Source: a phage. From it: a stretch of 64,000 nucleotides of DNA. The DNA lies in sequence record PX915678.1; one strand, given 5' to 3'. Shown one piece after another: positions 1-64,000 of the stretch. Numbering within the stretch: position 1 is the stretch's first letter; each line of letters opens with the position of its first letter. The notes under the pieces were generated by a model. The model was not told the origin of the DNA, did not search any database, and saw only the letters and a list, made by a program, of their open reading frames with translations. Position numbers and translations under genes: made by a program.

Positions 1-2110
1 CGTTTTTTCGCTTTCCAAAATCCACCAACACCCTTTGAACCAAGTGGAGGGCAAGAAATAGCTTCACGGTCCATATGCATCAGATGCTCGCGGTTATTCA
101 TATAATCACATAACTCACGATATGCAACATCAATCATAGGTTCCATCTTTTTCTTACCAAACTGATTCATGAATTCAACTAAATCATTTTGTTCTTTAAA
201 GCGATCAAGACCTACTTTTTCAATAACTTTATCTACACAAACATATACCGAATCAGTATCACCTGCTGCGATGAAATCTTCACCATTAGTTCCACATACT
301 TTATTTAGATACTCATTAATTTTACGAGCAATCCATTGAATACCGACTTGACCGAAAATTGTGATAGCAGTAGCATTTCGCAAATCATAGTAGCGAAAAT
401 GAATATTACCAAGAGCACCATAAAGACTGTTAATAAGAATTTTACGGTTCAGCTGATTTGTGTTAGCAAGCGTAGCTGCTTTTTCACATTCTTCGATCAG
501 ACTATTAAGAACAGATTCAGTGTAATTCGATAATTCGTTTAAGAAATCATCATTGAACTTAACATATCGTTCAACTTCCGGTTTAGTTGAACAGGACCCT
601 GCACCTTTCATAATAATCTTTTTAATAGCTTCGGCATTCATTTCTTCCGCGAACATTTTCTTTTTCCAATCTTTACGCTGGAAAAATACTTTAGCGATTT
701 CCTTTGGAATGATACCTTCTTGGTGCTTATCATACATCCATCCATTCGGAGAGCAAGAATATTCATCACTTGGCTTAGGAGCTGTTCCTGCGATATATTC
801 ATGAATTGGATGAACTTTAAACTGCCCGCGAATAGTCTCAGGACTAATGTTAACCTGACGAATAATGCTAGGATACAGAGACGTCAAGTCAAAACTCATA
901 ATGTATCGACGAGCAATCGGTTTAGGTTCAAACACAAATGCACCTGGAAAACTCTGTTTAACGTGCAAACCTTGTTGAGGAATAACCTTATGTTCACCTT
1001 TCAGTGAGTTAAAAATAATAGCATCCCAAGTTTTAATAGGACTCATTACACCAGAAAAAGGCATTTTAGCGTAATAAGACATACTTAAAACTAGATCGAT
1101 AAACCCACGAATTTTATCAATTGCTTGAACTGATTCTACGTCAATGATGTTATAACTAATGTATCGTTGATGATTAGTCTCACGAAGTTTATTAATAGGA
1201 CCATCGTACGGCAATTTACCTTTTTTGGTTTCATGCTGAGCAACTGATTCCAAAGAGAACGATGGCAAATTAGTAAATGCGAATTTCTTGTACAAATCTA
1301 AATAATCAAGAATAGATACGCCATCAATAGAATAAATTTCTTTGCTACCGTACATATTTTGAATTAGTTTAGATTTTACTCGACCGATTGGAGAGAAGCG
1401 TTTCATACTGCGTTCGCCGAGAACCATTTTAACGCGATTCATGATATACGGAACGTCAAATCCCTCAATATTCCAACCGGTAAAAATAGCAGGTCGTTTC
1501 TGTTCCCAGAGATTAATATATTCCATGAGCATATCACGCTCATTATCAAATGGCATATAAATTACTCGGTCAAGAATTTCTTGAGGAACTTCATCACCAC
1601 CTTCACAGTCAAGCTTAGCAGCTAACTTTGCATCCCATTTTGATACTGAACCGTACATTGAATTCAACAAATCAAAGACGTAAAAACGATCGTCAATTGA
1701 ATCATAATGAGTGATAGCATCAATTTCATATTCTGCTTTCATTGGGTCAGGAAATTTATCACCAGTAACCTCAATGTCACAGTTAGCTACACGAACAAAT
1801 TTTCGGTCATAAACAATTTCTGAACCATATGTATCACTGATATAAGCGAGTTTAAAATCGTTCATACCGAGAGCTTCGAGACCGATGTCTTCCATTCGTT
1901 TCATCCAATCTCGTGCATCTTTCATTGATGGAAATTTTTGAGGAGCGCAATTTTTACCATAAATGTCTTTGTATTTTGACTCTTCCTTACAATGCCTAAA
2001 CATAGTCGGAAGATATTCTACTTCACGAGTACGTTCCTTTCCATTTTCATCAATATAACGCTCAACAATGTTATTTCCGACTGTTTCGATAGAGATATAA
2101 AATTCTTTCA
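1..2110 (-). CDS. 43: DNA polymerase gp43, N-terminal ~703 codons (3' end beyond window edge)
   Basis: Minus-strand ORF from ATG at 2110 reads MKEFYISIETVGNNIVERYIDENGKERTREVEY..., the T4 gp43 N-terminus; open to position 1. Confidence 0.93.
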
Positions 2111-2113
2111 TAG

Positions 2114-2150
2114 ATATTCCTTAGTTTATAGCCCGAGTTATTAGGCTCTT
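2114..2150 (-). promoter_or_regulatory. gp43 autogenous translational operator (hairpin GAGCC-UAAUAACU-CGGGCU plus SD)
   Basis: mRNA-sense GAGCCUAAUAACUCGGGCUAUAAACUAAGGAAUAUCUAUG directly 5' of gene 43 start; matches the classical T4 operator hairpin. Confidence 0.8.
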
Positions 2151-2169
2151 GATATATTATACTCCAAAT

Positions 2170-2187
2170 AAGGGGCCGAAGCCCCTT
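2170..2187 (-). terminator. GC stem-loop with UUCG tetraloop (AAGGGGC-UUCG-GCCCCUU)
   Basis: Perfect inverted repeat around cgaa between small ORF and gene 43 leader. Confidence 0.45.
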
Positions 2188-2189
2188 GC

Positions 2190-2411
2190 TTAAATTAATA
2201 CCAGTTGTCGGTGAAAAATTGTTAATCCATCTGCATTAATTGACTTAACCACTGCGGTAAAGTGTTTTTGTTCTGGGTGAACTAATTTTTGAAATTCTAC
2301 CTGAAATTTTAGTTGGAGGTTTTCTGGTAAATCAAAAAGTGTTTCTGTTGCAGAAAGATTATATTTTTCTTTAAGAGACGCCATGTATTCTTGCGGAGTT
2401 ATAGCAGTCAT
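2190..2411 (-). CDS. hypothetical small protein (~73 aa from ATG)
   Basis: ORF between regA and 43; ATG at 2409-2411 overlaps regA stop (TAATATG context). Confidence 0.4.
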   Translation of the reverse strand: MTAITPQEYMASLKEKYNLSATETLFDLPENLQLKFQVEFQKLVHPEQKHFTAVVKSINADGLTIFHRQLVLI

Positions 2412-2412
2412 A

Positions 2413-2781
2413 TTAATTACCAATCGTATATTTAGGAACGAGTTTCCATTCGTGTTTTTGTTTAAAAGAAATAACTCGGAAGTTATTGGTCAAATCTTTC
2501 ATAAAAGTTCTTTGACCAGGAACGATTTCAATCAATCCCCAATCTTCTAACAGCCACGCAATCGAATCACGACGAACTTCATCTTCTTCTGTCATTTCAA
2601 CCTGACGGCCATCCATACGAAGCATTTCTTTAAAATGAACGATATAGTATAGTCCTTTTTTCTGAAGAATGTGGCAGGACTGATATAGAACTTTATCTTT
2701 ATTATTAGCAATTCCCATACGAGTCAAAGTTTCTTTTACTTTCAGAAAATCTTCAGGTTTTTTAAGAGTAATTTCAATCAT
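2413..2781 (-). CDS. regA: translational repressor RegA
   Basis: 122-aa ORF MIEITLKKPEDFLKVKETLTRMGIANNKDKVLYQSCHILQKKGLYYIVHFKEM..., recognised as T4 RegA; position upstream of 43. Confidence 0.93.
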   Translation of the reverse strand: MIEITLKKPEDFLKVKETLTRMGIANNKDKVLYQSCHILQKKGLYYIVHFKEMLRMDGRQVEMTEEDEVRRDSIAWLLEDWGLIEIVPGQRTFMKDLTNNFRVISFKQKHEWKLVPKYTIGN

Positions 2782-2782
2782 T

Positions 2783-3346
2783 TTACCATTCCAATGCTAG
2801 TTTTTTGAGTTGTTTCTGTTCTTTTACATTCTTAGTCACTTCTTTTAAAAAATCATCCGTGACTAAACCTTTTAGTTCTTTTAATACTAAAGGAAGTTTT
2901 CCATTTTTAGTAAGAATTGATTTATAGTTAATTGCATCATTTGTATTAACTTGATACCGCTTAGCAAGTAACTTAATAATCAATACTTCAGTAGAATCTT
3001 CGACCAGTTTTGCCCATTTACCATATCTTTTACCACGAGGAACAGCAGCCATCAGATAATTAAAATGGGCTTCATCGCTTAAACCTGATCCAATTAAATT
3101 CATAGCATATACAGCTGGCATGCATTCAGGAAATTGTGATAATGCATTCTCAACCATGTATTTTGAATAATCTTTTTGAGCAATAGAGCATTTAGTTTTA
3201 TTATTAATAGCTCCAATTATTTCAAAAAATTCATTTTCAGCTTTTTCCTTAAAAGAATCAGCAGCAGATTGGACAGCTGTCCAATCTTTTGAATACCAAG
3301 CAACTTGATGCTCGTTTAATTGAATATCATCTTCAAATAAGCTCAT
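2783..3346 (-). CDS. 62: clamp-loader small subunit gp62
   Basis: 187-aa ORF between regA and 44, size and synteny as T4 gp62. Confidence 0.85.
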
Positions 3347-3347
3347 A

Positions 3348-4307
3348 TCACTTCCACTGCATTTCGCATGCTAATTGAATGAAAAGATATGCTAAATGTA
3401 ATTCAGTATTAGCCGCAATTCCGTGATACTGGTTATTTTCACCAACAATTTCATACATACGAATAATACTTTGCGGAGTTACGCGTGTATAGATTTCTTC
3501 GGCAAGTTTACCTACGAACCACGAATAATCAGCTGCATATTTTGGTGCTAAAGCTCTGAGATGTTTAACATCTTTATTTTTGAGAGACTCAAGAACATCA
3601 TCAATAGCACCACGATCGTTAGTAACCAGTGATAAAATACCAGCATCCAAAACACCTTTAGATGAATAACTATCGAGCTCACCAATAGTTTTACGAAAAT
3701 CAGGAAAATTCTTTTTAACCAAAGCTGCTACAACTTTCATATCAGCTATAGCAATTCCTTCATGCTTGCAGATTTCAGTCAATCGACGAATCATCTGCTT
3801 CATCATTTCAATTTTATCTTCATCGGTCGGCTGACCGAACGTAATAACTCGGCAGCGTGACTGAAGCGGTTTAATAATACCATCAATATTGTTAGCAGTA
3901 ATAATAATACTACAGTTTGAACTATAAGCTTCCATAAAGGAACGAAGATGTCGCTGAGACTCTGCTAACCCTGAACGGTCAAATTCATCAATAACGATTA
4001 CTTTTTGACGACCATCAAATGAAGCTGCACTAGCAAAATTAGTCAAAGGACCACGAACGAAATCAATTTTACAATCTGACCCATTCACAAACATCATATC
4101 AGCATTTACATCATGACACAATGCTTTTGCTACAGTCGTTTTACCTGTTCCTGGAGAAGGAGAATGAAGAATAATATGTGGAATCTTACCTTTACTTGTA
4201 ATAGATTTAAAGGTTTCTTTATCAAAGGCGGGAAGAATACATTCATCGATAGTAGATGGACGATATTTCTGTTCAAGAATGTGTTCTTTTTCATTTACAG
4301 TAATCAT
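3348..4307 (-). CDS. 44: clamp-loader ATPase gp44
   Basis: From internal ATG: [26 protein letters not shown]..., Walker [11 protein letters not shown], Walker B VIVIDEFD; 319 aa. Confidence 0.93.
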
Positions 4308-4337
4308 AATTTCCTCATTCAAGTTTTAGTGTAAATT

Positions 4338-4359
4338 ATAAAGGGCCGAAGCCCTTTAT
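4338..4359 (-). terminator. GC stem-loop (AAAGGGC-UUCG-GCCCUUU)
   Basis: Inverted repeat aaagggccgaagcccttt between genes 45 and 44. Confidence 0.45.
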
Positions 4360-5045
4360 TAAAAGTCGTGGGTAGAATCAGCTTCAAGAGCTACTACATA
4401 ATTCGCGTGTTCACCTTCAAATTTAGCAGCACCCTGTTTACCTTTTGCCCAGAGCAGAAGTTTATAATTTCCTGGTTGCATTTTCATATTTGCCATATTG
4501 ATAATGAAATTAAATGTATTTTCACCATCATAATCACCAAGAGTCAAAGAATATTTAACGCGAGTCAAAGCAGAATCTTCTACTTTATTAAAACCATTAA
4601 TTACGATTTTACCTTCTTTTACTGTGATAGCAATTGTATCAATCTGCAGACCACGAGATACACGCAACAGTTGTTGAAGGTCTTCAGCTTTAATTTCAGT
4701 AACAACAGATGCTACCGGGAATGGAATTGGTTTATTAGGAGCAACTACTGTACTCGGATCGGCTGCTGGCCAAAAAATTGTTGAACGAGCATCAGCAATT
4801 TTAATATTTCCATCTTCTGACTGGGAAATTTCTGCATCGTCATTAACTAGAGACAGAATACCGAGAAAACCGTTCAAATCGTAAATTGCTACATCAAAAT
4901 CAATAGTGTCAGAAATATTTGCTTCTGCATAAGTTGTACCATTAACCGCGCGAGTCATAATAAATTGACCGGATTTAAGCATAATGCCAGAGTTAATAGT
5001 AGCGAAATTTTTGAGCAGAGCAGTAGTATCTTTAGACAGTTTCAT
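4359..5045 (-). CDS. 45: sliding clamp gp45
   Basis: 228-aa ORF MKLSKDTTALLKNFATINSGIMLKSGQFIMTRAVNGTTYAEANISDTIDFDVAIYDLNGFLG..., recognised as T4 gp45. Confidence 0.93.
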   Translation of the reverse strand: MKLSKDTTALLKNFATINSGIMLKSGQFIMTRAVNGTTYAEANISDTIDFDVAIYDLNGFLGILSLVNDDAEISQSEDGNIKIADARSTIFWPAADPSTVVAPNKPIPFPVASVVTEIKAEDLQQLLRVSRGLQIDTIAITVKEGKIVINGFNKVEDSALTRVKYSLTLGDYDGENTFNFIINMANMKMQPGNYKLLLWAKGKQGAAKFEGEHANYVVALEADSTHDF

Positions 5046-5073
5046 GTAATTTCCTTCAATTCAAATGGGATTT

Positions 5074-5102
5074 AATTTTATAACTAATTTAATAAAGCAA
5101 TT
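5074..5102 (-). promoter_or_regulatory. middle (MotA-box) promoter upstream of gene 45
   Basis: mRNA-sense AATTGCTTTATTAAATTAGTTATAAAAT: MotA box TTGCTTTA about 12 nt upstream of a TATAAAAT -10. Confidence 0.5.
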
Positions 5103-5490
5103 AACGATTAAAATCGGCAGCAATTGTTTCCGCAACAAGTTGAGCAGCAACAATTAGGCGTTCATCTGCATTACCGCAATAATCGTCTTCAAGGCGTTCA
5201 CCACATGAAGTCATAATAAATTTAGCACCAGCATTTAAAGATTCTGTCGTATGTTTGCGCATTAGTTCAATCCATTTATTACTTACTTCACGATCGATAG
5301 CTTCATAATACGCATGACGAGCAGGTGCAGATTTAATTTTGTTCTGAATAACTTCCATCGCGTTATCAGAAAGAGACAAAACCCATGCTCGACGAATTTT
5401 ATTTTGGTTTTGTGGATTTGAATCAGAACGCACGTGTTTTGGCTGAATATCTTTTACATCAACAGTATAATTCACAGTAATTTTAGTCAT
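5101..5490 (-). CDS. rpbA: RNA polymerase-binding protein RpbA
   Basis: 129-aa ORF immediately upstream of gene 45, size and position as T4 rpbA. Confidence 0.75.
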
Positions 5491-5499
5491 AATACACCT

Positions 5500-5688
5500 T
5501 TAGTCATAATAATCAGTAACAGTCCAAGCTTCATTTCTGTTGGACATTATTTTCGTATATTCTGCTTTAAATGCATTCTTAAGCATAGATTCAGTAACTA
5601 TATGCTCTTCATTAGAAAAATTATTTCTCAGAATATATCGTTTTATTTCAGGAATAGTTAATAGATGCTGTCCAGTTGAATATTCCAT
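5500..5688 (-). CDS. hypothetical protein (45.2 position)
   Basis: 62-aa ORF between 46 and rpbA. Confidence 0.5.
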   Translation of the reverse strand: MEYSTGQHLLTIPEIKRYILRNNFSNEEHIVTESMLKNAFKAEYTKIMSNRNEAWTVTDYYD

Positions 5689-5743
5689 GTTTTTCCTCCA
5701 TAGAGATTATACTCTAATAAATTAAAGCATAATCTCTTATAAA

Positions 5744-7426
5744 TTAAACCATTACAGTAAATCGACCAACTTTCTTCATTTGAAGATGCTGACCATATGC
5801 TTGTGGGTCGTGGTCTCTATGTGAAATAACAAAAACATTAGTATTTTTTAAACTATCTAAAATAGTTGAAATAGCTTTTACACCTTCAACATCGGTTGCT
5901 GAATCAAAAACTTCATCGAGAATTAGTGTGTTTATTTTAACACCTGAAACTTTTTCAGCAATATCACGCCAAGTAAATAGAAGAGCAATATCAATTCGTG
6001 CTTTTTCGCCTTGACTGAATGAAGCATAACTAAAATCTTCACGACCGCGGGATTTAATTGTCTCATTAAATTCTTCATCTAATGTAAACACATAATCCGC
6101 TTCCATTATTTTAAGATAATGGTTAATCTGCTTATTAAATAATGGAATGTACTTTTTAATAATAGCACCTTTAATACCAGAATCTTTGAGCATATCAGTC
6201 AAAATTCCTCTGTGGTATTTTTCCATTACTAAATTAGTTTTTGTCTTAACAATTTTATCAAGTTCTTCTTGAAGCAGTGCTATTTCATCAGCATGGTCAA
6301 TAAACTCAGATGATGCTTTTTCTATAGCTGCTTTAACTTTTTTAGCTTTATCTACAGTCGTGATTAGAGATTGCTTTTTATTGCGAATATCATTCGCCAA
6401 CGTCTGCTGGGTTTTAATATTATCTCGGTATTCATCAACGAGAACTTTTAAATTATCACGATGTGTTGAAAGCTGTTCAAACGAATGCGTGCATTCAGAA
6501 ACTTTATCTTTAATTTTAGAAACAACTTTATCACCGGAACTTAATTGTGACAAACAGGTTGGACATAATCCACCTTCGTGATACATATTAATGACTTTAT
6601 TATACGAGTCAATTTTTGATTTAATTAAAAATGCTTCTTGGCCGATTTTATTAAATGCATCAGTCGGGTCTTCATCCAAAACAATATTAACTAATCTTTC
6701 ATTAGCTTCTTCTATTTCCGATTTTAGCGTTCTAGCTTCTTTTGCCAAATCATCATACATATTCTGTAGACGAGTAAGGTTATCACCAGTTAATTTTTTC
6801 TGGCGTTCAACGTTATCATTATATATTTTAATTTGTTGGATAATACTATCTTTTTTAACATCAAGCACTTGGTTTTGTGAATTTAATTCACGTATTAGTG
6901 CTTTATTAAGCTTATCCATTTCAGCTAATGTTCCTACCTCGAGCAGGTCTTCCACAAGCTTTCTTCGTGCAGGGGTCGACAAACCCATGAAAGGGGTATA
7001 CCCTGCTGTACCAAGGACAACAATCTGCTTGAAACTGGCATATGACATTCCGATAAGCTGTTCAAATTCTGCTTGGAAATCTTTACTGCTGGCAGATTCA
7101 TTAAGACGTGTACCGTTAACGGTGATTTCGAAAACGTTTGGTTTTTGTCCTCTTTTGATATAGTACTTTTTCTCATCATATTCCATCCACAGTTCAACTA
7201 AAAGTTCTTTCTTATTTGTGCTGTTTATTAATTGACCTTTCTTTACATCACGAAATGGCTTGCCAAAAAGCCCAAATGTGATGGCTTCTAACATAGTAGA
7301 CTTACCACCGCCATTTCGTCCAGTAATAAGAGTTTTTTGAACCTTATCTAGTTGAATGTCAATAGGATTTCCACCTACTGACATTATATTTTGATACCTA
7401 ACTCGGTTTAGTTTAAAATTCTTCAC
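5744..7426 (-). CDS. 46: recombination nuclease subunit gp46 (Rad50/SbcC-like ATPase)
   Basis: 560-aa ORF, Walker A GRNGGGKST, central coiled coil, C-terminal ATPase signature; synteny with 47. Confidence 0.9.
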   Translation of the reverse strand: MKNFKLNRVRYQNIMSVGGNPIDIQLDKVQKTLITGRNGGGKSTMLEAITFGLFGKPFRDVKKGQLINSTNKKELLVELWMEYDEKKYYIKRGQKPNVFEITVNGTRLNESASSKDFQAEFEQLIGMSYASFKQIVVLGTAGYTPFMGLSTPARRKLVEDLLEVGTLAEMDKLNKALIRELNSQNQVLDVKKDSIIQQIKIYNDNVERQKKLTGDNLTRLQNMYDDLAKEARTLKSEIEEANERLVNIVLDEDPTDAFNKIGQEAFLIKSKIDSYNKVINMYHEGGLCPTCLSQLSSGDKVVSKIKDKVSECTHSFEQLSTHRDNLKVLVDEYRDNIKTQQTLANDIRNKKQSLITTVDKAKKVKAAIEKASSEFIDHADEIALLQEELDKIVKTKTNLVMEKYHRGILTDMLKDSGIKGAIIKKYIPLFNKQINHYLKIMEADYVFTLDEEFNETIKSRGREDFSYASFSQGEKARIDIALLFTWRDIAEKVSGVKINTLILDEVFDSATDVEGVKAISTILDSLKNTNVFVISHRDHDPQAYGQHLQMKKVGRFTVMV

Positions 7427-7686
7427 AAAAGATTCCTTTTAATGTATCTTTTAGACCATTCTATCATATCATCATAATCTAAAAAGTATTCATCAAATTC
7501 AGCCATGCAAACAACACCTTGCGCTGCTTTTGATGTGATATAAATTATTCCAACATATCTAGAATCTTCTTCGGTGTAATCAATATTTGCTATGAATTCA
7601 TCGTTAATGTCAAATGTCGAAAACTTCACAATATGCATCCTTAATACAAGATACAGCCATATCTTGTAATGATTTAGGTGTGTCAT
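7423..7686 (-). CDS. hypothetical protein (46.1 position)
   Basis: 87-aa ORF overlapping neighbours; start uncertain. Confidence 0.35.
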   Translation of the reverse strand: MTHLNHYKIWLYLVLRMHIVKFSTFDINDEFIANIDYTEEDSRYVGIIYITSKAAQGVVCMAEFDEYFLDYDDMIEWSKRYIKRNLL

Positions 7687-7873
7687 TATCTAAAATGTTG
7701 AAGTTAAAAGATACAGCCCAATCAGTGCAGACCGTAACCTTTTTAATACAATTATCTTCAACCTCTAGCGGTTCAAACCAATATTCAATAATTTCTTTAT
7801 GCCCAATATCATCTTTTACTTCGCATTCAAAATGCTGACTCATCATAGCATTTTTAAATTCATCAAAAGTCAT
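7610..7873 (-). CDS. hypothetical protein (46.2 position)
   Basis: 87-aa ORF between 47 and 46. Confidence 0.45.
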   Translation of the reverse strand: MTFDEFKNAMMSQHFECEVKDDIGHKEIIEYWFEPLEVEDNCIKKVTVCTDWAVSFNFNILDNDTPKSLQDMAVSCIKDAYCEVFDI

Positions 7874-8889
7874 TGTGTTGCCTCTACATATAGCTGATTT
7901 GCATATTGAATAAGTGCTTCGCGATCAGAATCAGTGATGTCTGGAATTGCATTAATGTATTCTTCCATCAACGTCTGAAGAGATTGAACTTCAACTTCTT
8001 CACTATCATCTGACTCAACAGAGTTATCAATCTTTGACACAACTCGTAATGAATGCACAACTTTTTCTAGTTCAGATTCGAACTTCGTTAGATTTTTGTC
8101 TACTTCAGTTACTATAACACGCACTGATAGATTTGTAAAATCTTTATAGTCAATTTTTCCCTTAAATGGATATTGAATTCGACGATGCCAGGTAGTGTTG
8201 TTTGGAATAAATTCCATTCGTTCTGTTTCTGTATCAAACATCCAGAACCCGCGAGGGTCATTCTCGTCACCCGCAGTTAGTGTCCATGGTGTCCCAATAT
8301 ATCTGACATTAGCAGCCTCAGAGATAGTATGGAAGTGACCAGACCACACCTCTTTATAAGTCTTAAGGAAATCAGGTTCAAGACCGTGAGATTTCATTCC
8401 TTTATAAAAATAAAATCCATTCAGTTCCCAGTGACCAACACAAAAAGAAGCAGATGAAGTTTTGATGTGTTCAAGAATTTCACCAGTATTTTCTTCACAC
8501 ATCCAAGGAATTAAATCAATCAAACATCCGTCAAAATCTACTGTAGTAGGCTTATCATATACTTTAACATTAGGATATTTAGCCAAAAGCTCAGTAGAAG
8601 CATTTGGAGTTAAAGTATTTTTAAAGTGCATATCATGGTTTCCTACAACAGTATGTAGGGTAATACCAGCATCATCAAGCATTTGAACTATTTCACGAGC
8701 GAACTCCATAGTTTTATGTGTGATTGCTTTTCGCACATCAAAAATATCGCCGTATTGAATCCATGTAGTAATTCCATTTTTCTTAGAATATTCTATTGCT
8801 TGTTTAATTCCATCCAACTGAATGGATTGAACCCACTCATCATCGGCTTTAACACCTAAATGCCAATCACCTAAATTTAAAATTTTCAT
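7870..8889 (-). CDS. 47: recombination nuclease subunit gp47 (Mre11/SbcD-like)
   Basis: 339-aa ORF with calcineurin-type phosphoesterase motifs GDWHLG, GDIFD, GNHD. Confidence 0.9.
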   Translation of the reverse strand: MKILNLGDWHLGVKADDEWVQSIQLDGIKQAIEYSKKNGITTWIQYGDIFDVRKAITHKTMEFAREIVQMLDDAGITLHTVVGNHDMHFKNTLTPNASTELLAKYPNVKVYDKPTTVDFDGCLIDLIPWMCEENTGEILEHIKTSSASFCVGHWELNGFYFYKGMKSHGLEPDFLKTYKEVWSGHFHTISEAANVRYIGTPWTLTAGDENDPRGFWMFDTETERMEFIPNNTTWHRRIQYPFKGKIDYKDFTNLSVRVIVTEVDKNLTKFESELEKVVHSLRVVSKIDNSVESDDSEEVEVQSLQTLMEEYINAIPDITDSDREALIQYANQLYVEATQ

Positions 8890-9047
8890 ATATCAAGAAC
8901 CGTCATTGAAATGCAAAATAAAATTATTGAAATAAATCCATCTGGAGTGCTAAAGAACCCAATCCAACATGCTCTAGTGAATAGATAAAATGCGAGAAAA
9001 AGTATCACATATCCAAGAAATATCATTATATCAAACTCCGTATAAAG

Positions 9048-9069
9048 CTAAAGGGCCGAAGCCCTTTAT
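9048..9069 (-). terminator. GC stem-loop (AAAGGGC-UUCG-GCCCUUU)
   Basis: Inverted repeat overlapping a-gt stop codon. Confidence 0.45.
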
Positions 9070-10268
9070 TTTGTAATAATGTCAAACTGTTCTTTAAAGC
9101 AGAAGCTTGAATCTTGATGCTGATACAAAAATTCATAAGCTTTTTCGCGTTCACGGTCATAAAGATTTCGGTCAGATGACAGTTCTTTAATACGCTCAAA
9201 TGTTGATTCCATGTCATTTTCATCAAACCAAACGATACCGCTATCATGAGAAATTAACGGAGTATTATCAACACGGAATTTTAAATTTTCGCCAGTAGAT
9301 TTCCAAAATACTGGAATTGTTCCACACGCACCAAGCTCGAGATGAGTATATTCTAAAGAACGTTGTAGATATTTTTTATCCAACTTACTCAACTGATAAC
9401 CAAATCCGGATTTACTCATACGTTCAAGCATTTCGCTATTTACATAACGGTCAAGAATTTGCGTTGGCAAATTAGGAGCAATTTTAATTTGGTCTACTTG
9501 ATGAAGACGATAATACTCGTATGGAATTCCTTTTTCTTTAATAGGAATGAACGCTGGAGAACGTTCCAGACCTTCCATAATAGTACTTAATCCAGCAGGT
9601 TTAAGATGTTTTTCGTGAAAATCAAACATCTGATAAAAACCTTTCCATGTAGTCGTACGACCGATCCAACGGTTGACATTCATATTAATTTCAGAAACAT
9701 CTTTCCAGTAGGTTGATCGAACCTTCGCAATATCCATAGGAGGCTGAAAGTTGTATACAGTCGGTGCTTCTTCAATATCATCAAACAGAGAAACTGTTTC
9801 TGGATACCATTCTTTCATCAGAACTTTATTAAAATCACCATTATCAGAATGACTAAAAATAACATCAGCTCGGCGAACAGTTTCTTCTAATCCCAAATTT
9901 CGACGCAAAGAAAGAGAAGAATGGTCATGTTGATAAACTACAACACGAACCGAAGGTTTAATGTTATCAATAATTTTTTTATAGTTATTAATAGTGTCTT
10001 CTTCGACTGAAGTAGCAGGAACTGAATTGATAATTAGAATATCACAATCATTTACCAGCTTAAGTGTTTTATCGTATTCTTTTGCCAATAAAACCGGAAT
10101 TGAAAATGATTTATAATCATGCGCGCAATTACGGGTAAATGATTTATCTTTAGCATAAACCAAAGTTACTTCATGACCATTTTTAATAAACCAATCACGT
10201 TGCTCAAGAGAAAATTTAGTTACGCCACAACCTTCAAGACCTCGAGCCATAAAAATGCATACTTTCAT
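9066..10268 (-). CDS. a-gt: DNA alpha-glucosyltransferase
   Basis: 400-aa ORF MKVCIFMARGLEGCGVTKFSLEQRDWFIKNGHEVTLVYAKDKSF..., recognised as T4 alpha-gt. Confidence 0.9.
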   Translation of the reverse strand: MKVCIFMARGLEGCGVTKFSLEQRDWFIKNGHEVTLVYAKDKSFTRNCAHDYKSFSIPVLLAKEYDKTLKLVNDCDILIINSVPATSVEEDTINNYKKIIDNIKPSVRVVVYQHDHSSLSLRRNLGLEETVRRADVIFSHSDNGDFNKVLMKEWYPETVSLFDDIEEAPTVYNFQPPMDIAKVRSTYWKDVSEINMNVNRWIGRTTTWKGFYQMFDFHEKHLKPAGLSTIMEGLERSPAFIPIKEKGIPYEYYRLHQVDQIKIAPNLPTQILDRYVNSEMLERMSKSGFGYQLSKLDKKYLQRSLEYTHLELGACGTIPVFWKSTGENLKFRVDNTPLISHDSGIVWFDENDMESTFERIKELSSDRNLYDREREKAYEFLYQHQDSSFCFKEQFDIITK

Positions 10269-10289
10269 TTAATATCCTCATTGTTTTGG

Positions 10290-10320
10290 TTTATTTTACC
10301 AAAAATTTATAAAGCAATAT
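10290..10320 (-). promoter_or_regulatory. middle (MotA-box) promoter upstream of a-gt
   Basis: mRNA-sense ATATTGCTTTATAAATTTTTGGTAAAAT: MotA box then TAAAAT -10. Confidence 0.45.
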
Positions 10321-10338
10321 AGGAGCCGAAGCTCCTAT
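10321..10338 (-). terminator. stem-loop (AGGAGC-UUCG-GCUCCU)
   Basis: Inverted repeat aggagccgaagctcct just 3' of small ORF stop. Confidence 0.4.
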
Positions 10339-10508
10339 CCGCATAATACACCATACAGAGGCTCATTAGAGCTTCTAAATTTTATACGTTTATGTGTTAT
10401 AGTTCCTTCTGCTTTAGCTTTATCATGAGACTCTTTAAAGCGCCTCATCATTTCTACTTTAGAGGAACGAATTTTATTATAATCTATTTCACAAGTCTGG
10501 GCGTTCAT
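10335..10508 (-). CDS. hypothetical small protein (57 aa, below ORF-track cutoff)
   Basis: Manual translation MNAQTCEIDYNKIRSSKVEMMRRFKESHDKAKAEGTITHKRIKFRSSNEPLYGVLCG; fills gap between ORFs, followed by hairpin. Confidence 0.3.
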   Translation of the reverse strand: MNAQTCEIDYNKIRSSKVEMMRRFKESHDKAKAEGTITHKRIKFRSSNEPLYGVLCG

Positions 10509-10511
10509 CTT

Positions 10512-10718
10512 TCACAGTTGCCACCATTTTTTAACTTGATAAGAATCAACCCACACTTTCATATTAGGGTCTGCTCTTACAATAGGAGGATTAACTTCTT
10601 TAATTGAACTATCATGGTATTCTTTTTCAGAAATTTTCACACAAAGATGACCATTCAAAGATTCAGTAAATCCTGCATTAATTTTAAGACGCTTGAATTT
10701 TACGTGTGTAAGCATCAA
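10512..10718 (-). CDS. hypothetical protein
   Basis: 68-aa ORF, co-oriented in 55-downstream block. Confidence 0.45.
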   Translation of the reverse strand: MMLTHVKFKRLKINAGFTESLNGHLCVKISEKEYHDSSIKEVNPPIVRADPNMKVWVDSYQVKKWWQL

Positions 10719-11001
10719 TCATATCCTCAATCTGCGATCTAGTAGTCTTCCAAAGAATACTAATGAGTTCATCGTTATATGGCTGTTTTAGAATATCCCG
10801 ACTTTTCTTGATAGCATATTCGTATTGAGCAAAATTATTGTTTTCAGCTGCAATCTGAGCGTGCTTATAAAGACGGTTCAGTTCGCGTTTATTTTTAGAC
10901 AATAACTTATTTGCTTTTCTTTCTGCTTCAAGACGGTTCTTTTCTTCAATAGAAGAAATAAGCTTTTCCACTTCATCATTAATTTCGGGTTTATCAGTCA
11001 T
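10684..11001 (-). CDS. hypothetical protein (coiled-coil)
   Basis: 105-aa ORF, charged heptad-rich. Confidence 0.5.
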   Translation of the reverse strand: MTDKPEINDEVEKLISSIEEKNRLEAERKANKLLSKNKRELNRLYKHAQIAAENNNFAQYEYAIKKSRDILKQPYNDELISILWKTTRSQIEDMIDAYTRKIQAS

Positions 11002-11002
11002 A

Positions 11003-11221
11003 TTATTTCTCTAATATAAAATAAAAATCATCATCTGTTAAATGATACCGATAGTTTAATTCTACACCATTAGATTTAAAAGCGGTATCATACGGATTTT
11101 CTGGATCAATATCAATGTCAAGAGCTAAAACTTCCCTGAGATACATTTTAAGTAAATAGGGAATAGCTTCAACTTCAGGTATTTCTTCCAAGAATCCGGA
11201 GAGGTTAATCGTTAGCCTCAT
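11003..11221 (-). CDS. hypothetical protein
   Basis: 72-aa ORF immediately downstream of gene 55. Confidence 0.5.
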
Positions 11222-11762
11222 ATAAAAAATCCAAACTAGGAGAATCGTCTACAACACTTTTCTTTTCAGCCCCCGGTGTTCTATAGGTTGATTCTTCGTA
11301 ATGCGTCATTTTATCGTAGATGTCTTGAATAAAAGTTTCATCTACTAACGCAACCATATCGTCGTCACGACTGTCATAGACATTGTGAACGAAGTAACTG
11401 TATTTCTTTGCAACTTCCTTACGTTCTTTTTTAATACGTTGGACGAATGCATTAAAACAAGCTTGAGTTATATATGCATGTGGGTTTTTATATTTCGTTT
11501 CATCAAAATTATGAAGCCCCTTAATAGAAGCTTCTATACCATCTGCAATCATTTCTTGTTTCCAGGATTGGGTGTATCCTGAAAAGTTGAAACGTTTAGA
11601 TAAGCCTTCTGCAATAAGCATAATGGCTAATCCGATAGTATCATTCTGACGAACTACTTTATTTGGGTCTTTATTATTTGCTAATTCTGTTTTCCAATCA
11701 ATAATAGCTTGTAAAAGCTCTTTATTGTTTACGTAATTATATTTAGGCTTAGTTTCTGACAT
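11205..11762 (-). CDS. 55: late sigma factor gp55
   Basis: From ATG at 11762: [36 protein letters not shown]..., recognised as T4 gp55 (185 aa). Confidence 0.9.
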
Positions 11763-11840
11763 TTTCACCTCTTAGCTCAATTCATAGATCTATTATATCA
11801 TAATATTTGAAGATCTATCTTAAAGCATAGAGGATATCAG

Positions 11841-12110
11841 TTATCTAAGTAAGCAGTATGCTTGGAACACTTTTTCCATCATCTTTTTAAATTCATGAAT
11901 ATCTATATAATGACTAGTTAAATCAGCATGATATAAAAAGTCTAAAAACTTTTCATGTGTGCTAGCATATTCACTTTCATTTAATTCAGAAACATGGCTT
12001 TCCCAATATCCAACACCAGTCTTATTTGGGAAAAATGAAATTTTCATGTATTGATCAACATAGAAAATGCCATAATTTTCAATAGTAATAGAAATATTAA
12101 TAAATTTCAT
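11841..12110 (-). CDS. hypothetical protein
   Basis: 89-aa ORF upstream of 55. Confidence 0.45.
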   Translation of the reverse strand: MKFINISITIENYGIFYVDQYMKISFFPNKTGVGYWESHVSELNESEYASTHEKFLDFLYHADLTSHYIDIHEFKKMMEKVFQAYCLLR

Positions 12111-12328
12111 GCATTCATCAACTTAGCCGCTTCAAGAGCTGCATCTAGTGAATCAAACTGGTCAACGTATTCAATCAATTCGCCATAATTAGCGTATAAC
12201 CACCATTGGCTAAATTCATACTCAAGGATGAATCCATTTCCTTCAATTTGAGTTAAACCAATGCCATTTGTATTTACTTCATATCCGGCAAGACGCAAAT
12301 CGTTAATAAGAGCTTCGTTCATATTCAC
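12107..12328 (-). CDS. hypothetical protein
   Basis: 73-aa ORF with 4-nt overlap to neighbours. Confidence 0.5.
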   Translation of the reverse strand: MNMNEALINDLRLAGYEVNTNGIGLTQIEGNGFILEYEFSQWWLYANYGELIEYVDQFDSLDAALEAAKLMNA

Positions 12329-12651
12329 ACCTTAGCAATTTTCAGATCAGCAAATTTTTTCTTGCGTTGATTTTTCATACGACGAATAGTTTTATCGGAA
12401 ATTTCATGCTTTTGATAAGCTTTAGATTCTACACCAAAAGCTTTAACATCAAATTCTGACAAGATATATTGAACCAACAATTCGCGGACAGTATTGCGTC
12501 CAATCTTCTGATCGTTCTGTTTCATCGTCTGATGAAGCTCTTTTTCCCATTTATCCAAAATTTGAGGAGTTACAATATCACCTTTTTCTAGCAAAGAAAC
12601 TACTTTATCATATGCATAAGAATTGATGGCGTTTTTAATTTGAATAGTCAT
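12325..12651 (-). CDS. hypothetical protein
   Basis: 108-aa ORF, basic C-terminus. Confidence 0.5.
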   Translation of the reverse strand: MTIQIKNAINSYAYDKVVSLLEKGDIVTPQILDKWEKELHQTMKQNDQKIGRNTVRELLVQYILSEFDVKAFGVESKAYQKHEISDKTIRRMKNQRKKKFADLKIAKV

Positions 12652-12689
12652 ACATTATCCTCAATTACATTAAAATTTTATTATCCAAA

Positions 12690-12705
12690 AAGGGCCGAAG
12701 CCCTT
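12690..12705 (-). terminator. GC stem-loop (AAGGGC-UUCG-GCCCUU)
   Basis: Inverted repeat aagggccgaagccctt overlapping end of ORF 12704-12904. Confidence 0.4.
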
Positions 12706-12904
12706 AGCTAAACTGTTTGGCACCCTTCCAGCCTTCGTACATCATTGCGGCTGATATTAATATTGCTCCTGCGCATTTTGAATATTTGTGATTCCAAAAC
12801 CAGTTCAGAAAAACTTCGTCATCAATACCCTGGGCTATCATATTTTCAAAGAACTGGCGACGAGCTTCAGCAATTCGTTGCGATAATTTAGATTCAGGAT
12901 TCAT
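12704..12904 (-). CDS. hypothetical protein
   Basis: 66-aa ORF. Confidence 0.45.
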   Translation of the reverse strand: MNPESKLSQRIAEARRQFFENMIAQGIDDEVFLNWFWNHKYSKCAGAILISAAMMYEGWKGAKQFS

Positions 12905-13120
12905 TTAAATTTTCCAATTACCGTTTTCATCAATAAATTTAATCCAGTCATTTACTGACCACTTGGTCGTATCGCCTTTTGGAGCAACATTTAAAGTGTA
13001 TAATCCTTGTTTAAAAAGCATGCGTTTGATATTCATATTTTCCTCAGCTATAACGATAACACTCGTTTGATTTACGCTTAGCAACTCGTTGAGAAGTATT
13101 GTAATCAAAATCATCGTCAA
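12905..13120 (-). CDS. hypothetical protein
   Basis: 71-aa ORF. Confidence 0.45.
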   Translation of the reverse strand: MTMILITILLNELLSVNQTSVIVIAEENMNIKRMLFKQGLYTLNVAPKGDTTKWSVNDWIKFIDENGNWKI

Positions 13121-13336
13121 TGTAAACTGATTTTTTCAACTTTCTTACTTCACCACGTAATTGGCGATTTAGCTCATCTTTAACTTCTGAATCAATGCCT
13201 TTCATTCTACGCCATTTATCAGAGCGAAAAATGTTTTCGACCATATCTTTATGACTTACACCATCAGGAGCTTTACGCTTTCCGAAATAGTCATAATCAC
13301 GTACTTTTAAATCTTTACGACGATACGTTTTACCCA
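13044..13336 (-). CDS. hypothetical basic protein
   Basis: ORF probably starting MGKTYRRKDLK... (ATG overlapping upstream stop); Lys/Arg-rich. Confidence 0.45.
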
Positions 13337-13506
13337 TGGAGTTTAATTTCCTTAGCAACTGAACTAAATACAGCACGATCGCAAATCATCTGTTTATTCC
13401 ATTTAAGTACAGTATAATGAACATCTAGATCATCTACTGCTGTAACAATAACAATATGTCCGTTAACACGATAATACTGATCTCTTTTAATCTCTTTATC
13501 AACCAT
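13329..13506 (-). CDS. hypothetical small protein (58 aa, below ORF-track cutoff)
   Basis: Manual translation MVDKEIKRDQYYRVNGHIVIVTAVDDLDVHYTVLKWNKQMICDRAVFSSVAKEIKLHG; SD GAGGA; directly downstream of early promoter. Confidence 0.4.
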
Positions 13507-13534
13507 ATCAAATCCTCAAAGGCAATTCATATGT

Positions 13535-13585
13535 TAATAATACCACAGTTTGAACTTGTTGTAAACAACTTTGTGAAAATTATTT
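13535..13585 (-). promoter_or_regulatory. T4 early-type promoter
   Basis: mRNA-sense AAAATAATTTTCACAAAGTTGTTTACAACAAGTTCAAACTGTGGTATTATT: UP element, -35 GTTTAC, -10 TATTAT. Confidence 0.6.
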
Positions 13586-13586
13586 T

Positions 13587-13612
13587 AGGGAACGATAAGA
13601 AGGGAACGATAG
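13587..13612 (-). repeat. tandem direct repeat GGGAACGATA x2 (4-nt spacer)
   Basis: gggaacgataagaagggaacgata between nrdH terminator and early promoter. Confidence 0.6.
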
Positions 13613-13647
13613 CTTAGAATGGTAATATACAGAATGTGAGAAAGAAA

Positions 13648-13660
13648 GGCCCAGAGGGCC
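13648..13660 (-). terminator. stem-loop GGCCC-AGA-GGGCC followed by U-rich tract
   Basis: Directly 3' of nrdH stop; mRNA GGGCCCUCUGGGCCUUUCUUUCUC. Confidence 0.5.
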
Positions 13661-13664
13661 CGTC

Positions 13665-13973
13665 TTAATCTTCTATGATATCTCTATCATATCCAAGTGA
13701 AATGAGAGTTTCTTTGAAGTGTTTAATATTCTTTTGTCTAGAATCATTGATGAAAATGACTGGATAACGAATGTTAAGAGATGTGAATCCAGCGCGTTTA
13801 GCAAGAGATACAATCAGTGGACGATCATACTCAATCTTACCATTATTTGTAAGAACTTTATAGAAAGTAAAAGGAGCATTGAGCTCCTTTAGAAGTTTTG
13901 TAACTGATTGACATCCAGGACAACGACCTACTTCATCTGGAATTCCATAGACTTCAATCTTGTTCTGTTTCAC
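13665..13973 (-). CDS. nrdH: glutaredoxin-like protein NrdH
   Basis: 102-aa ORF with CPGC redox motif, upstream of nrdG/nrdD. Confidence 0.75.
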   Translation of the reverse strand: MKQNKIEVYGIPDEVGRCPGCQSVTKLLKELNAPFTFYKVLTNNGKIEYDRPLIVSLAKRAGFTSLNIRYPVIFINDSRQKNIKHFKETLISLGYDRDIIED

Positions 13974-13975
13974 AA

Positions 13976-14188
13976 CTATTCCTTACTAAGAGCAGAATTC
14001 AGCTTATTAGTAATTTTATCCAGACGCTCATTGAACTCGCTAGAAGACAGTCCTTTTTCTGGAGAAATCAAACTAATCACGAAAAATATAGCAATAAAAG
14101 GAATAAGGAAAATAGCTCCAACTGCCATAAACAGAAAGAATGTTACAGTTGTAAGAAAATCAGCTAAACCTTTGCGAAATTTATACAT
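13976..14188 (-). CDS. small membrane protein
   Basis: 70-aa ORF with one strongly hydrophobic segment (FFLFMAVGAIFLIPFIAIFFVISLI). Confidence 0.5.
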   Translation of the reverse strand: MYKFRKGLADFLTTVTFFLFMAVGAIFLIPFIAIFFVISLISPEKGLSSSEFNERLDKITNKLNSALSKE

Positions 14189-14303
14189 ATTTTACCCTTA
14201 ATTGATTAACCAAGCATTGATAAGCACTAAACTATATTGCGAATAAAATTCTGGACCAAAATGAAAAATCATATCATTTATAGTGTCCATAATATAATTC
14301 AAT

Positions 14304-14774
14304 TTAATCATGTTTCCACACCCCATCGGTATTTGACCAAAGTCGCTGATTATCTGATCCTCGCCACAGCTTTTTAGTCGGAAGATTTTTCTCATACTTC
14401 CCATCAATAATAACATCAACATATTTAAGCATTTCTAGTTGTTTAATATCTTCAAATTTATATCCTGTCCACAACCAAATGCTTTTATTTGGATAAAGAT
14501 TTTTTACTGTTTGAACAATGCAATGAACAACATCTCGGTTATCAGGATAGAGAGGGTCTCCTCCAGTTATAGTTAATCCTTCTATATAATCATTATTCAA
14601 ACATTCAATTAATTGTTCCAGCGTTTCACCAGTGAATGGAACACCGTTTCTAGCATTCCATGTTGATTTATTATAACATCCTTCGCATTTATGCAAACAA
14701 CCTGTAACGAAAAGAACGACCCTGCATCCAGGGCCATTCACAAAATCACAGGGATAAAATCTATCATAATTCAT
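14304..14774 (-). CDS. nrdG: anaerobic ribonucleotide reductase activase NrdG
   Basis: 156-aa ORF with radical-SAM Cys cluster CLHKCEGC; directly downstream of nrdD. Confidence 0.88.
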   Translation of the reverse strand: MNYDRFYPCDFVNGPGCRVVLFVTGCLHKCEGCYNKSTWNARNGVPFTGETLEQLIECLNNDYIEGLTITGGDPLYPDNRDVVHCIVQTVKNLYPNKSIWLWTGYKFEDIKQLEMLKYVDVIIDGKYEKNLPTKKLWRGSDNQRLWSNTDGVWKHD

Positions 14775-16588
14775 TGGTGTTTAACCCTATGCATGATTTC
14801 TTTATTTTTGCCGAGATTAAATCCGCGTTCATTCGGATTTCCCAAATAACCACAAGTTCTTCTTATTGTGTTCATCTTTTTAGGATCAGTTTCTCCACAA
14901 ATAGAACAAACAAACCCGTTTTCAGTAGGAGTCATTTCATGGGTACTTCCACACGTAAAACATTTATCTACTGGCATGTTAACACCAAAATAATCTAAAT
15001 GTTGTGCAGCATAATCCCATACAGCCTCAAGACCTTTTAGGTTATTTTTCATATCAGGAAGTTCAACATAAGAAATGTGACCACCTGTCGCAATGAAATG
15101 ATATGGAGCTTCGCGAGAAATCTTTTCAAACGGAGTAATATTTTCTTCTACTGAAACATGGAAACTATTAGTGTACCAGCCTTTATCAGTAACATCTTTT
15201 ACACTTCCATATTTTTCAGTATCAAGTTTACAGAAGCGATAACAAAGGTTTTCAGCAGGAGTAGAATACAAGCTAAAAGCAAAACCGGTTCTTTCAGTCC
15301 ACTGCTTAAGACGAGCATTCATTTTAGTTAAAATTTCCTGTCCAATATCACGACCGACAAGAATATTCAATTCGTGAATACCAATGTATCCTAGGGACAC
15401 TGAACTTCTACCGTTTTTAAATAACTCAATTATGTCGTCATCAGGTTTAAGACGAACCCCGAATGCACCTTCTTGGTAAAGAATAGGAGCAACAGTCGCT
15501 TTAACTCCTTTTAAGGAACTAATTCTACACATTAAAGCTTCAAAACATAAATCCATTCGCTCATTGAACAATTCGGCAAATTTCTGTTCATTGAATTGTG
15601 TTCCAATATAAGAATCTAACGCAATACGAGGAAGATTCAGTGTTACAACACCAAGATTATTACGTCCATCAAGAATTTCATTACCAGTCGAATCTTTCCA
15701 TACGCTTAAGAAACTACGGCAACCCATTGGAGAAACAGGAATAGATGAACCAGTGATAGCTTTATTGTTCTTAGCTGAAATAATATCAGGATACATTCTT
15801 TTGCTTGCACACTCTAGAGCAAGCTGCTTAATATCATAGTTCGGATCATCTTTATAAAGATTAACACCTTCTTCAACGAACATAACAAGCTTAGGGAAAA
15901 TAGGAGTTATCCCATCGCGACCAAGACCTTTAATACGATTTTTCAGAATTGCTTTCTGAATCATTCGTTCAGTCCAGTCAGTTCCCGTACCAAATGTAAT
16001 TGTTACAAAAGGCGTTTGTCCGTTTGAACTAAAAAGAGTATTTAGTTCATATTCATAAGCTTGGAATGCATCGTATACGTCTTTTTCTGTTTTAGATTGG
16101 GCATAATTCAACGCATCAGCGATTTGCCATTTTTCTGCATCCTCAATATGTTTTGCATAGGTGCGTTTAACATAAGGAGAAAGTACTTTATCTACATTCG
16201 CAAAAGTCGTTCCGCCATATTGATGGGAAGCAACCTGTGCAGTAATTTGTGCCATAATTGCAGTAGCAACGCCGATTGATTTAGGAGTTTCAATCTGTGC
16301 ATTGCCGAGCTTAAATCCGTTTTCAAGCATTCCTTTTAAATCTACTAAACAACAATTAGTAAATGGAAGAGCAGGGGAATAATCAATATCGTGGAAATGG
16401 ATAATTCCGCTTTCATGCGCTTTCATAATAAAAGACGGGACCATATTTTTGGCAATGTGTTTAGACACAATACCAGCCATAAGGTCCCGTTGAGTTGGAA
16501 AAACACGAGAATCTTTATTAGCATTCTCGTTTAAAAGGTCTTTATTAGTTTTATGAATCAATCCTTCAATTTCTTTTTCAATTGTCAT
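14771..16588 (-). CDS. nrdD: anaerobic ribonucleotide reductase NrdD (uninterrupted)
   Basis: 605-aa continuous ORF; C-terminal Zn-ribbon CFTCGS...CSICG and glycyl-radical motif RTCGYLG. Confidence 0.92.
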   Translation of the reverse strand: MTIEKEIEGLIHKTNKDLLNENANKDSRVFPTQRDLMAGIVSKHIAKNMVPSFIMKAHESGIIHFHDIDYSPALPFTNCCLVDLKGMLENGFKLGNAQIETPKSIGVATAIMAQITAQVASHQYGGTTFANVDKVLSPYVKRTYAKHIEDAEKWQIADALNYAQSKTEKDVYDAFQAYEYELNTLFSSNGQTPFVTITFGTGTDWTERMIQKAILKNRIKGLGRDGITPIFPKLVMFVEEGVNLYKDDPNYDIKQLALECASKRMYPDIISAKNNKAITGSSIPVSPMGCRSFLSVWKDSTGNEILDGRNNLGVVTLNLPRIALDSYIGTQFNEQKFAELFNERMDLCFEALMCRISSLKGVKATVAPILYQEGAFGVRLKPDDDIIELFKNGRSSVSLGYIGIHELNILVGRDIGQEILTKMNARLKQWTERTGFAFSLYSTPAENLCYRFCKLDTEKYGSVKDVTDKGWYTNSFHVSVEENITPFEKISREAPYHFIATGGHISYVELPDMKNNLKGLEAVWDYAAQHLDYFGVNMPVDKCFTCGSTHEMTPTENGFVCSICGETDPKKMNTIRRTCGYLGNPNERGFNLGKNKEIMHRVKHQ

Positions 16589-17058
16589 TTTAAACTCTTT
16601 CTAAGCTGCTTCTTAAATGAAGCTATTAATTGTGTTTTGGTGTCAGATTCATTATATTCAAATCCTCTTTGAAGCATCTCAGCCATCATTTCCTCTTTTC
16701 CTAAACGAGAAAATTCCTTTGATTTATCTCCAACGAAGTTAGGGTGAATATTATTTTGGGTGTAATCGGATTTTAAATAAGTAAGTAAATTTTCTAGCCA
16801 TTCAAGATAATCAACACCTTGTCCCTTTAAGCCAGAACGATTAAATTTGTGTTTCATTTGACCTTCCGCAGCATTGCAGAGATTACAGAGCAATCCACGT
16901 ACCTTTCCTGCTTTTGGTCCATTTAATTCATGGTCATGGTCGAGGTGATTAGCTTGAACATCAGGATTTAGTTCTCGTTGGCAAATTAAGCATTTACCGT
17001 TTTGTGCATTATAAAATTTTTGTTTTTCTTCTTTGTATAATTTGCCAGTCAATAACAT
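16585..17058 (-). CDS. 49: endonuclease VII (Holliday junction resolvase) gp49
   Basis: 157-aa ORF MLLTGKLYKEEKQKFYNAQNGKCLICQRELNPDVQANHLDHDHE..., Cys/His-rich; position after nrdD. Confidence 0.88.
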   Translation of the reverse strand: MLLTGKLYKEEKQKFYNAQNGKCLICQRELNPDVQANHLDHDHELNGPKAGKVRGLLCNLCNAAEGQMKHKFNRSGLKGQGVDYLEWLENLLTYLKSDYTQNNIHPNFVGDKSKEFSRLGKEEMMAEMLQRGFEYNESDTKTQLIASFKKQLRKSLK

Positions 17059-17100
17059 AATAAAACCCTTACCTTGAATAGATAAGGGTATTTATTATTT

Positions 17101-17277
17101 TCAAGTATTGTAAAACATTCGATGCAATCGCTTATATTGCCGAATCATCTTTTTAGTAGGTCGAACATAAGTTCCTACACAAGTGGTCATATTAGAGTCG
17201 GTAGGACTTCCTTTAATAAAAAGTTTCCAAACCTTACCACCATTTAACTTTTCAGTATAAATTAATTCGGTTTTCAT
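17101..17277 (-). CDS. hypothetical small protein (58 aa, below ORF-track cutoff)
   Basis: Manual translation MKTELIYTEKLNGGKVWKLFIKGSPTDSNMTTCVGTYVRPTKKMIRQYKRLHRMFYNT; start overlaps upstream stop (TAATG). Confidence 0.3.
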   Translation of the reverse strand: MKTELIYTEKLNGGKVWKLFIKGSPTDSNMTTCVGTYVRPTKKMIRQYKRLHRMFYNT

Positions 17278-17741
17278 TAAAACGCTCGGTCAGAAAAAGA
17301 ATTTTGAGTTTCAAGCCATTCAATATATTCTGCCGCAGCTTGCATTAAATTTCCTTCATAACCATCGTTATTTTCTTGTGCAGCTAATTTAGCTAATGCG
17401 TATGAAATACGTTCACCTTGAAAAGCGGCTTCAGGTTTCCGAATAACTTGACTAGTTCGTTCTACAACTTCTTCAATTTCGCCATTTTCTACTGATTCAG
17501 TATTCCACAAGCACCAATACGTAATTGGCTTATCGTAAATGTTAATAATCTTTCCATCAGAAAGTTCAATTTCAATAATTCCAGTATCAGGTTCTATATC
17601 ATCTTCGCATTCTTTTGTAAGTTCACGAACTTTAAAGACAGTACCTGCACTAAGTTCCGGCCAATAATTACACAGCCCTTTATCAGCACGATTAATTCTA
17701 AACCACTTATCTACTGTAATCATGTCCCATCTCCATATCAA
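17277..17741 (-). CDS. hypothetical protein (position of T4 pin, identity not confirmed)
   Basis: 154-aa ORF between 49 and nrdC block. Confidence 0.45.
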   Translation of the reverse strand: MIWRWDMITVDKWFRINRADKGLCNYWPELSAGTVFKVRELTKECEDDIEPDTGIIEIELSDGKIINIYDKPITYWCLWNTESVENGEIEEVVERTSQVIRKPEAAFQGERISYALAKLAAQENNDGYEGNLMQAAAEYIEWLETQNSFSDRAF

Positions 17742-17846
17742 TTAAGTCATTTATCGTTGGTTCATTATATACTGTTTCTTCATCAGTGTAAACCGGTTCT
17801 TCCGGCTCTGGCTCTACTGTTTCCCATCTAGCCGCCCACCAAGGTT

Positions 17847-18167
17847 TTATAGCGTAATCCATTCTCGTACTGTCTGAGTTACTACACGTTCACGGGGCTC
17901 GACTAGTTCAACAGTCGGAACTGCATAATACCAGTCAGAATGGTAAGAACCTGAGCGAGTTTCATTTACAGACACATGAACGTTATGTTTTGGACTAAAA
18001 TAAATGCACTGACGATATTGGCATTTACCATCTTGCACCCAGTCTTCTATTTCGATAGGTTTAAGATAATCCGAAAAATCGAAATCATAATTTTCTGAAA
18101 ATGCATCATGGTCTTCGATGATTTCACTCAGAACTGCATCAACATCTAATTTATTTTCAATAGTCAT
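17847..18167 (-). CDS. hypothetical protein
   Basis: 106-aa ORF. Confidence 0.45.
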   Translation of the reverse strand: MTIENKLDVDAVLSEIIEDHDAFSENYDFDFSDYLKPIEIEDWVQDGKCQYRQCIYFSPKHNVHVSVNETRSGSYHSDWYYAVPTVELVEPRERVVTQTVREWITL

Positions 18168-18177
18168 TTTTCACCAA

Positions 18178-18387
18178 TTAATTTCGCAATTTATTAAGTT
18201 CTTCATAATCAATCCAGGATTCTAGTCCTGATGGCAAATCAGATTCAATTTCCCAAAGAAGTTCTTCAATTTTCTGAAGACGATCTAATTCTTCAGCAGG
18301 AATAGTAACCATTGACGGAGTTCTTGATGCACTAATATCGTAAATCATATTTATCCCAATTTGACCATACAATCGCCATATTTCCAT
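18178..18387 (-). CDS. hypothetical protein
   Basis: 69-aa ORF. Confidence 0.4.
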   Translation of the reverse strand: MEIWRLYGQIGINMIYDISASRTPSMVTIPAEELDRLQKIEELLWEIESDLPSGLESWIDYEELNKLRN

Positions 18388-18566
18388 TTAGAAATAGACT
18401 TTTCACCATTAGAATAATAAACTTCAAGTTTAGCACGGTTATTTTTAATTTGAATAACCTTGGCTGTCATCAAAGTTCCATACCCATAGTAAACTGCAAC
18501 TTCATCACCTACATATACCGCGCTTCCGCGGTAGTCATGGATATAATCAGTTCCTTCGAGCATCAT
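18351..18566 (-). CDS. hypothetical protein
   Basis: 71-aa ORF overlapping nrdC start. Confidence 0.4.
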   Translation of the reverse strand: MMLEGTDYIHDYRGSAVYVGDEVAVYYGYGTLMTAKVIQIKNNRAKLEVYYSNGEKSISKWKYGDCMVKLG

Positions 18567-18826
18567 TTAAAGTATTCCCGCAATTGGTCAAATCCGCCAA
18601 TATGACTTCCACCAGGAGCAAATACTTGTGGCATCGTCAGTCCAATTTGAGTATCACGACCTAGTTTCGTTAGAAGCTCAGCGATTTTCTCATCATCAAA
18701 AACACCTTTTTCCGGCATAATGTTGATAAATTCAAATGGCTGTTTCTTTACAGTCAAAAGACGTTTTGCATTATCGCAATACACACATTTATGGATGTTG
18801 CTATCATAACCATATACTTTAAACAT
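18563..18826 (-). CDS. nrdC: thioredoxin/glutaredoxin NrdC
   Basis: 87-aa ORF MFKVYGYDSNIHKCVYCDNAKRLL... with CVYC active site. Confidence 0.9.
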   Translation of the reverse strand: MFKVYGYDSNIHKCVYCDNAKRLLTVKKQPFEFINIMPEKGVFDDEKIAELLTKLGRDTQIGLTMPQVFAPGGSHIGGFDQLREYFK

Positions 18827-18827
18827 A

Positions 18828-19070
18828 TTATTCCTTAATTCCTAGTACTTGTTTAAAAGTCTCATCGTAATCAAGACTTTGGCCCGTTTGCTCTTTATGT
18901 TTGTATATAATATCACTTACTTCTGATAGCATATTTTTATATGAACGAGTTAAAGCAGATTTAAGCACGCTGTATCTATCAGGAAATTTACCATGTTCAT
19001 TATAATACGCTATTGCTAATTCGCGGACTGCCTTTTCAGCAATCTCCATATATTCTTTACGCTTTGTCAT
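18828..19070 (-). CDS. hypothetical protein
   Basis: 80-aa ORF. Confidence 0.45.
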
Positions 19071-19072
19071 TT

Positions 19073-19462
19073 TTAATCCAAAATATTATTAGGCATTGGT
19101 TGAACACTCGCAAGTTCTTTAAAGAACTCAGTAGAGTCAGGTAATTTAACCATTTCCGGAGCATGCTTGCTAAATTTGTGTTTACAATGACGGCATTTAT
19201 ATTCAAGTTCCGGTTTACGCCAGTTAATCAATTGAACCTGTTCAGTACCGCATTCAGGACAATTAGGAACATTTTTAGAAGCCCTTTCGCGACGTTCAAC
19301 CATAGCTATAATAGCATCCCAGGCTGGAGGTTTAAAGTCTAAATCATCACAACCATGAATCTTTCCACGCATTTCTAAATCGTCTTCTTCACCAGCCATA
19401 ATAATTTTAATTAGACTGGAATTACTTGAAGCTGCAATATCTTCTAATAGACGCTTTTTCAT
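19073..19462 (-). CDS. hypothetical Zn-ribbon protein
   Basis: 129-aa ORF with CPEC...CRHC four-Cys motif. Confidence 0.5.
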
Positions 19463-20385
19463 TTCAGTACCTCAATAGCATCACGTAAACCATTTGCTTT
19501 GGCGGTTAAAGCCTTAAGAACTTTAGTATGCTCTTCAATCTGTTTTTCAACTTCAATCAAACGGGCACTGAGATATTCGCGTTCTTCTTTCATAGTATCA
19601 TTCCCATGATTGGGCTTTGGTGCAGATTTAAATTTACTAGGGTCCTTTAACTTAATAACAACTTTAGTTTCAAACAGTGAAAGACCATAATTCGTATTAT
19701 CATCAAAGGATTCAACTACGTCCATTTTAGACAATAACGTACGAAGATTATAAGTCAAAGAACGAATCGTTTTATTATGTTTATTAGCTTCACGCGGTTT
19801 CATATATGGAAGATTTTTATATATTTCATGCGGAGCACAAACAATAATTGACAATTCAAATGGTCCATTCTGTGATGATGGAATGAATTTAGCCGTAACC
19901 CAATCTTTTACATTTACATTAATAGTACGGTCATCGCCATGACAAAACAGTCTACGAGAATGCTTAAAAAGCATATTCACATTATTATTAAATTCGTGTG
20001 AAAACTCACTAGCAAATTTTTCTTTACTATTTTTAGAAAACCATTCTTCTAAATAAGTTCTTTTCACGTCATTAATAATATTAAATGTAACAACATTAGC
20101 ATTTGATACATTAGTCTCAATGTAGCTTGGATACATAAATTTTTTAACATTATTAACAGCTATCACAGAAGATAGTAATCGGGAACGTTTGAACCACTCT
20201 AGCAAAGAACCAAGAGAATGTGAATATGCATTTTGTGTATCTTTACAAATATGGTTTTCCCATCCAATATAGTCTAAAAAATCACGAAGAATATTATTGA
20301 TTACTGCTCTGTGTCCGATCTGATAATTACGGTGTTTAGTAATAAGACTGTCAAAATAATCAATATAATGTTTACGAGTTTTCAT
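19459..20385 (-). CDS. coiled-coil-tailed paralog family protein A
   Basis: 308-aa ORF, N-terminus MKTRKHYIDYFDSLI, C-terminal ~45-aa heptad-rich tail. Confidence 0.6.
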   Translation of the reverse strand: MKTRKHYIDYFDSLITKHRNYQIGHRAVINNILRDFLDYIGWENHICKDTQNAYSHSLGSLLEWFKRSRLLSSVIAVNNVKKFMYPSYIETNVSNANVVTFNIINDVKRTYLEEWFSKNSKEKFASEFSHEFNNNVNMLFKHSRRLFCHGDDRTINVNVKDWVTAKFIPSSQNGPFELSIIVCAPHEIYKNLPYMKPREANKHNKTIRSLTYNLRTLLSKMDVVESFDDNTNYGLSLFETKVVIKLKDPSKFKSAPKPNHGNDTMKEEREYLSARLIEVEKQIEEHTKVLKALTAKANGLRDAIEVLK

Positions 20386-20437
20386 GTTCTTCTCACTTGG
20401 TTAATGATTTATGCTCCGAGCCATCCTTGGCTTTAAA

Positions 20438-21439
20438 TTACTTAATTAACTGTAAAGCTTGTTCAAGACGATCCAGGCGATTAACAGATTCTTCCCAAAT
20501 CCTTTTAGCCTGCTCATATTCTTTCTGCGCTTTATTAGAAATTTCTAGAACTTCTTTATAAGCCTTTTCTAGTGCAATAACTTCTGGACGAATTTCTACA
20601 GGTTCAGGCGAATCATCAAGATTATCCATTAGTTCCTCAAGTGTAATTTCTTCTTTAGGAGTATTCACAATTTCATCACATTTTTGTTGGTAAATTTCTT
20701 TATCAGTCGGTGAGTACGCACATTTCACTTCACGAAGACTAACTACAATTTTATATCCTTCCCAACCGCATATATTCTTAAAAGGATACGTATGAATATT
20801 TTCTACTGTTTCCATACAAAGTAATGCGGTTTCTAATTGACGAGTTATAGTGCTAGCAATTGAGAAAAATTTATTAATGTTCTTTTGGTTAGTTTCTGGT
20901 GTAAAAAATCCATAATTCACAAAAATAGATACTTTATTTTTATCAAGTTCATATTCTTTTATGATAATCATATCAGAAGCCAAAGGATGAATTTGACGAT
21001 AATCGCCATAACATAATTTAGAAGCTGATTTTAGAATCTGTCCTTTGAAAAGTCTGAAATTACTAATCCAACGACGAGTAAAAATATTCTCAGGGTCTTC
21101 TTTATTATTAAGATGATAAGAATTAACATCACCGAACCAATTATATCCTACTACATCTTTGGTTCGTTTAATTTCTTTCCCAAAATTACCAAGAATATCC
21201 CGATTAACCAAATATGAAAGAAGACGAGACTCTTTAAAGGTTTTCTTGATAACATCTTTATCTACACGGCTAGAAATTTTACGAATTTCATGAATAAATT
21301 TAACAGAAGAAACAATACTTGCGTCAACACTATTGAGCCATTGATTGATAATAGAAATAACGCTATTTTGACCAAACATCGGTATAGCTTTATCATCAAT
21401 AACACTATTGAATGATTTGATATATTCGTTACGAGTCAT
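20438..21439 (-). CDS. coiled-coil-tailed paralog family protein B
   Basis: ORF from MTRNEYIKSFNSVI (333 aa), C-terminal heptad-rich tail. Confidence 0.6.
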   Translation of the reverse strand: MTRNEYIKSFNSVIDDKAIPMFGQNSVISIINQWLNSVDASIVSSVKFIHEIRKISSRVDKDVIKKTFKESRLLSYLVNRDILGNFGKEIKRTKDVVGYNWFGDVNSYHLNNKEDPENIFTRRWISNFRLFKGQILKSASKLCYGDYRQIHPLASDMIIIKEYELDKNKVSIFVNYGFFTPETNQKNINKFFSIASTITRQLETALLCMETVENIHTYPFKNICGWEGYKIVVSLREVKCAYSPTDKEIYQQKCDEIVNTPKEEITLEELMDNLDDSPEPVEIRPEVIALEKAYKEVLEISNKAQKEYEQAKRIWEESVNRLDRLEQALQLIK

Positions 21440-21496
21440 ATTAATCTCCTCAGTAGAAAGTAAGAACATTATACCACATCCTTGTGGCGAAGTAAA

Positions 21497-22519
21497 CTAG
21501 TTTAGTGCATTTAATGCATTGTTCAGTTTAGAACGTTGCTTCGTAAGATTTTTGACTTTTTCTTGAGCTTTTTCTAGTATCTTTTCAGCTTCTAGCACTT
21601 CATTAGTTGCTTTAACGAGTTCATCATCTACTGCCTTGATAGACTTCTCAATCGCATCTGCATGCCATTTTTCAACAGGTTTAAGACTCGGATTTTCAAC
21701 AGGAAGAAAATTCACTTTATTGAATTTCCATGAATCCTTATTACCTGAGCTATACATCCAAAATTTAGGATCGTTTGATGAGTAATTGGATAAATTTAAT
21801 TTATCTTGCACTTCTTGCTTTTTCTCTTGCGGGACTTCGTCCTTTCTCAAAAAATCGTATTTAAATGAAACGATCATATCAAGTTCATATGTTGTTGTGT
21901 CTAATTTAAATCGCTCAAAACGAGGTAAAATCTTAGACTGAACACTAGCAACAACATCCATATACTTAAATGCTTCTGTCAACTGTGATTTAAGGCATTC
22001 ACAAATTGAAAGAGAATTTTTTGTGTTAGGTTTAAAGCTAATTCGTGCAGTTCTATTATTTTCTTTTAATGGTCTTACTTCCATCTGAAGAGTATAACCA
22101 TCAAATTTCAGATTCTTTAAGTTAATATCAGAACCTTTTAATCGACTCGCAGTTGATAAAATTTGCTTTAATTGTTTACGGAATAGAGCAATAAATCTCC
22201 ATTCAATACGATAATGATTTGGATTGAAAAATCCAGATGATAAATCGACCTTACTTTGACCAACGCCTTGAACAAATAAAGGATTTTTATAATCAATAGT
22301 TTTACAGAAATCGGTGAGCTGCTCACGGGCCGTCATTTGTGTAATATATCCTGCTTTACTAAAATTACGCACCCATTCACTGCTATTCGTATACTTAAAG
22401 TGATGAATAACACGATTAACTTTATCAGGGTCTAAATTATTTTCACACAAAAATGTCATAACATCACGAGTATAGCTGGCATTACGAACCATATCTTCAA
22501 TTTGAGAACGAGTTTTCAT
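21497..22519 (-). CDS. coiled-coil-tailed paralog family protein C
   Basis: 340-aa ORF MKTRSQIEDMVRNAS..., motif FKYMDVVASV similar to LSKMDVVESF in A; C-terminal coiled coil. Confidence 0.6.
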   Translation of the reverse strand: MKTRSQIEDMVRNASYTRDVMTFLCENNLDPDKVNRVIHHFKYTNSSEWVRNFSKAGYITQMTAREQLTDFCKTIDYKNPLFVQGVGQSKVDLSSGFFNPNHYRIEWRFIALFRKQLKQILSTASRLKGSDINLKNLKFDGYTLQMEVRPLKENNRTARISFKPNTKNSLSICECLKSQLTEAFKYMDVVASVQSKILPRFERFKLDTTTYELDMIVSFKYDFLRKDEVPQEKKQEVQDKLNLSNYSSNDPKFWMYSSGNKDSWKFNKVNFLPVENPSLKPVEKWHADAIEKSIKAVDDELVKATNEVLEAEKILEKAQEKVKNLTKQRSKLNNALNALN

Positions 22520-22527
22520 GGTGTTCC

Positions 22528-23439
22528 TTAAGATTTAAGTAAATCAACAATTTTAATTAACTTTTCACGCTCAGATTTAGCTTTACTATTCAGTCCAGAT
22601 AGTCTGAAAATTTCATCATCATATTGTTGAATAGAAATATTCAGCTCTTCAATCTGTTTATTAAAATAATCAATTTGTTCAAAATGTTTTTCGTTACTAT
22701 GAACTGGTACAGGTTTTGTAGGCAATGTAGTTGAACTGGATTCATCCGGGCGATAAATTAAAATACAACTTGAACCAATAGGGCATTTTGCATCAGATGA
22801 ATATTCTAATGTTCCAGCTTCTTTTAAAACTTCAAAAGCTAAACAGAGATGATGACCCATATTGACATAATCTGTAGAGTGAGCTCTGATATAATAATCA
22901 TCGCCACGAGTACTAAATTTAAAGCATTTAAGGTCTTCTGTATTATTGGTCTTAAAAATCATTTGTTTATCTAGACCTTTAGCTAATCGAGCGCCTAATG
23001 CTAATAATCGTCTTTGATTTTCCCACAAATCCGCAATCATTTGATCGAATGATAATTTTGGCATTAGTCGACCATAAAGGTCATATCCTTTATTATAATT
23101 ACGAAGGATTTCACTCGCGTTAATACGAGACAATGCTCCAATTTTATTAAGGGCTTTCATAATGCGATTAGATAAACTCATTCCAGACCCATTTGTTCGC
23201 TGCAAATGTTTTTCTAATCCAAATCCAATATCAACTTTAAACTTATCTAAAATTTCTGCATGAACATCTCTGTCAATAACATTCAAATCCAAAGTTGGGT
23301 TAAATCTATGAAAAAATTTATCCGGCTCTCCACGGCGAAATACAGTCCATTCATTCATCATTTTTTTATTAACTAAAGATTTAATTACTGCATTGACATT
23401 ATTAATTACTACTGACATATTTTCCTCACTCAATTTCAA
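22528..23439 (-). CDS. coiled-coil-tailed paralog family protein D (most divergent)
   Basis: 303-aa ORF with C-terminal heptad-rich tail. Confidence 0.55.
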   Translation of the reverse strand: MKLSEENMSVVINNVNAVIKSLVNKKMMNEWTVFRRGEPDKFFHRFNPTLDLNVIDRDVHAEILDKFKVDIGFGLEKHLQRTNGSGMSLSNRIMKALNKIGALSRINASEILRNYNKGYDLYGRLMPKLSFDQMIADLWENQRRLLALGARLAKGLDKQMIFKTNNTEDLKCFKFSTRGDDYYIRAHSTDYVNMGHHLCLAFEVLKEAGTLEYSSDAKCPIGSSCILIYRPDESSSTTLPTKPVPVHSNEKHFEQIDYFNKQIEELNISIQQYDDEIFRLSGLNSKAKSEREKLIKIVDLLKS

Positions 23440-23833
23440 TTTTACTAAATATACAGAATAAGATGGAACAGACTATATAAGCACCACACACAGATTGAAC
23501 TAATACCATTCCAAAGAACCAAACAATATTATCAAACAATGTCTGTTTTACGTCGAAAGGACGTAAACTTACAGTAATATTATCACCTTTTTCTATTGAA
23601 GAATACATCTCTGGGGAAATATATTCACTAAATCTATAACCGTCTTTAAGTTCATATACGGCAATAAACGATAAACTAGACCCTTTTCCTTGTGTTCCTG
23701 TAATGGTATTAACTACAGTAACATCATAATCTTTATAATGCATATAATCATTAATTGCGTAATAACCATATGCAACTACTACACATAAACAACATATCAA
23801 TAAATTCAATCTTTTAATTATCAACTGTTTCAT
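23426..23833 (-). CDS. membrane protein (2 predicted TM segments)
   Basis: 135-aa ORF, hydrophobic N- and C-terminal segments. Confidence 0.5.
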   Translation of the reverse strand: MKQLIIKRLNLLICCLCVVVAYGYYAINDYMHYKDYDVTVVNTITGTQGKGSSLSFIAVYELKDGYRFSEYISPEMYSSIEKGDNITVSLRPFDVKQTLFDNIVWFFGMVLVQSVCGAYIVCSILFCIFSKIEIE

Positions 23834-23888
23834 AATAATCTCAATTAAAAGGGCTTAGAACCATTATACCATCCTTGGTATAAAGCGG

Positions 23889-24416
23889 TTATGCGAGTAC
23901 CGTCTTTAACCGTTCTTCAAACTTCCGAAGAGTATTTTGGCGTTCAGCTCTTTGCTTTTTGTAAGTTTCAATACGCTCTGAAATGAGAGTGTATCGTTCA
24001 TTTACCGATTCTTTCATAAAATCAGGAATTTCACGAGAAGCTTTAATCTCGTCAAATTTATCAATAACAGCTTGCTCTTCAGCAATTAAGTTATCATACA
24101 TTAAAATATCTTTCTTGATGAACTCAATATCTTCTTGAGTTACACGAGATAATTTAGATGCTTTATCCTTTTTGTACTGTTCGTTAGTATCACGAGACCA
24201 GTGCAATGTACGATTTTTATTCGTATTTTTGTAAATTTCTACAATACCGATCTCATCAATAATAACGATCCAATTCCAACGGGATTTGTAAATTTGTCCT
24301 CCATCAACAGTGATTTCACCTCCGATTGAGATGTCGTTAAAGAACTTGCTTTGCGCTTCAGATTTAAATTTACCATCGTTGTAATTTACCAAGTTGAAAA
24401 TATCTTTAGCGTTCAT
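23889..24416 (-). CDS. hypothetical protein
   Basis: 175-aa ORF MNAKDIFNL... starting 20 nt downstream of early promoter leader. Confidence 0.55.
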   Translation of the reverse strand: MNAKDIFNLVNYNDGKFKSEAQSKFFNDISIGGEITVDGGQIYKSRWNWIVIIDEIGIVEIYKNTNKNRTLHWSRDTNEQYKKDKASKLSRVTQEDIEFIKKDILMYDNLIAEEQAVIDKFDEIKASREIPDFMKESVNERYTLISERIETYKKQRAERQNTLRKFEERLKTVLA

Positions 24417-24441
24417 TTTGTGTTCCTCCGTAGTTGATAGT

Positions 24442-24476
24442 TGTATAGTACCACAGAGGAACAGTCTTGTAAACCA
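24442..24476 (-). promoter_or_regulatory. T4 early-type promoter
   Basis: mRNA-sense GGTTTACAAGACTGTTCCTCTGTGGTACTATACAACTATCAAC. Confidence 0.55.
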
Positions 24477-24791
24477 CTAAAAGAAACTTCTTTCACAATT
24501 TTTTCCACTGAACCAGGCGCTCACTGCTTTCTTAGTCTCAGGAGCAGTGTTATCCATAAACCATTCAAAGGCAGCCTTTTTATGATTCTGGAGGGCTTCT
24601 CGGGCTTTAATCTGCTCACGGTCTATTAACACTAACATATGAGCCTTTCTTGTCACCATGGGCTTCTTATGATTTTTTGAATACTCCCAGTCATTTGTCC
24701 ATCGCATTGTCGTTGCGAACTGAAATACTGCTTCTTTAATTTTAGTTTCGTAAATTTCACGAGCCTTTGAGTATAACATCACTACCTCCAT
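24477..24791 (-). CDS. hypothetical protein
   Basis: 104-aa ORF. Confidence 0.45.
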   Translation of the reverse strand: MEVVMLYSKAREIYETKIKEAVFQFATTMRWTNDWEYSKNHKKPMVTRKAHMLVLIDREQIKAREALQNHKKAAFEWFMDNTAPETKKAVSAWFSGKNCERSFF

Positions 24792-24880
24792 TCACCAGTT
24801 TAATTCTAGTCATCTTTTTAATGGCAGTCCATATAATCTATTTCTGAACTGCCTTTTTGTCGTAGAAGTCCTCTTATGAA

Positions 24881-25849
24881 TTATTTCAGAAGAGTAACCT
24901 CAGCGATTTCTTCCCAACCGTTTTTGTCGGTCATAATAAAGTCAGCAAGATAAAGAGCAGTACGCAGTGAAACATTGCGTAAACGATTAACATTAACTTT
25001 CATCCATGATAATGCTTTATAAGTTTCTTCATCAGAAAGACCGCGCTTTTGCATCATGTCAGTTGAAAGAATAACATCTTCAACCCTGACCATAATTTCT
25101 TCATTAGTGTGAACACCCAAATCTAAATAAACTGAGCGGGACACTAATGCTTGTAAATGTGGAGCAAGTTTAGTACCACGGTCTAATTCGCGGTCAATGT
25201 CAACGTTTGTGATAAAAACAATCGTTCCTTTAAATTCAAACTCACGCTCAATGCCTTTTTCTTCTAAGTAAGAAGACGCAGTGCTCCAGCAGACTTTACG
25301 GGTCTCTCCAGTGTCCAGAGCGGCTTTTAGAAGATTAAGAATGTCCATATCAGAGAAAACATCTACATCATCAATCAAAAGGACAGAATTCTCTTCACGA
25401 TTATTCCAAAGCTGCTCATAAAGACCAATACCAGAGATTTTACCATTAATGCTTTTATATTCAATGTATCCAATATCATTTGCTTTATTTAAAGCTTTAT
25501 CTAAAGAATACGTTTTACCAATACCTGCTGCGCCAGAGATAATTAATGAACGAATATTTCCGTTAATAATACCATTCGTCATCATTCCCATAACATTAAA
25601 TCTTTTATTAATGCGGGTTTTCATATCTTCATATGATTCTTTAACTTCTTCAACTTTTACACCATCATATGAAATATCTGATTTGTAAACCCAAACACCG
25701 CGACGTTTACCGTCAATTTCAACAAAAACTTTACCATCTCCTTGTGCATCTACCGGAGCATTATCTGGGAACCATTCGCCTAAGAGCTCAAAAGTTCCAG
25801 AGATTTCTTTACCGAAGTAGATACCCTTATTAATAGTTACAGTTTTCAT
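24881..25849 (-). CDS. P-loop ATPase (AAA-like)
   Basis: ORF from MKTVTINKGIYFGK (SD GGAG); Walker A GAAGIGKT, Walker B VLLIDDVD. Confidence 0.65.
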   Translation of the reverse strand: MKTVTINKGIYFGKEISGTFELLGEWFPDNAPVDAQGDGKVFVEIDGKRRGVWVYKSDISYDGVKVEEVKESYEDMKTRINKRFNVMGMMTNGIINGNIRSLIISGAAGIGKTYSLDKALNKANDIGYIEYKSINGKISGIGLYEQLWNNREENSVLLIDDVDVFSDMDILNLLKAALDTGETRKVCWSTASSYLEEKGIEREFEFKGTIVFITNVDIDRELDRGTKLAPHLQALVSRSVYLDLGVHTNEEIMVRVEDVILSTDMMQKRGLSDEETYKALSWMKVNVNRLRNVSLRTALYLADFIMTDKNGWEEIAEVTLLK

Positions 25850-25880
25850 TTTATTCTCCAAATCCGTATCAGTTGATAGT

Positions 25881-25915
25881 TGTATAGTACCATAAAGCTT
25901 TATGCTTGTAAACCG
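25881..25915 (-). promoter_or_regulatory. T4 early-type promoter
   Basis: mRNA-sense CACAAAACGGTTTACAAGCATAAAGCTTTATGGTACTATACAACTATCAAC. Confidence 0.55.
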
Positions 25916-25942
25916 TTTTGTGAAAAAATTTTGAAATAAAAA

Positions 25943-25962
25943 AGGGAGCCCGAAGGCTCCCT
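25943..25962 (-). terminator. GC stem-loop (AGGGAGCC-UUCG-GGCUCCCU)
   Basis: 8-bp inverted repeat directly after stop of nucleotidyltransferase ORF. Confidence 0.5.
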
Positions 25963-25963
25963 A

Positions 25964-26977
25964 TCATTTATAATAACTTCGATGGTTTTCAAGATAAACC
26001 CTCTCAAGGAAGTCATCCCAGAAACCCATGTCTACTTTTTGCTGCATACCGTTCTTAGAAGCTTCAATGGATGCTGCTTCTACTTGATCGACCACATCTT
26101 CCAAAAACTCTTGAACAGTTTTAAATGGATGTTTACCCAACTTCACGTCGAGAATAAATGGAGCGTCTTGAAGTGGATAGACTAAGTCACCAGTTTTGTA
26201 AATTTCCAATAGTTGGAGTCCACCACGGCAAGCATGACTCAGAGCTTTCCAGTCAATGCCCTCATTCGCTTCAGCCTTACGAGCACGTTCGCCGTATTCA
26301 GCATCAAGTTTATTCAAAGATTGCTTAAGCTCGATAAGAGAAAGCGTTGTTTGATATTTACGACCCAACACAGTGTAGAACGTTTGTGGGCCTGTTTTCT
26401 CATGATTATGGAATACCCATTCGCAGAACTCGTTCTCTGGAAGACGATGCTTAATATCTTCAACTTTAGTTCGACGCTGCTTAATGGAACCGTCTTCTTG
26501 GTAATCAACCCATTGCTCAGGGATTTGATTAACTACTTTCAATACATCACGTAATGCGGCCAAACGAGAACCTTTAACACCGTATTTAGAAGCTTGCTTG
26601 CGAACATATCCTAAGTAGGATTTCATGTTGGTCGTATAAAAACGAGAACGGTTGTCTTGAATAAACTTCCATACATCAGGCAAATCAGATTTAACTACTA
26701 GTTCCGGTGGAGTGTGGAGCATATCCAATGCTACAGTTTCACCATCTGCTGCTAATTTAAAGAAATACTTAAGACTGTATAGTTCATGGTCAATATCATC
26801 TTTAGTGTTTTTAGATGATGTGTTGTTAGTGTTTTTACTCATATGCTCTTTAACATTTCCAATAAGAATATCGCGAGCAGGAGGAACAAAGATTTCTTTA
26901 AAATCTACATCAGATTCTGGAGTAGAAGTTCCATAAAGATGACTACCAAAATAGCTTTTCATTACTGTTTTCATCAT
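25964..26977 (-). CDS. predicted nucleotidyltransferase (Pol-beta superfamily-like)
   Basis: 337-aa ORF; N-terminal motif FGSHLYGTSTPESDVDF (G[GS]x9-13Dx[DE] signature). Confidence 0.55.
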   Translation of the reverse strand: MMKTVMKSYFGSHLYGTSTPESDVDFKEIFVPPARDILIGNVKEHMSKNTNNTSSKNTKDDIDHELYSLKYFFKLAADGETVALDMLHTPPELVVKSDLPDVWKFIQDNRSRFYTTNMKSYLGYVRKQASKYGVKGSRLAALRDVLKVVNQIPEQWVDYQEDGSIKQRRTKVEDIKHRLPENEFCEWVFHNHEKTGPQTFYTVLGRKYQTTLSLIELKQSLNKLDAEYGERARKAEANEGIDWKALSHACRGGLQLLEIYKTGDLVYPLQDAPFILDVKLGKHPFKTVQEFLEDVVDQVEAASIEASKNGMQQKVDMGFWDDFLERVYLENHRSYYK

Positions 26978-27435
26978 TCAGCCTTATATTCAATAACAGG
27001 ACATACTTTAGCTTTACGCGCTTTTAAAAATTCGACGATAATAGATTTCTTGGGTTGAATAGGAGGTAAACCTTTATACGCCCTATCAATATTTTCTACA
27101 TGTAAAGCATAATCCTTTTTCCATTTATAATCTTTATATTTTTCATGCAGTTGTGCAGGAATAACAAATGAACCAATAATAAGTAAAACAAGCAAAATGG
27201 CAAGTATAAATGCTGATGGAATAAGAGTCCATAAACTACCAAAAATAAGCCATTTCTGCATGATTTCCGCACAGATAATAGTTAGACCTGCGAGTATAGT
27301 ACATCCGAAAAAAGAAACGAAAAATGTAGGGATAACAATAGACCAAAAGTATGCACACAGTGTCTTAGGTCGTTTCCATTCATCATTAAACAGTTTGAAT
27401 AATTTATAGTGCCAAGAGTTTTCATTAATAATCAT
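26974..27435 (-). CDS. membrane protein
   Basis: 153-aa ORF with 2-3 hydrophobic helices. Confidence 0.5.
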   Translation of the reverse strand: MIINENSWHYKLFKLFNDEWKRPKTLCAYFWSIVIPTFFVSFFGCTILAGLTIICAEIMQKWLIFGSLWTLIPSAFILAILLVLLIIGSFVIPAQLHEKYKDYKWKKDYALHVENIDRAYKGLPPIQPKKSIIVEFLKARKAKVCPVIEYKAE

Positions 27436-27437
27436 AA

Positions 27438-27959
27438 TTATCCTTTCATTGAAGGTGTAACAGTTGTTAAATACTTAATCATAGCTTCAGCTTCTGATTT
27501 TGATAATGAAATTTCTCCATTGTTTTGACGAATAGAAATAAAATCCGGATGACGGTCACCACCAGCTTTTAAAATACACATATAAGTATCAGTTTCATCT
27601 TCAATATCTGAAATAATTGAAGCAGTTCCACATGAATGTGGTTTTTGATAAATCAATGCAGCTTTTCTTCCACCGTTTGACTGTTCATAAACTTTTAACA
27701 CATCAAACAAATCGCTTCTTTTATCAATAGCTAAGATGTTGTTTTCATCTTCAATGTTAAATCCTTCGGATACTTCATAAAGTGTCACCCATAAATCACC
27801 TATATCGATAGTAGCATTTCCTTTTCCACGACTTTCAAGAATATGACAAATTTTCTTGATTTCGTCATAACTCATTTTAATAATATCATCTCCTTGAATA
27901 AGGAAGATGTCATTTTTAAATTCAACGCGAATTAAACCACTTCCACTTGAAATAAACAT
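27438..27959 (-). CDS. hypothetical protein, paralog pair member 1
   Basis: 173-aa ORF; C-terminus ISLSKSEAEAMIKYLTTVTPSM resembles neighbour. Confidence 0.5.
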   Translation of the reverse strand: MFISSGSGLIRVEFKNDIFLIQGDDIIKMSYDEIKKICHILESRGKGNATIDIGDLWVTLYEVSEGFNIEDENNILAIDKRSDLFDVLKVYEQSNGGRKAALIYQKPHSCGTASIISDIEDETDTYMCILKAGGDRHPDFISIRQNNGEISLSKSEAEAMIKYLTTVTPSMKG

Positions 27960-27965
27960 ATTTCC

Positions 27966-28520
27966 TCACTTTGAAATCATAGTTGGAATGACAGAATCAA
28001 GATAAGTCTTTAGCGCAATAGCTTCGTCTTTGGTAAATGTGACAATATGCGATCGAAAATCATCAATTTGACGAATAGTTAAGACATCTCCATCTTCATA
28101 ACATTTTGATACGTTTAAAACAGTTTCATCATTCTGATTGCAAGCGTTAGTAATAATAGCATTGCAATTTTTAAACCATTTTAAACTATGTTTTCTTTCA
28201 TTAGAATAATAAAAATATTTAATCTTATCTATAAAACTGTCCCAATGAATAACTGATAAACATATTGACTCGCTTTCAATATTAAATCCTGGGCATGAAG
28301 AATAAAAATGAATTTTATGCTCATCATTAATGCTTACAATTTTATCAGTATAAGGATTTTCAATTTGGGTTAAATGAATGATTTCACTAGGCGTAAAATA
28401 CATCATATCATCTTCTTGCGTCAAACGATACATATTATTTACTTTTTCTATAGCTAATTCACCAAAAAGTGAACTAACTTCTAGTACTAATCGTTTCATA
28501 TTAATCCTTTTTATTGGCAT
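27966..28520 (-). CDS. hypothetical protein, paralog pair member 2
   Basis: 184-aa ORF; C-terminus VTFTKDEAIALKTYLDSVIPTM resembles neighbour. Confidence 0.5.
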   Translation of the reverse strand: MPIKRINMKRLVLEVSSLFGELAIEKVNNMYRLTQEDDMMYFTPSEIIHLTQIENPYTDKIVSINDEHKIHFYSSCPGFNIESESICLSVIHWDSFIDKIKYFYYSNERKHSLKWFKNCNAIITNACNQNDETVLNVSKCYEDGDVLTIRQIDDFRSHIVTFTKDEAIALKTYLDSVIPTMISK

Positions 28521-28779
28521 GAATTTGTTTTAAAATTTTAGAGTATTCCTTTGTATCAGATTTACGTACAATCGATACACTATAAGGCATACTATCGGTG
28601 TCTTTTATAAAACGTTCCAAATGACACTCTAACAAAATTTCTGGGTTATAAATCGTGTACATCAAATTACCTGTTGCTCCACGATATTGACAGATTTCTA
28701 CTGATTGAGCGTCATTCCACAATTTTGTTAAGACTAAATCACCTACTTCTAATTTCGGAAAGCTCACATTATTCACCAA
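28501..28779 (-). CDS. hypothetical protein (non-ATG start in track; true start uncertain)
   Basis: 92-aa ORF; track start is TTG/GTG. Confidence 0.35.
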   Translation of the reverse strand: MVNNVSFPKLEVGDLVLTKLWNDAQSVEICQYRGATGNLMYTIYNPEILLECHLERFIKDTDSMPYSVSIVRKSDTKEYSKILKQIHANKKD

Positions 28780-28944
28780 TTAAAGTTTCAATTAATTCTC
28801 TTAACTTAAAAGCTTGTTCACTTGTCATTACATACTCCTTTGAATAATATCAATAATATTGTTCACCAGATTATAAGTAAACATTGGGTAATTATATTGA
28901 ATCATCACATACACAACAAACAAAACTTTCATTCTCTTCTCCTT

Positions 28945-28992
28945 GGCAGTTGACAAGATTACTATATCATAACCTTGCCAACTTGTAAACCA
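28945..28992 (-). promoter_or_regulatory. early-type promoter candidate
   Basis: mRNA-sense GGTTTACAAGTTGGCAAGGTTATGATATAGTAAT: -35 GTTTAC and AT-rich -10. Confidence 0.35.
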
Positions 28993-28993
28993 T

Positions 28994-29166
28994 TAAATGA
29001 CGTTTTCAATAAAATTCTGAAGCTTTGTGTGAGCATCAACCATAATTTTCATTTCTTCCTTTGCGAAAGCTGTACCTCTTTCTCGAGCAGAATACTCATA
29101 GTCAGAAACTGCATTAGCATATTCTTCAATTAGCTTCATTAAAAACATCTGCTTTTCAGTTTTCAT
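28994..29166 (-). CDS. hypothetical small protein (57 aa, below ORF-track cutoff)
   Basis: Manual translation MKTEKQMFLMKLIEEYANAVSDYEYSAREGTAFAKEEMKIMVDAHTKLQNFIENVI. Confidence 0.3.
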
Positions 29167-29350
29167 TATTCCACCTAATCATTTCAAGATATTGAACTAA
29201 CTTAGCTTTGGATTTATCCAAATCCTTTTTAGCTGCTTCTATACCATCGTATGAGTATCCTTCACAATGCTCAACTGCCAATTGGTATGAATCTATTTCA
29301 ATATCACGTGCTAATTTAATGATTTTTTCAAACTGTTCACGTGTTAGCAT
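29156..29350 (-). CDS. hypothetical protein
   Basis: 64-aa ORF. Confidence 0.45.
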   Translation of the reverse strand: MLTREQFEKIIKLARDIEIDSYQLAVEHCEGYSYDGIEAAKKDLDKSKAKLVQYLEMIRWNNEN

Positions 29351-29352
29351 AC

Positions 29353-29592
29353 TTAAACTCTCGTATTATGATCGATAATTTCATCAAGAAACATATCTAA
29401 AGCTTCTACAGCATTATCAACTTTAGCTTCAAATTTTTCAATACCTTTATTTGCAATGCCTGACGAAAACCAGGCAAAGTCACTAAGTTCCTCATCTGCT
29501 TTGCGAATTAAAGCTACCAATTCTTTAATTTTATCTGCTTGTTCAATGCTAATCATTATTCCACCACATATGAAAGAGAGAATATTGCACAC
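29353..29592 (-). CDS. hypothetical protein
   Basis: 79-aa ORF. Confidence 0.45.
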
Positions 29593-29744
29593 GCCATGTG
29601 AGTTGCAGCTTCATCACACATATCATAACGTTTCTTAAGAAGTTCTACAAGTTCTTCACTAGTAACTTCATCCATGTCGACGAAAAAATCACCATTAATG
29701 ATGACGTAGATATTTCCTTCTTGATTGAGTGCTTCAATTTTCAT
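29556..29744 (-). CDS. hypothetical protein
   Basis: ORF from [11 protein letters not shown] (SD GAGGAG) just downstream of early promoter; track ORF extends spuriously into promoter. Confidence 0.45.
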
Positions 29745-29769
29745 GATGTTCTCCTCTTTATCCGATAGT

Positions 29770-29805
29770 TGTATAGTATCACAGCACAAATGGAAAGTAA
29801 ACCGG
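29770..29805 (-). promoter_or_regulatory. T4 early-type promoter
   Basis: mRNA-sense GGTTTACTTTCCATTTGTGCTGTGATACTATACAACTATC. Confidence 0.55.
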
Positions 29806-29817
29806 TAAAATGAAAAA

Positions 29818-29835
29818 AGTCTCCCGAAGGAGACT
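29818..29835 (-). terminator. stem-loop (AGUCUCC-UUCG-GGAGACU)
   Basis: Inverted repeat directly after stop of ORF 29840-30226. Confidence 0.45.
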
Positions 29836-29839
29836 AATG

Positions 29840-30226
29840 TTATTCGAGGGAAAGAAGATATTTACTCTGGTAAAACATCCCAGTAATATCATCTATCGTG
29901 CTTTGAATGGCTGGAGGCATTTCTTTATAAATGCTGTTAGATTGGTCTAGTATGTGATCAATCATTTTAATTGTGTCAGTAGGAAGTTTACTGGCATCTG
30001 GAATAGAAGGCGTGTATTTTCTACCAGAATACCCCAAATATTGCTCACCAAATTTATCAATCAAATCTGGCAACTCAGAGAAAATAAAATCGTATGCTTT
30101 GTGTCTAGCATAACTTTTAGTTTCAAAATGTGCAGAATGAAAATAAGCTTGTGCAGCCATTAATAAACCTAAGTATTCATCTGCCTTTGAAGGTTTTCCA
30201 CTTTGTGAAAAGTCGCTGAATTTCAT
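29840..30226 (-). CDS. hypothetical protein (rI.-1 position)
   Basis: 128-aa ORF immediately downstream of rI. Confidence 0.55.
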
Positions 30227-30516
30227 TCAGTCTCCAATTTAATGTTCATAATTCTAGCGTATGATTGTGCCATCTCCGCGCCTCGCTCTATACATTCAAA
30301 ATCGGAAGAGCACGGGTCATTTTTATAAGTCGTTCGCATAAAACTATAGAACTGTTCAGATGATTCTACGCTTTTATTTTCAAAAAGCATATAAACATGT
30401 CTAATACCAGATTCCATAAATTTATCAAAATGAGGATCGACATTCGCTTCAATCGGTGGAGATAAAACAAACGCTAATCCTAGCATGGCAAATAGTGCCG
30501 TTGCTTTTAAGGCCAT
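30223..30516 (-). CDS. rI: lysis inhibition regulator RI
   Basis: 97-aa ORF MALKATALFAMLGLAFVLSPPIEANVDPHFDKFMESGIRHVYMLFENK..., recognised as T4 RI. Confidence 0.9.
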   Translation of the reverse strand: MALKATALFAMLGLAFVLSPPIEANVDPHFDKFMESGIRHVYMLFENKSVESSEQFYSFMRTTYKNDPCSSDFECIERGAEMAQSYARIMNIKLETE

Positions 30517-30528
30517 AAAGGCCTCCTA

Positions 30529-30741
30529 TCATTTTTGTCCTGTATTTACTTTATGCCGATGCACGGCCTTAACTTTATCAAGGTATTTTTCAAAATTTCG
30601 CAATCTAGTATAGTCTGCCGGAGATTGGTTGAGTGATACTTCTCGACGCAAAGCTGAAATGATATTTCCAACTTCCCTACGAATTTCATCTAATTGAAGA
30701 ACAGTAAGATTGCGAAGTTGCTTTTCAGTTAATTGTAGCAT
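30529..30741 (-). CDS. hypothetical protein (rI.1 position)
   Basis: 70-aa ORF. Confidence 0.5.
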
Positions 30742-30783
30742 ATATACCCCTTTAGTTAGATAAACCTATTTATAACTTTTGCA

Positions 30784-31365
30784 CTAACCGAGCTTTTTAG
30801 TTAATTCATTCCAGTGTTTTCTACACAAAGAAACATAAATTTCATCACCAATACAGATTTGATTACCTTCTTTAACTGGTGTTCCATCTTCCATTAATCG
30901 AGCTGTCATAATCGCTTTTTTACCACAATGACAAACTGCTTTTAGTTCAATAAGTTTATCTGCAATCGCCAAAAGTTCTTTAGAACCTTCAAATAATTTT
31001 CCAGCGAAATCAGTCCTTAGACCATAAGCCATAACAGGAACATTATATGTATCAACAATTCGGCTTAATTGATGCACCTGTTCAGTTTTTAAAAACTGAG
31101 CTTCATCTACAAATACACAATGAATATCTTTTTGTGCTTCAGCCCATTTATAGAACTCAAAAATATCCATATCATCCGTAATAATATTCGCTTCCTGTTT
31201 AATTCCAATGCGAGAAACGACTTCACAGACAGAATCGCGAGTATCAATAGCAGGCTTAAGAACTAATACACTCATTCCACGTTCTTTATAATTATGCGCA
31301 GCAGTCAAAAGAGAAGCAGATTTTCCAGCATTCATTGCTGCATAAGTAAAAATTAAACTCGCCAT
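30784..31365 (-). CDS. tk: thymidine kinase
   Basis: 193-aa ORF; P-loop YAAMNAGKSASLL, CHCG...C..C Zn motif; position after rI. Confidence 0.88.
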   Translation of the reverse strand: MASLIFTYAAMNAGKSASLLTAAHNYKERGMSVLVLKPAIDTRDSVCEVVSRIGIKQEANIITDDMDIFEFYKWAEAQKDIHCVFVDEAQFLKTEQVHQLSRIVDTYNVPVMAYGLRTDFAGKLFEGSKELLAIADKLIELKAVCHCGKKAIMTARLMEDGTPVKEGNQICIGDEIYVSLCRKHWNELTKKLG

Positions 31366-31374
31366 ATCACCTTC

Positions 31375-31560
31375 TTAAAGCGTATTCACATAAGCTATTA
31401 ATTCATTTTCTTTCTTATCAAACCGATCAGCAAATTCTTCCTGCTGTTCGGGAGATAGCGGGCCGTATTCATCATAAAAGGTGTTTGCTTCTGTATGCTC
31501 ATCTAGAAGTTCATGGATAAGCTCAAACAATTTATCTTTTTGTTCTTTACTCAGACTCAT
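31375..31560 (-). CDS. hypothetical acidic protein
   Basis: 61-aa ORF. Confidence 0.45.
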   Translation of the reverse strand: MSLSKEQKDKLFELIHELLDEHTEANTFYDEYGPLSPEQQEEFADRFDKKENELIAYVNTL

Positions 31561-31726
31561 ATATTAATTTCCAGGAGTTTTAAAATAATTCGCTTTTGCT
31601 TAAATATTTCCACAGTTAAATGATCAGTATCTTTTTGACCGATTCCAATGGCAAAACCTTTATTAACAGCGAGTTCAATTAAATTATCAAGTTCACGTAA
31701 CACTTCATATTGTAGCTCAGAACTAT

Positions 31727-31954
31727 TCATTTCGGTTTACCTTCTTTAACGAAATCAGGATAAGGATAAAATCCTGAATAAAATCCTTCACCTTTGTGAT
31801 TGGTGCATCCTTTATTAGAACAATAGCACCAATAATCGAAATCACAAGTCATTTCATCATTACATAAAGCAAAAACAACTGGCCATTCACACTTTTCGCA
31901 GTGGGCATTTTTAAGAATACTAGTTTGGCTCATAACCATGTAACCTTTAAGCAA
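31727..31954 (-). CDS. hypothetical Cys-rich protein
   Basis: 75-aa ORF with multiple Cys/His. Confidence 0.45.
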   Translation of the reverse strand: MLKGYMVMSQTSILKNAHCEKCEWPVVFALCNDEMTCDFDYWCYCSNKGCTNHKGEGFYSGFYPYPDFVKEGKPK

Positions 31955-32142
31955 TATTCTTCTACGTGCTGTTTACGACCTTTCTTATCAATAAAGGTAT
32001 ATTCAACGAATGTTCCAATATAGTCTTTATCTACATCATGCGGACTATTAATTGGGCATTTAGTACGGCAAATGCGTTCCCATTGACGAATAATTTCCAC
32101 TTTGTTTTTAGGATCAAACGGATGCGGGTAATGTACTTTCAT
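31930..32142 (-). CDS. hypothetical protein
   Basis: 70-aa ORF. Confidence 0.45.
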   Translation of the reverse strand: MKVHYPHPFDPKNKVEIIRQWERICRTKCPINSPHDVDKDYIGTFVEYTFIDKKGRKQHVEEYCLKVTWL

Positions 32143-32593
32143 AATCCACCACTATTAAATCAATATCAAGAGTAAACATGTCGATTAATTTAGAAACCTT
32201 ATCCCAATCACCACCAGCAATACCGCAACCTATGCGTGGAATGTAAATTACTGGTTTAAACAAAAGGGTTTCTGCCTGTAGATTTAATTCTATCATGCAG
32301 TTTACTAAAGCACCATAATCAAGATTAGGACCCGGTTCATATTGCGTATACAGGTTATAGCATATACCAAATCCTGTAGGATTATGTTTAAAAACAATAG
32401 ACATATCGCCTAATTTATCACGAGAACCGTACTCGGTAGTGGTTTTATCTATTTCTAAAATTTTGGGATAGGCTCTTGCTAATTGACCTGCTACGCCAGA
32501 GCCCATTGTGTGGAAGCAATTACACCCGTGCGCAATAATATTACCTTGAAGAAATAGGGCGACAATATCGCCCTTGATATATTTTACAATCAT
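32114..32593 (-). CDS. macro-domain-like protein (predicted ADP-ribose binding/processing)
   Basis: 159-aa ORF with Gly-rich motifs HGCNCFHTMGSGVAGQLA and GCGIAGGDW resembling macro-domain signatures. Confidence 0.45.
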   Translation of the reverse strand: MIVKYIKGDIVALFLQGNIIAHGCNCFHTMGSGVAGQLARAYPKILEIDKTTTEYGSRDKLGDMSIVFKHNPTGFGICYNLYTQYEPGPNLDYGALVNCMIELNLQAETLLFKPVIYIPRIGCGIAGGDWDKVSKLIDMFTLDIDLIVVDYESTLPASV

Positions 32594-32937
32594 CTAGTAC
32601 TCAATCCTCGATTATAAGAATCTACTAAACGGTCAACCATTGAATGACAAGCGGCTTTATCTTTCTCCTCCGCAACTGAACATTCTAAGGTATTCCACTT
32701 TTTAGCATATCGTTTTAACAATGTATCATTTTTGTATCTGCTTGATTTATCTCTTTCTCCGTCTTTATATGCATATATTAATTTCTGCGCAAATTCAGCT
32801 TGGCATGCTTTATTTTTCCCGCAATAATCCGCGGCAGTACGATTTACATACTCTCTAATTTCAGTATATGATGTATCTGCTGATGCAGAAGCAGAAAATG
32901 AAATTAATCCTATACATAAAACCAAAATTTTAGTCAT
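32590..32937 (-). CDS. secreted/periplasmic protein with signal peptide
   Basis: 115-aa ORF; N-terminal MTKILVLCIGLISFSASASA signal; several Cys. Confidence 0.5.
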   Translation of the reverse strand: MTKILVLCIGLISFSASASADTSYTEIREYVNRTAADYCGKNKACQAEFAQKLIYAYKDGERDKSSRYKNDTLLKRYAKKWNTLECSVAEEKDKAACHSMVDRLVDSYNRGLSTR

Positions 32938-33475
32938 TTACTATTTCCAAAAGTTTATTATTTTTAAGGTAATTAGCCTTTTCTAGGACTTCAGAAGCAT
33001 ATTTAGAACCTGCTTTAACATTCCATCCCGAATTATAAGAGGATATTGCTTTTCTTATATCGCCCTTATGTATATTTAACCAATAAGAAAGTTCAATGTA
33101 CGCCCAGGAAGCTGAATTGGACCGTTTATTCAACATTCTTTTTATTTCAGCATCGGTCATATTATAACCAAGTTCCTTAACTCTTGCTCGCATAGTTGGC
33201 AAATAATTTTGGAACATTCCATAGGCATGATGCTTTGGTTTAGATTTTAAATTAACTCCGGCAGAGCTTTCTTGCCACAAAATAGCAGCCATTATATGAC
33301 CCAATCCGCTCTTGTGGATATTTTTGTGTGTTTTATATTTTCCATCCTTAGAAAATTGTTCCCCGAATTGATATGCGTAACGCATGTTATCGAGTTGGAC
33401 ATTACTGAAAGTATGCTCGGAGCTATGCGCCATCATTGAAATGGCCAATAGACCAGCGAGTAGTGCTTTTCTCAT
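32930..33475 (-). CDS. lytic transglycosylase-like periplasmic protein
   Basis: 181-aa ORF; signal peptide MRKALLAGLLAISMMAHS; catalytic-type E-S motif ILWQESSAG and YNSGWN. Confidence 0.55.
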   Translation of the reverse strand: MRKALLAGLLAISMMAHSSEHTFSNVQLDNMRYAYQFGEQFSKDGKYKTHKNIHKSGLGHIMAAILWQESSAGVNLKSKPKHHAYGMFQNYLPTMRARVKELGYNMTDAEIKRMLNKRSNSASWAYIELSYWLNIHKGDIRKAISSYNSGWNVKAGSKYASEVLEKANYLKNNKLLEIVND

Positions 33476-33482
33476 GCTTACC

Positions 33483-33944
33483 TCATTGAGTTTTAATTAC
33501 TGCTTTAGAAGCCTTTCCTGGTAAACGACGACTGTTGATAATTGCCATCCTGCATTGAAGCGACGGGTCTTTGAACTTCGCATTAGGTTTACAAACTGTA
33601 AATCCAAGCCAAAGATTTCCATCTGTAATTTCTAAACGTCCAGGACGGTATTCAACCCCATCAATAAAATCCTCGTCAATGTCAGGACGCGGAGGCATAC
33701 TCAGGAATTCATTAACTTCTAAAACATGGTCTTTTATTTTGTGGAATAATTCAAAAACATATGTCTCATCAATCTCCCGTTGAATTGCACGATCAAGAAG
33801 ATGCTGAGAATATTTTAGATGAAACGATGAGACCCCTGCTGCTTTTGATGCCTCACGAATCTCATTGTTAATTTGACGAAACTCCGACTCAAAGTGACGA
33901 CGAAGCTTATTTCGACGGATAAAAACTTCTGTGTTGATAGTCAT
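33483..33944 (-). CDS. regB: endoribonuclease RegB
   Basis: 153-aa ORF, size and position as T4 regB; preceded by strong early promoter. Confidence 0.75.
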   Translation of the reverse strand: MTINTEVFIRRNKLRRHFESEFRQINNEIREASKAAGVSSFHLKYSQHLLDRAIQREIDETYVFELFHKIKDHVLEVNEFLSMPPRPDIDEDFIDGVEYRPGRLEITDGNLWLGFTVCKPNAKFKDPSLQCRMAIINSRRLPGKASKAVIKTQ

Positions 33945-33969
33945 GTTATTCTCCTCTTAACTGATAGAA

Positions 33970-34003
33970 AAATTATACCACAGTCAAGAGGAAAAGTAAA
34001 CAG
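33970..34003 (-). promoter_or_regulatory. T4 early-type promoter upstream of regB
   Basis: mRNA-sense GTTTACTTTTCCTCTTGACTGTGGTATAATTTTTC: -35 GTTTAC, extended -10 TGGTATAAT. Confidence 0.65.
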
Positions 34004-34282
34004 TTATTCTTTAAATCTAATCAATTTATTCATAGACTTTGAAACTTCTGCACGGACCTCATGTAGGTTTTTAAGCTGTTCAAGACGTTGCTCATAGTAA
34101 GCAATTTCATCTTCTTCAAGACAGTCCTGTGAATCTTCTTTAAGATAACGTGCATAGTCCTGGAAAGCTTTACGGACTACTTCTTGGAAGTCATCAAGAC
34201 TTTGAATTTTCTTAGGAGCAACAGATACACGACGAGGGGCAGTATAATACTCGTAACCAAACCCTGCGCTTAATTGAGCCAT
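34004..34282 (-). CDS. hypothetical protein (vs-region)
   Basis: ORF likely starting [12 protein letters not shown] (ATG overlapping upstream stop). Confidence 0.45.
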
Positions 34283-34584
34283 TAATATTTTTCCTCTGGT
34301 TGGAACACAGCACGACAAGCCCACATACTGGCTTCTTTGAGTTTCGTTTTAGCAATAGTTAACTGATCGAGGCTTTCAGCATAATTCTTCGCGAATTCGC
34401 AGTCTTCACAATTATCTAGTGCTTCCCAGAATTCGTCATATAAAGCGTCAAAGATAAGTCCTAAACGAACTTCAGCATCTTTGATAGCATTCACTTTACC
34501 AATTTTCTCTTCAGTATGTGGCTTATAACCTTTAATATCTTCAATCATATTTGACTTCCTCACCAGTACATAAATCATATTCAA
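34282..34584 (-). CDS. hypothetical protein (vs-region)
   Basis: 100-aa ORF. Confidence 0.5.
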
Positions 34585-34762
34585 CTAAACGAATAGGTTC
34601 ATGAATGCCATATCCTTGAACAGAAATTTCTGTCGTAGGATAAATTCCATCAATATCACCCATGGTCCACGCTTCATTAAATTGCTGTTCGCCTGAATTA
34701 CTAAACCACTCGGCGAAAGCATTTAACACATCTTTAGAACCTTCAATAATTATCTTTGCCAT
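34541..34762 (-). CDS. hypothetical protein (vs-region)
   Basis: 73-aa ORF. Confidence 0.45.
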   Translation of the reverse strand: MAKIIIEGSKDVLNAFAEWFSNSGEQQFNEAWTMGDIDGIYPTTEISVQGYGIHEPIRLVEYDLCTGEEVKYD

Positions 34763-35124
34763 TACAAGCTCTCAGTAAAGGTACGAGCGATAACGTCGCG
34801 CTGCTGTTCCGGTGTCAGAGAGTTAAAGCGAACTGCATAACCGGATACACGGATGGTCAGCTGCGGATATTTTTCCGGATGCTTAACTGCATCTTCCAGA
34901 GTTTCACGACGCAGAACGTTAACGTTCAGGTGTTGACCACCTTCAATTTTGACTGTAGGCTGTGATTCAATTTCAATTTCACGGGTGTGCAAACCGTAGA
35001 AAATTTCTGGGTCTACAAAAGAGTCCTCTTTAAAGGTTTTAGAAACAATAATTCGTGCTTGAATACCATCTTCAAAATAAATAGTACCTTTATGTGTGCC
35101 TTCAAGAATTTGATATGCTTTCAT
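34762..35124 (-). CDS. autonomous glycyl-radical cofactor (GrcA/YfiD-like)
   Basis: 120-aa ORF ending ...[60 protein letters not shown], with glycyl-radical motif RVSGYAV. Confidence 0.8.
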
Positions 35125-35130
35125 ATAACC

Positions 35131-35460
35131 TCAATTAGAAAATAAATTTATCCAAGACTGTTCTTTAATTAAAAATGGCTCAGAATCATATGCCATTAAA
35201 CTTTGGGTGATTAGTCCTTTAAAAGGTCCATCAATAAATTCCATGGTAAAATATGGAATTTTATTCATTAATCTTGCATTAGGAGCAGTACACAAAACTC
35301 TGCATCCTTTGAATACACCTTTTTGTAATTTGTATTGCTTAGGATAAAATTCGCTCAAGACGTTGTTATTTGCCAAAATTTCAAAATGATTCACCAATTT
35401 ATTTTTAATAGTTTTTGGCGAAAAATAAAGATATTCGAAAAGCTGTGTGTCTGTCATCAT
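35131..35460 (-). CDS. hypothetical protein
   Basis: ORF likely starting at MMTDTQLFEYL (ATGA overlap with upstream stop). Confidence 0.45.
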   Translation of the reverse strand: MMTDTQLFEYLYFSPKTIKNKLVNHFEILANNNVLSEFYPKQYKLQKGVFKGCRVLCTAPNARLMNKIPYFTMEFIDGPFKGLITQSLMAYDSEPFLIKEQSWINLFSN

Positions 35461-35996
35461 TGCATTCCGATTACGAAAAACTGCGGACGAGTAATACCAC
35501 CAGTGCAACATTTACTATTGCAACAGTATTGTACAGTTTCAATATGAATATCGTAAATTTTATCCATATCGGGAGATTTAACCGGCTCATCGATTATATA
35601 CAAAATCCGCGAAAGCGATAAACCTCTGAACTTGCTGCCTCTATTACCAACAAAACTACGGACAGAATCAGTAAATAAGCGGAATCGAATATCGTCACTA
35701 GAATAACGAGAAAATTCTTTTTTAATGTGGCCTGCAGAAATTTTAGCGTAAGCTGAAGTATTAGAAAGAACAATAACTGTTCCACCATCATACAGCCAAT
35801 TAGCAGCAAAGTTAGTCACAGCAGTTGATTTACCGGATTGACGTCCACCATCTAGTCGAAGTGTACAATATTGTTTAAGCAAGTCTTCAAATGGTGGAAT
35901 ATAATCGTTTTTACAAATTTCTTCTACTCTAGCATCAGAATGGTGTGTAAAAGCATTCATCAGGGATAGATAAGGACCAGTTAAAAATGTTCTCAT
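35457..35996 (-). CDS. small P-loop NTPase-like protein
   Basis: ORF from MRTFLTGPYL; Walker A-like GGRQSGKST and hydrophobic-D motif VIVLSN...YIIDEP. Confidence 0.45.
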   Translation of the reverse strand: MRTFLTGPYLSLMNAFTHHSDARVEEICKNDYIPPFEDLLKQYCTLRLDGGRQSGKSTAVTNFAANWLYDGGTVIVLSNTSAYAKISAGHIKKEFSRYSSDDIRFRLFTDSVRSFVGNRGSKFRGLSLSRILYIIDEPVKSPDMDKIYDIHIETVQYCCNSKCCTGGITRPQFFVIGMQ

Positions 35997-36149
35997 TTTA
36001 TTCTCTCTAAATTTGGGCCATTCCATGGCGCATGAATTGTCCATTTCTGTATTTACCCATTACCGCACTTGGGCTCGACCTTATTACAGGTTGGCGGGAA
36101 TCCCTCATAGAATCATGAGGTCCAGCTTGTTCCCATATTTCTTATTTGC

Positions 36150-36623
36150 TTATTTGAATGATTTGACGTACTGAATAGAGCCTTTGCTATTCACGAAAGC
36201 GATTTTACCATTTTTGTTATACATGGTAGCAGTACGCTGATAACCATAAGTTTGTTTACCAGATTGATAACCAACTAATGCGAAATTATCTTCACCCATT
36301 TTATTCTGCTTAGCGCGGATACGTTCATGACCGTGTGCCATAAGAACCTTAGCGTCGCCAGTTGCAATGGATCTACGAGTTTTTTCATCTTCAACTGTAT
36401 TAACAAAATCGTCAAATGAATCAAATTTAGCATGAGATTTATTATACAGTTTTCCATCTACTGCATAATTATATCCCTGTACATCCATCTCAACTTCTGT
36501 ACCATCATCCAATACAGCAGTGATTTTTTGACCTTTTTTAAATTTCAAAAGATCAGTAAAAGATTCAGCGATAATTTGAGAATTAATAGCTGCTTCAGTG
36601 ATAAATTCTTGATATGTTTTCAT
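36150..36623 (-). CDS. internal protein (IP) family member with capsid-targeting N-terminus
   Basis: 157-aa ORF beginning MKTYQEFITEAAINS (CTS-like signature ending in E); late promoter TATAAATA 35 nt upstream. Confidence 0.65.
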   Translation of the reverse strand: MKTYQEFITEAAINSQIIAESFTDLLKFKKGQKITAVLDDGTEVEMDVQGYNYAVDGKLYNKSHAKFDSFDDFVNTVEDEKTRRSIATGDAKVLMAHGHERIRAKQNKMGEDNFALVGYQSGKQTYGYQRTATMYNKNGKIAFVNSKGSIQYVKSFK

Positions 36624-36632
36624 GTGTTTCCT

Positions 36633-37049
36633 TTAAATGTAAATAGTTTTACCGTAGTATTTATACCAGTATGGCTTCATTAAAATTTTTTCATCGAGTC
36701 GTTGTTGACTCAACTTAATAGCTGATTTGCATGGATTATAATCATTTTTCCATTCTGCTGGAATATCGCTGATGTCAGGAACTTCAGTATCTTTTATACT
36801 AAACCCACGTTTTAAGCATTCCGTTATAATGTCTGATTGACGCTTTCGCAAAAATTCTAACTTATCGTAAAAGAACGTGACATGACCAGAACCTAAAATA
36901 AACTCGGAAGATATTTTAAAATCTTTAACCCGCTTACCATTTGCAACATGTTTACGAACTATACCAAAAACACGTGGCAATTCACGGTATTCTGCGATTA
37001 AATGTTGATCAGCAAGTTCAGATACTAAAGTCAAATTAATACGAGTCAT
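36633..37049 (-). CDS. denV: endonuclease V (pyrimidine-dimer DNA glycosylase)
   Basis: From ATG at 37049 (SD GGAGGG): [29 protein letters not shown]...[14 protein letters not shown], 138 aa, recognised as T4 DenV. Confidence 0.92.
36658..36665 (-). promoter_or_regulatory. late promoter (TATAAATA) for IP gene
   Basis: mRNA-sense GGTATAAATACTACGG upstream of ORF 36150-36623. Confidence 0.55.
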
Positions 37050-37054
37050 TTTAT

Positions 37055-37106
37055 CCCTCCAAGTAACTGTGAATAATACTATCACAATTCTAGGAGAAAG
37101 TAAACA
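37055..37106 (-). promoter_or_regulatory. early-type promoter upstream of denV
   Basis: mRNA-sense AAAGTTGTTTACTTTCTCCTAGAATTGTGATAGTATTATTCAC. Confidence 0.45.
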
Positions 37107-37109
37107 ACT

Positions 37110-37640
<531 letters not shown>

Positions 37641-38096
37641 TTAAAAGAGGCTGTTCATTATTCGGTAAAGTGAAGGACCCATCACATATTGCCACTGAGT
37701 ACGAGGAATAAGGGCAAAAGCATCCATCTCTGGAATCATAACACCATCTTTATTTTCAAAATAAGACTCGCAATGGCAATTTCTAAACATCTCATGCTCT
37801 ACTGGAATCGTATAATAAAATAACTGCAAGTCTTTATTACTAGAATATTTAAATACACCTAGGTCTTCTAGAAGGTCTGAATTATAATCGATAAAACCAG
37901 TCTCTTCTGAGCATTCTCTTTTTGCAGCTTCCAGTGCATTCAAATCAAAACTTTCTACACGGCCCTTTGGAATATCCCAGCGATGTGCCATCATTCCAGG
38001 TTTACGAGAACCAGTAACTCGTCCCATAAATAAATCTTTATCTTCTGTCATAAAGATAATACCAGCTGATAGTGTTTTCATTTTAATTTCCTGCAT
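37641..38096 (-). CDS. nudE: Nudix hydrolase
   Basis: 151-aa ORF with Nudix box GRVESFDLNALEAAKRECSEETGF; position next to e. Confidence 0.8.
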   Translation of the reverse strand: MQEIKMKTLSAGIIFMTEDKDLFMGRVTGSRKPGMMAHRWDIPKGRVESFDLNALEAAKRECSEETGFIDYNSDLLEDLGVFKYSSNKDLQLFYYTIPVEHEMFRNCHCESYFENKDGVMIPEMDAFALIPRTQWQYVMGPSLYRIMNSLF

Positions 38097-38566
38097 TCAG
38101 TGATAAAGTTATTTAAATTTTGGGTATATTTCTTTTCATCAAAAATCTTTTGCTGCCTACGTAACCGCCATGGCATTTCAATGAACACGCACCATATTCC
38201 TGATATTACTGCTGTTATAAAAATATTAACAAGCAGAGTAAAAAGAGTCCAATCTCCTATTCTATCCATTGGATTTTTTCCAAAGAAATAAAATACGAAT
38301 GATGACACAGGAAGACTAATGATATACCATAAAAGCATATTCTTGCCTGTAAACCAATCAGCGTTCGTTAACTTAGCACGACCGTTTTGAATACATACGA
38401 ACTTATCATCTGTTACAGTAGATGGCTTAGCTGCTTGATATCCCATTCTAAACTCCCTAATTAATCGTTTCTTTGTATCTTCAGAACAGCCGCTCCAGTC
38501 AACTCTATCAACTGAAATGCCATCGTCCCCATCATCTAAATCATACCAGCGAGTTTTTAAAATCAT
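38078..38566 (-). CDS. membrane protein, e-region paralog 1
   Basis: Hydrophobic segments; C-terminus ...NFITECRKLK shared with next two ORFs; start uncertain. Confidence 0.45.
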   Translation of the reverse strand: MILKTRWYDLDDGDDGISVDRVDWSGCSEDTKKRLIREFRMGYQAAKPSTVTDDKFVCIQNGRAKLTNADWFTGKNMLLWYIISLPVSSFVFYFFGKNPMDRIGDWTLFTLLVNIFITAVISGIWCVFIEMPWRLRRQQKIFDEKKYTQNLNNFITECRKLK

Positions 38567-38937
38567 TTGATTTTCCTGCAATCACTCACAAACTCTTTCA
38601 TTGATTCATTTTCAATATAAGATATGTAGTTATTATATTCTTTTAATTGTATTTTGTAATCCTTTTTTCTTTGCCAATTTATTTTAAAATTATCATAATG
38701 AAAATATAAAATGATACTAAAGAATGAAAATAATGAAATTGCTATAGTATAATGAAGTTCACTCCAAACTTCTATTATATCTACTATACCGCTGACGTTA
38801 CTGCGGATGTTTAAAATAATACAGTCAATCGTTAATCCAATAAGACTACCAGCAAGAGCTGCAGCCAACGCCACAGCAAAAATTAAAAATGACTCATAAA
38901 AAGAATATTTGACTTTATTTAGTTTTGGCTTTTGCAT
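38563..38937 (-). CDS. membrane protein, e-region paralog 2
   Basis: 124-aa ORF; TM segments; C-terminus ...EFVSDCRKIK. Confidence 0.5.
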   Translation of the reverse strand: MQKPKLNKVKYSFYESFLIFAVALAAALAGSLIGLTIDCIILNIRSNVSGIVDIIEVWSELHYTIAISLFSFFSIILYFHYDNFKINWQRKKDYKIQLKEYNNYISYIENESMKEFVSDCRKIK

Positions 38938-39332
38938 CGTGATTCCTTAACAAATTTCATAATTTCATCAAATTCATACGCAGCAAGTTTAAGCTGATGT
39001 TCTTTTTTAATCTTTTTGCACTGGGCTTTCCAATCACGTACACGTTTACGATAGTGTCTTCCTTGATACCAGTATCCTACCCAATTTACAGGTACTAATA
39101 AAAACGGAACTACCAATGGAAGAATTAGTGTTGCTCCAAATATTACACCAGATTCAATATCAGTCATAACGTCTATAACCATTCCAGCAATCAGCAGAAT
39201 CACAAATGATACAGCTACCACAGGACCTATTAATACATCAGTAGGAATTAGCTGACGCTTTGGTTCATACTTCACAGGTTTACTTGGAAGGTATAGTGAT
39301 GGCTTTGACATATTCTCTACATTCCTTAACAA
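38919..39332 (-). CDS. membrane protein, e-region paralog 3
   Basis: 137-aa ORF; TM segments; C-terminus ...KFVKESRCKSQN. Confidence 0.5.
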   Translation of the reverse strand: MLRNVENMSKPSLYLPSKPVKYEPKRQLIPTDVLIGPVVAVSFVILLIAGMVIDVMTDIESGVIFGATLILPLVVPFLLVPVNWVGYWYQGRHYRKRVRDWKAQCKKIKKEHQLKLAAYEFDEIMKFVKESRCKSQN

Positions 39333-39894
39333 ATTTTTCTAATAATAAATCGCTTTCAAAATTGGGATTTTCCACGAATTTATCAAAAAGATCATCAACA
39401 GTAGTTAAGATATTCTTTTTGCTAAGAATACGTTTATTTTCATGCTTTGTTTCAGAATCAACTATAAGAGTAAAGAAATATTTCTTTCCCTGAAATTTTA
39501 CCGTAGTATCAATATAGAACAAATTTGACTTTTGTAAATTACGTTTAAACCATGCATCACTTAAACTATAAACGCCAAGATAATCATAATCGTCGTTTAA
39601 ATAACAAACCGTCCATTCAGGAGAAATGAAATCAGTAAATTCAACATCAAAATCACATGTCAATGAATGAATTGATTCAATACTGTTAATGAGTATTCCA
39701 GGACGTATTAAAGACTTTTTACCTCTAGAAAATCTTCCGGAAAGGCTTTCATCAGTTTCGTATGAAGACCCCCAATAGTAATTACGTCCTTCTGCCATGC
39801 GTTTAAGAGCATTTAGTAATTGGTCTGGAACATCAACCTGTCTTTGGAACTCTTCAAACATTGAATTGAAATCACTTTGCATTTTCATTTTCAT
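39280..39894 (-). CDS. hypothetical protein
   Basis: 204-aa ORF. Confidence 0.5.
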   Translation of the reverse strand: MKMKMQSDFNSMFEEFQRQVDVPDQLLNALKRMAEGRNYYWGSSYETDESLSGRFSRGKKSLIRPGILINSIESIHSLTCDFDVEFTDFISPEWTVCYLNDDYDYLGVYSLSDAWFKRNLQKSNLFYIDTTVKFQGKKYFFTLIVDSETKHENKRILSKKNILTTVDDLFDKFVENPNFESDLLLEKFVKECREYVKAITIPSK

Positions 39895-39911
39895 TCCTAT
39901 TTACTCCAAGT

Positions 39912-39933
39912 ATAAGGGGCCGAAGCCCCTTAT
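39912..39933 (-). terminator. GC stem-loop (AUAAGGGGC-UUCG-GCCCCUUAU)
   Basis: Inverted repeat between ORFs 39936-40529 and 39280-39894. Confidence 0.45.
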
Positions 39934-39935
39934 CA

Positions 39936-40529
39936 TTATTTCAGAGAATTAATGTATTCCTGAACATCGGCAGAGGTAGTTTCAACCCCAGAAATATTAC
40001 CGTTAAAGGTTTCAACTCGAGCAAGGGTATCTTCAATATCAACCTTAGTCAGTGCTGCAATTTCAACTACATCATCGGCAGTACTAATTCCAAGGGCATT
40101 TGCTGCACGAGTTTCACGGATATATTCCAATTTAACCGCAAGTTCTTGGCGAGCATCATCTAACTCAACTACTTTCTTGGCGATTTCAATTCGCATTTCA
40201 GCATAACCGTCAGCCTTAGTAGTCAACTGCTCAGCTGTTCGACGATATAGTAAACCGAGTTTAGCATGCATTGTTACATCTTGACCTTCGGAAAGAAGTT
40301 TACGAATTTCACGCTCTTTTGATTCGGCCTGTCGATTCTTTTCGACAATAAGTTCACGAATACGTTTTTCTTCATTAATAGATTTAACAGAAGCAGTTTT
40401 TAGATCTTTAATTTTATCAAGTAGTTTTGCTGCTGCAGCAGTATACTGTTCTTCAACAGATAAATTTTTAGCCATAGCAGAACCAAGTTTAGTGCGAATA
40501 AATTCAACAATTTTCTTCAGTGTGTTCAT
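39936..40529 (-). CDS. coiled-coil protein (PspA/IM30-like architecture?)
   Basis: 197-aa ORF, almost entirely heptad-rich charged helix. Confidence 0.45.
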
Positions 40530-40571
40530 AGTATTTCCTTAGGTTGATTAAAAATAAAATCTGTGGAAGAA

Positions 40572-41117
40572 TTATATCATACTATTTAAGAGATGTAAAC
40601 TATTTTTAATTTTACAAATTCGTTCAGCTTCTTCAACGGCGGCGGCGATAATGCTTTTAGCTATAGGAGTACTAATACTAGTAGCTTTTACACTTAACAC
40701 GATTTCTTTATCTTTACTAGGCCAACCCCATGATTTTTCACCATGAGTGCCTTTAATTACAGCAGACACCTCAAGTGAGCATCCACTGTCACATGTTTTT
40801 ACATTAACAACCCAAGGGTCACTTTTCTCAACCGATTTCTCAGCCGGTTTATCCCAGTAAATATTAAGAATACGTGGGACATCAAATTTAGCAGGGCAAA
40901 TCTTAACTGTAAGACCTTCGCTTTCTAGCCAATTAATAAGAGGGCGTTCATACATGCGGCGATGTGGGCTTTGGACTCGACAAGCCTTGTGCCCATTGCT
41001 TGCGGCTTCACTAAGCTGTTCTAATACCTGTTTTTGCATTATTGATAAGATATCATCAAAAGATTTTTCGGAAGTTTCATTCAGTTCGGTATAAAGAGAC
41101 ATAACGGTTTTCCTCAA
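40572..41117 (-). CDS. hypothetical protein
   Basis: 181-aa ORF. Confidence 0.5.
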   Translation of the reverse strand: MRKTVMSLYTELNETSEKSFDDILSIMQKQVLEQLSEAASNGHKACRVQSPHRRMYERPLINWLESEGLTVKICPAKFDVPRILNIYWDKPAEKSVEKSDPWVVNVKTCDSGCSLEVSAVIKGTHGEKSWGWPSKDKEIVLSVKATSISTPIAKSIIAAAVEEAERICKIKNSLHLLNSMI

Positions 41118-41158
41118 GTTACAGGCTCATAATATCTCAATCATGAGCCTATATAAAC

Positions 41159-41422
41159 TTATTTCATATTATTGAAATATTCTTCTGCGATTTCGTCGTT
41201 ATCGTGGTAAACTTTAGAAGACAGTTTAACATAACCTTCTGCTGTGAACATATTAATCACAACCTTTACAGTATACCACTGTCCGTCTTCATTACCCATT
41301 ACTGCGTAAGTTTCAAACATCGGATGGTCAGGACCGATAACTTTAATATCATTCACTGTACGACCGAAATCTTCTGAAACGCATTTCATAAAGAAGTTGA
41401 ACAGTTCGCCGTAATTATCCAT
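41159..41422 (-). CDS. hypothetical protein
   Basis: ORF from MDNYGELFNFFMK (SD GGAGAA) downstream of early promoter; track ORF extends spuriously upstream. Confidence 0.5.
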   Translation of the reverse strand: MDNYGELFNFFMKCVSEDFGRTVNDIKVIGPDHPMFETYAVMGNEDGQWYTVKVVINMFTAEGYVKLSSKVYHDNDEIAEEYFNNMK

Positions 41423-41460
41423 TTCATTCTCCAAGTTGTTTTTCTGTATCAGTAGTTGAT

Positions 41461-41496
41461 AGTTATATAGTACCATGGAAGAACAGGGATGTAAAT
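41461..41496 (-). promoter_or_regulatory. T4 early-type promoter
   Basis: mRNA-sense CACAAAACTATTTACATCCCTGTTCTTCCATGGTACTATATAACTATCAAC. Confidence 0.5.
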
Positions 41497-41631
41497 AGTT
41501 TTGTGAAAAAATTTTTAAAAATTTTTAGGGAATTCTAGGGCAGGGAGGGGCAATTAAAAGATAGGATAATATATTATAAAGGGTATAAACTAAATGATGC
41601 CTAGAGAGGTCCAGAAAGGCCTAGATACCAA

Positions 41632-41660
41632 AAAGCCCCAACCTTTCGGCTGGGGCTAAG
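41632..41660 (-). terminator. rho-independent terminator (copy 1 of duplicated element)
   Basis: mRNA-sense CUUAGCCCCAGCCGAAAGGUUGGGGCUUUUU directly after stop of ORF 41665-42138. Confidence 0.65.
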
Positions 41661-41664
41661 AATG

Positions 41665-42138
41665 TTATTTGATTTGTTTAGCAGACCAAATGCGGTCTTT
41701 AATAATTTTTTGGATGTCTTCAACATACTCAAGAGAGTGAGCATGTGGGTTATCTTTGAAACTATAAGCACGAGCTAGCTTTTGACCTTCGGTTTTGATT
41801 ACTAAAAGCTCTTTAAGGATAGCTTCATATTTAGCGATAATTCCTTTAACGATATTTTTTTCTTGTGCAGCTTTAGGATCTGCTTTAGGAGCAGGTTTAC
41901 CCGAAGCCTTTGCAAAAGCAGCTCCAGTAGCAACTAAACTTTTCCAGGCCATACTAACTGCATTTCCCGTAAATCCTTCTGCTTTCATGTCGCGAGCAAA
42001 TTGGAATCGTGATTCGTCAGAAGCATCTTTATAGGAATATTTACCCGCTGCAATGGCTGCTTTTGCGACAGCTTGAATTTCGGTGCTAGATGCTTCATTT
42101 AACACCGCTTCATTTAAAAATTGAGCATATGATTTCAT
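41665..42138 (-). CDS. internal protein (IP) family member with capsid-targeting N-terminus
   Basis: 157-aa ORF beginning MKSYAQFLNEAVLNE; Ala/Lys-rich; own late promoter and terminator. Confidence 0.6.
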   Translation of the reverse strand: MKSYAQFLNEAVLNEASSTEIQAVAKAAIAAGKYSYKDASDESRFQFARDMKAEGFTGNAVSMAWKSLVATGAAFAKASGKPAPKADPKAAQEKNIVKGIIAKYEAILKELLVIKTEGQKLARAYSFKDNPHAHSLEYVEDIQKIIKDRIWSAKQIK

Positions 42139-42167
42139 CTTATTTCCTGTTTTAATTCGTGGATTTA

Positions 42168-42175
42168 ATATACTA
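42168..42175 (-). promoter_or_regulatory. late promoter (TATAAATA) for IP cassette
   Basis: mRNA-sense AGTATAAATATAG about 30 nt upstream of ATG at 42138. Confidence 0.55.
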
Positions 42176-42185
42176 CTATATTTAT

Positions 42186-42216
42186 ACTAAAAAGCCCCAA
42201 CCTTTCGGTCGGGGCT
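42186..42216 (-). terminator. rho-independent terminator (copy 2 of duplicated element)
   Basis: mRNA-sense CUUAGCCCCGACCGAAAGGUUGGGGCUUUUU; ends the tRNA/stable-RNA transcription unit. Confidence 0.65.
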
Positions 42217-42523
42217 AAGCCTTGCGGCAACCTTGTCGGGGTTCCACCTGCTAAGGCAAGTGTTTGTACGAAACGCCGGGATTCGAACCCGGTTATTAAG
42301 CAGTTGACGCTACTCAATATTTTTTAAAAGGCCATATCTCGACCATATCCGAACGTTCCGTCAAAAACGCTACTCGGCTTACGGCAAAGATATTTCCTCG
42401 AATCGATAATTCGGTGCGCCGTTTCAGCTGTGATAGTAAAGAACCAGAACACAGTAAAACTGTGGGAGGAACTATACTCCAGGGAGCATCAATCCGACGA
42501 CTTACCGGTAGCGACCCGGTTTC
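42217..42523 (-). ncRNA. candidate stable structured RNA(s), possibly degenerate tRNA-like
   Basis: ~300 nt without ORF, GC-richer than surroundings, bounded by ORF/tRNA array and terminator; tRNA T-arm-like CCGGGTTCGAATCCCGG (42276-42292) plus several hairpins. Confidence 0.3.
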
Positions 42524-42874
42524 TTAATATTCTTTTAAAGCATCAATCTGTTCACGGCGTTTACGCCATAAATCAATTGCTTCATACGCAGATTCAGCAT
42601 TTCGAATTAGTCGGCATTTGTGTAAAGACTTGTGATTTTGATATTGTGTAGATAACGAAATTTTATCTAAAAGGTCTTTACGTTCAAAGTATTCGTAACC
42701 ATCTAAGCCAAATGAACGATTTTTGAGAAATTGCCAATGACCATATTCGTTTTCGACATAAACATAATCCGCGTGTTGATAAAGCAAATTAATTACACGT
42801 TCAGAAATAACAGTGTCATTGTGATTAAAATAGAATGTTAAATCATGAACTACTAAATAAACATTACCTTTCAT
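42524..42874 (-). CDS. hypothetical protein
   Basis: 116-aa ORF immediately 3' of tRNA-Arg. Confidence 0.5.
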   Translation of the reverse strand: MKGNVYLVVHDLTFYFNHNDTVISERVINLLYQHADYVYVENEYGHWQFLKNRSFGLDGYEYFERKDLLDKISLSTQYQNHKSLHKCRLIRNAESAYEAIDLWRKRREQIDALKEY

Positions 42875-42890
42875 ATTTTCCTCACTTAAT

Positions 42891-42966
42891 TGGTCGAGGC
42901 AGTAGGGATCGAACCTACGACCTAGGACTTAGAAGGTCCTTGCTCTTCCTTCTGAGCTATGCCTCG
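42891..42966 (-). tRNA. tRNA-Arg (anticodon UCU)
   Basis: Cloverleaf CGAGGCA/TGCCTCG acceptor, anticodon arm AGGAC-CTTCTAA-GTCCT, T-arm GTAGG-TTCGATC-CCTAC, encoded CCA. Confidence 0.85.
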
Positions 42967-42970
42967 TATT

Positions 42971-43045
42971 TGGCGGACGTGATAGGATTCGAACCTATAA
43001 CCAATCGCTTAACAGGCGATCGCTCTGCCATTGAGCTACACATCC
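42971..43045 (-). tRNA. tRNA-Asn (anticodon GUU)
   Basis: GGATGTG acceptor, anticodon arm ATCGC-CTGTTAA-GCGAT, T-arm ATAGG-TTCGAAT-CCTAT, CCA encoded. Confidence 0.75.
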
Positions 43046-43049
43046 AAAT

Positions 43050-43136
43050 TGGTGGGGAGTGATGGAGTCGAACCACCCGAGTCGCAATGACAATGAATTT
43101 ACAGTCCACACCGCTACCTCTACGGGATAACTCCCC
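43050..43136 (-). tRNA. tRNA-Tyr (anticodon GUA), long variable arm
   Basis: GGGGAGT/ACTCCCC acceptor, anticodon loop CTGTAAA, variable arm TGTCATTGCGACTCG, T-loop TTCGACT, CCA encoded; 87 nt. Confidence 0.7.
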
Positions 43137-43149
43137 TTAATTCTTAATT

Positions 43150-43224
43150 TGGTGGCCCTGGGTGGAATTGAACCACCATCTGGCGATTATGAGTCGCTTG
43201 CTTGAACCTTCCAGCTACAGGGCC
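43150..43224 (-). tRNA. tRNA with CAU anticodon (Ile2-like; Met not excluded)
   Basis: GGCCCTG/CAGGGCC acceptor, anticodon loop CTCATAA, T-arm GGTGG-TTCAATT-CCACC. Confidence 0.75.
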
Positions 43225-43225
43225 T

Positions 43226-43301
43226 TGGTGCTGATTGACGGAATCGAACCGCCGACCTTCTCATTACAAGTGAGTTGCTCTACCTACTGAGCTAAATCAG
43301 C
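43226..43301 (-). tRNA. tRNA-Thr (anticodon UGU)
   Basis: GCTGATT acceptor, D-arm GCTC-AGTAGGTA-GAGC, anticodon loop CTTGTAA, T-loop TTCGATT. Confidence 0.8.
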
Positions 43302-43306
43302 AAAAC

Positions 43307-43396
43307 TGGCGGAGGCGATAGGATTTGAACCTATGAGTCGCCGGAGCGACTGCCGGTTTTCAAGACCGGTGCATTAAACCACTCTGCCACGCCTCC
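43307..43396 (-). tRNA. tRNA-Ser (anticodon UGA), long variable arm
   Basis: GGAGGCG acceptor, anticodon arm CCGGT-CTTGAAA-ACCGG, long variable arm, T-loop TTCAAAT. Confidence 0.85.
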
Positions 43397-43398
43397 AG

Positions 43399-43472
43399 TC
43401 TCCATACAAGGATTTGAACCTTGGACCTCCTGATCCCAAATCAGGCGCTCTACCAAACTGAGCTACACGGAG
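43399..43472 (-). tRNA. tRNA-Pro (anticodon UGG); CCA not encoded
   Basis: CTCCGTG acceptor, anticodon arm CCTGA-TTTGGGA-TCAGG, T-loop TTCAAAT; abuts tRNA-Ser 5' end (dimeric precursor). Confidence 0.8.
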
Positions 43473-43482
43473 TAAATTAAAT

Positions 43483-43556
<74 letters not shown>

Positions 43557-43561
43557 AAATT

Positions 43562-43649
43562 TGGTGCGAGAAGTGGGACTCGAACCCACAAGGAAATCAT
43601 TCCGCAGCATTTTAAGTGCTGTGCCTTTACCAATTTGACCATTCTCGCG
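43562..43649 (-). tRNA. tRNA-Leu (anticodon UAA), long variable arm
   Basis: GCGAGAA/TTCTCGC acceptor, anticodon arm CAGCA-CTTAAAA-TGCTG, T-loop TTCGAGT. Confidence 0.85.
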
Positions 43650-43723
43650 CTGGGAATAAAGGACTCGAACCTTTGCATCTAGCAGTCAAAGTGCTATGCC
43701 TTACCAACTTGGCTAATTCCCAA
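43650..43723 (-). tRNA. tRNA-Gln (anticodon UUG); CCA not encoded
   Basis: TGGGAAT/ATTCCCA acceptor, anticodon arm TAGCA-CTTTGAC-TGCTA; 3' end directly abuts tRNA-Leu 5' end. Confidence 0.85.
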
Positions 43724-43808
43724 TTATTAACAAAGGCTCTCAAACAAGAACCCTTGATGATAGAGGGTATTAATCAGTGCGATATGAGTTAATAATAACA
43801 AATAATTC

Positions 43809-44324
43809 TTAAAGCAAATTAAACATTTTAACGGTCGGCAAAACAATTTCTTCTTCGATATAAGCAAATTCTACATGTTCAACTACACGCAAGAAATCAT
43901 ATTCATAGTATTCAGAAGCATGACCAAGAATATCAATGAGGCCTTCAGATATCTTATTACCATTCACAAAGAATAAGTCAAATACACGTTCTTCATCTTC
44001 TTCGGATTTATTACCAAGGTCAACTTCTATATCAAAAACTTTTTTAATGAATTCTGGATAAAGTTGGTCTGAGAACAGTCCTTCAACCAAATATTCATAT
44101 ATAAAAAGCTCCTGCTCGCTGAACAAACCATTACCACAATAACGGTCAGCTTTAGTGCTAGAATGACGACTCTTAAACTTCTTCAAGAGATATTTAAATT
44201 GCTGGAGCTCATGCTCTTCTACACCAAATAGTGTTTTGGTTTTATAGTTGTCACCATCATTTTCATAGGTAGTGACATCAATTACGTAGCCCTTAGGAAT
44301 TGTGCTGCCTAAACGAATATACAT
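43809..44324 (-). CDS. hypothetical acidic protein
   Basis: 171-aa ORF ending just upstream of tRNA-Gln. Confidence 0.5.
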   Translation of the reverse strand: MYIRLGSTIPKGYVIDVTTYENDGDNYKTKTLFGVEEHELQQFKYLLKKFKSRHSSTKADRYCGNGLFSEQELFIYEYLVEGLFSDQLYPEFIKKVFDIEVDLGNKSEEDEERVFDLFFVNGNKISEGLIDILGHASEYYEYDFLRVVEHVEFAYIEEEIVLPTVKMFNLL

Positions 44325-44620
44325 TTGCTCACCATATTAATGTAAGTATATTTAATACATTCAAGATCCAAAGGATTCTTGAAAATATCATATTCAAGAG
44401 GACCTTTTTCTGTTTCAATAAAGAAATCAAAATTTACTGTATTAAATTTACGGTCTTCCTTTACTAATTTAACTTGAGAAGATGAACGGTCAATGTAAAC
44501 CTTTTCAACTTCAAAATATGTTAAAATACCATAATCATCAATCAAGGATTTAGCTGCTTCTTGATCATATTTATATCCATTTTCAATGGATGATACTTTC
44601 GCATAAAGAATCATTATCAA
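44309..44620 (-). CDS. hypothetical protein
   Basis: 103-aa ORF. Confidence 0.5.
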   Translation of the reverse strand: MIMILYAKVSSIENGYKYDQEAAKSLIDDYGILTYFEVEKVYIDRSSSQVKLVKEDRKFNTVNFDFFIETEKGPLEYDIFKNPLDLECIKYTYINMVSKCIFV

Positions 44621-45006
44621 CCTTCATCAACAATAGTGTGCGTATTGGCATTAACTATTTGCCACCAATCAAAGCGATTAGAACCATACATCGGTTTGTT
44701 TTCATTTTCTTTGATAATGTCACGGAGTTCATCTTCGGTAGCGGCTTTCGCTATTAAATCAGCATATCCACCACGAGGATAATAATTATCACCTGCAAAA
44801 AGTAAAAAGTTTGGTTTAATGTTATTGAACTCTTCAAGAGTAATAACTTTTCCTGACGGTTGAACAATCTCTACATATTTATATCCCAATTTTTGAGCAG
44901 CATCTACTGCTTCAAGCAAAGTATCATGAGCCCATCCAATTTGACAACCTGGCTTTTCAGATGGATTAGCCTGATAATCCGCATACACTTTATACATTCT
45001 ATTCAC
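44617..45006 (-). CDS. hypothetical protein
   Basis: 129-aa ORF. Confidence 0.5.
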   Translation of the reverse strand: MNRMYKVYADYQANPSEKPGCQIGWAHDTLLEAVDAAQKLGYKYVEIVQPSGKVITLEEFNNIKPNFLLFAGDNYYPRGGYADLIAKAATEDELRDIIKENENKPMYGSNRFDWWQIVNANTHTIVDEG

Positions 45007-45184
45007 CTTTAGAAATTTTATCCATAACGATAGCGATTAAACCAATTAAAAATGCTACTACAAGTGAAAACACATTTTCTGCTGTAGTTAATAATCCGCA
45101 TATAAATCCAACAAACATTGAAAAACTAAAAGCGGAAGCAGAAATTGCAATAGCAACATTTCGAATTAATTCACAACGTTTCAT
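44999..45184 (-). CDS. small membrane protein
   Basis: 61-aa ORF MKRCELIRNVAIAISASAFSFSMFVGFICGLL..., two hydrophobic helices; SD GAGGAG; downstream of early promoter. Confidence 0.5.
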   Translation of the reverse strand: MKRCELIRNVAIAISASAFSFSMFVGFICGLLTTAENVFSLVVAFLIGLIAIVMDKISKGE

Positions 45185-45209
45185 TTTATTCTCCTCAGTA
45201 GTTGATAGG

Positions 45210-45260
45210 GTAATAGTATCACAACTAAAACCCTATGTAAACAACTTTGTGAAATTATTT
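45210..45260 (-). promoter_or_regulatory. T4 early-type promoter
   Basis: mRNA-sense AAATAATTTCACAAAGTTGTTTACATAGGGTTTTAGTTGTGATACTATTACC. Confidence 0.6.
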
Positions 45261-45512
45261 TAAATCTTCTAATCGTTTCTTCATCTTAGAACCGTTCTTA
45301 GCGATTTCGCCTGCATCTGAGCATAATGCTAAAAGTGCTTTAACTTTAGTTTGGTCTCCTTTAAAAGATGAAGGATCGACTGCAGCAGCAAGTTCTTTAA
45401 TACGAGAGAAAAGACGCTCAGCTTCAGCTAAAGCCATTCCAAGCTTTACTTCCATACCGTGGGAAGATTCAGTGATAGTAGTTTTTGTAGCAAACTCTTT
45501 GAAAGTTTTCAT
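45255..45512 (-). CDS. internal protein, ipI-locus (capsid-targeting N-terminus)
   Basis: 85-aa ORF MKTFKEFATKTTITESSHG...; location adjacent to 57B as for T4 ipI. Confidence 0.6.
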   Translation of the reverse strand: MKTFKEFATKTTITESSHGMEVKLGMALAEAERLFSRIKELAAAVDPSSFKGDQTKVKALLALCSDAGEIAKNGSKMKKRLEDLK

Positions 45513-45539
45513 TTTATTTTCCTAATTAATTTTGATGAG

Positions 45540-46281
<742 letters not shown>

Positions 46282-46282
<1 letters not shown>

Positions 46283-46995
46283 TATAGTACCTTTAGTGTA
46301 TTTTCAATTTTAGAAAAAAGTTCTTCAAGAGAACCATCGTTTGTAATTACTAAATCGCCATCACGAATTGGCAATCCAGCTTCTGTAATATGTGTATCAT
46401 TGGATTTTTGACCAGGACGAACTACATGAATTACTGTAGCACCCATCGCCCTAGCCGCATCCATTTCATGATCTTGACGAGTATCAGGAACGATATAGTA
46501 ATCATAACCTGAGTTAAATTTATCAAGATAATCTAAAGCAAATAATTTTACCCAATACATGCGGTCGAAGTTATTAACAATCAAATCCGTACCTAGGGCT
46601 TGCATCAGACGACGGACTGACCATTGATCTTCAATATTATTTATAACGTCAGCAATCTTGTTAAATGCTACGAAATTAACTGCGTCATCAAAAACAAACA
46701 CGCCTTTAATTGGGCTTTTACTATTAAGATAGCAAAATGCTTGTTCCATAATCGTAATTACTTCTAATTTAGTCAGATTTAAATTAGTCTCACGATCATA
46801 GTCAATTCCTTCAAACTCTTTACGAGTTAAGCAAGGATAGTCAGTGCTTGCTGCAAATACACCCCATGCATAAGCCAATGCATCTTTAATAGGACCAGCA
46901 AGTTGATATTTAACTGCAGAATAATTTTCCATGATAAAATCTGCAGTAGTATCTTTTCCACTACGCTTTACACCACTTAAAAAGATTAGTTTCAT
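46282..46995 (-). CDS. 1: deoxynucleoside monophosphate kinase gp1
   Basis: 237-aa ORF with P-loop GVKRSGKDT; synteny 57A-1-3. Confidence 0.85.
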
Positions 46996-47044
46996 ATGTT
47001 TCTCCTCAAATTTAGTTAAGATTATAACACATGAAACTGAAGCA

Positions 47045-47575
47045 TTAAACTTCTGCTATAATTTTGCCATCTTTTTCTACTTGAAAATACGTATAAGGAA
47101 TCGTTGCTGTGCATACTAAGGCTGGGTCTGAATCTTCCGTGTAGCTAAATTCTACTTCAGAGAGGTCAGAAACCCAAGGCTTATAAAAATTTATTGACAT
47201 CACGATTTCAGTTTTACTATTATCTAAAATGTAAAGCGTAATGTATTCAGGACCTGTTTTTTGGGCAGTATTTTCGCCTGTAAGATAGTTACTAGTTCCT
47301 AGCATCCATTCATACATTCCTATCCATGACTTAAGCTCTTCATCAACTATAAATCTCACGATGAGTGGATCATACTCAAATGTAACTCCTGGACGCTGTG
47401 CTCGGCCTAGTCCAAACGGCCCAGTCACGGTATCAGTAACAGGTATCCTAATTCCTGGAATAGGAACTGACTGAGCATTTAAAGTAAAAGCAGATGTAGT
47501 ATTACTATGTGGTATTGATACTACAAAGTTAGTTGTATTTGCTTGGTTAAAAATTTGTTGTAGTGCTTGCGACAT
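47045..47575 (-). CDS. 3: tail sheath stabiliser/tail completion protein gp3
   Basis: ORF from MSQALQQIFNQ (176 aa, T4 gp3 size); between genes 1 and 2. Confidence 0.7.
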   Translation of the reverse strand: MSQALQQIFNQANTTNFVVSIPHSNTTSAFTLNAQSVPIPGIRIPVTDTVTGPFGLGRAQRPGVTFEYDPLIVRFIVDEELKSWIGMYEWMLGTSNYLTGENTAQKTGPEYITLYILDNSKTEIVMSINFYKPWVSDLSEVEFSYTEDSDPALVCTATIPYTYFQVEKDGKIIAEV

Positions 47576-47681
47576 ATATTCCTCATAATGCTTCATAAAT
47601 GTTGGTGGTATAATGGGTCTAAGTCCCTTCCATTCAATTCCAATTAGAACAAACAATAGAAAAGAATGGAAGATAATAGAA

Positions 47682-48356
47682 TTAATTTATTAGACTTCTT
47701 AAACGAGCAGAAGTCATAAATGGAAATTTTTCTAAAGTTGGCTTTCGCCAATATCTTGGATGACAAGTTGATTTAAAATCAAGAACAATTTTCTTTGCTT
47801 CATCAATAGTGTTAACTCCAAAGTTATCTAACATTATTTTCTTTTCTTTTTCCCACCGTTTATTAGCTAAAGCAGATTGAAGCTTTTTGTTTTTAAATGT
47901 GTCATTTTTTCTAGAATGAGTTGTGCCTTGTGTCGGACTCCATCCTCTTCCTAAAATAAATCCCTCAGGAATTATATCTCCATCATGTAATTTTATACAT
48001 CTTTTACCATTATTATAATATTTTCGTCCAGTTTGTGTATTTGAAATATTATTTGCATGTTTTCTTTTTAACCAACCATAAACTTTATTATTTCTCCTAA
48101 CATATTTAGTTGAAACCGTCATTTTTATGGCTGCATAAGATAATTTTAAAGAATTTGGGTGTATTTTTACTAATAGCTGATGTGCAACATAATGCTCTTC
48201 TGGAGTTAAATCAACCAAGTTAGAAGCATCATTACTACCGCCTAAACATTTCGGAATAATATGATGTCTTTCTTTATATCCAGTAAGGGCTCTATTGCGA
48301 GCCCTATCAATTAGTGAATTATAAATTTTTTCATAATTCATCGTACATTGCTCCAA
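47682..48356 (-). CDS. free-standing HNH homing-type endonuclease
   Basis: 224-aa ORF; HNH core [32 protein letters not shown]; basic C-terminal region; between genes 2 and 3. Confidence 0.7.
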
Positions 48357-49165
48357 ACTTTGTTTGCAGAGAAACGTTTTCCTTTGGAGTAGAAGCTTTG
48401 GAGTGGCATTAACACAACGTTCGCCCAGTCTTTCGGGGCGATTTCAACAAGGCTACCCATAATATTACCAGGTATATATGCCTTAATCATTTGGTCTGCA
48501 CCCCTAAATCCTTTCACTTGACTCCAATCAATTTTTAATTTCGTTTTATTAGTAATAGTAGGTGTATTTGAATATTGCTTTAAAAGCTCTTCTAGAAATT
48601 GCTGACGAGCTTTAGGTGGAATATAGTGCAAGTTCAATCCGTACATTAAATTATGTTTACCTAAACCAAGGTAAATTATCAAAGGAAATTTATCCCAGTA
48701 AGGAAGAGTTTCCTTGTGTTTAGCATCATAAGCAAAAGCATATATTCGTCCCGGCTGCGGGCGAACAACTTTATGTCCTTTTACTTGTTTAATAGTTTCA
48801 GCAAACCACTTTTTGGTTTTATTATTAATTGCTGCACCTTCATTACGAATTTTATCACGCAATGTTTGCCTGAATGAATTTATCATAAGCAGTTGTCTTT
48901 CTTGCTTATTGAGTTTATTCATTGGTTTTGATTCAAGCTTTTGAATCTTTTCAGCTGTTTTAATTCCTGAAGAATATTTTGACATTGCTGAAGTAAACGT
49001 AGAGTATTTGATTCCTCTTTCTTCAGCAAATTGCTTTCCTGTCATTCCTTTTGCTTTGGCCTTTTTGTATTCAAGACCTATCTGAATCCATTTCTTTTCG
49101 TTTAATGATTGCTTAACCTTTGGAACTTGGGGAGTGCTTTCATTAATTATTTGAAAAATAGCCAT
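48338..49165 (-). CDS. 2: DNA end-protector protein gp2
   Basis: 275-aa ORF between gene 4 and HNH gene; size/synteny as T4 gp2. Confidence 0.8.
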
Positions 49166-49617
49166 TATGCCCCCTTAAAGCCAAGAGCTCGTAATCCATC
49201 TTCTGTTAGAATTCTAAATTTTATTCCACGCTTTTCAGCTAAAGCTTGCGCTGCTTTCCATTTGTCAGTATTAACGGAATATGTATAAATTTCATTCATA
49301 AATCTTTTCTTCGCTGCAGTTGTTAGATGTGCCGGTTTAACTGGTGGTTGTGTTTCTTTTTTAGGTTTTATTTCAATAAAAAATTCTTGTCCAGAAGAAT
49401 CTTTCATCCAAATATCCATGAAGTATCTACGTTTTTTCCCTTCTGCATTACAAAAATAAGGAATTACTGCTGTTTCACTACCCCATGCAATAATTTCTGG
49501 ATTTTTATCTAACCATTCAAAAAAGAATTTTTCCCAATTTGATCTATACGTAATTTTTTTAGGGTCACCTCTATATTTTGATATATTTTTAGGAACCCAT
49601 TTTCCAGAATATGCCAT
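49165..49617 (-). CDS. 4: head completion protein gp4
   Basis: 150-aa ORF, divergent from gene 53, T4 gp4 size. Confidence 0.8.
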
Positions 49618-49628
49618 TGGATTCTCCT

Positions 49629-49636
49629 TATAAATA
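49629..49636 (+). promoter_or_regulatory. late promoter (TATAAATA) for gene 53
   Basis: Plus-strand TATAAATA about 29 nt upstream of gene 53 ATG; interleaved with divergent gene-4 promoter. Confidence 0.6.
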
Positions 49637-49643
49637 GATAATA

Positions 49644-49651
49644 TATTTATA
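49644..49651 (-). promoter_or_regulatory. late promoter (TATAAATA) for gene 4
   Basis: Minus-strand TATAAATA about 27 nt upstream of gene 4 ATG. Confidence 0.6.
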
Positions 49652-49664
49652 AACAGGAGGGCCC

Positions 49665-50255
49665 ATGCTCTTTACATTTTTTGATCCGATTGAATATGCG
49701 GCCAAAACGGTGAATAAAAACGCGCCGACTATTCCTATGACAGATATTTTTAGAAACTATAAAGACTATTTCAAACGTGCTCTTGCGGGATACCGCTTAC
49801 GTACTTATTATATTAAAGGTTCACCACGCCCGGAAGAATTAGCAAATGCTATATATGGAAATCCGCAGTTGTATTGGGTTTTATTGATGTGTAATGATAA
49901 TTATGATCCGTATTATGGATGGATTACTTCGCAAGAAGCTGCTTATCAAGCATCTATACAAAAATACAAAAACGTAGGTGGAGACCAAATAGTATATCAT
50001 GTGAATGAGAATGGTGAAAAATTTTATAATTTAGTATCATATGATGATAATCCATATGTTTGGTATGACAAAGGCGATAAAGCTAGAAAATATCCTCAAT
50101 ATGAAGGAGCACTTGCTGCGGTCGATACGTATGAAGCTGCTGTTCTTGAAAATGAAAAACTTCGTCAAATAAAAATAATAGCAAAATCAGACATCAATTC
50201 ATTTATGAACGACCTTATACGTATAATGGAGAAATCTTATGGAAATGATAAGTAA
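49665..50255 (+). CDS. 53: baseplate wedge protein gp53
   Basis: 196-aa ORF preceding gene 5. Confidence 0.85.
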   Translation: MLFTFFDPIEYAAKTVNKNAPTIPMTDIFRNYKDYFKRALAGYRLRTYYIKGSPRPEELANAIYGNPQLYWVLLMCNDNYDPYYGWITSQEAAYQASIQKYKNVGGDQIVYHVNENGEKFYNLVSYDDNPYVWYDKGDKARKYPQYEGALAAVDTYEAAVLENEKLRQIKIIAKSDINSFMNDLIRIMEKSYGNDK

Positions 50256-51966
50256 TAACCTTAATTGGTTTGTTGGTGTTGTTGAAGATAGAATGGACCC
50301 ATTAAAATTAGGTCGTGTTCGTGTTCGTGTGGTTGGTCTGCATCCACCTCAAAGAGCACAAGGCGACGTAATGGGTATTCCAACTGATAAATTACCATGG
50401 ATGTCAGTTATTCAACCTATAACTTCTGCAGCAATGTCTGGAATTGGAGGCTCCGTTACTGGTCCGGTAGAAGGAACTAGAGTTTATGGTCATTTTTTAG
50501 ACAAATGGAAAACTAACGGAATTGTCCTTGGCACGTATGGTGGAATAGTTCGCGAAAAACCGAATAGACTTGAAGGATTTTCTGACCCGACTGGACAGTA
50601 TCCTAGACGTCTAGGAAATGATACTAATGTATTAAACCAAGGCGGAGAAGTAGGATATGATTCGTCTTCTAATATTATCCAAGACAGTAATCTAGACACT
50701 GCGATAAATCCCGATGATAGACCGCTATCAGAGATTCCAACTGATGATAATCCAAATATGTCAATGGCTGAAATGCTTCGCCGTGATGAAGGATTAAGAC
50801 TAAAAGTTTATTGGGATACTGAAGGATATCCGACAATTGGCATTGGTCATCTTATCATGAAGCAGCCAGTTCGTGATATGACTCAAATTAATAAAGTTTT
50901 ATCAAAACAAGTTGGTCGTGAAATTACCGGAAATCCAGGTTCTATTACAATGGAAGAAGCGGTAACTTTATTTGAACGTGATTTGGCTGATATGCAACGT
51001 GACATTAAATCACATTCTAAAGTTGGCCCAGTTTGGCAAGCAGTTAATCGTTCTCGTCAAATGGCATTAGAAAATATGGCATTTCAGATGGGTGTTGGCG
51101 GTGTAGCTAAATTTAACACAATGTTAACTGCTATGTTAGCCGGAGATTGGGAAAAAGCATATAAAGCTGGTCGTGATTCATTGTGGTATCAACAAACAAA
51201 AGGCCGTGCATCCCGTGTTACCATGATTATTCTTACGGGTAATTTGGAATCATACGGTATTGAAGTGAAAACACCGGCTAGGTCTTTGTCAGCAATGGCT
51301 GCTACTGTAGCAAAGTCTTCTGATCCAGCTGACCCTCCTATTCCAAATGATTCGAGAATTTTATTTAAAGAACCTGTTTCTTCATATAAAGGCGAATATC
51401 CGTATGTTCACACAATGGAAACTGAAAGCGGTCATATTCAGGAATTTGATGATACCCCGGGGCAAGAACGATACAGATTAGTTCATCCGACTGGAACATA
51501 CGAGGAAGTATCACCGTCAGGAAGAAGAACAAGAAAAACTGTTGATAATTTGTATGATATAACAAATGCTGATGGTAATTTTTTGGTAGCCGGCGATAAA
51601 AAGACTAACGTCGGTGGATCAGAAATTTATTACAACATGGATAATCGTCTCCACCAAATAGATGGAAGCAATACAATATTTGTGCGTGGCGATGAAACTA
51701 AGACGGTTGAAGGTAATGGAACTATCCTAGTCAAAGGTAATGTTACTATTGTAGTTGAAGGTAATGCTGACATTACAGTTAAAGGAGATGCTACCACTTT
51801 AGTTGAAGGAAATCAGACTAATACAGTAAATGGAAATCTTTCTTGGAAAGTTGCTGGGACAGTTGATTGGGACGTTGGCGGTGATTGGACAGAAAAAATG
51901 GCATCTATGAGTTCTATTTCATCTGGTCAATACACAATTGATGGATCGAGGATTGACATTGGCTAA
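50239..51966 (+). CDS. 5: baseplate hub + tail lysozyme gp5
   Basis: 575-aa ORF; lysozyme domain MAEMLRRDEGLRLKVYWDTEGYPTIGIGHL (paralogous to e); C-terminal VxGxxxxx beta-helix repeats. Confidence 0.93.
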   Translation: MEMISNNLNWFVGVVEDRMDPLKLGRVRVRVVGLHPPQRAQGDVMGIPTDKLPWMSVIQPITSAAMSGIGGSVTGPVEGTRVYGHFLDKWKTNGIVLGTYGGIVREKPNRLEGFSDPTGQYPRRLGNDTNVLNQGGEVGYDSSSNIIQDSNLDTAINPDDRPLSEIPTDDNPNMSMAEMLRRDEGLRLKVYWDTEGYPTIGIGHLIMKQPVRDMTQINKVLSKQVGREITGNPGSITMEEAVTLFERDLADMQRDIKSHSKVGPVWQAVNRSRQMALENMAFQMGVGGVAKFNTMLTAMLAGDWEKAYKAGRDSLWYQQTKGRASRVTMIILTGNLESYGIEVKTPARSLSAMAATVAKSSDPADPPIPNDSRILFKEPVSSYKGEYPYVHTMETESGHIQEFDDTPGQERYRLVHPTGTYEEVSPSGRRTRKTVDNLYDITNADGNFLVAGDKKTNVGGSEIYYNMDNRLHQIDGSNTIFVRGDETKTVEGNGTILVKGNVTIVVEGNADITVKGDATTLVEGNQTNTVNGNLSWKVAGTVDWDVGGDWTEKMASMSSISSGQYTIDGSRIDIG

Positions 51967-52495
51967 TATACTTCCAATGAGCGCTGATTTAGGAGAATCC
52001 ATGGAAGGTTCTTCTATCGACGTCACCTTTACCGCTCAATTAGAAACAGGTGAAACGTTAGTATCTATAAATATAACTAGTTACGAAGAAACTCCTGGGG
52101 TTTTAGTAGAAGAAAATCGTTTATATGGAACGTATGAATCTGTGTTTGGATTTGGAAATGATGCGTTGAAATATCGTTTAGATAATGAATTTAAAACTGC
52201 TGCTTCATGGGAAGACCTTCCAACTGATTCTAATACTCAGTTATATTTATGGAAAGCTCCTCAGAACCTCCAGAAGACATTCACTTACGAAGTAACATTA
52301 ATATATGACTACCAAGAACAAAGTGAATCTGGAGGTTCTGGCAGTAATTCTAGGTCATCTTCTGATACCACTGAACCAACTAATCCTCCAGCTCCAATAA
52401 GAAAAACTCTTGTTAAAAATTATACAAAAACTATAGTTGGAAATTGGAGTCGTTGGGCTAATAAATTGAGAAGCTACGTGTATGAGAGGCCATAA
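51938..52495 (+). CDS. hypothetical baseplate-region protein (5.1 position)
   Basis: 185-aa ORF overlapping gene 5 end; start uncertain. Confidence 0.5.
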
Positions 52496-52789
52496 ATGTC
52501 AGGATTAAGTTATGATAAGTGTGTTACTGCCGGCCATGAAGCATGGCCTCCAACAGTTGTGAATGCTACACAAAGTAAAGTATTCACTGGAGGAATTGCT
52601 GTTCTCGTAGCAGGCGATCCAATTACAGAACACACAGAAATTAAAAAGCCATATGAAACACATGGCGGAGTGACACAACCTAGAACTTCTAAGGTATATG
52701 TCACTGGAAAGAAAGCTGTTCAAATGGCTGATCCAATATCATGCGGTGATACAGTGGCTCAGGCATCATCTAAAGTATTCATTAAATAG
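52496..52789 (+). CDS. 5.4: PAAR-repeat spike-tip protein gp5.4
   Basis: 97-aa [22 protein letters not shown]... immediately before gene 6. Confidence 0.8.
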
Positions 52790-52797
52790 GATTTAAA

Positions 52798-54780
52798 ATG
52801 GCAAATACCCCTGTAAATTATCAATTAACAAGAACAGCAAATGCTATTCCCGAGATATTCGTCGGGGGTACATTTGCTGAAATAAAACAAAACCTCATTG
52901 AATGGCTTAATGGCCAAAATGAATTTTTGGATTATGATTTTGAAGGCTCAAGATTAAACGTTCTGTGCGACCTTTTGGCTTATAATACATTATACATTCA
53001 GCAGTTTGGTAATGCTGCCTTGTACGAAAGCTTTATGCGTACTGCTAATTTGCGTAGTTCAGTAGTTCAAGCTGCACAAGATAATGGATATTTACCTACT
53101 TCAAAATCAGCTGCTCAAACTGAAATTATGCTAACTTGCACAGACGCATTGAATAGAAATTACATTACTATTCCTCGTGGTACTCGCTTTTTAGCATATG
53201 CAAAGGATACTTCCGTTAATCCTTACAACTTTGTATCTACCGAAGATGTTATTGCTATTCGTGATAAAAATAACCAATATTTTCCGCGTTTAAAATTAGC
53301 CCAGGGGCGTATAGTAAGAACTGAAATCATCTATGATAAATTAACACCTATTATCATTTATGACAAAAATATAGATAGAAATCAAGTTAAACTATACGTT
53401 GATGGAGCAGAATGGATTAACTGGACAAGAAAGTCAATGGTTCATGCTGGTTCTACATCGACAATTTACTACATGCGTGAAACTATTGATGGAAATACTG
53501 AGTTTTATTTTGGTGAAGGTGAGATTTCTGTTAATGCGGCAGAAGGAGCATTGACTGCTAATTATATTGGAGGTCTTAAACCTACTCAGAACTCTACGAT
53601 TGTTATTGAGTACATCAGTACTAACGGTGCGGATGCGAATGGCGCAGTCGGATTTTCATATGCAGATACATTAACAAATATAACTGTCATCAATATTAAT
53701 GAAAATCCAAACGATGACCCAGATTTTGTTGGGGCAGATGGCGGCGGTGATCCAGAAGATATTGAACGTATTCGTGAATTGGGTACTATTAAACGCGAGA
53801 CCCAGCAACGCTGCGTAACTGCGACGGATTATGATACATTCGTTTCAGAGAGATTTGGTTCTATTATTCAAGCAGTTCAGACTTTCACTGATTCTACTAA
53901 ACCTGGTTATGCATTTATTGCTGCTAAACCTAAATCAGGTCTGTATTTAACTACCGTACAGCGCGAAGATATTAAAAATTATCTCAAAGACTATAATTTA
54001 GCTCCTATTACACCATCAATTATTTCTCCTAATTATCTTTTTATTAAGACTAATTTAAAGGTCACATATGCTTTAAATAAGCTACAAGAATCTGAGCAGT
54101 GGCTCGAAGGTCAAATAATTGATAAAATTGATCGTTATTATACCGAAGATGTAGAAATTTTTAACTCATCTTTCGCTAAATCTAAGATGTTGACATATGT
54201 AGATGATGCAGATCATTCTATCATTGGCTCATCAGCGACAATTCAAATTGTTCGTGAAGTACAAAACTTCTATAAAACGCCTGAAGCAGGTATTAAATAC
54301 AATAATCAAATAAAAGATCGTTCTATGGAATCTAATACGTTTTCATTTAATTCTGGACGAAAGGTTGTAAATCATGATACTGGTTTAGAAGAAGATGTAT
54401 TATATGACGTTCGCATAGTATCAACAGACCGAGATTCTAAAGGAATTGGTAAAGTTATTATTGGTCCATTTGCTTCTGGCGATGTTACAGAAAATGAAAA
54501 CATTCAGCCATATTCAGGCAACGATTTTAACAAATTAGCAAATTCTGATGGACGCGACAAATACTATGTTATCGGTGAAATAAATTATCCAGCTGATGTG
54601 ATTTATTGGAATATCGCTAAAATTAATTTAACATCTGAAAAATTTGAAGTTCAGACTATTGAATTATATTCTGACCCAACCGATGATGTTATTTTTACTC
54701 GCGACGGTTCACTGATTGTATTTGAAAATGACTTACGTCCACAATACTTAACTATCGATTTGGAGCCTATATCACAATGA
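52798..54780 (+). CDS. 6: baseplate wedge protein gp6
   Basis: 660-aa ORF (T4 gp6 size) in 5-6-7-8 order. Confidence 0.88.
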   Translation: MANTPVNYQLTRTANAIPEIFVGGTFAEIKQNLIEWLNGQNEFLDYDFEGSRLNVLCDLLAYNTLYIQQFGNAALYESFMRTANLRSSVVQAAQDNGYLPTSKSAAQTEIMLTCTDALNRNYITIPRGTRFLAYAKDTSVNPYNFVSTEDVIAIRDKNNQYFPRLKLAQGRIVRTEIIYDKLTPIIIYDKNIDRNQVKLYVDGAEWINWTRKSMVHAGSTSTIYYMRETIDGNTEFYFGEGEISVNAAEGALTANYIGGLKPTQNSTIVIEYISTNGADANGAVGFSYADTLTNITVININENPNDDPDFVGADGGGDPEDIERIRELGTIKRETQQRCVTATDYDTFVSERFGSIIQAVQTFTDSTKPGYAFIAAKPKSGLYLTTVQREDIKNYLKDYNLAPITPSIISPNYLFIKTNLKVTYALNKLQESEQWLEGQIIDKIDRYYTEDVEIFNSSFAKSKMLTYVDDADHSIIGSSATIQIVREVQNFYKTPEAGIKYNNQIKDRSMESNTFSFNSGRKVVNHDTGLEEDVLYDVRIVSTDRDSKGIGKVIIGPFASGDVTENENIQPYSGNDFNKLANSDGRDKYYVIGEINYPADVIYWNIAKINLTSEKFEVQTIELYSDPTDDVIFTRDGSLIVFENDLRPQYLTIDLEPISQ

Positions 54781-57700
54781 CAGTAAAAGCACCTTCAGTC
54801 ACTAGTCTCAGAATTTCCAAGTTATCCGCAAATCAGGTGCAAGTACGCTGGGATGACGTTGGTGCTAATTTCTACTATTTTGTAGAAATCGCTGAGACAA
54901 AAACAAACTCGGGGGAAAATCTCCCGAGTGATCAATACCGTTGGATTAACTTAGGATATACTGCAAATAACAGCTTCTTTTTTGATGATGCTGACCCATT
55001 GACATCATATGTTATTAGAGTAGCTACAGCTGCACAAGATTTTGAGCAGTCTGATTGGATTTATACCGAAGAGTTTGAAACTTTTGCTACAAATGCTTAT
55101 ACATTTCAAAACATGATTGAAATGCAATTAGCCAATAAATTCATTCAGGAAAAATTTACTCTTAATAATTCTAACTATGTTAATTTTAATAATGACACTA
55201 TAATGGCTGCATTGATGAATGAATCGTTCCAATTCAGCCCATCATACGTTGACGTTTCATCAATAAGTAATTTTATTATTGGTGAAAATGAATATCATGA
55301 AATACAAGGTTCTATTCAGCAAGTATGTAAGGATATTAACCGAGTTTATTTGATGGAATCAGAAGGGATTCTATATCTTTTTGAGCGCTATCAGCCTGTA
55401 GTTAAAGTATCCAATGATAAAGGACAAACATGGAAAGCTGTAAAGCTCTTCAATGACCGCGTAGGATATCCTTTATCTAAGACGGTATATTACCAATCTG
55501 CGAACACAACATACGTTCTAGGATACGACAAGATTTTCTATGGCCGCAAATCTACTGATGTCAGATGGTCAGCTGACGATGTCAGATTTAGTTCGCAGGA
55601 TATAACATTCGCTAAACTTGGCGATCAATTACATTTAGGATTTGATGTAGAAATTTTTGCCACTTACGCGACTTTACCAGCGAATGTATATCGCATTGCA
55701 GAAGCTATTACTTGCACCGATGATTACATTTACGTTGTCGCCAGAGACAAAGTTAGATACATAAAAACGAGTAATGCGCCTATAGATTCTGATCCATTAT
55801 CTCCAACATATTCGGAAAGGCTTTTTGAACCTGATACTATGACTATAACTGGAAATCCTAAAGCAGTATGCTATAAAATGGATTCTATCGGTGATAAAGT
55901 TTTTGCTCTTATTATTGGTGAAGTTGAAACATTAAATGCTAATCCTAGAACATCAAAAATAATTGATTCTGCTGATAAAGGAATATATGTTTTAAATCAT
56001 GACACAAAAACGTGGAAAAGAGTTTTTGGCAATACTGAAGAAGAAAGAAGACGTATTCAACCAGGGTATGCGAATATGTCAACTGACGGTAAATTAGTTT
56101 CGCTATCTTCGAGTAATTTTAAATTTTTAAGTGATAATATTGTTAATGACCCTGAAACTGCATCAAAATACCAGTTAATCGGTGCCGTTAAATATGAATT
56201 TCCTCGTGAATGGTTAGCTGATAAGCATTATCATATGATGGCATTTATAGCAGATGAAAAATCTGATTGGGAAACTTTTACGCCTCAGCCAATGAAATAC
56301 TATGCAGAACCATTCTTTAATTGGTCTAAAAAATCTAACACACGATGTTGGATAAACAACTCTGATAGAGCTGTAGTAGTTTATGCTGATTTAAAATACA
56401 CTAAAGTTATTGAAAATTTTCCAGAAACATCTCCAGATAGATTAGTTCATGAATACTGGGATGACGGCGATTGCACTATAGTAATGCCAAATGTTAAATT
56501 CACTGGATTTAAAAAATATGCATCTGGGATGCTTTTTTATAAGTCTTCTGGTGAAATAATTTCTTACTACGATTTTAACTATCGTGTTAGAGACACTGTC
56601 GAAATTATTTGGAAGCCAACTGGAGTATTTTTAAAAGCATTTTTACAAAACCAAGAACATGAAACTCCTTGGTCGCCTGAAGAAGAGCGTGGATTAGCTG
56701 ACCCTGATTTAAGACCATTGATTGGCACAATGATGCCTGATTCTTATTTGTTACAGGATTCGAATTTTGAAGCATTTTGCGAAGCATATATTCAATATCT
56801 TTCTGATGGATATGGAACTCAGTATAATAATTTACGAAATTTAATTCGTAACAAATATCCACGAGAAGAGCATGCATGGGAATATTTGTGGTCAGAGATA
56901 TATAAAAGAAACATTTATTTAAATGCTGACAAACGTGATGCTGTTGCAAGATTTTTCGAATCACGTAGCTATGATTTTTATTCTACTAAAGGAATTGAAG
57001 CATCATACAAATTTCTTTTTAAAGTTCTTTATAATGAAGAGGTTGAAATTGAAATTGAATCTGGGGCTGGTACTGAATATGATATAATCGTTCAATCTGA
57101 TTCTTTGACTGAAGACTTAGTAGGACAAACGATTTATACAGCTACAGGAAGATGTAATGTTACTTATATAGAAAGAAGCTATTCTAATGGTAAATTGCAA
57201 TGGACCGTAACTATTCATAATCTTTTGGGAAGATTAATTGCTGGTCAAGAAGTTAAAGCAGAAAGACTTCCTAGTTTTGAAGGCGAAATTATTCGTGGAG
57301 TTAAAGGAAAGGATTTGCTTCAAAATAATATAGACTATATTAATAGAAGTCGATCATATTATGTAATGAAAATTAAATCCAATTTGCCTTCTTCCCGCTG
57401 GAAATCTGACGTTATTCGTTTTGTTCATCCAGTAGGATTTGGATTTATAGCAATTACCCTTTTAACGATGTTTATTAATGTTGGTTTAACTCTTAAACAT
57501 ACAGAGACTATAATTAATAAATACAAAAACTACAAATGGGATTCTGGATTGCCTACCGAATATGCTGATAGAGTAGCTAAATTGACTCCGACTGGTGAAA
57601 TTGAGCATGATTCGGTAACAGGCGAAGCAATTTATGAACCTGGCCCAATGGCTGGCGTAGAATATCCTCTTCCTGATGACTATAATGCTGAAAATAACAA

Positions 57701-57875
57701 TTCAATATTTCAAGGTCAATTGCCGTCTGAACGACGCAAATTAATGAGTCCTTTATTTGATGCATCTGGAACAACATTTGCACAATTTAGAGATTTAGTT
57801 AATAAACGTCTAAAAGATAATATAGGAAATCCAAGAGACCCTGAAAATCCAACACAGGTTAAAATAGATGAATGA
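54777..57875 (+). CDS. 7: baseplate wedge initiator gp7
   Basis: 1032-aa ORF (T4 gp7 size). Confidence 0.88.
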   Translation: MTVKAPSVTSLRISKLSANQVQVRWDDVGANFYYFVEIAETKTNSGENLPSDQYRWINLGYTANNSFFFDDADPLTSYVIRVATAAQDFEQSDWIYTEEFETFATNAYTFQNMIEMQLANKFIQEKFTLNNSNYVNFNNDTIMAALMNESFQFSPSYVDVSSISNFIIGENEYHEIQGSIQQVCKDINRVYLMESEGILYLFERYQPVVKVSNDKGQTWKAVKLFNDRVGYPLSKTVYYQSANTTYVLGYDKIFYGRKSTDVRWSADDVRFSSQDITFAKLGDQLHLGFDVEIFATYATLPANVYRIAEAITCTDDYIYVVARDKVRYIKTSNAPIDSDPLSPTYSERLFEPDTMTITGNPKAVCYKMDSIGDKVFALIIGEVETLNANPRTSKIIDSADKGIYVLNHDTKTWKRVFGNTEEERRRIQPGYANMSTDGKLVSLSSSNFKFLSDNIVNDPETASKYQLIGAVKYEFPREWLADKHYHMMAFIADEKSDWETFTPQPMKYYAEPFFNWSKKSNTRCWINNSDRAVVVYADLKYTKVIENFPETSPDRLVHEYWDDGDCTIVMPNVKFTGFKKYASGMLFYKSSGEIISYYDFNYRVRDTVEIIWKPTGVFLKAFLQNQEHETPWSPEEERGLADPDLRPLIGTMMPDSYLLQDSNFEAFCEAYIQYLSDGYGTQYNNLRNLIRNKYPREEHAWEYLWSEIYKRNIYLNADKRDAVARFFESRSYDFYSTKGIEASYKFLFKVLYNEEVEIEIESGAGTEYDIIVQSDSLTEDLVGQTIYTATGRCNVTYIERSYSNGKLQWTVTIHNLLGRLIAGQEVKAERLPSFEGEIIRGVKGKDLLQNNIDYINRSRSYYVMKIKSNLPSSRWKSDVIRFVHPVGFGFIAITLLTMFINVGLTLKHTETIINKYKNYKWDSGLPTEYADRVAKLTPTGEIEHDSVTGEAIYEPGPMAGVEYPLPDDYNAENNNSIFQGQLPSERRKLMSPLFDASGTTFAQFRDLVNKRLKDNIGNPRDPENPTQVKIDE

Positions 57876-58872
57876 TTCAAGTGTTATCTATCGTGCGATA
57901 GTTACTTCAAAATTTAGAACAGAAAAAATGTTGAATTTTTATAATTCAATTGGAAGTGGTTCGGATAAAAACACTATCTTTATCACATTTGGAAGATCAG
58001 AACCGTGGTCATCAAATGAAAATGAGGTGGGCTTTGCTCCACCTTATCCAACTGATTCTGTATTGGGTGTAACTGACATGTGGACTCATATGATGGGAAC
58101 TGTAAAGGTTCTTCCATCTATGCTTGATGCAGTTATTCCTCGTAGAGATTGGGGAGATACTAGATATCCGGATCCATACACATTTAGAATTAACGATATT
58201 GTAGTGTGTAACTCAGCTCCTTACAATGCTACTGAATCAGGCGCAGGCTGGTTAGTATATCGTTGTTTAGATGTTCCTGATACCGGAACGTGTTCAATAG
58301 CATCTTTAACTAATAAGGATGAATGCCTTAAGTTAGGTGGAAAATGGACTCCTTCTGTTAGGTCAATGACTCCTCCTGAAGGTCGAGGAGACGCTGAAGG
58401 AACAATCGAACCCGGCGACGGTTATGTTTGGGAATATCTTTTTGAGATTCCGCCTGATGTATCTATAAATAGATGCACGAATGAATATATCGTAGTTCCT
58501 TGGCCTGAGGAATTAAAAGAAGACCCGGCTAGATGGGGGTATGAAGATAATCTCACTTGGCAACAAGATGATTTTGGATTAATTTACCGTGTTAAGGCAA
58601 ATACTATCCGTTTTAAAGCATATTTAGATTCAGTTTACTTTCCTGATGCTGCATTACCGGGAAATAAAGGATTTAGACAAATATCAATAATCACCAATCC
58701 TCTTGAAGCTAAAGTTCATCCAAATGACCCAAACGTTAAAGCTGAAAAGGATTATTATGATCCGGAAGATTTAATGAGGCATTCGGGCGAAATGATTTAT
58801 ATGGAAAATAGGCCACCTATTATCATGGCAATGGATCAAACAGAAGAAATCAATATTCTGTTTACATTTTAA
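57868..58872 (+). CDS. 8: baseplate wedge protein gp8
   Basis: 334-aa ORF (T4 gp8 size). Confidence 0.88.
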   Translation: MNDSSVIYRAIVTSKFRTEKMLNFYNSIGSGSDKNTIFITFGRSEPWSSNENEVGFAPPYPTDSVLGVTDMWTHMMGTVKVLPSMLDAVIPRRDWGDTRYPDPYTFRINDIVVCNSAPYNATESGAGWLVYRCLDVPDTGTCSIASLTNKDECLKLGGKWTPSVRSMTPPEGRGDAEGTIEPGDGYVWEYLFEIPPDVSINRCTNEYIVVPWPEELKEDPARWGYEDNLTWQQDDFGLIYRVKANTIRFKAYLDSVYFPDAALPGNKGFRQISIITNPLEAKVHPNDPNVKAEKDYYDPEDLMRHSGEMIYMENRPPIIMAMDQTEEINILFTF

Positions 58873-58875
58873 ATT

Positions 58876-58905
58876 AAGGGAGCCCATGGGCTCCCTTTTT
58901 CTTTA
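58876..58905 (+). terminator. rho-independent terminator after gene 8
   Basis: Palindrome GGGAGCCCATGGGCTCCC followed by TTTTTCTTT. Confidence 0.7.
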
Positions 58906-58907
58906 TA
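58900..58907 (+). promoter_or_regulatory. late promoter (TATAAATA) for gene 9
   Basis: TATAAATA about 29 nt upstream of gene 9 ATG. Confidence 0.6.
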
Positions 58908-58935
58908 AATACTATAAACTCATAAGGAAACCGCT

Positions 58936-59802
58936 ATGTTCATTCAAGAACCAAAGAAATTGATTGATACCGGCGAAATTGGTAACGCTTCTACTGGTGA
59001 TATCTTATTCGACGGTGGTAATAAAATTAATAGTGATTTTAACGCAATTTATAATGCGTTTGGCGATCAACGTAAAATGGCAGTAGCAAATGGCACTGGA
59101 GCAGATGGCCAAATTATTCATGCTACTGGATATTATCAAAAACACTCTATTGCAGAGTACGCAACTCCAGTAAAAGTTGGCACTAGGCATGATATTGATA
59201 CCTCTACTGTAGGTGTTAAAGTTATCATTGAAAGAGGCGAACTTGGTGACTGCGTTGAATTTATTAACTCAAATGGATCTATATCAGTTACTAATCCTTT
59301 AACGATTCAAGCAATTGATTCAATTAAAGGTGTTTCAGGCAATTTAGTAGTAACTAGCCCATATAGTAAAGTAACTTTACGCTGTATTTCATCTGATAAT
59401 TCTACATCGGTTTGGAATTATTCTATTGAAAGTATGTTTGGACAAAAGGAATCACCAGCTGAAGGTACATGGAATATTTCTACATCCGGATCAGTTGATA
59501 TTCCATTATTTCATCGTACTGAATACAATATGGCTAAATTGCTAGTTACATGCCAGTCAGTAGATGGAAGAAAAATTAAAACAGCAGAAATAAATATTCT
59601 TGTGGATACTGTTAATTCAGAGGTAATTTCTTCTGAATATGCTGTCATGCGGGTTGGAAATGAAACCGAAGAAGACGAAATCGCTAATATTGCATTTAGT
59701 ATTAAAGAAAATTATGTAACAGCGACTGTAAGTTCTTCTACTGTTGGCATGAGAGCAGCAGTTAAAGTTATCGCTACGCAGAAAATCGGGGTGGCTCAAT
59801 AA
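58936..59802 (+). CDS. 9: baseplate wedge / long-tail-fibre socket protein gp9
   Basis: 288-aa ORF (T4 gp9 size). Confidence 0.88.
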   Translation: MFIQEPKKLIDTGEIGNASTGDILFDGGNKINSDFNAIYNAFGDQRKMAVANGTGADGQIIHATGYYQKHSIAEYATPVKVGTRHDIDTSTVGVKVIIERGELGDCVEFINSNGSISVTNPLTIQAIDSIKGVSGNLVVTSPYSKVTLRCISSDNSTSVWNYSIESMFGQKESPAEGTWNISTSGSVDIPLFHRTEYNMAKLLVTCQSVDGRKIKTAEINILVDTVNSEVISSEYAVMRVGNETEEDEIANIAFSIKENYVTATVSSSTVGMRAAVKVIATQKIGVAQ

Positions 59803-61607
59803 TGAAACAAAATATTAATATCGGTAATGTTGTAGATGATGGTACCGGTGACTACCTGCGTAAAGGTGGTATAAAAATAAATGAAAACTTTGATGAGCTT
59901 TATTATGAACTCGGTGATGGTGATGTTCCATATTCAGCCGGTGCCTGGAAAACTTATAACGCTTCATCTGGGCAAACACTAACGGCAGAATGGGGAAAAT
60001 CATACGCTATTAATACTTCGTCTGGGAGAGTAACACTACAACTTCCTAAAGGAACTGTTAATGATTATAATAAAGTAATTAGAGCTAGGGATGTATTTGC
60101 AACATGGAACATTAATCCAGTTACATTAGTAGCTGCTTCTGGCGATACGATTAAAGGGTCGTCATCATCGGTTGAAATTAATATTCAATTCAGTGATTTG
60201 GAGTTAGTTTATTGTGCTCCAGGACGCTGGGAATATGTCAAAAATAAGCAAATTGACAAAATTATCAGTTCAGACATTAGTAATGTAGCTCGTAAAGAAT
60301 TTTTAGTTGAAGTTCAAGGACAAACTGACTTTTTAGATATTTTCCGTGGAACTAGTTATAATGTCAATAACATCAGAGTAAAACATCGTGGTAACGAATT
60401 ATATTACGGTGATGTATTTAGCGAAAACAGTGACTTTGGTTCTCCAGGGGAAAATGAAGGAGAATTAATTCCTCTAGATGGATTTAATATTAGGCTAAGA
60501 CAGCCTTGTAATATTGGTGATACTGTTCAAATTGAAACATTTATGGATGGTGTATCACAATGGAGAAGTTCATATACAAGACGCCAAATAAAAGTACTAG
60601 ATTCAAAACTAACATCAAAGACTTCTTTAGAAGGAAGCATTTATGTTACTGATTTATCGGCGATGAAATCAATTCCATTTTCTGCATTTGGATTAATTCC
60701 TGGTGAACCCATTAATCCTAATTCTCTTGAGGTTCGTTTTAATGGAATTTTACAGCAGCAGGCTGGAACAGCTGGATATCCTCTGTTTTTGTGCGAAGGC
60801 GCTAATTCAGATACGCAAGAAGGATGTATATCTCTTGGTGGCGAATGGAAAGAATCAAACACCGATTATTCTATAGAATATGAAGACGGAAAACCTATCA
60901 GTCTTTTATTTGATAGAAAATTTGAATCCGGTGACATTATCGTTATAACATGGTTCAATAACGATTTAGGAACTCTTTTAGAAAAAGATGACATCATTGA
61001 ATTGACTGATGACCGTTATGTTAGTAAAGGATCATCTACTGAAGTTACTGGTGATGTGGCCTTAACAGATTTTGATAAAATCGGTTGGCCAAATGTTGAA
61101 AAAGTTGATTCTTATACTAGAACGTATAATTCAATATCATCTATTTTCGACAGCATTTATCCTGTTGGTTCAATTTATGAAAATGCTATAAACCCAAATA
61201 ATCCGGTGACTTATATGGGATTTGGTTCATGGAAATTATTTGGTAAAGGACAAGTTTTAGTAGGATGGAATGATGATGTTACGGATCCAAACTTTGCTTT
61301 AAACAATAATGATTTAGATTCTAGCGGAAATCCTTCACATACGGCAGGTGGAACGGTTGGAACAACATCAGTAACGCTTGAAAACGCAAATCTTCCTGCA
61401 ACTAAAACCGACGAAAGAGTTTTAATTGAAGACGAAAATGGATCGGTTATTATTGGAGGTTGCCAATATGACCCAGATGAAACTGGTCCTATATATACAA
61501 AATATCGTGAAGATTACGCAACAACAAACTCTTCACATACTCCTCCTGCTAATATTAGTAATATTCAACCGTCTATTACTGTATACCGTTGGATAAGGAT
61601 TGCATAA
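59802..61607 (+). CDS. 10: baseplate wedge pin protein gp10
   Basis: 601-aa ORF (T4 gp10 about 602 aa). Confidence 0.88.
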
Positions 61608-62266
61608 TGAGTTTACTTAATAATAAAGCGGGAGTTATTTCCCGCTTAGCAGATTTTCTTGGTTTTAGAACTAAGAAAAATGATATTTCGGTTATGAATA
61701 ATCAGCCAGTAGGTGCTGTAACAATTTCACAAATAGCAAAAGGGTTTTATGACCCAAATGTAGAATCTGCTATTAATGATGTTAGAAATATGGCAGAGCA
61801 ACAGGTTGGAGCTGTATTAGTTAATATAAGTGGCGTATCTCCTACTGGCGTGCAGCAAACAGACTATTGGTCATTTGAAGGAACTGTCAATGATACTTCA
61901 GCCAAACCAGGTGACCCGGTTATTGTTAACATGTTTGGCATTCCTGTTAAAGCTACTAATGGAATGACTTCAATCGAATTTACCAGTGCCGTTAGAACAG
62001 CTCTACAGGAAATGGTTGCAAAATTTATTGCAATTGATTCATTTGAAGACCATCCTACTATAGGAAATAAAATACAAGTTAAGTATTTAGATAATCAAGA
62101 ACATATCTTAGAACAATACTCTGATAAAGGAATTACTTTCAAACAAGAAATAATTTCTCCTTCTAAACCTGGGTATGGAACTTGGCAATTATTAGGTGCG
62201 CAAACTGTTACGCTAGATAGTCACACACAACCTACAGTATTTTATTATTTTGAGAGAATAGCATGA
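61607..62266 (+). CDS. 11: baseplate wedge pin protein gp11
   Basis: From ATG overlapping gene 10 stop (TAATG): [20 protein letters not shown]..., 219 aa, recognised as T4 gp11. Confidence 0.9.
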
Positions 62267-63813
62267 GTAACAATACATATCAGCACGTATCAAATGAATC
62301 AAAATATGTTAAATTCGATCCAGTAGGATCGAATTTTCCTGACACTGTCACGACAGTGCAGTCTGCATTATCAAAAATAAGTAATATCGGCGTAAATGGT
62401 ATTCCTGATGCAACTATGGAAGTTAAAGGAATAGCAATGATTGCGTCAGAGCAAGAGGTTTTAGATGGAACTAATAATTCTAAAATCGTTACACCCGCTA
62501 CATTAGCAACAAGATTATTGTATCCAAATGCTACTGAAACTAAATATGGTTTAACGCGCTATTCAACAAATGAAGAAACATTAGAAGGCTCAGATAATAA
62601 TTCATCAATAACGCCGCAAAAACTGAAATACCATACCGACGATGTGTTCCAAAATAGATATTCGTCTGAGTCATCAAATGGAGTTATTAAAATATCATCT
62701 ACACCTGCAGCTTTAGCTGGAGTTGATGATACTACGGCAATGACTCCATTAAAAACGCAAAAACTTGCAATAAAATTAATTTCACAAATAGCTCCTTCCG
62801 AAGATACTGCATCAGAATCTGTGAGAGGTGTAGTTCAATTATCTACTGTTGCGCAAACTCGTCAAGGAACTCTCCGCGAAGGATATGCAATTTCTCCGTA
62901 TACCTTTATGAATTCTGTTGCAACACAAGAATATAAGGGTGTTATACGTTTAGGAACACAATCGGAAATTAACAGTAATTTAGGAGATGTTGCAGTAACA
63001 GGTGAAACATTAAATGGTCGAGGAGCTACTGGTTCTATGCGTGGAGTAGTTAAATTAACGACGCAAGCCGGTATTGCCCCCGAGGGTGATGGCTCTGGAG
63101 CATTAGCATGGAACGCAGATGTAATTAATACTCGCGGTGGACAAACTATTAACGGTTCTTTAAATTTAGACCATCTTACAGCAAATGGAATTTGGTCACG
63201 CGGCGGTATGTGGAAAAATGGCGATCAACCTGTTGCCACTGAAAGATATGCGTCTGAAAGGGTTCCAGTTGGAACTATTATGATGTTTGCGGGTGATTCT
63301 GCACCTCCAGGTTGGATTATGTGCCATGGTGGAACCGTGTCAGGAGATCAATATCCTGATTATAGAAACACAGTTGGAACAAGATTTGGTGGTGATTGGA
63401 ATAACCCTGGCATTCCTGATATGCGAGGTCTTTTCGTCAGAGGAGCTGGCACAGGTGGTCATATTTTAAATCAACGTGGACAAGATGGTTATGGGAAGGA
63501 TAGACTTGGTGTAGGATGTGACGGAATGCATGTTGGTGGTGTTCAGGCACAACAAATGTCATACCATAAACATGCTGGTGGCTGGGGAGAATACCAAAGA
63601 CATGAAGCTCCATTTGGCGCGTCCGTTTATCAAGGATATCTTGGAACTAGAAAATATGCCGACTGGGATAATGCTTCATACTTCACTAATGATGGATTTG
63701 AATTAGGTGGACCGAGAGATGCCCTTGGTACACTTAATCGTGAAGGATTAATTGGTTATGAAACTAGACCATGGAATATATCATTAAACTATATTATTAA
63801 AATTCATTACTAA
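62263..63813 (+). CDS. 12: short tail fibre gp12
   Basis: 516-aa [23 protein letters not shown]...; C-terminal region differs in length from T4 (527 aa). Confidence 0.88.
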
Positions 63814-63822
63814 GGATTACAA

Positions 63823-64000
63823 ATGATTGAATTAAAAGAGTTACCTTTTGTTGATAGCGTTCCTGGCGAAGGTCAGGAACGTATTTCATGGATTAAAAAT
63901 GGTGAAGAAATATTAGGAGCTAGTACTAAGTATGGAAACGATGGGTCAATGAATAGACCAACTGTTTCCGTGTTTAAAAACGTCGAGGTTCTCGACGAAA
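63823..64000 (+). CDS. wac: fibritin (whisker) wac, N-terminal fragment (continues beyond window)
   Basis: MIELKELPFVDSVPGEGQERISWIKNGEEILGASTKYGNDGSMNRPTVSVFKNVEVLDE... resembles T4 fibritin N-terminus. Confidence 0.8.
   Translation, partial: MIELKELPFVDSVPGEGQERISWIKNGEEILGASTKYGNDGSMNRPTVSVFKNVEVLDE

Follow-up and report, generated by a model that had tools for sequence, protein, structure and literature searches.

A terminator-bounded cassette between rnaC and e.8 of a Tequatrovirus encodes a candidate internal protein at a proposed third locus

The DNA that we analyzed, a 64,000-nucleotide stretch of a phage genome (sequence record PX915678.1; hereafter, the window), belongs to a Tequatrovirus and carries a small gene cassette between rnaC and e.8, at a locus that is 97 to 98% identical to complete Tequatrovirus genomes. 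The cassette and its neighbors lie on the minus strand, along which a terminator is followed by a late promoter, the ORF, and a second terminator. Its upstream neighbor, and the final gene of the tRNA/stable-RNA transcription unit, is the homologue of rnaC (species 1 RNA, 42267..42406), identical to T4 rnaC at 137 of 139 positions and in part tRNA-like by ARAGORN; it was identified through the alignment with T4 because Rfam has no model for rnaC (or for rnaD). The rnaC transcript is closed by an intrinsic terminator (42184..42219; stem 42216..42193, GAAA loop, TTTTT) that is also the upstream copy, copy B, of a direct repeat. A T4-type late promoter adjoins it, an exact TATAAATA at 42179..42186, whose first bases, TAT, are shared with the end of the repeat. 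Next come a Shine-Dalgarno sequence, AGGAAA (42143..42148), 4 nt upstream of the start codon, and an ORF of 157 amino acids with an ATG start (41665..42138), whose product we call IP157. An earlier note on this DNA had already singled out this ORF by its MKSYAQFLNEA start, which we confirm, the strand (minus) being a detail absent from that note. The terminator of the IP157 gene is the downstream copy of the repeat, copy A (41625..41660, stem 41657..41634). Beyond it, an early-type promoter-like site (41467..41495; TTTACA, 17 nt, and TACTAT with a TG), a consensus match only, would restart transcription into e.8 and would form the downstream edge of the transcriptional gap in which the cassette is held. 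The e.8 homologue itself (41159..41422) is identical to its T4 counterpart at 254 of 264 positions. Elsewhere in the tRNA region, there is a 116-aa ORF between rnaD and tRNA-Arg (42524-42874, minus strand), a homologue of T2_136/RB69ORF150c that is not in T4; the tRNA set of the window, compared with that of T4, includes Asn, Tyr, and Met, with no Ile and no segB.

The two copies of the repeat (41625-41660 and 42184-42219) are 36 nt long each and 92% identical (33/36), and the 28-nt core is present at two sites only in the whole 64 kb, where none would be expected (100 shuffles). On the minus strand, each copy comprises a 10-bp stem, a GAAA loop, and then a run of T, with folding energies of -20.8 kcal/mol for copy A (z -3.8 versus shuffled sequences) and -24.9 kcal/mol for copy B (z -5.0). 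Both copies were scored as terminator-like, so the bracketing of the cassette by near-identical terminator hairpins, originally read from the letters alone, is borne out. A search of both hairpins against Rfam gave no match. The copies differ by a swap of AG and GA in the 5' arm (41634-41657 versus 42193-42216), and both variants pair with the TT of the 3' arm through G-U. At one IMG/VR locus (L003), the AG and GA variants are found in the opposite copies, as an exchange between repeats would yield.

The putative late promoter lies 40 nt upstream of the IP157 ATG and, at the sequence level, is insulated by the terminator. Of what had been claimed about it, the motif TATAAATA is real, while the coordinates given (42168-42175) were wrong, 11 nt away from the actual position at 42179-42186. 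The motif is not enriched in this AT-rich window (13 found versus ca. 10 expected), and enrichment was dropped as an argument for a promoter. Its support comes instead from its position and from its conservation in orthologous loci, in which TATAAATA is kept in six out of eight and AATAAATA is found in the other two, with different surrounding bases. Judged by its promoter, the IP157 gene is predicted to be expressed late.

A search with the 821-nt region retrieved 676 phage records, essentially all of them Tequatrovirus and relatives, 455 of which cover at least 80% of it. By tblastn, IP157 is present in 512 phage records (470 at ≥80% coverage), with an identical protein in Escherichia phage HY01 and others, and a second protein, IP187, is present in 165; every IP157 record whose name was checked carries the annotation "hypothetical protein." The T4 interval from e.8 to rnaC has no gene and exactly one copy of the hairpin, in agreement with the earlier note, in which T4 is not known to have an internal-protein (IP) gene at this place. 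In the alignment, the T4 site joins the flank that copy B has toward rnaC to a single hairpin and then to the flank that copy A has toward e.8; the sites of T2 and T6 are likewise empty, with one hairpin. Occupancy states were assigned from 11 loci taken whole: T4 and T2 are empty; the window, AR1, and the BASEL phage Bas39 have IP157 only; FL12 and RB69 have IP187 only (187 aa, MKTYAEFLTEA...); and pSs-1, ime09, MLP2, and SH-1 have IP157 and IP187 in tandem. All the junctions that we read fall within a terminator hairpin with the pattern AAAAAGCCC...GGGC, and that of the IP187-only locus of RB69 is the hybrid expected from the "middle" and "right" hairpins. The suspected presence or absence of the cassette across T4-like genomes, bounded by the repeat, is therefore seen as four occupancy states with their junctions in the terminators. 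A synthetic empty-site query matched 726 records, from which a spread sample of 60 provided estimates of ca. 8 empty sites, ca. 25 with one insert of ca. 555 nt, and ca. 11 with a larger insert. The cassette is the majority state in Tequatrovirus, and T2, T4, and T6 are the exceptions.

Two records show further variation around this locus. In the RB69 record (L018, 2338-2900), the IP187 homologue is split into two overlapping ORFs, ORF148c and ORF149c, owing either to a frameshift that made it a pseudogene or to an error in the sequencing; the annotation of ime09 ties its own 187-aa ORF to RB69ORF149c. A 2.9-kb Logan contig (P0014) contains a chimera of 94 aa, made up of the N-terminal two-thirds of the ORF located at 44617-45006 in the window and the last 32 residues of IP157 (41665-41760), which indicates a natural deletion of ca. 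3 kb that took out most of IP157 together with the entire tRNA/rnaC region.

The N terminus of IP157 reads MKSYAQFLNEAVLNEA, and its codons 1 to 15 (42094..42138) make up a predicted leader, or capsid-targeting sequence, MKSYAQFLNE↓AVLNE↓A (arrows mark predicted cleavage). The corresponding leader of T4 IPII/IPIII is MKTYQEFIAE↓A, from which that of IP157 differs at 5 of 10 positions (S3, A5, Q6, L8, and N9). Amber-suppressor mutagenesis of IPIII, as summarized in PMC9026906, assigned targeting to residues 4 and 7 and processing to residues 8 and 10; according to the same summary, the prohead protease gp21 cuts after (L/I)-x-E, and foreign proteins are packaged when they carry just the ten N-terminal residues. 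In IP157, Y4, F7, L8, and E10 are all present and are followed by Ala. The protease motif LNE↓A at residues 8 to 10 has a second copy at residues 13 to 15, a consequence of a 15-nt tandem duplication (42094-42138, minus strand) in which TTAAATGAAGC is repeated (TTAAATGAAGCG GTG TTAAATGAAGCA), giving FLNEA-VLNEA. In shorter orthologues, the leader is single and 10 aa long, MKSYAEFLTE↓Q, and the orthologues L006 and L008 to L010 are devoid of the extra 4 to 5 leader residues. The strict motif MK[ST][YF]xxF[LIV]xE appears twice in the six-frame translation of the window and in 0 of 200 simulated sequences, and a leader of the form [YF]xxF[LV]xE persists in family members that have only 30 to 40% identity. 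When IP157 was compared by hhalign with T4 IPII, T4 IPIII, and IP187, the alignment was essentially confined to the leader, with probabilities of 8 to 11% against IPII/IPIII. The capsid-targeting signature first recognized from the letters holds up, in that the four residues defined by mutagenesis match those of IPII/IPIII and the leader is the part that hhalign aligns.

Two other leader-bearing ORFs were found in the window, both on the minus strand. One of them (36150-36623) also codes for 157 aa, starts with MKTYQEFITEA, and belongs to PHROG 3155, "internal virion protein." It is located downstream of denV (36633-37085), and the e gene (37110-37604) is separated from denV by only 24 nt, a gap that leaves nothing at the position of ipIII/ipII in T4; the placement of IP genes around e and denV thus differs from that of T4. 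The other (45255-45512) codes for 85 aa with a long IPI-type leader, MKTFKEFATKTTITE↓S, and belongs to PHROG 3499, "internal head protein"; it occupies the classical ipI position, with 57B downstream of it, and its mature part is unlike that of T4 IPI.

With dN/dS values of 0.04 to 0.11 against six orthologues, IP157 is a real gene under strong purifying selection, and diversifying selection gave no signal at the coarse level tested. The protein is 95 to 100% identical within Tequatrovirus. Change is unevenly distributed along it, with dN of 0.20 to 0.29 in the N-domain (residues 16 to 75) and of ca. 0.04 in the C-terminal part (residues 91 to 157), i.e., a difference of ca. 5- to 7-fold. The mature protein, with a predicted length of ca. 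142 to 147 aa, is basic (pI 9.5) and Ala/Lys-rich like IPII/IPIII, and the composition that had been remarked upon is now quantified as 19% Ala and 13.6% Lys. An AlphaFold2 model, built from a shallow alignment, is all-helical and of moderate confidence (mean pLDDT 73.5), with a disordered leader (residues 1 to 15), a small N-domain of helices, a Lys/Pro/Ala linker modeled with low confidence (residues ca. 76 to 87, KPAPKADPKAA), and a long antiparallel helical hairpin (residues 88 to 154). A Pfam search of IP157 returned nothing above noise, a sequence profile search of the PDB returned 0 matches, and Foldseek searches of the model against the PDB and BFVD returned matches to its own family only; in these same searches, the known inhibitors bore no likeness to IP157 in sequence or fold. 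A HMMER search, run exhaustively over 1.84 billion representatives, retrieved only 13 representatives of the family, and the full-length ones that we examined all start with a leader of the [YF]xxF[LV]xE type. IP157 (E = 4e-60) and IP187 both match PHROG 2280 strongly, a family with the label "unknown function." The two proteins are probably remote relatives, i.e., old paralogues, which we state with moderate confidence, as their kinship rests on the shared PHROG 2280 even though hhalign aligned the leader alone.

In other phages, Dhakavirus QL01 and similar ones among them, orthologues of IP157 with 71 to 82% identity immediately follow the rnaC terminator and a TATAAATA or AATAAATA. The downstream terminator in QL01 is a different one. 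Yersinia phage fHe-Yen9-01 (L011, 2422-3537) has two leader-bearing ORFs in tandem between its tRNA genes and e.6. The first (189 aa, MLQYNEFLKE...) is 24% identical to IP187 over the full length, and the second (178 aa, MLEYSEFLKE...) is a relative of IP157 with a different C-terminal domain, so that the order, IP187-like and then IP157-like, is the reverse of that in pSs-1. An insertion in the lineage of the window was considered and rejected, given the orthologues at the same site in Dhakavirus and in the Yersinia phage. Their presence there in other genera favors a deletion in the T-even phages: the locus is probably ancestral, and the simplest reading of the empty sites of T2, T4, and T6 is a deletion between the repeated terminators. 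The notion of a recombinationally shuffled cassette put forward in the earlier note is supported by the terminator-bounded polymorphism, with the adjustment that a gain here is less likely than a loss in the T-evens.

We propose, with a probability of roughly 60%, that IP157 is a T4-type internal protein encoded at a third IP locus, injected into the host and most likely directed against type IV restriction. The upstream terminator would shield the gene from the tRNA/rnaC transcript, and TATAAATA would confine its expression to late infection, when proheads are being built. Y4 and F7 of the leader would bind the scaffolding core, leading to the incorporation of IP157 into the prohead, where gp21 would cut off the leader after Glu10 and/or Glu15, at the duplicated L-N-E↓A. 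The genes for the protease (gp21) and the scaffolding core (gp22) through which the leader would act are core genes in Tequatrovirus, and, by colinearity with T4, the head-gene region should be located outside the window. The basic helical mature protein, of ca. 16 kDa, would remain with the packaged DNA and enter the host with it, and once in the new host it would most likely neutralize a modification-dependent (type IV) restriction enzyme outside the range of Ip1-3. As for the cassette, its gain and loss would take place by homologous recombination between the near-identical flanking terminator hairpins, and the empty site of T2, T4, and T6 would most likely be a product of deletion. For carrier phages, a search of the literature turned up one virion proteome, that of SH7, an LC-MS/MS analysis with 13 structural proteins plus Alt and no described internal protein, too shallow to weigh for or against packaging.

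The part of this proposal that concerns the repeat could be challenged on the grounds that GC-rich tetraloop terminators are common, that the IP187 cassette has a different hairpin, and that the Dhakavirus orthologues have a different downstream terminator; the repeat would then be unrelated to mobility, the GAAA-loop terminators having converged and the differences between phages deriving from separate events. This is very improbable. The 33/36 identity runs past the stem on either side (TTAG... and ...GTAT), and the sites of T4, T2, and T6 consist, to the base, of the sequence upstream of copy B, a single hairpin, and the sequence downstream of copy A. The IP187-only junction of RB69 is the matching hybrid of the middle and right hairpins, and the exchanged AG/GA stem variants of another phage are what recombination between the copies would produce. 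A different objection is that IP157 might be a late protein that is never packaged, with a leader that is a relic of recombination among the 5' ends of IP cassettes and has lost its targeting role. The leader is unlike that of T4 IPII/IPIII at half of its ten positions, the gene is outside the two classical IP loci, and it has never been annotated as an IP, in keeping with the "unknown function" of PHROG 2280. However, a relic would decay, and here the leader and its L-x-E↓ motif have been conserved while the bodies of the proteins fell to 30 to 40% identity. The four mutagenesis-defined residues are intact, the promoter is late-specific, and in T4 the 10-residue leader suffices to package foreign proteins, again as summarized in PMC9026906. 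We consider an unpackaged IP157 improbable; its leader suggests that it is probably packaged and processed.

What IP157 would do after injection is best judged from the characterized IPs. Ip1, Ip2, and Ip3 were shown in 2025 each to inhibit one distinct GmrSD type IV enzyme (PMC12373910), namely, the GmrSD of CT596 for Ip1/IPI* and those of ECOR21 and ECOR17 for Ip2 and Ip3, respectively, and the leader-bearing ORF Bas37_0260, located at ipI, codes for an inhibitor of McrBC (bioRxiv 10.1101/2025.11.20.689424). These inhibitors have the same kind of packaging leader as IP157, a similar size, and the same lifestyle as variable accessory cassettes in Tequatrovirus, although they resemble it neither in sequence nor in fold, and they are also unrelated to each other. 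Because all four characterized IPs inhibit type IV restriction, an inhibitor of type IV restriction is our best guess for IP157, to which we would give slightly less than an even chance, the caution being due to a sequence that is silent on the target and to a strong conservation that is atypical of an arms-race protein. IP157 could instead be packaged and processed for another role, either as a counter to another defense or in a structural or physical capacity, such as neutralizing the charge of the DNA or protecting its ends. The conservation just mentioned (95 to 100% within Tequatrovirus, dN/dS ca. 0.1) would fit such a role, as would the nearly invariant C-terminal helical hairpin (dN 0.04) next to an N-domain that changes ca. 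5 to 7 times faster, the basic character of the protein with its linker KPAPKADPKAA, and the lack of any likeness to IPI, IPII, and IPIII beyond the leader. Nevertheless, T2, T4, and T6 and ca. 18% of the sampled relatives do without IP157, which disfavors a core structural role; the four IPs with known targets all act on type IV restriction, and they are so dissimilar among themselves that the dissimilarity of IP157 says little. We regard a role other than anti-type IV as unlikely. More tentatively, and with some doubt, the two members of PHROG 2280, IP157 and IP187, can be seen as the products of a third, probably ancestral IP locus of the Tevenvirinae that inhibit defenses outside the range of Ip1-3, in which case the target might be a distinct clade of type IV/GmrSD enzymes or another kind of system.

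If the tentative reading of PHROG 2280 is correct, the model of two IP loci missed this one since T2, T4, and T6 have all lost it, and the locus would add to the host-range gap that separates most wild Tequatroviruses from the T-evens of the laboratory. The authors of the work on Ip1-3 and Bas37_0260 predict further enzyme variants as the targets of the remaining IP variants; this prediction and the earlier shuffling models cover two IP loci only, and a third locus adds two candidates. IP157 is found in ca. 470 sequenced phages and IP187 in ca. 165, including members of the BASEL collection, and among the carriers are HY01 and AR1, phages that have been proposed for biocontrol or used for typing. 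A re-annotation of PHROG 2280 would fix hundreds of genome records. In addition, the locus offers a clean example from nature of how terminators can mediate the gain and loss of a cassette.

More than 30 IP variants were reportedly listed by Comeau et al. in 2007, and it is possible that this ORF was already counted among them; the locus and the family look new. The literature describes two IP loci, with no IP genes elsewhere (PMC2839356, PMC12373910). Compared with T4 IPII/IPIII, IP157 has the same 10-residue leader pattern, MK(T/S)Y..F(I/L).E↓A, with its targeting and cleavage residues, and it is likewise a small, basic, Ala/Lys-rich protein, dispensable and polymorphic among close relatives. 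Also as in those proteins, its mature part is unrelated to that of other IPs, and conserved regulatory sequence flanks the cassette; a likeness restricted to the leader is a known pattern among IPs (PMC12373910). The differences are that the gene is located between rnaC and e.8, outside the ipI and ipII/ipIII loci, that its flanks are a GC-rich intrinsic terminator and a late promoter, and that a duplication has lengthened its leader to 15 residues, giving it two cleavage motifs. Furthermore, the IPs of the window at the two classical loci are in PHROGs named as internal virion or head proteins, whereas IP157 is in PHROG 2280. The location outside ipI and ipII/ipIII departs from a positional convention and not from a functional requirement.

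The shuffling of IP cassettes through conserved flanking regulatory sequence was proposed by Repoila et al. (1994, as cited in PMC2839356 and PMC12373910), and the idea was later generalized as PeSLs (Arbiol et al. 2010, PMC2839356; Comeau et al. 2014, PMC4122927). The elements published in association with IPs are early promoters and AT-rich stem-loops (Arbiol et al. 2010, PMC2839356). The IP157 unit resembles a PeSL in being a composite terminator/promoter element around a small accessory ORF, in bounding indels between close relatives, and in that homologous recombination between elements explains gain and loss, leaving the neighboring transcription units unharmed. However, the promoter of a PeSL is early and sigma-70-like, whereas the IP157 cassette has the late TATAAATA, and the stem-loop sequence is unrelated, PeSLs having been defined in the RB49/phi1, PST, and nt-1 groups. 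We rejected the classification of the unit as a PeSL, the class of promoter being different. Set beside these known systems, the cassette marks a proposed, overlooked third IP locus and is not a new kind of system.

Follow-up and report, generated by a model that had tools for sequence, protein, structure and literature searches.

A probable Mob-family HNH homing endonuclease gene at the gene 2-gene 3 junction of a T4-like phage

Genes 3 and 2 of T4 are neighbors, as the preliminary description of the locus studied here had stated: gene 3 (75424-75954) and gene 2 (76061-76885) are 106 bp apart, with no ORF in the spacer. In the phage sequence that we analyzed (a stretch of 64,000 nucleotides of record PX915678.1, hereafter the window), an ORF with the core of an HNH nuclease lies between the same two genes. 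What does this ORF encode, how is it fitted between two essential genes, and is it mobile? The preliminary description had proposed a mobile endonuclease of the homing type. This proposal found support in the prevalence of empty sites, the invariant HNH residues, the homology to Mob proteins, the lack of an intron and several population signatures, which are presented below. The gene is referred to as the HEG (homing endonuclease gene).

The reading frame, its neighbors and its protein family

The minus-strand ORF 47682..48356 (a mechanical ORF of 224 aa with a TTG start at 48356) is real and holds the HNH core. Its position between genes 3 and 2 was borne out by the ORF list and by the identities of gp3 (PF06841, PHROG 45) and gp2 (PHROG 429). 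Judged by its matches, the ORF is not a product of chance: residues 1-199 matched PHROG 655 ('homing endonuclease') at 1e-58, and a large-database search returned 2933 relatives at E<=1e-5.

The ORF itself stood as first described; the length of 224 aa and the 19-nt overlap with gene 2, which go with the TTG start, did not. From the sequence, the likely start is the ATG at 48341-48339, which would give a protein of 219 aa and an ATGA overlap (4 nt) with the gene 2 stop codon. A Shine-Dalgarno sequence GGAG (48354-48351) is situated 9 nt before this ATG (GGAG-N9-ATGA, where TGA is the gene 2 stop), and a CDS of 660 nt is the version annotated in RB32, ESh26, fPS-2, and e11/2. The TTG start was rejected because the TTG overlaps the GGAG and because the related records give the 660-nt CDS.

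The window phage is a Tequatrovirus: over the 2.4 kb around the HEG, it has 99.4% identity with Shigella phage ESh26 and 97-99% with many others. With respect to transcription, gp3 is encoded downstream of the HEG, while gp2 and then gp4 (49165..49617) are encoded upstream; gp53 and gp5 are on the strand opposite to gp4/gp2. Both genes flanking the HEG are full length. For gene 3, the mechanical ORF is 47045..47656, and the gene of T4 length is the one given in Table 1. Gene 2 is one codon longer than that of T4, with the C-terminus ...WSNVR* compared to ...WSNI*. A search of positions 46900-49700 gave no Rfam match, hence no group I intron, and a group I intron context for the HEG was rejected on this ground. 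The HEG is free-standing, i.e., it is outside an intron and its neighbors are intact.

Two other observations concern the adjacent genes. The gp2 sequence (48338-49165) matched two PHROGs, phrog_32288 'HTH DNA binding protein' with residues 1-79 and phrog_429 'DNA end protector' with residues 79-274, which suggests a two-module protein. Gene 1 (dNMP kinase) has at window position 46682 a 12-bp in-frame indel polymorphism (237 aa vs 241 aa) that segregates independently of the HEG in the 14 genomes compared.

Table 1. Coordinates of the features discussed in the text (positions in the window unless another sequence is named)
Feature	Position	Strand	Description
Gene 3 (tail completion/sheath stabilizer)	47045..47575	-	176 aa from ATG, T4-like; Pfam Phage_T4_gp19, PHROG 45
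Gene 2-gene 3 spacer	47576..47681	-	106 bp, unaltered by the insertion; opens with TTCTATTATC right after TAA
TAA-TCTATTA motif	window 47672-47684; L004 (P479) 2658-2672; L008 3643-3657; L010 3685-3698; L021, L022 800-814		
HEG coding sequence (likely start)	47682..48341	-	219 aa + TAA stop; 100% aa identity to RB32ORF146c; PHROG 655 at 1e-58
Insertion relative to the empty T4-type allele	47685..48343	-	659 bp, directly before the gene 2 stop codon (alignments)
HNH motif	48180..48266	-	residues 26-54
Gene 2 (DNA end protector)	48338..49165	-	275 aa, PHROG 429
Last five gene 2 sense codons	48344..48358	-	GTC TGG TCA AAT ATC -> GTT TGG AGC AAT GTA, then CGA TGA
Polymorphic cluster in gene 2 tail	48386..48401	-	eight substitutions, QSFYS vs QQFVS; 45-60 bp upstream
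T4 late-promoter consensus TATAAATA	49644..49651	-	upstream of gene 4; nearest promoter-like element for gene 4, gene 2 and the HEG
Differences from T4 at T4 HEG loci	10259-10284, 14754-14774, 16050-16053, 26978-27941, 42524-43205, 52492-52497		

When compared with the T4 proteins by BLASTP, the HEG product matched MobB (45% over 126 aa, E=6e-30), MobD (53% over 75 aa, 7.5e-23), and MobC (34% over 134 aa, 1e-17), all three matches being restricted to the N-terminal part; in tblastn, the HEG matched annotated mobB and mobE regions. About two dozen of the relatives found in the large database are full length, with 44-64% identity. The remaining ones share the N-terminal 45-60% only, and a few of them carry NUMOD-type domains (PF07460, PF22083). 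Such a modular pattern, with a common N-terminal part and a varied C-terminal part, agrees with the published layout of the Mob proteins, which have an HNH domain and a distinct C-terminal region; MobA and MobE are known to nick their targets (PMC2988022).

The canonical HNH core claimed in the preliminary description held on alignment: residues H26, H27, N41, H50, and H54 are invariant in 23 of the 23 full-length orthologues (44-64% identity). A profile built from the orthologue alignment matched the HNH motifs of McrA (6ghc) and of a group II intron maturase (6me0) with E about 0.007. The gathering thresholds of Pfam were missed by both HNH (PF01844; 16.5 vs 21.4 bits) and HNH_5 (PF14279; 17.8 vs 27.5 bits). 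Going by these comparisons, the HNH motif is present, yet the curated Pfam models formally miss this subfamily. In NCBIfam, nothing beyond a weak match to the HNH region of IscB was found. By homology, the HEG product is a member of the T4 Mob (HNH) family, in which the N-terminal domain is homologous to those of MobB/MobD/MobC and the HNH residues are conserved.

The C-terminal tail is basic, as had been noted earlier: from residue 81 on, there are 31 K+R compared to 11 D+E. In the AF2 model, a beta-beta-alpha domain at the N-terminus is followed by a beta-hairpin, a disordered linker, and a helical domain at the C-terminus. Residues ~85-219 make up a basic region that is confidently folded in the model (save for the 136-145 linker) and is conserved among the junction orthologues only. 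Neither a Pfam family nor a PDB fold match marks this region as DNA-binding.

Insertion before the gene 2 stop codon and the series of alleles

The empty T4-type allele reads ...GTC TGG TCA AAT ATC / TAA TTCTATTATC, and the occupied allele reads ...GTT TGG AGC AAT GTA / CGA TGA ATT ATG... ...ATA AAT / TAA TTCTATTATC (slashes mark the ends of the insertion). Since the insert stands before the TAA, the HEG uses the old stop codon of gene 2; the original gene 2 TAA (47682-47684) is now the HEG stop, and gene 2, longer by one codon, ends at a new TGA. The alignments fix both boundaries of the insertion to the base. The recoded last five codons of gene 2 were found only in the HEG-bearing alleles (a fixed difference between 8 HEG-bearing and 6 empty genomes). 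We see that the synonymous serine change from TCA to AGC creates the GGAG (48354-48351) inside the gene 2 end.

The same geometry, with the same 659 bp, was observed in Gaprivervirus, with occupied junctions in P479 and VR7 and empty ones in RZ and SP18. The end of gene 2 native to this genus (TGG AGA AAT TCA) already has a GGAG, and the insert is present without recoding. In every full-length orthologue that was located (P479, Konradin, Serratia SP1, and two metagenomic lineages), the order is gene 2, HEG, gene 3.

How common is the insert? Among the 513 phage records matching the 2.4-kb region, we found 38 occupied Tequatrovirus junctions; RB32, HY03, fPS-2, and vB_EcoM_112 are counted twice each among the records (GenBank and RefSeq). 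A 200-bp probe across the empty junction of T4 showed an empty junction in ~464 of 504 Tequatrovirus records, T4 and T2 included. The presence/absence comparison of the gene 3-gene 2 junction that was suggested at the outset thus gave empty alleles as the majority, and with 38 occupied vs ~464 empty junctions the occupancy is ~8%. Phages of the same isolation series may be split. For example, the insert is found in fPS-2 but not in fPS-65, in FL23 and FL44 but not in FL33, and in ESh26, ESh30, and ESh32 but not in ESh17. The presence/absence polymorphism at the junction recurs in a second genus, Gaprivervirus, with nine occupied records and many empty ones. The empty sites that were sampled are clean and nearly identical, with no scars and with pi=0 in the gene 2 tail (six HEG-less genomes).

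Decayed copies were seen in 4 of the 38 occupied records (FL23, FL44, CT01, and Manna). A 1-nt deletion in an A-run splits the ORF in FL23 and FL44 (FL23 segment 1501-2159), while an internal deletion of ~486 bp in CT01 leaves a 57-codon ORF without the HNH motif (CT01 segment 1783-1956). The decayed alleles of CT01 and FL23/FL44 retain the recoded gene 2 end. The HEG of Salmonella phage Manna (segment 2146-3441) lacks 1 nt at the very 3' end (...CTAATATCTAA-type) and, with it, the stop codon; it is annotated as a single 431-codon CDS that runs through the spacer into gene 3. Judging from the record, this CDS could be a true read-through fusion or a sequencing error.

The Manna variant, along with short strings common to the two genes, prompted us to ask whether the HEG 3' end could have arisen from that of gene 2 by duplication and degeneration. 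We disfavor this reading because the HEG C-terminus (..LRxLI..) is conserved throughout the protein family and because an insertion before the stop codon accounts for the common TAA more simply.

For the analysis of horizontal spread, we used an alignment over 3.4 kb of a small sample, 6 empty genomes and 8 with the insert (CT01, a deletion derivative, included among the 8). Among the same seven genomes with a full-length insert, the nucleotide diversity pi was 0.0049 in the insert compared to 0.013-0.033 in the flanks; the insert is therefore 3-7 times less diverse than the flanks in the HEG-bearing genomes, and the flank diversity of these genomes equals that among the empty ones. Outside the insert, the sites fixed between the HEG-bearing and empty groups (8 vs 6 genomes) were confined to positions 48338-48398, and the SNPs elsewhere in the alignment formed mosaic patterns common to both groups. 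We also observed that the HEG-bearing genomes do not cluster by their flanks, which in many cases have a HEG-less genome as the closest one. The nearest neighbor of the window in both flanks is the HEG-less ECP2301, and the nearest neighbor of RB32 in the downstream flank is the HEG-less T4.

The intact copies of the HEG differ by six synonymous vs two non-synonymous SNPs, a sign of constraint, and the GC content of the insert is 29.7% compared to 35% in the window. These patterns are in keeping with a young element and its recent spread to diverged backgrounds, and they counter an old vertical inheritance. They should be taken as support for mobility rather than proof, since few genomes were compared and mosaic flanks can also arise from the heavy recombination among T4-like phages.

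Candidate target site, expression and proposed mechanism

Two features were found to be strictly linked to the HEG, namely the insert and the recoded last five codons of gene 2. From allele differences alone (HEG-bearing vs empty), we infer a recognition/cleavage site that would cover the stop codon of gene 2 together with the first part of the spacer and would be destroyed by the insertion, as are the sites of classical intron/intein HEGs. The QSFYS cluster in the gene 2 tail is present in all HEG-bearing genomes sampled, yet it is not exclusive to them: ~15 empty-site Tequatrovirus records match the HEG-type gene 2 tail, and the HEG-less F26 and RPN226 combine the QSFYS cluster with a T4-type end and an empty site. 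The cluster was rejected as a self-immunity determinant or cleavage site of the MobE/nrdB kind, since F26 and RPN226 carry it without the HEG and since both tail variants occur in Gaprivervirus with and without the HEG. Records of the F26/RPN226 type could be recombinants, or they could represent the ancestral background on which the HEG landed. F26 and RPN226 would be useful natural substrates for the study of target specificity.

The string TAA-T(T)CTATTA(TC) was found directly at the gene 2 or HEG stop in Tequatrovirus, in Gaprivervirus, and in two metagenomic lineages. In the form TAA-TCTATTA, it stands after the stop in 4 of 6 lineages and in empty alleles too; the spacers of those lineages otherwise differ. 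This motif could belong to the homing site or serve natively as a regulatory element.

With respect to expression, no TATAAATA was found within positions 46646-49628, and a T4-consensus late promoter of the HEG's own was rejected, the nearest TATAAATA on the right strand being the one upstream of gene 4. A late promoter is annotated in fPS-65 at the equivalent position. No terminator-like site was seen inside the HEG. With neither an own TATAAATA nor an internal terminator, the HEG is probably transcribed late in the gene 4-gene 2 message, as is the promoterless mobE; transcription of gene 3 must read through the HEG.

An 11-bp inverted repeat (GAATTATGAAA / TTTATAATTC; 48291-48345, minus strand) allows the HEG start codon to pair with codons 5-9, and for the window sequence this hairpin has dG -21.4 and z -1.96. 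A hairpin sequestering the RBS and the start, as for I-TevI, was nevertheless not supported, because no consensus structure was found across six lineages.

Very probably, the comparisons point to a free-standing HEG of the Mob family that is, or very recently was, active. Its product would be translated from the ATG at 48341, overlapping the gene 2 stop, on a late message that starts from the promoter at 49644-49651 and also covers genes 4 and 2. In a co-infection, the N-terminal HNH domain would nick or cut the uninterrupted junction of a relative (...GTCTGGTCAAATATC TAA TTCTATTATC...), on which the enzyme would be positioned by the C-terminal region (~residues 85-219). The recombination-dependent repair of T4 would then copy the cassette from the HEG-bearing genome. 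The latter would be immune, its site being split by the insert and the adjacent codons being recoded. By analogy with MobA, MobE, and I-HmuI (PMC2988022), a strand-specific nick is a more likely lesion than a double-strand break.

Homing that is weak or has been lost would be compatible with the data, since the occupancy is ~8% and at least 10% of the copies are decayed. One may therefore ask whether the HEG is defunct or nearly so, with an intact ORF that no longer homes and is kept by linkage to the essential genes 2 and 3 or by general recombination, like T4 I-TevIII. The low occupancy and the 4 of 38 copies in visible decay speak for this, as does the fact that activity was never demonstrated for T4 mobB, mobC, and mobD, the closest paralogues (Table 1 of PMC2988022). 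However, the catalytic residues are invariant in 23 orthologues, synonymous SNPs prevail six to two, the insert is far less diverse than its flanks, which points to a recent spread onto several backgrounds, and the same polymorphism is maintained in Gaprivervirus; we find a defunct HEG quite unlikely. The clean, scar-free empty sites (with pi=0 for the gene 2 tail), the lack of clustering by flanks, and the 3-7 times lower diversity of the insert weigh against an ordinary accessory gene that entered an ancestor a single time, was passed on vertically, and was deleted many times. A deletion derivative is indeed known (CT01), but we regard such a history as highly improbable.

A different possibility is that the nuclease is retained for a benefit to the phage, besides or instead of homing, through damage to gene 2 of co-infecting relatives or through recombination or amplification of neighboring genes. 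There are precedents: the partial exclusion of T2 by T4 is mediated by HEGs (PMC2993671, PMC2988022), an intron endonuclease helps in the competition between co-infecting phages (PMC11620839), and SegB promotes the amplification of anti-defence loci (PMC13096335). The tie of the family to the gene 2 end across several genera agrees with a benefit as well. On the other hand, nothing in the sequence separates a benefit from selfish drive, and the ~92% of Tequatrovirus records without the HEG, together with the repeated decay, argue against strong positive selection. We give this reading a low probability, while noting that interference competition is compatible with homing. As for an HNH accessory factor of DNA packaging or of the terminase, as in HK97-like phages, the position beside genes 2 and 4 is the only point in its favor. 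T4 and more than 460 relatives package their DNA without the HEG, and the homology is to Mob homing endonucleases and not to terminase-associated HNH proteins; such a role is scarcely credible.

Relation to known elements and significance

The HEG is the same element as RB32ORF146c and is, as such, already known, an identical protein having been annotated in RB32 since 2006; it belongs to a textbook family. The RB32ORF146c protein (ABI94970.1) is 100% identical and is encoded at the same site between genes 3 and 2; the two genes differ by two synonymous SNPs. Its annotation reads 'putative site-specific intron-like DNA endonuclease; similar to mobB; not conserved from T4 position', and copies are annotated in RB33, HY03, e11/2, fPS-2, and others. 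Petrov et al. listed RB32 with two mob-like HEGs (Table 5 of PMC2993671). A literature search found no biochemical or genetic characterization of the ORF146c or VR7ORF161c protein.

With T4 MobB/MobD/MobC, the HEG product has in common a homologous N-terminal HNH domain, 'MNY...HHIIP.C.GG.D..NLV.LT..EH', and the genes of all of them are free-standing between conserved genes and optional among relatives. The C-terminal half of the HEG product (beyond ~residue 126), however, has no detectable similarity to these proteins, and the insertion site differs.

The gene for MobE is promoterless and co-transcribed with the upstream gene; MobE nicks a neighboring essential gene, and the host is immune via sequence differences (PMC2790892). 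In tblastn, the HEG matched the annotated mobE region of phage RB5 with ~45% over 111 aa. Like mobE, it lacks a T4-consensus late promoter and directly follows the upstream gene, so that it probably depends on upstream transcription. There are differences as well. MobE nicks ~120 nt inside nrdB, away from its own insertion point, whereas the differences specific to the HEG coincide with its insertion point; an internal terminator is present in MobE and none was seen in the HEG; and the activity of MobE was demonstrated in vivo, while that of the HEG is predicted.

Full-length orthologues with 52-63% identity are the VR7ORF161c/P479 'mobile endonuclease' of Gaprivervirus and the proteins of Konradin (Acinetobacter) and SP1 (Serratia). 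They have the same domain order and the same insertion at the gene 2 stop as the HEG, but the sequences have diverged. The P479 orthologue starts with TTG, and the annotation of VR7ORF161c points to similarity with MobB and RB32 ORF146c. For I-HmuI, the expected layout is alike in its two parts, an HNH nuclease domain and an extended DNA-binding region (on the HEG side, from the AF2 model); the I-HmuI gene lies in an intron, whereas the HEG is free-standing, and no significant sequence or fold match between the two was recovered.

The window phage also differs from T4 at other HEG loci (Table 1). It is without mobB, mobC, the nrdD intron with I-TevII, and segC (with 5.3), and in place of the mobD and segB regions it has unrelated ORFs (153 and 173 aa; 116 aa). 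No second Mob-like gene came up in a tblastn search of the window; the HEG between genes 2 and 3 is therefore the only occupied locus among these T4 HEG loci. Other segments without a T4 counterpart in blastn (window 2193-2413, 11835-12096, 31365-31929, 36138-36640, 40546-41107, and 43828-44349) presumably correspond to the usual small hypervariable ORFs. Between gene 4 and gene 2, P479 (L004, 533-1180) and Konradin (L005, 518-1168) carry a second HEG, which is unrelated and of the GIY-YIG (Seg-like) type. With a GIY-YIG HEG on one side and the HNH HEG on the other, gene 2 of these two phages is flanked by two HEG families.

A broader reading is that a single HEG lineage is specialized on the last codons of gene 2, its stop, and the TAA-TCTATTA spacer start, and has tracked this site in at least four lineages of Straboviridae (Tequatrovirus, Gaprivervirus, Acinetobacter Lazarusvirus, Serratia SP1 and metagenomic phages are the lineages concerned), possibly as a weapon against co-infecting relatives and not through selfish drive alone. 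A role as a weapon is conceivable because gp2 protects incoming DNA ends, so that a nick or break in gene 2 could harm relatives. We consider this reading rather unlikely as a whole. The HEG borrows the stop codon of a host gene, and on this reading it would need a Shine-Dalgarno sequence written into the final codons of the same gene.

The finding has little consequence beyond bookkeeping: the window phage joins the minority of T4-type phages with an RB32-type mob-like HEG at the gene 2/gene 3 junction. What the comparisons contribute is the exact geometry of the insertion, the candidate target site, the allele series, and the presence of one HEG lineage at the same junction in several genera. 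How nicking by Mob enzymes promotes homing has been flagged as an open question in the field (PMC2988022), and since it is still open, a second tractable Mob enzyme would be of modest use. The T4 gene 2 stop/spacer junction, ~30 bp, offers a candidate target for such an uncharacterized enzyme, and experiments on homing and immunity are made easier by the alleles that occur in nature, which are intact, frameshifted, deleted, or empty, some of the empty ones with the QSFY tail.
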